The position numbers were made by a program, and so were the translations under genes. Shown here in pieces: positions 1-38,269 of a DNA stretch of 38,269 bases; position 1 is the stretch's first letter, and each line of letters starts with the position of its first letter. The notes under the pieces are model-generated. The model saw only the letters and a program-made list of their open reading frames with translations. It was not told the DNA's origin and ran no database searches. The DNA is from an uncultured bacterium. Lineage in GTDB: Bacteria; T1Sed10-126; CAYPTI01. The stretch is taken from NCBI GenBank assembly GCA_964413525.1, contig CAYPTI010000003.1, positions 1 through 38,269 of the forward strand, given 5' to 3'.

Positions 1-553
1 AGCGGCTCGCGCCGGCGGCCAGTTCCGTGAGCTGATCGGGATCCGGATCCGGCAGGACCGCCGGATCGGTAAACAACAATCGACCGTCGATCCCGAATTC
101 GGATTCCGCCACTTCCATCACGAAGCTGCTGGAGACCACGGAGGACTCCGGTCGGGTCCCGATCATCTTCAGGGCCGAACGCAGCACCGATGCGGTCGGG
201 TTGGAGGCTCCGGCAACCATCCCCTTCACCGTCTTCAGGGCGACCAGTCCCGCCCCGAAGAACAGCGGATCACGAATTTGTTGTTCCGCTTCTGAAAGAT
301 TCAGGGATCCCTCCCGGTTGGCCAGTCGGTGAGCCAGTTCATCCCGATCCGGGTACGACCCCGGCTCCAGAACCCGGATTCCTTCCTCCTCAACCGCCGG
401 GGAGGTATCGAGCAGAACCACCTCGTCCGCCACGTTCTCGCGGACCAGCCGGCGGGCGGCCTTCACGATCCGTTCATCCGATCCCTCGGGCATCACCAGG
501 TTTCCCGATCGGTCCCGGGCCCTCCGGATCATTTCGGACGGGAAGTCATCCAT
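1..553 (-). CDS. pta: phosphate acetyl/butyryl-transferase (PTA_PTB family), N-terminal part; gene runs off the window start
   Basis: Not in the ORF track because no stop lies inside the window. My own minus-strand translation from ATG (551-553) is open to position 1: MDDFPSEMIRRARDRSGNLVMPEGSDERIVKAARRLV...VKGMVAGASNPTASVLRSALKMIGTRPESSVVSSSFVMEV...LFTDPAVLPDPDPDQLTELAAGAS. The pattern vlPEG-x-deR, GA..T...lR.aL, vSS.F.M matches the Pta/Ptb family as I remember it. Confidence 0.7.
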   Translation of the reverse strand, partial: MDDFPSEMIRRARDRSGNLVMPEGSDERIVKAARRLVRENVADEVVLLDTSPAVEEEGIRVLEPGSYPDRDELAHRLANREGSLNLSEAEQQIRDPLFFGAGLVALKTVKGMVAGASNPTASVLRSALKMIGTRPESSVVSSSFVMEVAESEFGIDGRLLFTDPAVLPDPDPDQLTELAAGASR

Positions 554-585
554 GGCCGACGCTTCGTTCAACGTACCGTATGGTA

Positions 586-1068
586 TTAATCGTCCTGGAC
601 CGTTTCCATCAGGGCCTCTTCCACGGGCCTCGGCACCAGGGAACTGATGTCCCCTCCGAGCCTCGCCACTTCCTTCACGATGGAACTACTGACAAAACTG
701 TGCTGTTCCCCGGTCATCATGTAAACCGTTTCGATGTTCTGGTTCAACCGCTTGTTCATGAGCGACATCTGGAACTCGTATTCAAAGTCGGAAAGGGCCC
801 TCAACCCCCGAAGTATGACGTTGGCCCCCATCGATTCCACGTAGTCAACCAGCAGCCCGTCGAAATGACCGACGCTTACCTTCTCCAGGGGATCCACCGT
901 TTTGTGGAGCAGCTCAACACGCCGTTCCACCGAGAACAGGGGATCCTTGTTGGGGTTATCCACCACGGCCACGTGAATCTGATCAAAAATAGCGTGGGCC
1001 CGTCGAATCATGTCCAGGTGCCCGTTAGTAATCGGATCCAGCGTTCCGGGGTAGACGGCGAGAGTCAT
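586..1068 (-). CDS. coaD: phosphopantetheine adenylyltransferase
   Basis: 160-aa ORF. N-terminal AVYPGTLDPITNGHLDMIRRA carries the nucleotidyltransferase T/HxGH motif; size and the rest (SVERR, ISSSIVKEV) are typical of CoaD. Confidence 0.9.
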   Translation of the reverse strand: MTLAVYPGTLDPITNGHLDMIRRAHAIFDQIHVAVVDNPNKDPLFSVERRVELLHKTVDPLEKVSVGHFDGLLVDYVESMGANVILRGLRALSDFEYEFQMSLMNKRLNQNIETVYMMTGEQHSFVSSSIVKEVARLGGDISSLVPRPVEEALMETVQDD

Positions 1069-1083
1069 GGGATCAGGAACCCG

Positions 1084-1941
1084 TTACCCGGACTGTCGGC
1101 CCATGGCTTGATTCTGCAGGGCCTCGATCCGGTCCTCAACGGGCGGGTGGGTGCTAAAAATACTGAAGAACGTCTTTTTGGCCGAGAGCGGGTTGACGAT
1201 AAACATGTGGGCCGTGTTCTCGCTGGCTCGCTGCATCGGGTGTCGTTCGTTGGTCGAATGAAGTTTTTCAAGCGCCCTGGCCAGGCTCATGGGTTTGCCG
1301 CACAGGTTCCCCCCCGAGGAATCGGCCTTAAACTCCCGGGATCGGGAAATCGCCGCCTTGACCACCGTGGCGATAAGGGGAGTAACGATTCCCATGATCA
1401 GGAGAACGAAAATGTTGTTCCTCCCCCCGCCCCGTCCGCCAAAGATGGCTCCCCAGCGGGCCACCATTCCAAGCAGCGCGATCGCCCCGGCCAGCGTGGC
1501 CGCAATGGCGCTGATCAGGGTATCCCGGTTCATCACGTGGCTCAGTTCGTGAGCCAGAACTCCTTCCAGTTCATCCTCGTCAAGCAGGTCCAGAATTCCC
1601 CGGGTCACACCGATGGCCGCGTTCTCCGGATTCCGACCGGTCGCGAACGCGTTCGGAGTCTCGTCGGGAACCAGGTAGACCTTCGGTTTGGGGATGTTGG
1701 CCTGCTGGGCCAGCCGTTCAACGATCCGGTGGATCCGTGGATTCTCCTGTTTGGACACTTCCTCGGCCCCCATCTGGGAAAGCACGATCCGGTCGGAGAA
1801 CCAGTACATGCCGAAGTTCATCACCGCGGCGACCACCAGGGCCCCCACGGCACCGTACGGACCGGCGAACACATAGCCGAACCCGATCAACAAGCCGGTC
1901 AGGGCTCCAAGCAAAAGGGTGGTTTTGATGGTGTTGGACAT
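1084..1941 (-). CDS. htpX: M48-family zinc protease HtpX
   Basis: ORF 1084..1974 has several TM segments and HELSHVMNRD (HExxH). I moved the start to ATG 1939-1941 (MSNTIKTT...), which has AAGGAGG 7 nt upstream. Confidence 0.85.
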   Translation of the reverse strand: MSNTIKTTLLLGALTGLLIGFGYVFAGPYGAVGALVVAAVMNFGMYWFSDRIVLSQMGAEEVSKQENPRIHRIVERLAQQANIPKPKVYLVPDETPNAFATGRNPENAAIGVTRGILDLLDEDELEGVLAHELSHVMNRDTLISAIAATLAGAIALLGMVARWGAIFGGRGGGRNNIFVLLIMGIVTPLIATVVKAAISRSREFKADSSGGNLCGKPMSLARALEKLHSTNERHPMQRASENTAHMFIVNPLSAKKTFFSIFSTHPPVEDRIEALQNQAMGRQSG

Positions 1942-2150
1942 CCCGTTACCTCCTTGCCCTTCCAGTGCTTCCAACCGAGAAGTTTACCACAGATCGAAGG
2001 TCGGTTCTATGCTGTAAGCCCGGTACACGTCCCCGACCCCCGGATCCCCGGTTGACCTCCCCCCGAAGAGGGACCTACCTCCCGGAAGGGATTTGAACGA
2101 GCCGAAGGACCGACCGGAGAGTCACGAACGACGGTACAGGAAAAAAAGGA

Positions 2151-2645
2151 TCACGGGACCCACCCGAGCCCGGACGCAAGAAGAAACACCGCCTGGCTGT
2201 ACACCCCGGCGATCAGATCATCCAGGGTGACAGACCAACCTCCGAATCGTCCCTCCACCCAGCGGATGGGAGGAGGCTTAAGAACGTCAAACAACCGGAA
2301 CAGGCCGAACAGGAGCGCGAATCCCGTCCAGGGAAACCCGGCGTTCCCGGGCCACAACATGAGCGGGATCAGCGCCAGCCCGAGGCCGGCAAATTCGTCC
2401 CAGACCACCTGCGGGGGATCGGTGGTTTGAAGCTGTCGTTCCGCTTCGGCGCAGAGCGGAAACGACACGAGAACCACCGCAAACACCAACAGCCCGAACG
2501 CCCGGCCGGGACCGAAGAGATGGAACAAGAGTCCGTACAGCCCAAGGGCCCCGAGGCTTCCCCAGGTCCCGGGCATCCGGGGCAACCGGCCCAACCCCCC
2601 CAGTTCGGCGGCGACCATCACCGCCCGCCGGCGATCAATCCACAC
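2151..2645 (-). CDS. pgpA: phosphatidylglycerophosphatase A
   Basis: LPRMPGTWGSLGAL, VWDEFAG, LFDVLKPPP and DDLIAGVYS match the PgpA family. The GTG start overlaps the pgsA stop by 11 nt; ATG at 2618 is an alternative start. Confidence 0.8.
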   Translation of the reverse strand: MWIDRRRAVMVAAELGGLGRLPRMPGTWGSLGALGLYGLLFHLFGPGRAFGLLVFAVVLVSFPLCAEAERQLQTTDPPQVVWDEFAGLGLALIPLMLWPGNAGFPWTGFALLFGLFRLFDVLKPPPIRWVEGRFGGWSVTLDDLIAGVYSQAVFLLASGLGWVP

Positions 2646-3222
2646 GTGTGGAGCGACGAAGGATTGGCCAGTTGTAATAGTAGTACTCGACGCCGCTGTA
2701 GACCGTTATTCCAAGGATCAGGTACATCAGGGCCCAGGAAACCCCCTCAAACCACATGGTTCCTATCCAGTCCATGTGGAGGAAGGCCAGGGTGAGGAGG
2801 ACCAGTCCGATCCCTCCCATCTGAACGGCCGTCTTGTATTTGCCGGAGGTGGCCGCCTCCAGCACCACCCCGCGGTTCACGGCCAGGGTTCGGAGGCTGT
2901 TCACCGAGAGTTCCCGGATAATCAGGAGGCAAACCAACCAGGCCGGCCAGGCAATTTCCGGAATCCGCACAAAAAAAACGAAGGCAATCAGCGTGAGGAC
3001 CTTGTCGGCCAGGGGATCCATGAACCGACCAAAATCGCTTTCCATCCCGTATCGACGGGCCAGAACCCCGTCCAGGAGGTCGGTGAACGCCGCACAGGCA
3101 AACAACCCCAGCGCGACCAGGACCCAGGCGGCGGAGTCGTACCGGAACAGGCTGCCCAGAAACCCCGCCGCCAGCAAAAAACGCAGGAGCGTAAGGCGGT
3201 TGGGCAGGCCGATCGAACCCAT
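2635..3222 (-). CDS. pgsA: CDP-diacylglycerol--glycerol-3-phosphate 3-phosphatidyltransferase
   Basis: DLLDGVLARRYGMESDFGRFMDPLADK is the CDP-alcohol phosphatidyltransferase motif (D-G-x2-A-R-x8-G-x3-D-x3-D). Multiple TM segments; AAGGAG precedes the ATG. Confidence 0.85.
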   Translation of the reverse strand: MGSIGLPNRLTLLRFLLAAGFLGSLFRYDSAAWVLVALGLFACAAFTDLLDGVLARRYGMESDFGRFMDPLADKVLTLIAFVFFVRIPEIAWPAWLVCLLIIRELSVNSLRTLAVNRGVVLEAATSGKYKTAVQMGGIGLVLLTLAFLHMDWIGTMWFEGVSWALMYLILGITVYSGVEYYYYNWPILRRSTRVD

Positions 3223-3274
3223 GGGAAGACTCCTTATTCGAAGGGGTGAGAAAAAACGATCCGCCTGAGTGGAC

Positions 3275-4006
3275 TTATTCCTCCGACTCGGACAACTGGC
3301 GGAGTTCCGCTTCCCCGTCGTCCAAATTGATCACCACGTCGACCACCTCGCCGGATTCCCCGAGAGAGGGAAGTTCCCGGCCCCGGTGGAACAACCGGAG
3401 TCCGCCGGCGTTACCCACCCGAAGAAGCAGGGTCTCCTCCGCCCTCCAGGTGGTGGTCTGGTCTGCGTGGAGCATCTGTTGCTGGCGCTCGTACCCATCG
3501 TAGGTGATTAGAAGCCACGTCCGTTCCACCGCCTGAACGTCGATCACCAGTTCCTCGACCGCTTCGGCCGTCTTCGCGTTGGTTTCCTCGACAGCCCGGG
3601 TGTCCGGGACGGCCGGCTGATTGAGCTCCCGGGCTCGCTCCGGAGTGACCCATCCGAACCGAAGCAAAATAACCACAATCGCGAGCCCGAGGACGAGGAT
3701 CATCGCCCCCCAGTAGAGAAGCAGGACGGACAGCCGGCGTTCCGAATCCTCCGGTTCCTTCTCCGGTTCCTCCTCCGGTCGGGAGGAATCGTAGGCTTCG
3801 ATAACCTGGTTGCCGTCCACCTCAAGCATCCTGCAGTACGTGCGTAAAAAGCCGCGGACGTACACCTCAGCGGGGAGTTGTTCGTATTCCTCGTTTTCGA
3901 GCGCCGTCAGGTACCGTTTGGCGATGTTTGTTTCGTCGGCGACATCTTCGATACTCAGCCCCTGTTCCTCGCGTTTCGTCCGAAGGTAATCGCCGACGCT
4001 ATCCAT
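3275..4006 (-). CDS. rodZ: RodZ-like protein (N-terminal HTH, one TM, C-terminal beta-rich domain)
   Basis: HTH segment LSIEDVADETNIAKRYLTALENEEYEQLPAEVYVRGFLRTY, acidic linker, TM LLLYWGAMILVLGLAIVVILL. The ORF track starts at 4057; I prefer ATG 4004-4006 (MDSVGDYL), preceded by GGAGAG, because the upstream 17 codons overlap the preceding gene. Confidence 0.65.
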   Translation of the reverse strand: MDSVGDYLRTKREEQGLSIEDVADETNIAKRYLTALENEEYEQLPAEVYVRGFLRTYCRMLEVDGNQVIEAYDSSRPEEEPEKEPEDSERRLSVLLLYWGAMILVLGLAIVVILLRFGWVTPERARELNQPAVPDTRAVEETNAKTAEAVEELVIDVQAVERTWLLITYDGYERQQQMLHADQTTTWRAEETLLLRVGNAGGLRLFHRGRELPSLGESGEVVDVVINLDDGEAELRQLSESEE

Positions 4007-4682
4007 CTGTCTCTCCCTGCAAAACCTCCGGCTCGACCTCATACAGCGCCTGTTCAAGATTCCGGGGCAGCCGTTCGTTCACCGTCCAATCGGTGCGAAC
4101 CAGTTTCAGCGAACGTCCGTTGGTAAACGTGGCCCTGACCGGCCGGAACGGGTCCCGTTCTACCTCAACGGAGACCGTTCCCCGCATTGATCGCCAGGGG
4201 GACAGATCCACCGTAAGGTCGAAGCGTTCCTGTTCCTCCGTCACGGTGACCTCATCGGGCCATTCCTCCTGATCCATGAGAACCAGAACCAGCCCCAGCA
4301 CCGGGACGCTCCCGGCCAGTTGCTCCTGAAAATTCTCGTCTTCGACGTCCCCTTTTCGGTAGACGTTCAGGTGGGGAAAAGCAAGCGCCACGACGTCGTC
4401 CCGGTGAATGACGATCTGTTCCCGCCCGTCGGCATACCGCACCCACTGAATCATTTCCTCGGGATACCGGTAGGCGAACTCCACCACGAACGAATCTTCG
4501 GCATCGTCCACCCGAACCGTCTCCGCCCGGGCATACAGCGTCCGGGTCTCCCGAAGAAATTGTTCCGCTTCCGAACGGAAGGCGTCCTCCGCCTCGTTCG
4601 CCCGAACCTCGGGCACCAGGGACACCGAACCGATCAACATCATGATAATCAGACCGGGAATCAACAGGCGGTGTCGGCTCAC
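3999..4682 (-). CDS. secreted hypothetical protein, possibly LolA-fold
   Basis: Signal-peptide-like N-terminus MSRHRLLIPGLIIMMLIGSVSLVPEVRA. The GTG start overlaps the ftsK stop (GTGA). It sits immediately downstream of ftsK, as lolA does in E. coli. The fold assignment is inference only. Confidence 0.6.
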   Translation of the reverse strand: MSRHRLLIPGLIIMMLIGSVSLVPEVRANEAEDAFRSEAEQFLRETRTLYARAETVRVDDAEDSFVVEFAYRYPEEMIQWVRYADGREQIVIHRDDVVALAFPHLNVYRKGDVEDENFQEQLAGSVPVLGLVLVLMDQEEWPDEVTVTEEQERFDLTVDLSPWRSMRGTVSVEVERDPFRPVRATFTNGRSLKLVRTDWTVNERLPRNLEQALYEVEPEVLQGETDG

Positions 4683-7108
4683 GAGGCATCACTGTCCAGG
4701 TCGTCCTGAGAGACGAGAACTTCCCGTGCCTTGCTCCCCCGATGTGGCCCAACAATACCTTCCTCTTCCATCATGTCCAGCATACGAGCGGCCCGGTTGT
4801 ACCCGACCCGAAACTGCCGCTGGATCATGGAGGCTGAGCCCTTGTCCTCTCGAACCACGAGTTGCTTGGCCTGTTCGTAGTATTCGTCGTTGAAATCTTC
4901 CTCCACGAGCGGGGTGGTTGAGGATTGGAACAGGTCGTCCTCGTCAACGTAGGAAGGACGCAGCTGCTCCTTGACAAACCGGATCAGATCCTTGGTCTCC
5001 TCGTCCTTCACGAAGGCTCCCTGGGCCCTGCGCGGCTGCGGAGCATCGGAGGAAAAATACAGCAGGTCTCCATCCCCCAGCAACGTTTCCGCCCCGTTCT
5101 GACCGAGGATCACCCGGCTGTCCGTCCCGCTGGAAACGCGGAAGGCAATCCGGGCCGGCATGTTGGCCTTGATAATCCCCGTTATCACGTCGGTGGACGG
5201 TCGCTGCGTGGCCAGAACCATGTGAATGCCGACTGCCCGGGCCATCTGAGCCAGCCGCTGGATGGATTGCTCGCACTCCTTCGGATTCGTAAACATGAGG
5301 TCCGCCAGTTCGTCCACGATCACGACCAGGTAAGGCATCCGATCCTCCGAGGCTCGATCCTCGTTATAAGAACGGATGTCCCGTTTTCCGGCCTCGGACA
5401 GGACCTTGTACCGGCGCTCCATCTCCTCCACCGCCCACTTCAGCACCTTGGTGGCGTCGGACGGATCGTCGATCACGGGGGTCATCAGGTGAGGGAGACC
5501 GTCGTACAGCTTTAATTCGACTCGCTTCGGATCCACCATGATCATCTTCAATTCCCACGGATCGTGCTGAAACAGCAGGCTGGAAATAATTCCGTTCAAA
5601 CAAACGCTCTTGCCGCTCCCGGTGGCCCCCGCGACCAGCAGGTGAGGCAGGTCGGCGAGGTTCACGACCAGAGGCTCACCCAGAACCGACAACCCAAGGC
5701 CAAGGGACAGCCCATCGTTCTTCGTCTGGAATGCTTCCGTGCCGAGAACGTCCCGCAGCGTCACCAGGGCCCGGTCGGGGTTTGGTACCTCGATGCCGAC
5801 GGCTGATTTGCCGGGAATCGGTGATACAATCCGAACCGATTCCACCGCCAGCGACAGCTTGATGTCGTCCGCCCGGCTCTCGATCTTCTTCACCGAGACC
5901 CCCGGCCCAGGTTCAACCTCATAGGTGGTTAAGACCGGACCGGGGTTCACCCGAACCACCCGGGCGTCAATGTTGAATTCATCGAAGGTTTCCTCGAGTT
6001 TGTCGGAAAGAGTCTGCAGCCTATCGTCGGACGGTTGAGCCTCGTCCAGGTTCCCCGGAGTCAGAATGTCCAGAAACGGCATATCGTAGGCCGAGGGATC
6101 GACGTCGTCGACCTCCGGCCGGCTGTGTTTTACCTCCACCGGTTCCGGGTCCCCCCGGGAGGTATCGATCAATTCCGCCTGCTGTGACGATCCATCCTCC
6201 ACGGGCGTCCGGGACGATTCGGAGGTCCCGTCCGACGGTCCAGATCCGGAGGCGACGGGTTCTTCTTCCCCGGAGGATTCGTTTTCTCCGAGGGCGGGAC
6301 CGGATGTCTCCGATGGCTCGGCTCCGTTCGACTCAACGTCCGGGGGAGCGGTCCCCCCGGCGGGCTGATTTCCCCGGGGTTCCTCCGGGGAAACAGACGA
6401 TGTTCTCACGTTCCCCGACGGACTTGAGGAGCGATTCGTGGGTTCGGTTTCCTCACCGTTGGACGGACGCACGATGCTCGGGCCGGAACCGACCCAGGAA
6501 GGGAACCACGAGGACGGGATGGTCTCGGCGAGCCATTCACGAGCGGTTCCCGAGGCGTCGAAGGTCCGGGACCCCGCCGTTAAAAGCCAGTCCCCGGCGA
6601 CGGCGAGCCAACGGCCAGCCAGCAGGAAGGTTTCCCGGATGTGATTGCCCACCCGGTAGCTCAACCCCAGCAGAAGAAAGAAGGAAAAGATCAACGCGGC
6701 GCCGACGACCCCGACTACGGGTTCAACCCGATCCAGCAGGTACCCTCCCACGATGCCACCCGAGAGAACCCGTACCTGTCCAAGCAGAGCGGTCCCCGAC
6801 AGCAGGACCACCAGCCAGCTCCCCAGGACTCGCCATTGAACCATGTCGTCCCGGTCGAGAAAGCATTGTCCCGAACAGACCAACAGAGCCAGAACCACCA
6901 CGGGAGACATCCATCCCAATCCCGTCCAGAGGTAATAGGCCAGGTGAGAACCCAGGGTACCTCCCCAGTTGCTCACAACCCCGGAGGCAGAAGAAGGAGG
7001 ATCAAGCGGGGTATGGGTGGCGAGGCTCAACCCCACGTACAGTCCGAGGAACAGAAACAAAAGTCCAAGAAGTACGTTCCTGCGGTCACCGCTAGGCATC
7101 AAGTCCAC
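4679..7108 (-). CDS. ftsK: DNA translocase FtsK
   Basis: N-terminal TM region, long acidic Ser/Pro/Glu linker, motor domain with Walker A LLVAGATGSGKSVCLN and Walker B VVIVDELADLM. C-terminal gamma winged helix SASMIQRQFRVGYNRAARMLDMMEEEGIVGP. Confidence 0.95.
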   Translation of the reverse strand: MDLMPSGDRRNVLLGLLFLFLGLYVGLSLATHTPLDPPSSASGVVSNWGGTLGSHLAYYLWTGLGWMSPVVVLALLVCSGQCFLDRDDMVQWRVLGSWLVVLLSGTALLGQVRVLSGGIVGGYLLDRVEPVVGVVGAALIFSFFLLLGLSYRVGNHIRETFLLAGRWLAVAGDWLLTAGSRTFDASGTAREWLAETIPSSWFPSWVGSGPSIVRPSNGEETEPTNRSSSPSGNVRTSSVSPEEPRGNQPAGGTAPPDVESNGAEPSETSGPALGENESSGEEEPVASGSGPSDGTSESSRTPVEDGSSQQAELIDTSRGDPEPVEVKHSRPEVDDVDPSAYDMPFLDILTPGNLDEAQPSDDRLQTLSDKLEETFDEFNIDARVVRVNPGPVLTTYEVEPGPGVSVKKIESRADDIKLSLAVESVRIVSPIPGKSAVGIEVPNPDRALVTLRDVLGTEAFQTKNDGLSLGLGLSVLGEPLVVNLADLPHLLVAGATGSGKSVCLNGIISSLLFQHDPWELKMIMVDPKRVELKLYDGLPHLMTPVIDDPSDATKVLKWAVEEMERRYKVLSEAGKRDIRSYNEDRASEDRMPYLVVIVDELADLMFTNPKECEQSIQRLAQMARAVGIHMVLATQRPSTDVITGIIKANMPARIAFRVSSGTDSRVILGQNGAETLLGDGDLLYFSSDAPQPRRAQGAFVKDEETKDLIRFVKEQLRPSYVDEDDLFQSSTTPLVEEDFNDEYYEQAKQLVVREDKGSASMIQRQFRVGYNRAARMLDMMEEEGIVGPHRGSKAREVLVSQDDLDSDAS

Positions 7109-7219
7109 CTCGCGAACCCGCTGAGCTGGTCCTGCCCCCGATTTGGGCGATGTCAGTCTCGACGGACTCCGGCCAACCCCGGAAACCGGGGATCGGACGG
7201 GAGTTCCCTCCCGGAAGGC

Positions 7220-9355
7220 CTAGCGTCCGTTGCTCGAAGACCCGGACTGGGACTTCTGCTCCTTGTCGGCCTCGCGTTTGCTCAACTCAATGCCCTTTTT
7301 GCCGATCCCGGTGCACTTGACCCGGACGGTGTCCCCTTCCTCAAGCACGTCCGTTGTCTCGTTGACGTGATGGTCGGCCAGCTCCGAAATGTGGACCAGT
7401 CCCTCCTGGCCGGGCAACACTTCCACGAAGGCCCCAAAGTCGGTGGTGCTCACGACCTGGCCCTCGTAGATTTCTCCCACTTCGACCTCCCGGGTGAAGT
7501 CCTCGACCCGCTTGCGGGCTTCGTCGGCCGATTCCTCGTCTTCGGCGCCGATAAAGACGGTGCCGTCGTCCTCAACGTCGACGTTGGCACCCGTCTCGTC
7601 GGTAATGGACCGGATGTTCTTGCCACCCGGCCCGATGAGGTTCCGGATCTTGTCCTGGGGAATCTGAAGCGTGAACAGGCGTGGGGCGTACTCGGACAGT
7701 TTTTCGCGAGGTTCGGTGAGATGCTGGTCCATGGTGTCCAATATCTCCATCCGGGCGTTACGTGCCCGTTCCAGGGATTCCTCAAGGATGTCCCGGCTGA
7801 CTCCCTCGATCTTGATGTCCATCTGAAGGGATGTAACGCCCTCCCGGGAGCCGGCCACCTTGAAGTCCATGTCGCCCAGGTGATCCTCGTCTCCGAGGAT
7901 GTCCGTGAGAATGCGGTAGTCATCGTCCTTCGTGACCAACCCCATTCCCACCCCGGCCACGGCCCGATCGACGGGAACCCCGGCGTCCATCAGGGCCAGG
8001 GAGCCGGCGCAGACGGTGGCCATGGAACTGGAACCGTTGGATTCAAGAATTTCCGACACGGCTCGAATCGTGTAGGCAAACTCCTTCTCGTCGGGAAGCA
8101 CCGGACGCAAAGCACTTTCGGCCATCAGTCCGTGACCGATCTCCCGACGACCCGGTCCCGAGGGTCGGCGCACTTCGCCGACGCTGTACGGGGGGAAGTT
8201 GTAGTGGAGCATGAACCGTTTTTCGCTTTCCTCATAGATGTTGTCGATTCGCTGCGTCTCGGAGGGGGTTCCCAGGGTCACGGTGGAGAGCGACTGGGTT
8301 TCTCCCCTTGTGAACAGACTTGAACCATGGGTTCGGGGGAGATCGCCCACGTCAATGCTGATCGGACGAATTTCATCCAGCCCCCGGCCGTCGATCCGTT
8401 TGCCCTCCTGCAGAATGCCCTCCCGGACAATCTCCTTCTCCAGCTTGTCGAACGCCCGGTCGAAGGAGCGCTCGTAGACCGCCTGCCGTTCCGGGTCCTC
8501 CTCCCCTTCGAGTCGGTCGGAAAAACGCTCCCGCATCTCGTCCTTGACGGCTGACTTGGCGTCCGCCCGCTCGGGTTTGGACGGAATGTACAGGGCCTCC
8601 TCCATCGGTTCCCGGGCGGCCGACTTGACCTCGTCCTCAAACGCCTCGTCGTATTCCGGTTGGACAAACGGGGTTTGGTCCTTCTGGCACTGCTGGATCA
8701 GGGCGTCCTGCAGATCGATGACGTCCTGAATTTCCTCAAAGGCGAGGTCCATGGCGTCCAGCAATAGTTCTTCCGGCAGTTCGTTGGCGGAAGCCTCCAC
8801 CATGTTGATGTTATCCCGAGTTCCGGCAACCACGAGGTCGAGTTCTCCCTGTTCGATTTCCTCATGGGTGGGATTGACCAAAAACCGGTCGTCTTTGCGG
8901 CCGATCCGAACGGCTCCCAGCGGTCCCTGGAAGGGGATGTCCGCGATCATGAGGGAGGCCGACGCACCGACGATGGAAAGAATGTCCGGAAGATGCTCCA
9001 CGTCGGCACTGAGCACGGTTGAGAAGACCTGCACCTCGTCGTCGTACTCCTCCGGAAACATCGGCCGGATCGGGCGATCGGTCAGGCGTGCGAAGACCCG
9101 TTCCAGATCGCTCGGAGCCCCCTCCCGCTTGAAGAATCCCCCGGGAATTTTCCCCGCCGCGTAGGACATTTCCTCGTACACGACTGTCAGGGGGAAAAAC
9201 GGCAGGTTTTTTTCGTCGGGTTCCGAACAGGCCGTCGTCAGCACCACCGTGTCCCCGTATTCAACCTTTACGGCTCCCTCGGCCTGACGGGCGAGTTTCC
9301 CCGTACTCAGCCGTAATTCGTCTCCACCGATATTTAATTTCCCTGAAAACTCCAT
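7220..9355 (-). CDS. pnp: polyribonucleotide nucleotidyltransferase (PNPase)
   Basis: Two RNase PH-like halves, KH (GPGGKNIRSI) and S1 (GQVVSTTDFGAFVEV...GLVHISEL). Start set at ATG 9353-9355 (MEFSGKLNIGG) with GGAGG upstream; the ORF track's 9403 start adds 16 atypical residues. Ends in TAG. Confidence 0.93.
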   Translation of the reverse strand: MEFSGKLNIGGDELRLSTGKLARQAEGAVKVEYGDTVVLTTACSEPDEKNLPFFPLTVVYEEMSYAAGKIPGGFFKREGAPSDLERVFARLTDRPIRPMFPEEYDDEVQVFSTVLSADVEHLPDILSIVGASASLMIADIPFQGPLGAVRIGRKDDRFLVNPTHEEIEQGELDLVVAGTRDNINMVEASANELPEELLLDAMDLAFEEIQDVIDLQDALIQQCQKDQTPFVQPEYDEAFEDEVKSAAREPMEEALYIPSKPERADAKSAVKDEMRERFSDRLEGEEDPERQAVYERSFDRAFDKLEKEIVREGILQEGKRIDGRGLDEIRPISIDVGDLPRTHGSSLFTRGETQSLSTVTLGTPSETQRIDNIYEESEKRFMLHYNFPPYSVGEVRRPSGPGRREIGHGLMAESALRPVLPDEKEFAYTIRAVSEILESNGSSSMATVCAGSLALMDAGVPVDRAVAGVGMGLVTKDDDYRILTDILGDEDHLGDMDFKVAGSREGVTSLQMDIKIEGVSRDILEESLERARNARMEILDTMDQHLTEPREKLSEYAPRLFTLQIPQDKIRNLIGPGGKNIRSITDETGANVDVEDDGTVFIGAEDEESADEARKRVEDFTREVEVGEIYEGQVVSTTDFGAFVEVLPGQEGLVHISELADHHVNETTDVLEEGDTVRVKCTGIGKKGIELSKREADKEQKSQSGSSSNGR

Positions 9356-9386
9356 GCGTACAGAAACAACCTCCAGTTGGTTTCGG

Positions 9387-9413
9387 TTGGACCGCTTCAA
9401 CAAAGCGGTCCAA
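9387..9413 (-). promoter_or_regulatory. stem-loop in the rpsO-pnp intergenic region
   Basis: TTGGACCGC / GCGGTCCAA form a 9-bp perfect stem with a 9-nt loop, lying between the rpsO stop and the pnp start. In E. coli the rpsO-pnp spacer carries a terminator or RNase III-processed hairpin; equivalence here is inferred. No U-run follows. Confidence 0.4.
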
Positions 9414-9444
9414 TCGAGAAAGTAAGGTGATTGGTGCTCGGGCG

Positions 9445-9708
9445 CTACAGGTCCAGTCGGTCAACAAGCTCAGCGTACAGGTCGTAATTCCGGTCACGAA
9501 GGTAATCAAGCTGCCGGTTCCGTTTTCCAACCAGGGTGCGCAGACCTCGCCGGCAGGAGTGATCCTTGGGATGCTCACGGAGGTGGTCGGTCAGTTCGTC
9601 GATTCGTTCCGACAGTCGAACGACCTGCGACACCGCCGATCCCGTATCTTCCTCGTGCAGCCGTAAGTCTTCCAGTGTGTCCTCGTACTCCACGCTCGCT
9701 TCGCTCAT
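9445..9708 (-). CDS. rpsO: 30S ribosomal protein S15
   Basis: 87 aa. HEEDTGSAVSQVVRLSERIDELTDHLREHPKDHSCRRGLRTLVGKRNRQLDYL matches the S15 core (H..DTGS..vQva.Lt.RI..Lt.Hl..h.KDhhsrRGLl..vg.Rr.lL.YL). Confidence 0.92.
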   Translation of the reverse strand: MSEASVEYEDTLEDLRLHEEDTGSAVSQVVRLSERIDELTDHLREHPKDHSCRRGLRTLVGKRNRQLDYLRDRNYDLYAELVDRLDL

Positions 9709-9772
9709 TCACAATCACCTCCCAGTGTATGGAATAACCCCATTAATATATCAAACCTCAGGAGAAACACCA

Positions 9773-10759
9773 TCAGCCTGCGACTTCCGTCCGACCCCCC
9801 TGAACGGACCAGGAGGGTAAATTCGGCCAGTCGGGAGGTGGGGACGCCTCGAGCAGGCGATTCGCCCGGCGAACGTCCCGCTCAATCTGCTCCGTCAACT
9901 CCTCAACCGACGAAAACTCCTTCTCGGGGCGCAGAAAATCGGTCAGGGAGACCCGGATCCGGTCCCCCGGTTCCCAGACCCGTTCCGGATCCAGCAGATG
10001 GACCTCAAGCACAAAGTCCCCGTCCGAATCCACGGTCGGCCGACGGCCGAAGTTCGCCACGCCGAATTCCTCAAGGTGTGGACCGGCACGAACCAGGTAG
10101 ACTCCTCGCCGGGGATGAAGCGTGTCTTCGATGGGCAGATTCATGGTGGGGAACCCGATCGTTCCCCCTCGCCCATCCCCGGTTTGGATCGTACCCCGGA
10201 CCGTGTAGGGACGGCTCATGAGTTCGGCGGCCCGATCCGGTTCCCCCTCCCGGAGGGTCTGGCGGATCGTCGAACTGCTCACGGGCTCGTCGTCCACGGA
10301 AACCGGTTCGGCGACGGACACGCCGCTCCCGGAGCCCTGCAGTTGGTTACTCAGTTGGTCGGTGGTGCCCCTTCGCCGGTGACCGTAGCGGAAATCGTAC
10401 CCCACGCTCACATGACGGGCGTTGCCTTCTTCAACCAGCCAGTTCCCGAACCGTTCCGGGGACCAGGAGGCAAATTCCCGGGTGAACTCCACCTCGTAAA
10501 TTGCCCGGAACCCGAGGTTTCTCAGCAACGTTTGTTTGTCATCCAGGTTCAGCAATCGCCGTTCGGTGGGTTTACTGTCCGTCAGGACGAGCTCGGGTTC
10601 CGGTCGGAAGGTCAGGACCGCCGGTCGAAGACCCTGGCGCACGGACTCCTCAAGGGCTCGCTTCAAGACCGCCAGATGACCCGGGTGGAGCCCATCGAAG
10701 GTCCCGACGGCCAGAGATTGGCCGGGGGGAGCGGTAAACAGATCCTCGGCGGGGGTCAT
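9773..10759 (-). CDS. ribF: bifunctional riboflavin kinase / FMN adenylyltransferase
   Basis: GTFDGLHPGHLAVLKRA (adenylyltransferase motif) and GFPTMNL...VYLVR (riboflavin kinase part); 328 aa. Confidence 0.9.
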   Translation of the reverse strand: MTPAEDLFTAPPGQSLAVGTFDGLHPGHLAVLKRALEESVRQGLRPAVLTFRPEPELVLTDSKPTERRLLNLDDKQTLLRNLGFRAIYEVEFTREFASWSPERFGNWLVEEGNARHVSVGYDFRYGHRRRGTTDQLSNQLQGSGSGVSVAEPVSVDDEPVSSSTIRQTLREGEPDRAAELMSRPYTVRGTIQTGDGRGGTIGFPTMNLPIEDTLHPRRGVYLVRAGPHLEEFGVANFGRRPTVDSDGDFVLEVHLLDPERVWEPGDRIRVSLTDFLRPEKEFSSVEELTEQIERDVRRANRLLEASPPPDWPNLPSWSVQGGRTEVAG

Positions 10760-11763
10760 GAGTTTTGTCCGCGGTGCTTGCGAAGCCTCTGGTGGAACAG
10801 CTTCAGAACCCGGTCCCGGACCGCCGACAGATCTCCCTCCACGGTGGCTCCGGCCGCCTGATCGTGACCCCCGCCTCCGAGTTCCCGCACGGTGGTAAGC
10901 AGGTCAAAGCCATGTTTTGAGCGAAAGTTAATCTTCACGGTTCCGTCCGACTGTTCCCAGAAGAGCAACGCCACCTCACAGGTATCGATTCGACGCAACA
11001 GTTCCACCGCCCCGTTCACGTCGTCCGATTCGACCCCCACGGTCCGGAGATCCTCCAGCCGGACCTGGCTCCAGACCAGTCCGTCACGAGACCGGGCCCT
11101 CTGCAGAATGATCCCCAGCAACTTCGTCGCCCGCAGAGTCTCCCGTTCGTAGAGGTTTTTGTACACCTCGTGGGGATTGAATTGTCCCCGCTCAAGCAGG
11201 AGAGAGGCGATCCGGTGACTCGCGGACCCTGTGTTGGAATGACGGAATCCTCCGGTGTCCGTAAGCAGGCTCACGTACAGGGGTTCACAGGCCTCAACGG
11301 GCAATTCGGTCCCGTTGGCTTCGTACAGGTAATACACCAGCTCGCCCACGCAGGAAAGGGTCGGATCGACGTAGTGATGGGTTCCGGTCGGGTTGTCCTG
11401 GGGATGATGATCCAGGTTGATCAGCACGTCGTGCCGGGTCAGGTACTCCTTCAGGGGGCCAGCCCGGTCGACGCTTCCGCAATCCAGCAGAACGACCGCA
11501 TCCACGGATCCGTTCGGGGGGTCCTGTCGAAAGTCCTCGATCCCCTCGAGAAACCCGTAGCGGGGCGGGACCGGATCCGGACTTAACAGGAACACTTCGG
11601 TTCCGAAGGAGCGCAGCAGGGGCCGAAGCCCGAGCTGGGAACCAATGCAATCCCCGTCCGGTCGCGTGTGTCCACACATCGCGACGCTCTTCGCTTGCCG
11701 GAAAACATCAAGGATTTCCTTCAGCCGGTCAGTCTTCGGTCCCGTGTCCACCACGGTCCTCAC
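10756..11763 (-). CDS. nrnA: DHH/DHHA1 phosphoesterase, NrnA-like oligoribonuclease / pAp phosphatase
   Basis: DHH motifs HTRPDGDCIGS, VVLLDCG, INLDHH and DHHA1 motif GGGGHDQAAG; 335 aa. The 4-nt stop/start overlap with ribF suggests coupling. Confidence 0.8.
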   Translation of the reverse strand: MRTVVDTGPKTDRLKEILDVFRQAKSVAMCGHTRPDGDCIGSQLGLRPLLRSFGTEVFLLSPDPVPPRYGFLEGIEDFRQDPPNGSVDAVVLLDCGSVDRAGPLKEYLTRHDVLINLDHHPQDNPTGTHHYVDPTLSCVGELVYYLYEANGTELPVEACEPLYVSLLTDTGGFRHSNTGSASHRIASLLLERGQFNPHEVYKNLYERETLRATKLLGIILQRARSRDGLVWSQVRLEDLRTVGVESDDVNGAVELLRRIDTCEVALLFWEQSDGTVKINFRSKHGFDLLTTVRELGGGGHDQAAGATVEGDLSAVRDRVLKLFHQRLRKHRGQNS

Positions 11764-12109
11764 GTTCCTCTCTCAACTCATCCATGATCGAGCTCAACCG
11801 GGCGGCCTCCCGGATCGAGGTGTCCTCCTCAAACCGGAGTTCCGGGATGTACTTTAAATCAAGCTGTTCGGCCATGTAATGCTTGATCGCCCCGACCCGA
11901 TCGATGAGTCGACCGAGGATCCGGCGGCGGGCCTCCTCGTCGTCTTCGAGATGACTGACGTGAACCCGGGCGTGTTTCTGATCGCTGGACAATTCGACCC
12001 GGGTTACCGACAAAAGATCGGTCCCGGGAATGGACAGCTCACGGCGGATGATCCGGGAAAGTTCGCGTTTGAGATGGGTTTCCAGCTGGCGATGGCGCTG
12101 ACTCGTCAT
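11729..12109 (-). CDS. rbfA: ribosome-binding factor A
   Basis: RHRQLETHLKRELSRIIRRELS...LLSVTRVELSSDQKHARVHVS is RbfA-like. Start set to ATG 12107-12109 (GGAAGG 9 nt upstream); the track start at 12148 would overlap DUF503. Confidence 0.8.
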   Translation of the reverse strand: MTSQRHRQLETHLKRELSRIIRRELSIPGTDLLSVTRVELSSDQKHARVHVSHLEDDEEARRRILGRLIDRVGAIKHYMAEQLDLKYIPELRFEEDTSIREAARLSSIMDELREEREDRGGHGTED

Positions 12110-12144
12110 GACTGCGGTCCTTCCGTTATCGGTCGCTCCGCCGG

Positions 12145-12432
12145 TCAAAAAATGGTCGTGGAGGTTTCTCGAAGCACAATGGCGGGATCCCTCGCTATGA
12201 TGTCCTCCACCCGGTCCAGCAGGGCTTCAACCGCTCCTGAACTCGAACTCACGGCGGCGATGCCAAGGTTCAAAAGCCGGTGATGTTCGCGGTGTCCGAG
12301 GGTGCTGATCGATACGTTGTGATCGTTGCGGATTCGGTCGATCAAACTTTTGGTCACCGACCGTTTATCCTTCAGGGAAAAGCTCCCCGGACAGTACAGC
12401 GTAACCTCAAGCAGGCCGACGGCGGCGGTCAA
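12145..12432 (-). CDS. DUF503 (YlxP-like) protein
   Basis: 95 aa. LEVTLYCPGSFSLKDKRSVTKSLIDRIRNDHNVSISTLGHREHHRLLNLGIAAVS matches the YlxP/DUF503 pattern. It lies between infB and rbfA as in the Bacillus nusA-infB operon. Confidence 0.75.
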   Translation of the reverse strand: MTAAVGLLEVTLYCPGSFSLKDKRSVTKSLIDRIRNDHNVSISTLGHREHHRLLNLGIAAVSSSSGAVEALLDRVEDIIARDPAIVLRETSTTIF

Positions 12433-14495
12433 CTAAGGGTTGCCTCCACCTCGCGGCGCTCGTAGATCTCCAGTTCGTCTCCGACTTTGATGTCGTTATA
12501 ATCCTCGATGCCGATGCCGCATTCGTATCCTTCGGCCACCTCGTTCACGTCCTCCTGGAACCGTTTGAGGGAATCGATTTCCCCGTCATGAACGATGGCT
12601 CCGTCCCGGATCAGGCGAACTCGGGCGTTTCGACGGACGGTCCCGGCATCCACGTAGGACCCCGCGATCGTGCCCACCCCCGAAATGTCAAATACATCCC
12701 GAACCTCAACCCGACCGATAACCTGCTCCTCGACCTCCGGTGCAAGCATGCCTTCCAGCGCGGCGTGGACGTCCTCAATGGCTTCGTAAATGACCGAGTA
12801 GGTCCGGATCTCGATGCCCCGTTCCGAGGCCAGTTTCCGGGCCCGGTTGTCCGGGCTAACGTTGAACCCGATGATGGTTGCGTCGGAGGCCTCCGCCAGG
12901 TTCACGTCGGATTCGTTAATCCCTCCCACGCCGGTATGGATCACGCGCGCATTCACTTCGTCGGACTCCACGGATTCAAAGGATTCCTGCAGGACTTCGA
13001 CGGAGCCGTGCGTGTCCGCCTTGACCAGCAGATTGAGGTGTTTCACCTTCCCCTCCTCAAGGAACTCCTGTAGCTGTTCCATGGTGACCCGTTTCTGATC
13101 CACCTGAGAGTCCGCTTTTCGCTGGTCGGCCCGTTCATCGGCCAGTTCTCTGGCTTCCGATTCGGACTCGACCACCTTGAACTGATCACCCGAGGTCGGC
13201 AGGTCGTCGAACCCCATCACTTCCACCGGCTCCCCGGGGGGCATTTCGTCCACCCGTTCCCCGAAACTGTCGATCAGGGCACGGACACTCCCGTACGTTC
13301 CCCCGGCCACAAACGGATCCCCCCGTTTCAGGGTCCCCTGCCGGTTGATCACCGTGGCCGTCGGTCCCATGCCCTGTTTCATCTCGGCCTCGATCACGGT
13401 TCCCCGGACGGGCCGGTTCGGGGCCGCGGTGAGTTCCAGCAGTTCCGCCTGAAGGTCAATCATCTCCAGCAGTTCGTCGATTCCGTCCCCTTCCAAGGCG
13501 GAGACCTCCACCATGATGGTCTCGCCACCCCACTCCTCGGGAATGAGGTCGTGTTCGGAAAGCTGCTGGCGGACCCGGTCCGCGTCGACGTCCGGCAGAT
13601 CCATCTTGTTGATCGCCACGAGAATCGGGACGTCGGCCTCCCGGGCGTGGTGGATCGATTCAACGGTCTGGGGCTGGACTCCGTCGTTGGCCGCCACCAC
13701 GAGAATCACCAGATCCGTAACCCCGGCTCCCCTGGCGCGGAGGTTCGTAAAGGCTTCGTGCCCCGGGGTGTCGATGAACACGAACTCCCCCGCCGGATGC
13801 TCCAGTTTGTAGGCCCCGATGTGCTGGGTGATGCCACCGGACTCCCCGCCGGCCACGTTTGTTTCCCGGAGGGTGTCCAGAAGCTGCGTCTTCCCGTGGT
13901 CCACGTGACCCATCACGGTGATGACCGGAGGCCGGGGTTCCAGCTCCTCCGCGTCAATGTTCTCGTCGAGCTCTACTTCCTCATAATATTGAGTTTCCTC
14001 GTCCTCATCCTCCTGAAACTCGACCTCAAATCCGCGCTCCTCCGCCAGCAATTCAACCGCTTCCTCGGAAAGTCGCTGGTTGATCGTCGCCATGACCCCC
14101 AGGTCAATCAGGGATTTGATCAGTTCGTTGGCCGGTTCGTCCAGCCGGTCGGCCAGTTCCTCAGGGGTTATCCCCCGAGTTACCGTCAGGACTCGCTCGG
14201 ATTCCTCCCCGGCAGAATCTTCCGCTTCCTCGGTGGGGGGTTCGGAACCCGTTTCCTCCGGTTCGGAAGGAACTTCAGCCTCTTCGTCGGACTCGGGTTC
14301 CGGTTCCGACTGCTCCTCCGGGGGAACCCCGTCGGCTTCCGGTTCGTCGGCCAAGTATTCCCTCAACATTTCGGCGGTTTCGTCGTCCACCCCGGACATG
14401 TGGTTCGAGACTTCCACATCCCACTCTTCTTCAAGCAGGGTGATCACGTCCTTGCTGGACAACCCCACCTCTTCGGCCAGTTCATACACTCTCAT
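12429..14495 (-). CDS. infB: translation initiation factor IF-2
   Basis: 688 aa. Acidic N-terminal region; GTPase domain [29 protein letters not shown]; C-terminal IF-2 domains. Confidence 0.96.
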
Positions 14496-14615
14496 GCTCG
14501 ATCGCTCCTCACAGTGGTTGAATCAATCCCCGGGGCGACCCGTTGGAGTCGTTCTCCGGGGTTGCGGTCAACTGAATTTCGTTGAATGACAAACAGGTCC
14601 AGTGCGGTCTTGCCA

Positions 14616-16115
14616 TCAGCGGGTTGAAGAATCCGAAAAGACTTCCTCCGATGGATCGGGTTCCTCCGATTCGTCCGACGAATCCTCATCTTCTTCGGGT
14701 TCCTCCGAATCCGTGGACGGTTCCTCATCGGCGTCCTTGAAAATACTTTGTTTGATCTCTTCCGCCGTGTCTCCGGGACTGACGGCCGGCTCTTCCTCCG
14801 GCTCCTCGGCCACCGACCGCTGAACGAAGGTCCGTACCTGTTCCACCACGGACTCCGCCGTTTTGCTTCCGATTCCGGGAACTTTTTCGAGTTCCTCCTG
14901 ACCCTTCTCGAGAATGGCCTGCGGATCGTCCAGACCACGGTCTTCCATTTCAGCGGCGGTTTTCGGTCCAATTCCTTCGAGTTCTTCCACATCAAATTCG
15001 TCGGTGAGCTCGTCGCTTCCCTTAAACAGCCGGGCCGCGACCTCGTAGGCCTCTTCACTGTGGAGGGCCGCGAATTCCCGCTCGCCGTACACGTCGATGG
15101 ACCAGTCGACCAGCTTCGCGGTGAGCCGGGCGTTCTGTCCGCCCTTGCCGATGGCCAGGGAAAGCTGATCGTCCGGCACCACCACCTGGGCGGTGTTCTC
15201 CTCCTCCACCAGGTTCACCCGGGACACCTCGGCCGGGGAGAGGGCGTTTTCAATAAATTGTTCCAGCTTCTCGTGATAGGGAATGATGTCGATCTTCTCC
15301 CCGTTGATTTCCTGTACGATGGATTGAATGCGAGAGCCCTGTGGTCCGACGCAGGTTCCGATTGGATCCAGGGAGGGATCGTTGGTTTTGACGGCAACCT
15401 TGGACCGCCGGCCGGCTTCCCGGGCCACGTCCATGATCTCGACCAGTCCGTCGTGCACCTCGGGTATATGCAGCTCGAACAGCCGCTCCACGAGAACGGG
15501 ATGGGAGCGAGACACCACCACGACGAGCTTCTGTCCGTCGTCCTCAAGGCTTACTTTGACGAGCAAAAACTTCATCCGGTTTCCAACCGAGTAGTCGTCC
15601 GCCTCCACCTGTTCCCGGTAGGGAAGGATGGCTTCGACGTCCTGACCGAGCCGAACGTATACGGTCTTCTCCCGCACCCGCTGAATGATCCCGTTGTGGA
15701 GTTCCAGAACCTGATCCTTGAACTCCTCGTGCTGATCTCGTTGCTGACCGATGGTGATGTTCTGCTGCATGATTTGTTTAAGATCCTGAGTCGCGGTTCG
15801 GCTTAACTGAGACAGATCCAGGGGGACCCAGACCCGTTCCCCGAGTTCGGCCTCCGGATCGTGTTCGCGGGCTTCCTCCAGGGTCACCTGATGGGTCGGG
15901 TCGAAGGGATCCCGAACCACTTCTTTTTCGGCCAGAACATCGATCTGGTTGTTTCCGATGTCGATGGTGACGTCGACGTCGAACTCATCAACGATGCCAA
16001 AATCCTTGCGACACGACTGTTCGAGTGCCTCGGAAAAGGCATCGATGACCACCGTTTCATCCAGGTTCTTCTCCTCCTGGATTTCTCGAACCGCACCTAA
16101 AAACGAATCATCCAT
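14616..16115 (-). CDS. nusA: transcription termination/antitermination factor NusA
   Basis: N-terminal domain, S1, two KH (GPQGSRIQSIVQEINGEKIDII; IGKGGQNARLTAKLVDWSIDV), HhH-like region and a very acidic tail. The start overlaps the rimP stop. Confidence 0.95.
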   Translation of the reverse strand: MDDSFLGAVREIQEEKNLDETVVIDAFSEALEQSCRKDFGIVDEFDVDVTIDIGNNQIDVLAEKEVVRDPFDPTHQVTLEEAREHDPEAELGERVWVPLDLSQLSRTATQDLKQIMQQNITIGQQRDQHEEFKDQVLELHNGIIQRVREKTVYVRLGQDVEAILPYREQVEADDYSVGNRMKFLLVKVSLEDDGQKLVVVVSRSHPVLVERLFELHIPEVHDGLVEIMDVAREAGRRSKVAVKTNDPSLDPIGTCVGPQGSRIQSIVQEINGEKIDIIPYHEKLEQFIENALSPAEVSRVNLVEEENTAQVVVPDDQLSLAIGKGGQNARLTAKLVDWSIDVYGEREFAALHSEEAYEVAARLFKGSDELTDEFDVEELEGIGPKTAAEMEDRGLDDPQAILEKGQEELEKVPGIGSKTAESVVEQVRTFVQRSVAEEPEEEPAVSPGDTAEEIKQSIFKDADEEPSTDSEEPEEDEDSSDESEEPDPSEEVFSDSSTR

Positions 16116-16617
16116 CTAGGGATCGTCCTTCCGAACGTAATGCAGCCTCCGGATCGAAGTACAACCGGGTGCTGGCTACCTGTTCACGGGGGATTTCGAT
16201 TCGTTCCCCGTCCACGTCCAACATGAGGACCTCGTCGGTTCGGCCCTTCAACACGCCCTTCCACCGTTTCCGGTCGCGGTAGGAACCAAAACAATTCACG
16301 ATAACCTCTCGGTCCGCGAACCGATCGTATTCGTGGTCCCGGCGAAGCCGCCGTTCCACCCCGGGGGTCGTGACCTCCAGGTCATAGCCCCCCTCGAAAC
16401 CAAGATCCTCCAGGCTCAGGACGGGTGATACGTGTTCGGTCACTTCCTGGCAGTCCCGGGTCCCCACGGGACCGTCCTCCCGGGCAATGACCAGCCGAAT
16501 TACCGGATCACGTTCGTGAGTCTGAAGCTCCAGGTCGAGAAGACTCACACCCAGAGGTTCGACAATGGGAACCAACGTTTCGAACAAACGCTGCTCACGG
16601 TGGGTTATTTTTGGCAC
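16108..16617 (-). CDS. rimP: ribosome maturation factor RimP
   Basis: 169 aa, immediately upstream of nusA. LGVSLLDLEL...IRLVIAREDGPVGTRDCQEVTEHVSPVL is RimP-like. GTG start with GGGAGGA upstream. Confidence 0.85.
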   Translation of the reverse strand: MPKITHREQRLFETLVPIVEPLGVSLLDLELQTHERDPVIRLVIAREDGPVGTRDCQEVTEHVSPVLSLEDLGFEGGYDLEVTTPGVERRLRRDHEYDRFADREVIVNCFGSYRDRKRWKGVLKGRTDEVLMLDVDGERIEIPREQVASTRLYFDPEAALRSEGRSLDG

Positions 16618-16708
16618 AAGAATCCTCCCGGTTAATAAATCACTTATTGTAACCTACGCCGAGGAATTCATGAAGTTGGAAGAAAGCGGCCGGCGGCTGA
16701 TCGGACGT

Positions 16709-18478
16709 TCAGGTGAGGGATGTTTCCCGCGGTTGGTCGGGAGGGTGAATTTCTTCCAGCCGGCCGAGTCCGTAGTCTTCCACCTCAACCGGGGCCACCA
16801 GTTCGACCTCGTCCCCCACGTCGAAGGAGCCGTCGCGACGATAGGTTCCCCGCTGGGAAAACAACGGTTCCTCCGGGATGTCCCCGGTGGCGGAACGCAA
16901 CCGCTGTAGCAGGGTCTCGTAGTCGAAGGATGTTCTGCGTTCGTACCGCTTTCCATCCTCCAGCCGATCGTCCCCGGTGTAGGTCTTGCCCTCCTCATCC
17001 ACCAGCTGCGGACCCTGCCGGTAGGTACGGTTCTCCCACCGAACCAACAGGGCTTCGTCCGGAAGAAATTCCTCCGCTCGAAATTCCGGTTCCTCCTCCG
17101 TCTCCTCGGGCGGGACGATCCGGATCCGATCCCCGGAACGCACCTCCCGATCTCCGTTGGCTTCGTCTCCGTTCCGAAAATATTGGATTCGGGTCGTCTC
17201 CCCGGGTCGCCGGGTATGGGTCTCCCCGCCGACGACGACCATAACCGCTTCCCCCTCCGGTTCCGTCTCCCGGATTCCCTCCTCGCGGGCGAGTTCCTCC
17301 AGCGTCGGGGCCGATCGGACCGCCCGCAACCGCGTTTCTCCGTTAACTTCGAACCGAAACACCTTCCGGACATCCTCGGACACGGCACTCTGAAGGACGC
17401 CGATTACCGTGTAATCGGAAGACCGCTTGATCAACCCGTCCGAGTCCTTGAGAGGGGCGCGAACCGGAGGAGGTTGATTGAGGATGTCGGCTTCCCGAAC
17501 GTCGAAGACCTTCGAGACGATTCGGGGTAAGAAGGGAAACTGGGCTCCGCCGCCGGCCAGACAGATCTGGTCCGGGGACCACCCCTCACACCGATCACGA
17601 AGGCTTTGAAGCTGATCCCGGACCACCGGCATTAAGGTCGAAATCAGCTCCTGACGGGAGAGCTCAACCCTCCGGCCCGTCCAGTCCTCCGACTCAAATC
17701 GGGATTCTCCGGCAAGCCCGTGTTTCGCTCGCTGAGCCTGATCGAACGTTAGCCCGTAGGTTTCCTCCAGAGCTTCGGTCAACTGATCGCCGCTCCCCCC
17801 GACGGACGTAACTCCCTCGAGCCGTCCCCGGGATAGCAACGTGGCGTCCAGGGTCCCCGCCCCGAAATCAAGCAGCATCAGGCGAATCTTCAGTCTTTCC
17901 TCGGGAAAGGCGGCTCGGACCGCGGCGATCGGCTCGAGAACCAGGGATCCCGGGACCAGCCCGGCCTGCTCCAGAACGGCCAGGCGGCTCTGTAGATCGG
18001 CCTGGGGAAGCGCCTGAACCGACCAGCGAACACGGGCCTCCCGACCGAACTGTCCCGCGAAGGAACCGACCCTCGTTCCGTCCACGGTCTTCTCCATGAC
18101 CCGATCGGATACCACGAAGTACTCCCCGGGCAGGTTCAGGGTACGCTGAAGCGCCAGGCGGTCCAGCGTATCGTCTGGGAACTCACCGGGCCCGCTCCGC
18201 TCGACCGATTCGGTGATTTCCTCCTGATGAAGTCGCCGGGCGGAAATCGCAAAATGGGCTCGGGACGTATCCAGGTTCACCTGGCTTTCCAGCCCCGAAA
18301 TGACCCTTCGCAGGGTCTCCGCGGCCCGATCCCGGTCAACGATTCGTCCCTCGCGAACGGCATCCGGGTGATGCTTCTCCTCCGCCCGGGCCACCAGTTC
18401 TACCTGTCCCTCACGCCGGCGGCCGACCGTCCCGATCACCGTGCCGGTCCCCAGGTCAATGGCTACCAGTTCACTCAT
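16709..18478 (-). CDS. FtsA/PilM/EutJ-like actin-fold (ASKHA) ATPase with ~200-aa C-terminal extension of unknown family
   Basis: From ATG 18476-18478: MSELVAIDLGTGTVIG (phosphate-1), REGRIVDRDRAAETLRRV, LVLEPIAAVRA, LLDFGAGTLDATLL (phosphate-2), GGSGDQLTEAL, LAGGGAQFPFL (adenosine motif). The 50 codons upstream in the ORF track overlap the Smr gene. The C-terminal ~200 aa are acidic with no motif I recognise. Confidence 0.7.
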   Translation of the reverse strand: MSELVAIDLGTGTVIGTVGRRREGQVELVARAEEKHHPDAVREGRIVDRDRAAETLRRVISGLESQVNLDTSRAHFAISARRLHQEEITESVERSGPGEFPDDTLDRLALQRTLNLPGEYFVVSDRVMEKTVDGTRVGSFAGQFGREARVRWSVQALPQADLQSRLAVLEQAGLVPGSLVLEPIAAVRAAFPEERLKIRLMLLDFGAGTLDATLLSRGRLEGVTSVGGSGDQLTEALEETYGLTFDQAQRAKHGLAGESRFESEDWTGRRVELSRQELISTLMPVVRDQLQSLRDRCEGWSPDQICLAGGGAQFPFLPRIVSKVFDVREADILNQPPPVRAPLKDSDGLIKRSSDYTVIGVLQSAVSEDVRKVFRFEVNGETRLRAVRSAPTLEELAREEGIRETEPEGEAVMVVVGGETHTRRPGETTRIQYFRNGDEANGDREVRSGDRIRIVPPEETEEEPEFRAEEFLPDEALLVRWENRTYRQGPQLVDEEGKTYTGDDRLEDGKRYERRTSFDYETLLQRLRSATGDIPEEPLFSQRGTYRRDGSFDVGDEVELVAPVEVEDYGLGRLEEIHPPDQPRETSLT

Positions 18479-18734
18479 GGGTTCCTCCGTATTCCACCAC
18501 CGTGACCCCCGCTCCCCCTTCAAATACGGAGGCGGTTGAGTATTGTTCGACGTACTCCATCTCGTCGAGGAGGTTATGGACCGCCCGGCGAAGGGTTCCT
18601 TTCCCCTTACCATGGATGATCCGTACACGCTTCCAACCGAGCGAGTAACCCCGGTCCAGAAAGGGTAGCAGGCTCATCCTGAGGTCTCCGGGACGGCGGT
18701 TGTGAAGGTCAATTTCTCCATCGACGACGTTCAT
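18471..18734 (-). CDS. Smr (small MutS-related) domain protein
   Basis: MNVVDGEIDLHNRRPGDL...VRIIHGKGKGTLRRAV is the Smr pattern (LDLHG ... iiHGkG.G.L). Start set at ATG 18732-18734 (GGAGG 9 nt upstream). The stop overlaps the next start in ATGAGTGA. Confidence 0.75.
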   Translation of the reverse strand: MNVVDGEIDLHNRRPGDLRMSLLPFLDRGYSLGWKRVRIIHGKGKGTLRRAVHNLLDEMEYVEQYSTASVFEGGAGVTVVEYGGTHE

Positions 18735-19335
18735 TTTGAGGAACCTCCGACCGGTGCGGGACATCCAGATAAAACCTCCATAGTTTATCCTGTGCCTGCT
18801 GGATTCCCACCCGGGGACTTCTGTAAACCGCTTCTTCCGGCGGAGTGTCGGGAACCACCAGGCAAAATTCATCCACCTCAACCGAACGACCGGAAAACTG
18901 ATCGTCTACCTTCAGGGCCTCCGCCAGCTTGCCGGGACCGTTGGTCAGTTCCACTCCGGTCGTGCTCCGAAGGGCCTCCATCTGCGCTTTTCCCTCCATG
19001 GGTTCGGCCGCCCGGATCAGGACGGCTTCCCCCGTTCCCTCCTCCCCGCAGCTCACGTTGATCATCCAGTGGATTCCGTAACACAGGTACACGTACCAGT
19101 GACCGGCCGCGGCAAACATCGGTTCGGTCCGATCAGTCCTGCCGTGGAACGAATGGGAGGCCGGATCGTCCTCCCGGTAGGCCTCGGTCTCCACGATCCG
19201 CGCCCGCATCAACCCTTCCGGCGTCCGACGAACGAGTTCGTATCCGAGCAACCCCGGAGCCGCCTCCAGGACGGGTTGGGTGAGCACCTGCGTTACGGGT
19301 GTGGTGGTTCGCTCCCGTTCTACCCCGGAGGCCAT
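18709..19335 (-). CDS. mpg: DNA-3-methyladenine glycosylase (AAG/Mpg family)
   Basis: RIVETEAYREDDPASHSFHGRTDRTEPMF...GHWYVYLCYGIHWMINV...LTNGPGKL...SPRVGI matches the Mpg/AAG family. Confidence 0.85.
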   Translation of the reverse strand: MASGVERERTTTPVTQVLTQPVLEAAPGLLGYELVRRTPEGLMRARIVETEAYREDDPASHSFHGRTDRTEPMFAAAGHWYVYLCYGIHWMINVSCGEEGTGEAVLIRAAEPMEGKAQMEALRSTTGVELTNGPGKLAEALKVDDQFSGRSVEVDEFCLVVPDTPPEEAVYRSPRVGIQQAQDKLWRFYLDVPHRSEVPQNERRRWRN

Positions 19336-19667
19336 GAAAACGGCCGTCCCGCCAGCAGGTGAAGGTGGATGTGGAACACGCTCTGTCCGGCCCCTTCCCC
19401 GCAGTTCATGACCAGCCGGTAGCCGTCCTCCTTCAGTTCCAGTCGATCCGCCAGCCGGCGGGCCGCGGTGAACAGCTCGCCCACGAGCTCTTCCTGACCG
19501 GGTTCGAGATCGTTCACGGTGGCAATGTGATCCCGGGGTACGATCAGCAGGTGGGTGGGAGCCTGGGGGTTGATGTCCTCAAATGCGACCACGGAGGGTT
19601 CGTCGTAGAGAAGTTCCGTGTCCGTCGCCCCCGAGGCGATGGAACAAAACAGACAATCGTCACTCAT
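19320..19667 (-). CDS. HIT-family nucleotide hydrolase
   Basis: 115 aa. CLFCSI..., NPQAPTHLLIVPRDH, and histidine triad SVFHIHLHLLAG (HxHxHxx). Confidence 0.88.
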   Translation of the reverse strand: MSDDCLFCSIASGATDTELLYDEPSVVAFEDINPQAPTHLLIVPRDHIATVNDLEPGQEELVGELFTAARRLADRLELKEDGYRLVMNCGEGAGQSVFHIHLHLLAGRPFSWPPG

Positions 19668-20018
19668 GCGGGATCATTCCTCTGAACAGGATTCCGTCCG
19701 ACCGGTATCCGTCCCGAAACCACGTCCACTCCTCCTCAGTTTCAATCCCCTCCGAGATGGATACCACGTCCAGCTCCCCGGCGAACTCCAGGAACTCGTT
19801 CAGTTGATCCGGGAGAGGGAGCGCAACCGCAGCAGGTCCTCGGAGGGTTCGTCAACGTCAAAGGAAAGATTGTGGGCCAGGCAAAGCAATTCGCCGCGGG
19901 TGTGTCCCAGGGGTGGAACCACGATCAGGGTAGCCTCCCGATGGAACGACGACCTCTCCTCGCATTCCGACACGGGTCCATGCTGGGCCTCCGGGCGACG
20001 GTCCGGGGTTCGGTTCAC
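19660..20018 (-). pseudogene. frameshifted, degenerate EAL-like domain remnant (C-terminal half only)
   Basis: The 72-aa ORF (19800..20018) reads ...TLIVVPPLGHTRGELLCLAHNLSFDVDEPSEDLL. The next frame continues LPDQLNEFLEFAGELDVVSISEGIETEEEWTWFRDGYRSDGILFRGMIPHE*. Together these resemble the second half of an EAL domain (ialDDFGtGyssl..L..l..d.lKiD ... vvAEGVEt.eq...l...G....QGylf..P) but with catalytic positions replaced. A frameshift is needed near 19800 and no start exists for the distal frame. Confidence 0.35.
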
Positions 20019-20274
20019 GGTTAAGCGATGGTATCAAACATCCCCCGGGAGCCAACGGACGCGACGGTTCGGAACCGGGACGAATGATGGCGTACGGTCC
20101 AGCCGGATCACCCTCCGGCCCGGGACATCGATACACCGATCCCCCACTCCTGAGCCGGAGAAAAACTCCGCTCAGGTTGGAACCATTGCGTTGGAGAATG
20201 CTCGCCTTGCCGAGCGAAACGACGTGAACGAGGGCGTCAAAGGGGGGGACGAAAGCAACAACCCGATGCGACCG

Positions 20275-20370
20275 TTATCCGACCAGCGGTGTGAGCGTCA
20301 GCAAACTGAACAACAAAAAAGCAAGCAGAAAGATTAGGACCGATTCCAGAAAGTCCTGCCGGACCTCCAC
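20275..20370 (-). CDS. 31-aa hydrophobic small ORF (single predicted TM helix)
   Basis: Below the ORF-track size cutoff. GGAAGGAGG, then 7 nt, then GTG, giving MEVRQDFLESVLIFLLAFLLFSLLTLTPLVG*. Half of the SD can pair into an 8-bp hairpin (CTTCCTAT/ATAGGAAG, 20382-20405). Confidence 0.4.
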   Translation of the reverse strand: MEVRQDFLESVLIFLLAFLLFSLLTLTPLVG

Positions 20371-20450
20371 GTACAAACCTCCTTCCTATCTCCCACCATA
20401 GGAAGACCACCCCAAAATTTCCACCCCGCTTACCGGCCTTCACCCCCTCA

Positions 20451-20481
20451 GTTCACCTTGAAGGTATAATAGTTCAATAAC
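20451..20481. repeat. left 31-bp inverted repeat of the Y1-transposase unit
   Basis: Checked base by base against 21401-21431: 31/31 complementary. The match stops on both sides. Confidence 0.9.
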
Positions 20482-20495
20482 TATTCTATTTCTCC

Positions 20496-20900
20496 CTACT
20501 CTTCTTCTTGCTCCTTATGTTGGTCCACCGCGTACATAACCGTGCCCTTGTTGCGGTGAAAATAATCCCCGATCTCCGTCGGTCCGTACCCGGCCTGGTA
20601 CATCCTGACCATGGCCTTCTGACGGATCCGCGCTTCCGGCTGACCGCGCCCCGGTTCCCGGAAATTCTCGACGGTCGTGCCGCCGGCGTCCGCCTCGGCT
20701 CGAGCAATTTGCTCCATGGTGGGTCGATCCCTTCGGTCAGGAAATCGGTCCCGTCGCTCTTCGTCCCGTTTCTCAAGCTGGTTCCAGGTCTCCTCGTCCC
20801 CCACGTACCCCGCTCCTCCCTCGGGGTATTCCACGGTTTCCTCCATCCGTTCCTCATACACGGTCCTCCGGTCGTCGCCGTCGAAATGCGGCGGAAACAA
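20496..20900 (-). CDS. DnaA_C-like helix-turn-helix segment; in-frame continuation of the upstream Y1 transposase ORF
   Basis: TMEQIARAEADAGGTTVENFREPGRGQPEARIRQKAMVRMYQAGYGPTEIGDYFHRNKGTVMYAV resembles DnaA domain IV (R..aRqiAMyL.r.lt..s..eIG..Fg.rdHsTV.ha). The same frame is open from 20990 down (AFVSDPRDYEWHTDALY...), so the TTG start at 20900 is probably not a real start. Confidence 0.55.
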   Translation of the reverse strand: MFPPHFDGDDRRTVYEERMEETVEYPEGGAGYVGDEETWNQLEKRDEERRDRFPDRRDRPTMEQIARAEADAGGTTVENFREPGRGQPEARIRQKAMVRMYQAGYGPTEIGDYFHRNKGTVMYAVDQHKEQEEE

Positions 20901-20990
20901 CCAGCTCTCCAGCGGTCCGTGGCTCCAGTGTCCGGTACGATACAGGGCATCCGTATGCCATTCATAATCCCGGGGATCCGAGACGAAGGC

Positions 20991-21371
20991 CTATTCGACC
21001 GGATTGAAATGAAGGTAGGGAACCAGCTGGAGCAGGTAGGAATCCTCCAGCACGATGTCGGCTCCCGGCTCGCGTCGAAACAGGGCTCCCTCCCGATTCC
21101 TCCGGGGATTGACGTACTTGGCGTACGCGGTATGCAAGCCCTGGAGAGCCCGATCAAGGGACACAGGACCCATCCGTACAAGTGCGTGGTAGTGAGTGTC
21201 CATCAGACAAAGTCCTCCGAGCTCAACCCCCCGGCGATGGAACACTTCGTCCAGTTTGTCGATAAACCACTCGCGTTCGTCCCTCGTGGTAAACAGGGGA
21301 ACTTCCTCCTGTCCCCGGGCGTACACGTGATACCAGTATCCCTCATGATACTGTCGGGGTGGACTGGGCAC
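20991..21371 (-). CDS. IS200/IS605-type Y1 (HUH) transposase core, RAYT-like; ends at an in-frame TAG
   Basis: GTG start. YHVYARGQEEVPLF, HUH motif LMDTHYHALV, catalytic-Tyr region SYLLQLVPYLHFNPVE. 126 aa up to TAG at 20991-20993. Confidence 0.8.
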   Translation of the reverse strand: MPSPPRQYHEGYWYHVYARGQEEVPLFTTRDEREWFIDKLDEVFHRRGVELGGLCLMDTHYHALVRMGPVSLDRALQGLHTAYAKYVNPRRNREGALFRREPGADIVLEDSYLLQLVPYLHFNPVE

Positions 21372-21400
21372 GGGCGAACTTCTCCCTGGTCCGGCCTGAC

Positions 21401-21431
21401 GTTATTGAACTATTATACCTTCAAGGTGAAC
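21401..21431. repeat. right 31-bp inverted repeat of the Y1-transposase unit
   Basis: Exact reverse complement of 20451-20481. It ends 13 nt before the first ATG (21445) of the thioesterase ORF, with the SD lying in between. Confidence 0.9.
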
Positions 21432-21444
21432 AAAAGGGAGGTGA

Positions 21445-21840
21445 ATGTACATGTCAGACCAACAGCAGGACGGGGAGCCGGGAGACGATCCTTACTGCGA
21501 GACCCTAGGGATCACCTATGAAACCATCGAGCCCGGATTCGCGAGGACCCGGCTTGAGGTGGAGGAACGTCACCTTAATTTTCAGGGCGCCCTCCACGGA
21601 GGTGCGATCTTTTCCCTGGCCGACGCGGCCTTTGCGGCGGCCGGCAACACCGGTGACGAGTCCTCCGTGGCCCTGGAGGCCAACGTCTCCTTTCTGGCTC
21701 CGGTCTCCCCGGGAAGCACGTTGATAGCCGAGGCCAACCGCACCCATTCCGGGGGGCGAACGGCTCAGTACGAACTGACCGTCTCCCTGGAATCCGGAGA
21801 CCTGGTTGCCTCGTTGCGCGGACGGGCCTATCGAACCTGA
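21445..21840 (+). CDS. PaaI/hotdog-fold thioesterase
   Basis: 131 aa. LNFQGALHGGAIFSLADAAFAAA is the PaaI-type thioesterase motif. AAGGGAGGTG SD; ATG at 21451 has better spacing than 21445. Confidence 0.8.
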   Translation: MYMSDQQQDGEPGDDPYCETLGITYETIEPGFARTRLEVEERHLNFQGALHGGAIFSLADAAFAAAGNTGDESSVALEANVSFLAPVSPGSTLIAEANRTHSGGRTAQYELTVSLESGDLVASLRGRAYRT

Positions 21841-21858
21841 ACCTGTTTATCTCCGACG

Positions 21859-23130
21859 TCAGCGATCGGTCAAAATCTGAACCAGCAGCAGACCGGACGC
21901 AAACAGAAGCGGTCCGGCCGTGATCGCCGCCGCCGCTTCGATCCCGTAATGTTCAAAAAACCAGCCGCCGATCGGAGGACCGACAACCGCTCCGGGCTGG
22001 CTGATGGAGAGCAGAAACCCTGCTTCGAGACTCTGACTGCTTGACCCGATGTCAATTCGTTCGTTCACCATTGTGAACACCATCGGGATCAACCCCCCGG
22101 CCGCCAGACCGGAGACGATTATCGCCCCGGTCAGGAACAAGCGGCCGGAAGCCCATCCGGTCGCCGTGATCCCGACGCCCAGCAGCAGAGTGATGGACAC
22201 CAGGACGGGGTAGCGGCGCTCCACCCAGTCGGACATCGAGGGGAGCACCAGTCCCCCGACCACCAGAGCCCAGAATACGATCGAACTGTACAGACCCACC
22301 GATCCCTCCGGCACGAAGGAAAGACTCCCGAGCCAGGTGGGAAGCATTCCCAGGTAGGTAAACCAGGAGTACGTGTACACCAGGGCCACGAATCCGATCA
22401 CCATCAGGGATCCGTCGGAACCCAGCTTCTTCAGGGAGCGAAAAAACTGCGTGAACGCTCCCGGCCGGGAGGATGATGCCGGCGGTCCGGCCGTGTTCGG
22501 ACCGGGATCGGCTCCCTCCGGTTCCCGGTAAAACACGAGCCAGATCAGGGCCACGAGGAGCGCTCCGCCGCCCAGGACGGCCTGAGCCGGCCGCCAGTGC
22601 TGCAACCACTGGATCAGCAGCCCCGCCAGCACTCCCTGACCGAAGGCGGCTCCCAGCCGTTCCCCGGTCATCCGGATGCCGTTGGCCAGACCGATCTCAT
22701 CGGGGGGGAACCAGTGGCCGAGCAGGCTGACCAGGTTCGGGATGGCGATCCCCAGCCCAAGCCCGGTTACCAGGCTGGCAACGATCAGACCCTCGAACCC
22801 CGGCAAAACGCCCCTCAGCAGGCCGGAGATACCGATGATCAGGGTTCCGATGCCGATGATCCAGCGATGGGTGTACCGATCCCCCAGCAGACCCCCGAGG
22901 TACCCGGTGGCAACGAACGAAAGGGAGATCAGGCTGAACAACAGTTGAGCGCGGGCGGTTCCGACGCCAAGTTCCTCGGCGATGTTGGGCAGAAACACGG
23001 GCAGGGAAAGCCACATCCAGCCCATGCAGGTAAACCCGATGAGAAAGGCGATCAGGAGGACCAACCAGCGGCTGGCCGGGGTATTTGATCCCATGAGTCG
23101 ATCGATCCTTTGATTGGGCTGGGCGAGCAT
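21859..23130 (-). CDS. MFS transporter
   Basis: 423 aa, about 12 hydrophobic segments; GGLLGDRYTHRW resembles the MFS loop 2-3 motif. Start uncertain: ATG 23130 has no SD; ATG at about 23094 (MGSNTP) is an alternative. Confidence 0.85.
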   Translation of the reverse strand: MLAQPNQRIDRLMGSNTPASRWLVLLIAFLIGFTCMGWMWLSLPVFLPNIAEELGVGTARAQLLFSLISLSFVATGYLGGLLGDRYTHRWIIGIGTLIIGISGLLRGVLPGFEGLIVASLVTGLGLGIAIPNLVSLLGHWFPPDEIGLANGIRMTGERLGAAFGQGVLAGLLIQWLQHWRPAQAVLGGGALLVALIWLVFYREPEGADPGPNTAGPPASSSRPGAFTQFFRSLKKLGSDGSLMVIGFVALVYTYSWFTYLGMLPTWLGSLSFVPEGSVGLYSSIVFWALVVGGLVLPSMSDWVERRYPVLVSITLLLGVGITATGWASGRLFLTGAIIVSGLAAGGLIPMVFTMVNERIDIGSSSQSLEAGFLLSISQPGAVVGPPIGGWFFEHYGIEAAAAITAGPLLFASGLLLVQILTDR

Positions 23131-23661
23131 GTGCCGCTACCGGAGGAAAGCTGAAAGGGGCAAGGGTACCGCACAAGAACCCTGGAAAGAAACCCCGCTC
23201 GCGCCCCGGTTTCCCATACCCCGGCGAGAAGGTTTCCGGGGCGAAGGGTCGATCCGACAGGGTTCGCTCGTGAGCCTGTCCCAACCGTTCATTATCGACT
23301 CTCTACCGCTGAACGGCGAAGAATTTTCCGGGTCGGGCCGTCGTCAGGGATTGTATGGCTTCGACTGGTTCAGGTTACCCGGTCCGATCGAGGATCGATA
23401 GAGAATTCGGATAACCGGGTCTGGGGCAATCACCCTGTTCCGGGGGGCTCAACGAAGTGCTCTCCGTTCGGAATCCGTTCGCAGGAAGGCCGCTGGCTTA
23501 ACGCCGGTTCGACCTCCCGGGCGAAGCAGACACGAGGGCGGTCAGGAACCGGGTCCTAAAGGGGGTTGTTCCGGACGAACCTATACGAGCCTCCGACGCG
23601 TATCAGAGGGATCAATCGGGAGAAACGCCAGAAGGGGAGGTCGGTTGACAGAAGAAAAAAA

Positions 23662-23737
23662 TGGCTCCGCGGCCCGGACTCGAACCGGGGACAAGTCGGT
23701 TAACAGCCGACTGCTCTACCAGCTGAGCTACCGCGGA
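23662..23737 (-). tRNA. tRNA-Asn (anticodon GTT), CCA encoded
   Basis: Folded by hand. Acceptor TCCGCGG/CCGCGGA, D arm GCTC-AGCTGGTA-GAGC, anticodon arm GTCGG-CTGTTAA-CCGAC, variable TTGTC, T arm CCCGG-TTCGAGT-CCGGG, discriminator G, CCA. 76 nt, followed by a T7 run. Confidence 0.95.
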
Positions 23738-23797
23738 GCGATGGCTTCGAACCGAAAAGTGTACGATCAAATCCCGCCTCAGAACAATAGGGACCGG

Positions 23798-24337
23798 TTA
23801 GGAGGACGCGGCTCCGGCCTCCCGAAACAGCGACTCAAACACCTCCGGGTCCGGGGGCCAAGATGCCTCGGACGGACCCGGCCAGCCGAATTCCTTCAAC
23901 CGATAACAGCGCTGAGCCGTGGACAGCAGGGAATTGGAAAGCCGTCCGCGTTCCGAATCGTCGCCGGGGGGCACTTCGATCCAGACCGGACTCAGCACGG
24001 AAAGAATGGCACTCAACATGCCCTCCACTCCCCCGGCCCGGGCGACGAGAATCCGGCGGTAGGGGTGACGGGACTGCTGTTTGCTCAGGTAAACGTAGCA
24101 CTTGCTGACAAATTCCATCCGTTCCCGTTCGTCGTACGGAGCCTCGGTATCCAGGTAGATGTTCAACCGGTGGATCGAACCACTCTCCACCGATTCGCGG
24201 GAGAACTGATGCTGTGGGCTCGGACAGATCAGATCCACTTCCCCAACCCCATCAAGAGACTGGCGAAGCCCCCACCAGTAGGGGTTCCGGTACTCGTAGG
24301 GTGGAACGTCCAGGGTCACCACGGCAAGCGAACTCAC
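23798..24337 (-). CDS. hypothetical protein
   Basis: 179-aa ORF with a GTG start and acidic composition like neighbouring genes. No motif I recognise. The overlapping + strand ORF (23645..24343) crosses the tRNA and is rejected. Confidence 0.5.
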   Translation of the reverse strand: MSSLAVVTLDVPPYEYRNPYWWGLRQSLDGVGEVDLICPSPQHQFSRESVESGSIHRLNIYLDTEAPYDERERMEFVSKCYVYLSKQQSRHPYRRILVARAGGVEGMLSAILSVLSPVWIEVPPGDDSERGRLSNSLLSTAQRCYRLKEFGWPGPSEASWPPDPEVFESLFREAGAASS

Positions 24338-24415
24338 GCTTGAAGCCGACCGGTTAGCCCGATCGGTCGAGCCCGCTCACCGAGCGGCGGAGATCCCCCG
24401 AAATCGGAGCGGGAT

Positions 24416-25306
24416 TCAGCCGGAACCGTCCGAGGTTACGTCCACCGGTTCGTCCCGGACCTCGTCCCCGATGGGTTTGTCATCGCGAGCCCGAGCCCGC
24501 TGCTTCCCCTCTTCGTCCAGCCGATAATGGTCGGCGGTGCCGTCGGTGTGGAGTTTTAAAATTTCCGACCAGACCGAAATGGCGATGTCCCCGGGTTTCG
24601 AGGTCCCCAGCCGCAACCCGATCGGAGCGTAGACCCGATCGTCGTCCGCCGGATTCACCCCGGCCCGTTCCTCCAGGTTGCGAAACAGGCGGATGCACTT
24701 GGTGTCGGAGCCGATCATCCCGATGTAGGCGGCGTCCGAATCCAGAACCTGCTCCATGATCTGGATGTCGGTGTCGTGGCAGCGCGTGATGATGGAAACG
24801 TAGGTGTTCTCATCGATGGTTACGTGATCCGCCCAGTCGTCAAAATCGACGTGAAGTACCTTCGAGGCGCCGGGAAATTTATCGGGATCGGCGAACTCCT
24901 CCCGGTCGTCCACGATGGTGTAGGACCGTCCGATGGCATCCCCCACGCGAGCGATCGCCTCCCCGACGTGGCCGGCCCCGAATTGAAGCAGGTGGAAGGA
25001 ACGGCGTTCCACACCGATGAAGAATTCAACCTTCCCACCGCAGTACATGTTCAGCTCGTTGGGTTCCAGCCGGTGGCTGACCTTCTGACTTTCGTTTTCC
25101 TCAATGGCCTGTTTGGCCTGCTCGATAACAAAGGCCTCCATGGCTCCGCCGCCGACGGACCCCTCGATGGATCCGTCCTCCCGGACCAGCATTTTGGAAC
25201 CGATCTTGCGGGGGGAGGAATTGACGGTGTCGGTCACCGTCACCAGAGCGTAGGGTTCCCCCTCGGTTTGCAGGTCAAGCGCGGTTTCATGCAGTGAATC
25301 ACTCAA
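24416..25306 (-). CDS. XdhC/CoxI-family accessory protein
   Basis: N-terminal XdhC_CoxI part (YALVTVTDTVNSSPRKIGSKMLVREDGSIEGSVGGG) and a Rossmann-like part (LLQFGAGHVGEAIARV...YVSIITRCHDTD...AYIGMIGS). Confidence 0.8.
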   Translation of the reverse strand: MSDSLHETALDLQTEGEPYALVTVTDTVNSSPRKIGSKMLVREDGSIEGSVGGGAMEAFVIEQAKQAIEENESQKVSHRLEPNELNMYCGGKVEFFIGVERRSFHLLQFGAGHVGEAIARVGDAIGRSYTIVDDREEFADPDKFPGASKVLHVDFDDWADHVTIDENTYVSIITRCHDTDIQIMEQVLDSDAAYIGMIGSDTKCIRLFRNLEERAGVNPADDDRVYAPIGLRLGTSKPGDIAISVWSEILKLHTDGTADHYRLDEEGKQRARARDDKPIGDEVRDEPVDVTSDGSG

Positions 25307-25552
25307 CCGTTTCCCTCCTGACGGAAGCTCCGATGGATTTCGCTGACTACAAGTATATCGTCAGCCCCCCGGTTCACGGAAGCCTGGAGCCTCCCCTTCC
25401 GAACCAGTGGTCGCACCCATGCGACGTATTCATCACGTCCGTGTCATCCAACTCTGATTCCTGATATTCTGTTGGTCCGCCAACCGAGTTTCGGCGGGTT
25501 CATTCGCTAACTATTGTCTTTTGAAATTGATTGATTCACGGGGGACCTGCTC

Positions 25553-28500
25553 ATGATCGAACGATGGTATCCGAACGTCAACCTCGGACTGACGGCCGAG
25601 TTTCTCCACCGGTGTGAGGGCCGCTCGCTGGTCCTGGTGCCGGACGAAGAGACGGCCCGGGAACTGCAAGTTAACTTGAATACACTCATGGGGGATGGTG
25701 CGGCCTACCTTCCGGGGTGGGATCAGTTACCCGCCCGGGAGAAACCACCCGAACCCCTTCGGCAGCACAGGAGACTGCGGACGGTCGACTGGCTGGAGTC
25801 CGACGGTCGGGTCCTGCTCACCACGCCGGAGGGCCTTGGGACCGTTCTCCTCCACCCGAACTCCGTCCGCAGCCTTCGGCTGGCCCCCGGCGACCGGTTC
25901 GATCCGGTCGACCTGATCCGGCGGTTGAGCGACCTGGGCTACCGGCGTCAGGACCTGGTTACCGAACCGGGCGACGTCTCCCTTCGCGGGGACCTGCTCG
26001 ACGTGTATCCGCCCGACAAACCGTTTCCGGTCCGGCTGGAATTCTTCGACGACGAACTTGAATCCCTTGACTACTTCCACCCGAATTCCCAGATGGTGGC
26101 CGACCGGGTCCTTACCCCGCCGTTCACGATTCGAGCCCGGACCGAATTCACCACCGATCCCGACGAGCGGGACCGGTTTCGGAAGACCTTATCCACGTTC
26201 ATTTCCGGAAATGAGCGAGCCGAATCGAACGACGACGAACCCATCCACTGGTTCCTGGGGGCCGACCGCCGAGAGACGGCCTATCCGGACGAACTTTTTC
26301 AGCCGGATCGGCTGGTCCTGTTTGACCATCGCCGGATTCGTCAGCGCTGCCGGGAATGGGACCGGGAGGTGGAGTTGCTGAGCGACGATCACCCGGCTTG
26401 GGGGACCCATCGAACGGTCGATTCCTTCCCGGCGGAATTTCGGGAGCCGGTCCATCTCCTTTCCCCCCGGGAGGATCCTCCCGAGGAGGAAACGGAGGAA
26501 GGTCACCTGGGGGAACCGCTCTCGATCACGGGGTCCTTCGGACTGGAAAACGAACCGATCGAACGGTTTCTGGAACGGGTTGAAACCGCCGCTTCCGCCA
26601 CGGACACCGTCTACGTTCACGCGGAACAGGAGTCACTCCTGGAGCGAATACAAATTTTGTTACGGGAACGACGCTCGGACAATGGAAGCTTCCCGGCGGA
26701 CCGGATCGATTTCGTCGGCCGTCCATGGCGTGGTTCCTTCCGGACCGAGGATATCGCTCGGCTGTCCCTGGACGACTTCTTCAACCGAACGGTGGGCCGG
26801 GAACGGATCGGCCCCCGCAGCGGCCGGACGGAGTACCTGGAATCCTTCGAAGACCTGGAGGCCGGTGACCTGGTCGTCCACGAGGACTTCGGGATCGGTC
26901 GATTCCACGGCCTCCGTCGCGTCCACTCGGCCGGTCAGACCCGGGATTGCATTCATATCGAGTACGCCAACGAAGACCGGTTGTTCCTGCCGCCGGATCA
27001 GATCGGACGGGTCCAGAAATACCTCGCCGACTCCGGGTACACTCCGCCGCTGACCTCACTTTCCGACGAGCGCTGGAACCGGGTGAAAAAACAGGTTCAG
27101 GAGGACCTCGAGGACCTGGCCTCCGACCTGCTTGAACTCTACATGGTGCGGGAGGAGGCTGAAGTCGAACCCTTCCCCGAGGCCGGGGTCGAACAGGCAC
27201 AGTTCGAGGCCTCCTTCCCCTACCGGGAAACTCCCGACCAGCAGCGGGCCATCGAAGAAACCCTTCGGGACCTTTCGACGGGGACTCCGATGAATCGGTT
27301 GATCTGCGGTGACTCCGGCTACGGGAAGACGGAGGTCGCCCTGCGGGCCACCTTCCAGACTGTCGCCGCCGGCAGCCAGGTCGCGGTCCTGGTGCCCACC
27401 ACCGTGCTGGCCCGTCAGCACGGTCAGACCTTCCGGCAGCGGTTCGCAACCTTCCCCTACGAGGTCCGCGTCCTGTCCCGGTTCACCGACGCCGACGAGG
27501 AACGCCGAACCGTCCGGGCGCTGGCCTCGGGAGAGGTGGACGTGGTGATCGGAACCCACCGGTTGCTGGGGGACGACATCGAATTTTCCGACCTCGGGCT
27601 GCTGGTCATTGACGAGGAGCAGCGGTTCGGGGTCAAGCAGAAGGAGACCCTGAAATTTTACCGGGAAAACGTCAACGTCCTGACCCTCTCGGCCACCCCC
27701 ATTCCCCGAACCCTCTACATGTCGCTGTCCGGGGTCCAGGACATCAGCGTGATCAATTCCCCGCCGGAGGAGCGGAACCCGATCGACATCAACCTCGGAA
27801 GTTTTGACCGGTCGCGGGCCGCCGGGGCCCTCGAACAAGAACTGCAGCGGGACGGTCAAATCTTCTGGATCCGGAACCGGATCCGGCACCTTGAAGAAGA
27901 GGCTCACCTGGTCCGGTCGATGGTTCCCGACGGAACCACCGTTGAGGTCGCCCACGGTCGGATGGACCGGGAGAACCTCAGGGACGTCATGAACCGGTTC
28001 TACGAGGGAGAAGTGGACGTGCTGGTCTGCACGACCATTGTGGAGGCCGGACTCGATTGTCCCAACGCCAACACCATGATCATCCGCAACGCCCACCGGT
28101 ACGGTCTGGCCCAGCTCTACCAGCTCCGGGGCCGCATCGGCCGCAGCCATCGGAAGGCCCGGGCCCATCTATTTTACCCGGACTCCGTGGACCTGACCGA
28201 GGAGGCGGAAGCCCGGTTGGACACGATTAAACGGTCCGCCGAGCTGGGGTCCGGGTTTGAAATCGCCATGCGGGACCTGGAGATCCGCGGCGCCGGAAGC
28301 CTGCTGGGCAAGCAGCAGCACGGCAACATCCGGGCCCTGGGATTTCCGCTCTACTGCAAACTGCTCCAGCGGACCGTCCGGCGCCTCCGGGAAGGATTCG
28401 AGGTCCCCGAGCCTTTCCCGAAACTCCCCCTGCCCGGGGTCCATTACCTGCCGGAGGAATACGTCCCCGACGAACGGGCCCGGATCCGTCAGTACCAGGC

Positions 28501-28846
28501 GCTGGCCGCCTGCCGAACCCCGGAGGAAATGGACGAACTGGAATCCCGGTGGAAGTCGACCTTTGGCCCGCTTCCGGAGCCGGCAAGCGAACTGTTGACC
28601 CGTCACCGATTTAAAATCACGGCCACCCGGCACGGCTGGACCGACCTGCGGTATCGGAACCAGGAGCTGAACCTGGCCGCCACGAACGGAACGGAACTCC
28701 TGAACCGGGCCGCGGAACGGGCCGGTTGTACGGGAACAAGCCGGGGAAACCGGTTCTTCGTCCGTCAGCTGACCCCCGAACGGGTTCCTGCATTCCTGGA
28801 AGCCTCGGTCGAACCCCAGCCGGTCGTGTCGACGAATCCCGCCTAG
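25553..28846 (+). CDS. mfd: transcription-repair coupling factor Mfd
   Basis: 1097 aa. UvrB-homology N-terminus, CarD-like region ([15 protein letters not shown]), helicase motifs [14 protein letters not shown] and [15 protein letters not shown]-terminal domain. Ends in TAG. Confidence 0.96.
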
Positions 28847-29125
28847 CCCGATTCCTCTTCTCATTCCTTTCATCCCGTTCCCCCGACCCTCAACCTCAGA
28901 CGGATCAAATCCCATTTGTTGGGTAACTTTGGATTCCCGTCGATTGGGAACCGGCTGATTCATGCCGCCATCACCTCCGATTCCGGAGGGCCTTCCTCCG
29001 AGTTGAAACCAGCTCGGCGGTCCGAGAACCATCCGGGGCGACTGACTTCCATCATGGTTGGGACCCAATCCCAAATACAGGAAGGAAAACGAGTAGAGCC
29101 AACAATTCCGACGCGAGCCGATGGG

Positions 29126-29313
29126 GTCCCGAATGGTGTGGAAAGACGGTCTCAAAACGGGTCTGATTTCACCGTCCCGGAACCAACCGTGGACCACCAA
29201 CCATCCCGAACGGTCTGAATCGACACGGGATAAGGTTCCTGATCCGAGAGGCGGAATCACCCGGGGAGTCAGAACCTGACTGACCGAGAAGGATGGGCCG
29301 GGGCCATTTTTAC
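29126..29313 (+). ncRNA. candidate structured RNA or repeat element, copy 1 of 2 (family unknown)
   Basis: Full-length alignment to 34125-34314 on the same strand. Conserved blocks, non-codon-like divergence, a shared long-range helix, a variable hairpin (AGTCAG-aac-CTGACT) and a terminal T5 run. See findings. Confidence 0.45.
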
Positions 29314-29352
29314 ACCCAAAAATGGACGCAACCCGTGAGGTCGCCGGCGGGA

Positions 29353-30237
29353 TCAGGCTTTGTTCAGAAGATCGATCAATCCGTGGAACGGGGTGGGAAA
29401 CCGGTAGCTGAACGCCAGGTCCTCCTGCAACTTCGTCGACCCGACCCGTTTCTGGGGTTTCAGCAGCCCGAGTCGCCTGTCGGAGTAGCGCTCCTCGGCC
29501 TCCTCCCACGAGACCCGGGTGATGGTGGACGGGTCCCGACCGGTCGCTCGATACAAAAATTCCACCAGATCCCCCAGGGGGGAGGGACGGCGGTCCACCA
29601 GGTTGTAGATTCCGGTTTGGTTCCCGGCCGCAAGCAACACGATCACCCGGACCAGGTCCTCCACCCGGATCCGGTTGGTCCAGTTGTCCCCCTCCCCGAC
29701 GAGTTCGTACTCCTCCGACAGGTACCGTTCGGCGGCGTTTCGACCGGGTCCGTAAATTCCGCCGATCCGACACCGGACCAGAGCCCGCTCGGGCAACCCG
29801 TCCTGCAGGAGGGTTTCGACCCTCCGACGGAGCTCCCCCGACTCGCTGAAGGGGGACATCGGGGTGGTCTCAGTCACCCATTCTCCTCCGGCGTCCCCGT
29901 ACACCGAAGTGGAGCTCAGGTAGACAAACCGTTCGAGCCGGCCAACGGGCGCCCGGTCCAGAAATCGTTCCATCAGGATGACGCCTTTCTCCAACCCGAG
30001 CCGGATGGACGGACCCGGGGTGAAGATCACCCGGAGCGACTCCTCCGAAAGCCCTTCCCAGAACCGTTCCATGGACCCGGGGTCCTCCAGATCGAACGGT
30101 TCGACCGGAAACGTCCCAGGGCCCGACTCGTCCAGTTCACCGGTCCGGGTGGTTCCCACGACCGACGCACCGCGATCGGCCAGTCGGCCGACCACCCGGG
30201 AACCCGTGTACCCCGCGCCAATGACTGCGTAGATCAT
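29353..30237 (-). CDS. NAD(P)-dependent epimerase/dehydratase-type SDR
   Basis: 294 aa. N-terminal Rossmann MIYAVIGAGYTGSRVVGRL (GxGxxG); SSTSVYG region typical of extended SDRs. Confidence 0.8.
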   Translation of the reverse strand: MIYAVIGAGYTGSRVVGRLADRGASVVGTTRTGELDESGPGTFPVEPFDLEDPGSMERFWEGLSEESLRVIFTPGPSIRLGLEKGVILMERFLDRAPVGRLERFVYLSSTSVYGDAGGEWVTETTPMSPFSESGELRRRVETLLQDGLPERALVRCRIGGIYGPGRNAAERYLSEEYELVGEGDNWTNRIRVEDLVRVIVLLAAGNQTGIYNLVDRRPSPLGDLVEFLYRATGRDPSTITRVSWEEAEERYSDRRLGLLKPQKRVGSTKLQEDLAFSYRFPTPFHGLIDLLNKA

Positions 30238-30382
30238 CGAATCTTCGGACCTCCCGGGGACAGCCTATCAATTTCCCAATGAATCGCTCAGGGATCCGGT
30301 TCCGGAAGCCGGGAGAATCCGTCCCCGGGTAAGAGACCGCTCGGCCCTGCCGACGATTCAACGTGAACCCGTACCGACCCAT

Positions 30383-30418
30383 CAACATATCGAGATATCA
30401 AGATATCTCGATATGTTG
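30383..30418. repeat. 36-bp AT-rich perfect palindrome (17-bp arms, 2-nt spacer)
   Basis: CAACATATCGAGATATC-AA-GATATCTCGATATGTTG. Both arms checked as exact reverse complements. It lies between the glnA terminator hairpin and the SDR gene start. Confidence 0.9.
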
Positions 30419-30485
30419 GCTTGTTGGATCTCGTTGAAATTGGGATGGAACGAGGTTCATCGGGGACAACCAAGAATTCATCAAT

Positions 30486-30522
30486 CCCGGACGGGAGGGG
30501 TTCGCCAACCCTCCCGTCCGGG
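30486..30522 (-). terminator. strong GC-rich hairpin 29 nt downstream of the glnA stop
   Basis: CCCGGACGGGAGGG / CCCTCCCGTCCGGG form a 14-bp perfect stem with a 9-nt loop. The trailing sequence on the minus strand (ATTGATGAATTCTT) is only weakly U-rich, so it is a likely but non-canonical intrinsic terminator. Confidence 0.55.
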
Positions 30523-30550
30523 TGAGGAACCGGAACCAAGCAAAGAGGGC

Positions 30551-31897
30551 TTAGAGCAGCGGCAGGTACTCCTCGATCTCAAAATCGGTCACGTTCTGGC
30601 GGTACTCGTCCCAGATGAACCGTTTCTCGCGAATGTAGTGCTCGAACGCTTCCTCGCCGAACGTCTCCCGCATCAGATCGCTCTCCTCGAAGTTGCTGAT
30701 CGCCTCGCCCAGGGAGCCCGGAAGCTGGTCGATGCCCTGATCCTTCAGCTCCGAATCGGACATTTCGTAGATGTTGTTCGTGGTGGGATCCTCGAGTTCG
30801 TATCCCTCCTCGATCCCCTTCAATCCGGCCGCCAGCATGCTGGCGAAGGCCAGGTAGGGGTTGCAGGAGGGATCGGGAAACCGAAGCTCAAGCCGCGTGG
30901 CCGCCTCCTCGCCCTCGTCGTAGGCGGGAAGCCGAATCAGAGCCGACCGGTTCCGGGCCCCCCAGGAGACGTACACCGGCGCTTCGTACCCGGGTACCAA
31001 CCGCTTGTACGAGTTGGGCCACGGGTTGGTCACCGCGACGATCTCGTGGATGTGCTCGATGATGCCGGCGATGTACTGTTCGGCGGTCTCGGACAGGAAG
31101 AACCGGCCGTCGGGGTCGTAAAAGGCGTTCTCGCCGTCCCGGTAGAGCGACTGGTGAGTGTGCATACCGGAACCGTTCTCGTCGCTGATCGGTTTCGGCA
31201 TGAAGGTGGCGTAGACCCCGTTCCGACTGGCGACTTCCTTCACGACGTACTTGTACGTAATGCACTGGTCGGCCATCTCGGTGCCGGTCCGGTGCGTCAT
31301 GTTGATCTCGTGCTGGGACGGGGCCACCTCGTGGTGGGAGTACGGGACGTCGATCCCGATCTTCTCCAGGTGATCGATGATCTGCATCCGCAGATCGTTG
31401 GACTGGTTTAATCCCGTGATGTCAAAGTAGGACTCTCGGTCGAGCGTTTCGGTGCCCTGATCGTCCTCAAAGATAAAAAATTCCATCTCGGGCCCGGCGT
31501 AAAATTCATCAAACCCCATCTCGGCGGCTTTTTCCTCCGTGCGCTGAAGGATGTGCCGGGGATAACCGAGGTAGGGCGGGTTGTCCTCGTAGGTGTGGTG
31601 AACGTCGCAGAACATCCGGGCCCGCGGCGGGATGGATTCGTCCTCCGCCGTCCAGGGCAGTAATTTGAACGTGTCCGGGTCCGGAATGGCGAGCATGTCG
31701 CTCTCCTGAATCCGGCTGAACCCCTCGATCGAGGACCCGTCGAACCCGAATCCTTTCTCAAACCCCTTCTCCACCTCGGAGACCGGAACGTCAAAGCCCT
31801 TCAGCTTGCCGGACAGATCCGAAAACCAGAGCTGAAGAAACTCCACTCCTTCCTCCTCGATCCTGCTCATGACCTCATCGGCACTCACATCGGCCAC
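30551..31897 (-). CDS. glnA: glutamine synthetase type I
   Basis: 448 aa. FDGSSIEGF, NGSGMHTHQS, RLPAYDEGEEATRLELRFPD and other GSI motifs. The GTG at 31888 (8 nt after AGGAGG) is a better-spaced start than the track start at 31897. Confidence 0.95.
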   Translation of the reverse strand: MADVSADEVMSRIEEEGVEFLQLWFSDLSGKLKGFDVPVSEVEKGFEKGFGFDGSSIEGFSRIQESDMLAIPDPDTFKLLPWTAEDESIPPRARMFCDVHHTYEDNPPYLGYPRHILQRTEEKAAEMGFDEFYAGPEMEFFIFEDDQGTETLDRESYFDITGLNQSNDLRMQIIDHLEKIGIDVPYSHHEVAPSQHEINMTHRTGTEMADQCITYKYVVKEVASRNGVYATFMPKPISDENGSGMHTHQSLYRDGENAFYDPDGRFFLSETAEQYIAGIIEHIHEIVAVTNPWPNSYKRLVPGYEAPVYVSWGARNRSALIRLPAYDEGEEAATRLELRFPDPSCNPYLAFASMLAAGLKGIEEGYELEDPTTNNIYEMSDSELKDQGIDQLPGSLGEAISNFEESDLMRETFGEEAFEHYIREKRFIWDEYRQNVTDFEIEEYLPLL

Positions 31898-31954
31898 CTC
31901 CTAAAAGAATGTACACCTTTCTACTTAATTTCTGTCCTTATGAACAGTTGCGGT

Positions 31955-31982
31955 ACTATAACACCGTTATATCCGTTGTAAA
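31955..31982 (-). promoter_or_regulatory. putative sigma-70 promoter for glnA
   Basis: The minus strand reads TTTACA, 16 nt, then TATAGT, with a TGT extended -10. It lies about 60 nt upstream of the glnA start in an AT-rich spacer. Pattern match only. Confidence 0.35.
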
Positions 31983-32315
31983 GTGGTATCTTTCCGTTCG
32001 ATTACTTGTATCATCAATTTCTGATTGAAAAATCACGTTTGCACACACTTTCTGTTGGATTGATGGTTTTTGAACCTGTTACTGGTTGGTCGATGGGTAG
32101 ACGGGTCGCGTCCATTGCCGGGTGCAAATTCGGGACCCAATCCGTCGTCTCTCCGCCATCAACCCCAAGCCAGCGGACGGGAGCCGGAACGAACCCAATT
32201 CTCCGCTGAAGTCGTCCGGGCGGTGGCGACACTCCGGCCGGATCCGGAGGCTCCCTACCGTGATCGGGGTCCGATCCGTTATACTAAATGGACTTTTTAT
32301 CTCCTACCGGAACGA

Positions 32316-34097
32316 ATGATTCCCATGTTCGACGCCGACGATATACGAAACCTGGCCATTATTGCGCACGTTGACCACGGCAAAACCACCCTGGTGGATC
32401 ACATGCTTCGTCAGAGCGGCGTGTTTCGACCCCACCAGGAGGTTGAGGACCGGGTGATGGACTCCGGGGACCTCGAACAGGAACGCGGCATCACCATTTC
32501 CTCCAAGCCCGCGGCGATTCTCCACGGCAACACCAAGATCAACCTGGTCGACACGCCGGGTCACAGCGACTTCGGCGGCGAGGTGGAGCGGGTGCTCAAC
32601 ATGGTGGAGGGGGCCCTGCTTCTGGTCGACGCGGCGGAGGGTCCCCTGCCTCAGACCCGATTCGTGCTGGACAAAGCCCTAAAACAGGGGCTTTCAATCG
32701 TTCTGTGCGTGAACAAAATTGACCGGGACGAAGCCCGGATCAGTGACGTCGTTGATGAGGTGTTTGAGCTGTTCATGGAACTCGGGGCCAGCGACGACCA
32801 GCTGGACTTCCCGATCATTTACAGCTCGGCCATTCAGGGGATCGCGGTTAATGACCCCGACGACCCATGGGAGAACCTGGAACCCCTGTTCGAAACCATC
32901 AAGCAGACCGTCCCTCCGCCGGAGGTCGATCCCGACGCCCCCCTCCAGATGCTGGTGTCCGATCGCGGTCACGACGAGTTCGTTGGCCGGCTGGCGTTCG
33001 GACGGATTCACGCTGGAACCCTCGAGACCGGTCAAACCATCCGGGTCTGTCGCGAGGACGCCGATCCGGTGGATACCACGGTGAGCGCCCTGTACGTCCA
33101 CGAAGGTCTTCAGAAGCAGGAAGTCGACCGGGTACAGGCGGGGGAAATTGTCGCCGTGGCGGGCAGCGGCGAGGTCGAAATTGGAGACACCATTACCAGT
33201 CCGGAGAACCCCCGGCCCCTTCCCCGCATCTCCGTGGAACAACCGACCGTGAGCGTTGAAATTATGCCCAACGACGGCCCCTTCTCCGGTCGGGAGGGAG
33301 AATTCGTAACCGGGCGAAAATTGCTGGAACGGCTGCGGCTGGAGGACCAGACCAACGTGGCGATTCGCCTCCAGGAGCAGGGATCGGAACGATGGAAGCT
33401 CCACGGACGGGGGCAGCTCCAGCTCGCGGTTCTCCTCGAGGAAATTCGCCGGGAGGGCTACGAACTGCTGGTCGGCAAACCCGAAGTCCTTACGGTCCAG
33501 ACCAACGGGACGGTGAAGGAACCGATCGAACGGGCCATCGTGGACGTCCCGGAACCCTACGTGGGGGCGGTCACCGAGAGCCTCGGCAACCGGCGCGGCC
33601 AGATGCAACAGTACGAATCCATGGAGGGCGACCGGGTTCGCCTGGAGTTCACCGTTCCCACCCGGGGCCTCATCGGGTATCGGTCCCGGTTCCAGACCGA
33701 AACACGCGGAAGCGGAATCTTAACCACCACCTTCGAGGAGTACAGCCCGATGGGAGAGCCGATCGCCGGTCGCGGCACCGGCGCCCTCATCGCGGACCGG
33801 GGCGGAACCGCCACAAGCTACGCCCTCAAGAAGCTGTCGGACCGGGGACAATTCTTCGTCGAACCGGGCACCGAGTGTTACGAGGGCATGATCGTGGGAG
33901 AACACAACCGGAAGGAAGACCTCACGGTCAACATCACGAAGGAAAAACAACTGACCAACTTCCGGGCCGCCGGATCCGACGACACGGTGCAGCTTGAACC
34001 GCCGGTACCCGTGGACATTGAGTTTGCTCTGGAGTGGATCACGGAGGACGAACTGGTGGAGATCACCCCCCGGGACGTTCGACTCCGGACGCGTTAA
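32316..34097 (+). CDS. typA: translational GTPase TypA/BipA
   Basis: IRNLAIIAHVDHGKTTLVD, DTPGHSDF, NKIDR, and EF-G-like domains. Start set to ATG 32316 (MIPMFDADD), or 32325. The 82 upstream codons of the track ORF are low-complexity Pro/Arg/Gly and not TypA-like. Confidence 0.93.
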   Translation: MIPMFDADDIRNLAIIAHVDHGKTTLVDHMLRQSGVFRPHQEVEDRVMDSGDLEQERGITISSKPAAILHGNTKINLVDTPGHSDFGGEVERVLNMVEGALLLVDAAEGPLPQTRFVLDKALKQGLSIVLCVNKIDRDEARISDVVDEVFELFMELGASDDQLDFPIIYSSAIQGIAVNDPDDPWENLEPLFETIKQTVPPPEVDPDAPLQMLVSDRGHDEFVGRLAFGRIHAGTLETGQTIRVCREDADPVDTTVSALYVHEGLQKQEVDRVQAGEIVAVAGSGEVEIGDTITSPENPRPLPRISVEQPTVSVEIMPNDGPFSGREGEFVTGRKLLERLRLEDQTNVAIRLQEQGSERWKLHGRGQLQLAVLLEEIRREGYELLVGKPEVLTVQTNGTVKEPIERAIVDVPEPYVGAVTESLGNRRGQMQQYESMEGDRVRLEFTVPTRGLIGYRSRFQTETRGSGILTTTFEEYSPMGEPIAGRGTGALIADRGGTATSYALKKLSDRGQFFVEPGTECYEGMIVGEHNRKEDLTVNITKEKQLTNFRAAGSDDTVQLEPPVPVDIEFALEWITEDELVEITPRDVRLRTR

Positions 34098-34124
34098 TCA
34101 AACCAACGTACTGTAAACGATTGT

Positions 34125-34314
34125 GTCCCGCATGGTGTGTAAATACGGTCTCCAAACGGATTTGATTTCTCCGTCCCGGAATCAACCGTCACGAACGACC
34201 CGAATCGACGCGGTATAAGGTTCCTTGATCCGGGAAACGAAATCACACCTCGGGCACGTACGTCGTGCATCCGGAACCGGTCGACCGAGAAGGATGTGCG
34301 GAGGTCGTTTTTAC
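34125..34314 (+). ncRNA. candidate structured RNA or repeat element, copy 2 of 2 (family unknown)
   Basis: Paralogue of 29126-29313. Helices TGATTTC(34163-69)/GAAATCA(34239-45), TCCCGGA(34174-80)/TCCGGGA(34229-35), TCAA/TTGA. Variable hairpin GCACG-tacgt-CGTGC (34254-68). T5 run at 34308-12. Confidence 0.45.
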
Positions 34315-34421
34315 CTACAACAGGGGCAGTGACCCTGTAAAAGGAGGGACCATGGGAGATTGTTCGATTCCAGCGGCCTGATTCGACCGCAACGATCATC
34401 CGTACGGAGGGAGGATTCATC

Positions 34422-34841
34422 ATGGACAACGAACGGATCGACCGGCTGCTCGAAACAACCCGGGTGATCGCCGTCGTCGGCTGTTCCGGAACGCCGTCCA
34501 AGGAAGCCCACCGGGTTCCTTCCTTCGTCCAGGATCAGGGCTACGATGTGGTGCCGGTGAACCCGAACCACGACGAACTCCTCGGGGTTCCCTGCTACCC
34601 CGATCTCTCGACCGCCCGGGACCGTCATCCGGACCCAATCCAGATGGTGAACGTCTTTCGGCCCGCTCCGGAGACCCCTGCCATCGCCCGCCAGACCGTA
34701 GACATCGGAGCAGAAGCCCTCTGGCTCCAGCTCGGCATCCGCCATCCCGAATCCCGGTCCATCGCGGACGAGGCCGGACTGGACTACGTGGAGGACCGCT
34801 GCATCTACCAGGAACTGAACCGGCGGATGACGTCTTCCTGA
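34422..34841 (+). CDS. CoA-binding domain protein (YccU/YneT-like)
   Basis: 139 aa. TRVIAVVGCSGTPSKEAHRVPSFVQDQGYDVVPVNPN and VNVFRPAPE are typical of the CoA_binding_2 family. GGAGGG SD. Confidence 0.8.
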   Translation: MDNERIDRLLETTRVIAVVGCSGTPSKEAHRVPSFVQDQGYDVVPVNPNHDELLGVPCYPDLSTARDRHPDPIQMVNVFRPAPETPAIARQTVDIGAEALWLQLGIRHPESRSIADEAGLDYVEDRCIYQELNRRMTSS

Positions 34842-34870
34842 CTCGTTTTCTTGCCGGGTTGGTGGTCCGG

Positions 34871-36328
34871 CTACCGATTCATCGTGGCGCCCGAACCATC
34901 CGAGCTTGAGGCGACCGTCTGGATGTACTCCCGCTTCCACCACCGTCCGGAATTCCATAGTTCGCCGGGGTCGGTGAATTCATACCGGTAACGCTGGATT
35001 CGAATCTCCTCGGGTCCCGGTTCGCCGGCGAACGGATTGGTCCGGAGCAACTGACTGAAGGTCTCCTCGTTTTCGAGCAATTTTTCCATCATCCCGAACA
35101 ACCAGCCAGGAGGCCGGCGTTTCATCGCCGCGAACCACAGCTGCCAGTCCAGACGTAGGTGGTAGGGTGCCCACTGTGGGGGACATCGTTCCGGGTCGGT
35201 GGGTTTGCCCTTGAACTCGTAGGTTTTCCATTCTCCGTCCCGGCACCGCCCCTCCACCACCAGTTCGTACCGGTTGCGGGTGATGGAACCGAAAGCTCCG
35301 TAGGTGTTCACCAGATTCAGCGGATCAAACCCCGCGTTCATCAGTTGATTTTCGGACAGCAGGTTCCGCGCCGGATAGTAACTCAGGATCAGAACCAGGA
35401 GACCGAACAGCACGATGACCCAGCCGTGAACCGGGTACATCTCATGAAGTCCGGCGGGAGCCAGCCATCCGAACGCATCGGAATAAAACCAGTCGGGGAT
35501 CAGGGGCAAAGCCACCACCGCGGTCAAAAAATTCAACCAGGAGAAATTTCCGGTGAGCATCAGCCAGCCCTGGAACCCGATGGTTAGCAGCCCGGCGAAG
35601 CCGGCGGCGGGCTGCGGAACAAAGTACAAAAATGGCACGACGAGTTCGACCAGATGGTTGGCCGCTACCTCCAGTTTATGCCACCAGCGGGGCAAATGGT
35701 GGGCGAACCAGCTCAACGGATTGGGCATCGGCTGGGTTTCGTAATGGTAGTCCATGCAGGTCAGGTTCCTCCAGCACCGATCTCCACGGATCTTGATTAA
35801 CCCGGCGCCGAACATCACCCGGAACAACAACCAGGCAAACAACACCAGCACCAGATCCGGGACCTCCTGATAGGCCCCTCCGAGAAAAACCGCCAGAACC
35901 CCGGTTTCGCAGAGGAACGACTCCCATCCGTACCCGTAAAATAACCGGCCAACCTTCACGAGGGACAGGTACAGAGCCCAGAGAACCAGCAGGACGAGGG
36001 ACGTGACCACGGTCCCCAGCCACTCCACCCCCAGAAACCCAATCCCCGACAGAATCAGACCCGCGACCGAGACCTGCCTGACAGCCTCGTCGTTCGGAAA
36101 GAAATGGAACACCGAGGGGGTTTCTCGAAAGCTCGACCGCTCGATCAGGTCGGTAAAGGGGAGGATGCCCTCCTCCCCCGCCAGGGGAAGAAACTGGCGG
36201 TAGACCGCGAGAAAAGCCAGAAAATACGTCAGATACAGACCACGATAAAACAGGAACCGGGCAACCCAGTACTGGTCGGAGCCGGAGATCAGAAGGTCAA
36301 CCAACTCAATCCACCTCGTCGACGGCAA
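34871..36328 (-). CDS. lipase-maturation-factor-like (LMF1 family) integral membrane protein
   Basis: 485 aa, polytopic. The N-terminus YWVARFLFYRGLYLTYFLAFLAVYRQFLPLAGEEGILP resembles bacterial LMF-family proteins as I recall them. TTG start, no clear SD. Confidence 0.65.
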   Translation of the reverse strand: MPSTRWIELVDLLISGSDQYWVARFLFYRGLYLTYFLAFLAVYRQFLPLAGEEGILPFTDLIERSSFRETPSVFHFFPNDEAVRQVSVAGLILSGIGFLGVEWLGTVVTSLVLLVLWALYLSLVKVGRLFYGYGWESFLCETGVLAVFLGGAYQEVPDLVLVLFAWLLFRVMFGAGLIKIRGDRCWRNLTCMDYHYETQPMPNPLSWFAHHLPRWWHKLEVAANHLVELVVPFLYFVPQPAAGFAGLLTIGFQGWLMLTGNFSWLNFLTAVVALPLIPDWFYSDAFGWLAPAGLHEMYPVHGWVIVLFGLLVLILSYYPARNLLSENQLMNAGFDPLNLVNTYGAFGSITRNRYELVVEGRCRDGEWKTYEFKGKPTDPERCPPQWAPYHLRLDWQLWFAAMKRRPPGWLFGMMEKLLENEETFSQLLRTNPFAGEPGPEEIRIQRYRYEFTDPGELWNSGRWWKREYIQTVASSSDGSGATMNR

Positions 36329-36582
36329 CGGCGAACGAATGTCAGGTCAGGCCACGAATCCACGTAAACCCTCATAATATTTCTCCTGAGGTAGAACGAA
36401 AGAATTTTCGGTGAGAAGTGAGGTCCAACCGGATGCCAAACCGGCGTGCCGGACAGGACCGGGTGCTTTCTCGGGTTGAGAGCCGTCACAAACAAATCGG
36501 TTTCCCGTCCGACGGATCTCCGGAAAAAGTCCGTAAACAGAGAGAAATGGTACCGGCGCACGAGGTAACGGTAGAGGATCGT

Positions 36583-37587
36583 TCAGCCGGGGAACTCAAA
36601 CGTTATTTTGCTCTCATCATCGGTATATATTTCCTGATTCTCCCCTTCCTTGATCCGGCCGAAAAGGTGATGTTCCACGTCGAGTTTCTCCCGGATGATG
36701 GAACGGTTTGATTCGTCGAGTTCAACCCCGATGCTGTTGCGTCCCTCCTCCCGGGCGGCGAGGGTCGTGGTCCCGCTGCCGAGAAACGGGTCCAGCACGG
36801 TCTCCCCGGAAAACGAGTACATCTTGATCAACCGCCGGGGCAACTCCTTTGGAAACTTGGCCACGTGATCATCCTGCCGGTCAGGCGGGAGTTCCCAGAT
36901 CCCCCGAAACCAGCGGGAGCGCTGTTGTTTGGTCAGTCGACTTTTTTCCCGGGCCTCCTCGTCGGGTCGAGGCCAGTCCCCCCGCTTCCGAAACAGCAAA
37001 ATATACTCATGTTCGTAGGTTACGTGGCCGTCCTTCGGGTAGTAGGTCGATCCCATCCACAGGCCTCCCCCGCTCGTGTTGGTTGTGGACACCTTCCGCC
37101 AGATGATGTTGCCCATGAAGTCAAACCCGAGTTCCCGTCCGATCCGGATGGTGTCGGCGGGAATCGGCTTCACCCGATACCGGTCGTAGTCCTCCGCCCG
37201 GAGGTACTGGTCCCCGATGTTGATCGCCAGTCGACAGCCCGACATCAACAGCCGATGGCACTCCGACCAGACAGACTTCAAATCCCCAAGATAGTCATCG
37301 TACGGCTGATCCGCACCGATCTGGCCCTCGGTTTCGTAATCTTTGATCTGCCAGTACGGGGGCGACGTCACCACCAGCCCGACGGACTCGTCAGGGATCT
37401 CCGGCAAGACGTCAAGTGCGTTTCCGAAAAGTACCCGGTGCGTGGTTGGAGGTTTCAACGTTCCCTCTCCAGAATCGGGGCTGACCAAACGGACGTTCTC
37501 CTCGAGCTGGTTCCACCCGTGTGGAGATCCCGGCTGAGGAGGTGTTGTCACCACGCACCGTAACAAACCGGGGTCGGTTTGAACCAC
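36583..37587 (-). CDS. beta-class N6-adenine / N4-cytosine DNA methyltransferase
   Basis: Catalytic motif IV LVVTSPPYW lies N-terminal to SAM motif I VLDPFLGSGTT, the beta-class order. GTG start without SD, so the N-terminus is uncertain. Confidence 0.85.
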   Translation of the reverse strand: MVQTDPGLLRCVVTTPPQPGSPHGWNQLEENVRLVSPDSGEGTLKPPTTHRVLFGNALDVLPEIPDESVGLVVTSPPYWQIKDYETEGQIGADQPYDDYLGDLKSVWSECHRLLMSGCRLAINIGDQYLRAEDYDRYRVKPIPADTIRIGRELGFDFMGNIIWRKVSTTNTSGGGLWMGSTYYPKDGHVTYEHEYILLFRKRGDWPRPDEEAREKSRLTKQQRSRWFRGIWELPPDRQDDHVAKFPKELPRRLIKMYSFSGETVLDPFLGSGTTTLAAREEGRNSIGVELDESNRSIIREKLDVEHHLFGRIKEGENQEIYTDDESKITFEFPG

Positions 37588-37808
37588 GAAGGTATGACGT
37601 TTACCCGGAAGCAGGAACGTTCGGGAGCTGACCGCCGAGGTGATTTTTATCTCCCGGATCGGGAGCTTTATCCCGCGTCAATTCAGGACGTTCGTTCCGT
37701 TTTGTGACCTAAGATTGGATCTGGATCGGCGAAATCAAACCGCTCGGAGGCCGTGTGGACATAAAATAGGAACAGAACAAAGGAGGGCAACGAGGTTCGC
37801 GAGGTCGA

Positions 37809-38269
37809 TCAGCGGGCGGAGACGAACTCCTTCAGTTCCCGGGCGGGGAGGGGTCTGCTGTAGAAGTAGCCCTGAGCGTAATCACAGTTGAGTCGGTTGA
37901 GAAACTCGACTTCCTTCCGACGCTCGGGACCTTCGGCGACAATCTCCAGATCAAGTTCCCGGGCAAGTTCAAAGATCGCCCGGACAAGCTTTTGATTCGA
38001 CGGTTCCCGATCAATATCGGCAATGTAGTCGCGGTCGACCTTGACCACGTCGAGCGGAAACCGGCTGAGATACTCGAGCGAGGAGTACCCGGTACCGAAA
38101 TCGTCGAGGGCGACCCTCACGTTCCTTTCATGAACCTGGTTGAGAAGCACGAGCGCGTGATCGACATCCCCCAGCGCGTGCTGCTCGGTTACCTCCAGTT
38201 CCAGCTTGGAGGGAGGAACGTCGAACCGATCCAGCTGATCTCCGAGGACCTTCACAAAATCGTTCGTCT
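37809..38269 (-). CDS. EAL-domain c-di-GMP phosphodiesterase, C-terminal part; gene continues beyond window end
   Basis: LELEVTEQ, VALDDFGTGYSSLEYL, VKVDRDYI, IVAEGPE, QGYFYSRP are EAL-domain motifs. The frame is open to the window edge, so the track's Met at 38255 is internal. Confidence 0.85.
   Translation of the reverse strand, partial: TNDFVKVLGDQLDRFDVPPSKLELEVTEQHALGDVDHALVLLNQVHERNVRVALDDFGTGYSSLEYLSRFPLDVVKVDRDYIADIDREPSNQKLVRAIFELARELDLEIVAEGPERRKEVEFLNRLNCDYAQGYFYSRPLPARELKEFVSAR

Follow-up and report, generated by a model that had tools for sequence, protein, structure and literature searches.

The closest described systems to the element reported here are small interspersed repeats of bacteria, among them ERIC/IRU, BIME/REP, BOX, RUP, SPRITE and the neisserial Correia elements. 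The pneumococcal BOX, RUP and SPRITE repeats are confined to their species, occur preferentially downstream of coding sequences and are oriented in accordance with the coding strand, and repeats of the ERIC, BIME, BOX and SPRITE families affect co-transcribed genes via their structures (PMC3049150). Our element is similar to all of these families in being 100-200 nt long and non-coding, and in occurring as several diverged copies within one genome and, as far as the sampled relatives go, in a single lineage. It also shares with them an intergenic location near gene 3' ends, an orientation following the coding strand and internal inverted repeats. Its modular build with a length-variable middle resembles the boxA-boxB-boxC arrangement of BOX, and one of its modules closes with a T run, similarly to SPRITE. 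On the other hand, it differs from these families in having no terminal inverted repeats, no target-site duplications, no AT-richness and no tight fold; it bears no sequence similarity to them, three copies of it are visible, and there is no candidate transposase that might mobilise it.

Another arrangement with some likeness to this locus is that of sibling sRNAs (Qrr, LhrC and the neisserial NgncR_162/163), i.e. clustered paralogous non-coding units of 100-200 nt that are 70-85% identical and end with a T run. The copies described here differ from these sRNAs in that they have no shared promoter, no strong terminator hairpin and no identifiable conserved single-stranded seed, and in that one of them (copy 3 below) is devoid of both end modules. 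The reading that we tentatively favour, giving it slightly less than an even chance, is that the element belongs to a lineage-restricted set of small interspersed, non-coding intergenic repeats that are co-transcribed with upstream genes. A family of sRNAs or structured RNAs is the main rival of this reading, while less likely options are a site acting at the level of DNA, a 5' leader and the remnant of a coding sequence.

The window, that is the whole stretch of 38,269 nucleotides that was analysed, is one entire contig of a metagenome-assembled genome, and our copy count applies to these 38 kb. The original prediction described two paralogous units aligning over their whole length on the same strand. 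This alignment is real and far above chance by blastn, MAFFT and nhmmer. When the two regions were compared by blastn, 29119-29313 matched 34118-34314, both on the + strand, with an E value of 7e-27 and an offset of 4999 nt; the column identity of the two copies is 82% (MAFFT), and nhmmer gives an E value of about 1e-64 for either of them. Their homology has sharp ends, as the flanks are unrelated, with no blastn alignment within 400 nt on either side. There is also a third, more diverged copy, which had been overlooked. It was found on the minus strand by an nhmmer profile built from copies 1 and 2 only (37762-37636, E 2e-18), the covariance model of the core (R1) places it at 37760-37636, and by eye its similarity to copy 1 runs on to about 37612 and includes the first arm of the copy 1 hairpin (GTCAG). 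The R1 model scores 137.8 bits for copy 1 (29140-29264), 125.6 bits for copy 3 (37636-37760) and 123.6 bits for copy 2, and its next-best match within the window reaches 14 bits. All three copies lie inside 9 kb of chromosome. Their features are as follows.

29119-29313, + strand: copy 1, full unit, 195 nt (ends from blastn against copy 2 and from nhmmer)
29119-29145, + strand: copy 1, 5' module that only copy 2 shares, CGATGGGGTCCCGAATGGTGTGGAAAG (22/27 positions identical to copy 2, 7/27 to copy 3)
29146-29262, + strand: copy 1, core common to the three copies, ACGGTCTC ... AATCACCC (alignment A2; R1 137.8 bits)
29164-29181, + strand: copy 1, 5' arm of the inverted repeat, TGATTTC a CCG TCCCGGA
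29191-29204, + strand: copy 1, the 14-nt GGACCACCAACCAT, missing in copy 2, in the length-variable middle of the core
29242-29259, + strand: copy 1, 3' arm of the inverted repeat, TCCGAGA ggc GGAATCA (one C.A mismatch, one U.G pair)
29267-29281, + strand: copy 1, variable hairpin of 6 bp, AGTCAG-aac-CTGACT
29282-29313, + strand: copy 1, 3' module that only copy 2 shares, GACCGAGAAGGATG ... T5 at 29307-29311 (26/31 positions identical to copy 2)
34118-34314, + strand: copy 2, full unit, 197 nt (blastn, nhmmer)
34163-34180, + strand: copy 2, 5' arm of the inverted repeat, TGATTTC tccg TCCCGGA
34229-34245, + strand: copy 2, 3' arm of the inverted repeat, TCCGGGA aac GAAATCA (14/14 pairs standard)
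34254-34268, + strand: copy 2, variable hairpin of 5 bp, GCACG-tacgt-CGTGC
37612-37760, minus strand: copy 3, core plus hairpin zone alone (nhmmer E 2e-18; R1 125.6 bits at 37636-37760)
37720-37737, minus strand: copy 3, 5' arm of the inverted repeat, TGATTTC gccg ATCCAGA
37641-37658, minus strand: copy 3, 3' arm of the inverted repeat, TCCGGGA gata AAAATCA (3/14 cells unpaired)

Copy 3 consists of the central ~145 nt alone and lacks the end modules that the other two copies carry. Identity within the core is 86/103 between copies 1 and 2, 82/116 between copies 1 and 3, and 78/102 between copies 2 and 3; copy 3 is therefore 71-76% identical to the other two in the core, while its flanks are at chance level. 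The latter is true for both end modules of copies 1 and 2, to which copy 3 is identical at 7-9/27 positions (first 27 nt) and at 7-8/18 positions (last 31 nt of the unit), and the 3' module of copy 1 compared with copy 3 likewise has chance-level identity. The best explanation is that copies 1 and 2 are a younger pair, bearing an extra 5' module of 27 nt and an extra 3' module of 31 nt that ends in T5. Several indels of 1-16 nt separate the copies. The blocks of sequence which the original prediction listed as shared are all present where it had placed them, and so are the 14-nt insertion GGACCACCAACCAT in copy 1 (at 29191), a compensating extra stretch of copy 2 at another site, which measures 15-16 nt, and the T5 runs closing both copies (29307 and 34308). 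At the position of GGACCACCAACCAT copy 3 carries an unrelated stretch of similar length. Outside the variable zone, substitutions between copies 1 and 2 are evenly spread (permutation fraction 0.76), as expected for drifting repeats. The G+C content of copy 1 is 57%, so that the element is not AT-rich.

Copy 1 is located between mfd (25553-28846, + strand) and a convergent gene of the epimerase family (29353-30237, minus strand), and it starts 272 nt past the end of mfd. Copy 2 starts 21 nt past the typA stop (34097), and 107 nt separate its end from a gene encoding a CoA-binding domain (34422-34841, + strand). Copy 3 is flanked by an EAL-domain gene, which stops at 37809, and by a gene for a DNA methylase (36583-37587, minus strand); its core starts about 50 nt past the EAL gene stop (the epimerase, CoA-binding, EAL and methylase assignments come from Pfam). 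All three copies are intergenic, and each lies downstream of a protein-coding gene (mfd, typA or the EAL gene) and in the same orientation; this upstream co-directional gene is their common denominator. The presence of three diverged copies at unrelated intergenic sites is what is expected of small interspersed repeats. Eight intergenic gaps of the window measure 200 nt or more, and the copies occupy 3 of them, which suggests that the family is common genome-wide, although speaking of many copies is an extrapolation from three of them on one 38-kb contig. It also needs to be mentioned that a shared orientation in 3/3 cases has a 1 in 8 chance of arising randomly, which weakens its value for the repeat reading. 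The genes of the window are housekeeping ones (rimP-nusA-infB-rbfA, ribF, pnp, ftsK, mfd, glnA, typA).

Because of the position and orientation of the copies, co-transcription with the upstream gene is the simplest source of any RNA containing the element. If the copies are interspersed repeats, then the shared unit, a core of ~145 nt built around an interrupted 14-bp inverted repeat (TGATTTC..TCCCGGA / TCCGGGA..GAAATCA) that encloses a middle of variable length, would probably work within the transcripts of mfd, typA and the EAL gene, in their 3' untranslated or inter-cistronic portions. In this setting the inverted repeat together with the local hairpins might form a transcript-end or stability structure, as in ERIC, BOX, BIME and SPRITE. 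Such an effect on RNA is suggested by analogy with these repeats, the co-transcription itself by gene order, and the copies presumably spread by duplication or mobilisation.

The same gene order bears on the idea that the core is a cis-acting 5' leader (riboswitch-like or an attenuator) serving the CoA-binding gene at copy 2 and the DNA methylase gene at copy 3, with the respective gene of copy 1 having been lost. Copies 2 and 3 each precede a co-directional gene, and the T5 run of copies 1 and 2 could serve as an attenuator. However, the genes following copies 2 and 3 have unrelated functions, and copy 1 has no such gene; the earlier argument that the "orphan" position of copy 1, with no downstream gene on the + strand, speaks against a 5' leader stands. 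There is, moreover, no conserved alternative terminator/antiterminator pairing, no match in Rfam and no signal of conserved structure, and we regard a leader function as very unlikely.

The termini of IS elements or MITEs, whose discovery would have spoken against an RNA gene, were looked for. None were found. To look for terminal inverted repeats, the opening 45 nt of each copy were locally aligned with its closing 45 nt in reverse complement. The best score was 10 for copy 1, against a shuffle mean of 10.5 (fraction 0.71), and 15 for copy 2 (fraction 0.04), in the latter at a non-terminal position which copy 1 does not share. The flanks contain no target-site duplication (..CGAGC| |ACCCA.. 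at copy 1, ..GTAAA| |CTACA.. at copy 2), and there is no transposase, integrase or reverse transcriptase in the window. The inverted repeat of the core is not the end of a mobile unit either, since the homology of the three copies extends past both its sides. The lack of terminal inverted repeats, of a target-site duplication and of a transposase in the window counts against the repeat reading, as does the fold, which is not tight (z about 0), unlike in classical MITEs, BOX and RUP.

Several other kinds of element were considered and rejected. A MITE does not agree with the absence of terminal inverted repeats and target-site duplications. A segmental duplication including the flanks is at odds with homology that stops at the element ends and with the lack of any TypA-like remnant upstream of copy 1. 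An IS200/IS605 end, a TnpB guide RNA, a retron and an integron attC site were dismissed as no transposase, reverse transcriptase or integrase is encoded in the window, and a DGR template because, apart from the missing reverse transcriptase, differences between the copies are not adenine-specific.

The element is non-coding, and the original description of it as non-coding and paralogous is supported. No reading frame is common to the copies. One + frame of copy 1 is open over 52 codons (29121-29276), which by our estimate is expected in about one of six frames at this G+C content; the same frame requires two frameshifts in copy 2 and meets an in-frame TAG in copy 3, so the earlier statement that frames are interrupted in one copy or the other is right despite this open stretch. 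No ribosome-binding site precedes the ATG of the 52-codon frame, and no Pfam family matches the translation of the element. An exhaustive phmmer search of 1.84 billion representatives returned a single protein, the repeat lipoprotein P0121 (E 3e-5), which we rejected as a motif coincidence: its score is inflated by seven occurrences of the 11-residue motif VWKDGVKTDL. A long minus-strand ORF across copy 2 has no homologue.

The claim that substitutions have no third-position periodicity is nearly right, although there is a trend, which is not significant. In all of the well-aligned blocks it is the 52-codon frame that has the largest share of synonymous changes (0.40, 0.47 and 0.43, compared with 0.15-0.39 for the other frames), and its synonymous third-position differences comprise TCA/TCT/TCG (in the context ATT TCA/TCT/TCG CCG), CGG/CGA/CGT, ACA/ACG, AAG/AAA and CCT/CCC. 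Nevertheless, with all six frames taken into account the excess falls short of significance, and it vanishes across the whole alignment. One might consider on these grounds that the copies are decayed fragments of a sequence that once encoded a protein, be it a family of small ORFs or the terminal part of a gene from a mobile element. The open frame of copy 1 and its lead in synonymous fraction would fit such an origin, and so would the gap between copies 1 and 2 in the variable zone, which is 15 nt pairwise and hence a multiple of 3, though it spans 16 columns in the three-way alignment. Set against the non-significant excess, the two frameshifts in copy 2, the stop in copy 3 and the lack of a ribosome-binding site, Pfam match or credible protein homologue, these points leave a decayed gene with a very slim chance.

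The original prediction proposed a structured RNA in which a long-range helix pairs TGATTTC and TCCCGGA with their partners on the 3' side. One of its coordinates has to be corrected, as TCCGAGA, placed at 29244-29250, is in fact located at 29242-29248. The interrupted inverted repeat of 14 bp is found in all three copies, and in copy 2 it is perfect, with all 14 pairs, for which the chance expectation is about 0.004 per 200 nt by our estimate; it is not a chance feature. Its arms are the best-conserved part of the core, with 22/28 arm columns invariant compared with 48/103 of the others (alignment A2). Folding each of the three cores yields the TGATTTC/GAAATCA helix (z -1.45, -1.89 and -0.78), and RNAalifold run on the three cores recovers both helices, with a covariation term of just -0.1 kcal/mol. 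When the 14 pairs of the two helices are followed through the three copies, 90.5% of cells are paired, as against 24-60% when the 3' partners are slid.

The substitutions within this helix tell a different story, since they mostly break pairs: no pair is altered on both sides, 2/6 substitutions keep the pair by wobble and 4/6 disrupt it, a count which comes from three sequences and has low power. A U.G pair of copy 1 is indeed U-A in copy 2, as had been pointed out, but this change is one-sided and does not amount to covariation. That a plausible helix can be drawn from two paralogues does not count as evidence for structure, and here the third copy mostly breaks it.

Folding of the entire units gave no stronger signal. 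Full-length folds compared with dinucleotide shuffles, for copies 1 and 2 and both strands, have z-scores of -0.24, -0.06, -0.64 and +0.73, and copies 1 and 2 differ in their structure of minimum energy. Consensus folds were compared with 200 column-shuffled alignments, and the best result, for the core on the + strand, was not significant (z -1.49, fraction 0.08); the remaining combinations of alignment and strand ranged from -0.9 to +0.3. The structure conservation index is 0.34-0.52. All these tests of structure and covariation have little power with three sequences, and although a folded RNA is possible, they give no significant signal for it.

Two local features speak for structure. The presence of hairpins of unrelated sequence at the equivalent site of copies 1 and 2, as reported earlier, was confirmed at 29267-29281 and 34254-34268; by shuffling, the joint chance of two unrelated perfect hairpins (6 and 5 bp) at one site is roughly 0.004-0.015, for a site that was chosen post hoc. 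In addition, folding of 29262-29313, in the 3' portion of copy 1, gives a z-score of -2.9. Along with the TGATTTC/GAAATCA helix, which appears in all core folds and in the consensus fold, and with the high proportion of paired helix cells relative to slid partners, these hairpins and the 3' fold are what might be expected if copies 1 and 2 were independent paralogous ("sibling") structured sRNA genes of 165-195 nt, transcribed from the + strand and ending at T5, with copy 3 as a diverged or embedded relative. The better conservation of the copy 3 core in relation to its flanks points in the same direction, and it is also a difficulty for the interspersed repeats, as a core identity of 71-76% next to chance-level flanks could mean selection, i.e. 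a function of the core. Against sibling sRNAs stand the lack of any compensatory change, with 4/6 helix substitutions breaking pairs, a consensus fold no better than column shuffles on either strand, a full-length fold with z about 0 and minimum-energy structures that differ between copies 1 and 2. We consider such sRNA genes unlikely, even though they are the strongest of the alternatives.

Conserved arms with pair-breaking substitutions can also be viewed from the side of DNA. The element might act as DNA, being either a protein-binding platform with two inverted half-sites ~70 bp apart or a recombination site. In such a case the arms could be expected to be the best-conserved part (22/28 invariant columns versus 48/103), and substitutions that break pairs suit sequence-specific recognition better than RNA pairing. 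Yet no recombinase or regulator gene is consistently found nearby, the conserved stretch far exceeds the length of a binding site, and co-orientation with upstream genes is unexpected for a symmetric site. We know of no DNA site type of such a shape, and find this explanation highly improbable.

Transcription signals were sought with a sigma-70 consensus, which may not fit the host lineage. The consensus scan revealed no promoter-like site near copies 1 and 2. No terminator was called on the + strand, neither at the T5 runs nor between mfd or typA and the element, and the stems before the T5 runs are weak (-7.3 kcal/mol in copy 1 and -6.2 kcal/mol in copy 2, z about -0.7). Terminator-like sites in the window are no commoner than in shuffles, therefore canonical terminators may be rare in this host. 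The missing promoter-like sites and the weak stems preceding T5 speak against separate sRNA genes, and read-through is a simpler source of RNA, with copy 2 being 21 nt past the typA stop. The proposal of a structured RNA gene thus lacks support, given a fold with z about 0, no compensatory change, no promoter and no canonical terminator. At copy 3, by eye, the minus strand contains TTGCCC (37790-37785) and, after 16 nt, TATTTT (37768-37763), a putative sigma-70-like site matching at 8/12 positions and falling under the scan threshold. Transcription from it would be predicted to start at roughly the opening nucleotide of the shared core, which would suit a 5' leader, but the site may be the methylase promoter instead.

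The comparison with Rfam by cmscan, recommended together with the original prediction, showed that no RNA family matches the element; if it was an sRNA family, it would hence be a new one. We used Rfam 15, with 4227 models including 6S, ykkC, TPP, T-box, HEARO and the self-cleaving ribozymes. In the whole window tRNA-Asn (23665-23737) alone passes the gathering thresholds, and at E up to 10 the stretches of 200-500 nt around copies 1-3 gave just noise of 8-14 bits from eukaryotic snoRNA/lncRNA models and sX9. The element contains short words (ACACGG, GGGAUAA, GGUUCC and UCCGAGAG) that we take to resemble conserved words of the ykkC guanidine-I riboswitch. This candidate was rejected, as RF00442 has no match at E up to 10 under lax cmscan filters in stretches of 197 and 201 nt. 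The words stand in a different order in ykkC, and the genes downstream of the element are not related to guanidine. Likenesses to ykkC and TPP at the level of words (UCCGAGAG, GGUUCC, ACACGG and CUGAUCCGG) were dismissed too, neither model appearing at E up to 10. 6S RNA was excluded since there is no match to RF00013 or any other family and no stable rod-like fold (z about 0). A possible closing stem can be read from the sequence of copy 1, and in copy 2 it takes another register.

The DNA pattern GAATNGACNCGGNATAANGNTCC, which fits all three copies, was used to scan sequence collections. It had 11 matches in genome contigs and 8 in metagenome contigs, each of them single, from unrelated organisms and matching in the pattern alone, and 0 matches in viral contigs; blastn against plasmids and phages gave no match.

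What the element might mean depends on which reading is correct. If it is just an interspersed repeat, its importance is local: it marks sites of rearrangement in the chromosome of a barely sampled lineage, could serve as a marker for typing or for assembly problems, and may influence the transcript ends of mfd and typA. A bolder claim would be that the ~145-nt core is a new functional RNA element, either as sibling sRNAs or as a 3'-UTR/inter-cistronic module recognised by a protein; we find it doubtful. Were it true, the inverted repeat would be the main helix, the variable hairpins would be tolerated decorations, and the drop in copy 3 identity from 71-76% in the core to chance in the flanks would reflect selection on RNA. 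The three paralogues would then provide the starting alignment for an undescribed RNA family, in a host lineage about whose regulation almost nothing is known.

The nearest TypA homologues among 5.8 billion proteins are at most 70% identical to that of the host, and the nearest Mfd homologues are about 51% identical at most; because of these values we consider the lineage deep-branching and barely sampled. Relatives were sampled at nine loci, 147 kb in total, reached via TypA and Mfd homologues, and neither nhmmer nor the covariance model, run with its filters off, detected a copy in them. This would fit a lineage-restricted repeat and counts against sibling sRNAs as well as against a leader, as the leaders of comparable size known to us are conserved far beyond a single genome. 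On the other hand, with relatives this distant (TypA ≤70%, Mfd ≤51%), absence only shows a lack of deep conservation. Three of the nine loci surround mfd and have flanking genes (epimerase, XdhC) in common with the window.

A diverged third copy of the element is present on the minus strand, where, together with its upstream site, it occupies positions 37612-37790. The original prediction had counted two copies, and both of them stand, while the minus-strand copy in this region had been overlooked. By eye, a weak sigma-70-like site can be discerned 5' of copy 3 (TTGCCC at 37790-37785, 16 nt, then TATTTT at 37768-37763). Transcription from this site (37790-37763) would begin roughly where the shared core does, at its first base. 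On the other side of copy 3 lies the methylase gene:

36583-37587, minus strand, methylase ORF (longest form, from the first GTG)

The true start of this gene is probably later than the first GTG: an in-frame TTG at 37458 has GGAGAGGG in front of it, and in the long form the Pfam domain starts only at residue 70. With a later start, about 150 nt of non-coding sequence would come after copy 3.

Copy 1 lies next to mfd. In three distant relatives (mfd loci L026, L027 and L028) the gene order is epimerase (+), mfd (+), XdhC (-), with the epimerase gene directly 5' of mfd, whereas in the window it is XdhC (-), mfd (+), epimerase (-) (24416-30237). The neighbourhood has been rearranged relative to these relatives, and one of the junctions holds copy 1. 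The terminal T5 run of this copy and an A5 run situated 7 nt further 3' (CCATTTTT acaccc AAAAATGG, 29304-29325) are able to pair. This pairing stretch adjoins a terminator-like hairpin that belongs to the epimerase gene on the minus strand (29344-29328), so that the right end of copy 1 merges with a possible two-way transcript-end region (29295-29344).

Downstream of copy 2, a small hairpin is found at 34321-34337 (CAGGG-gcagtga-CCCTG). Just 3' of it come a strong Shine-Dalgarno-like AAAGGAGGG and, after that, a short ORF (together 34340-34381). This ORF could serve as an upstream ORF or encode a leader peptide:

34352-34381, between copy 2 and the CoA-binding-protein gene, 9-codon ORF (ATG GGA GAT TGT TCG ATT CCA GCG GCC TGA)

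When the peptide conceptually translated from copy 1 (MVWKDGLKTGL) was searched, the sole match was P0121, a putative lipoprotein of 357 aa from a public collection, in which the motif VWK(D/N)GVKT(D/N)L is repeated seven times; the match was judged to be a short-motif coincidence. Apart from the three copies themselves, the core covariance model scored best at 9360-9421 (plus strand; 13.6 bits, rough E 0.005). This match falls where rpsO and pnp meet, on the opposite strand to these genes, and is probably noise.

Two large gaps, of 534 and 678 nt (23131-24415), flank a tRNA gene:

23662-23737, minus strand, tRNA-Asn

Neither gap contains a Pfam-supported gene, and ORF 23645-24343 gave no domain match.

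The mechanical typA ORF runs to 675 aa from a TTG start and so exceeds the database TypA protein P0001 (590 aa), whose start corresponds to about 32325, by about 85 codons, the extra stretch being 32070-32324. The divergent glnA-typA intergenic region is therefore about 427 nt long. Within it, in front of glnA, lies the window's best minus-strand promoter-like site (TTTACA-16-TATAGT with TG, 31982-31955).
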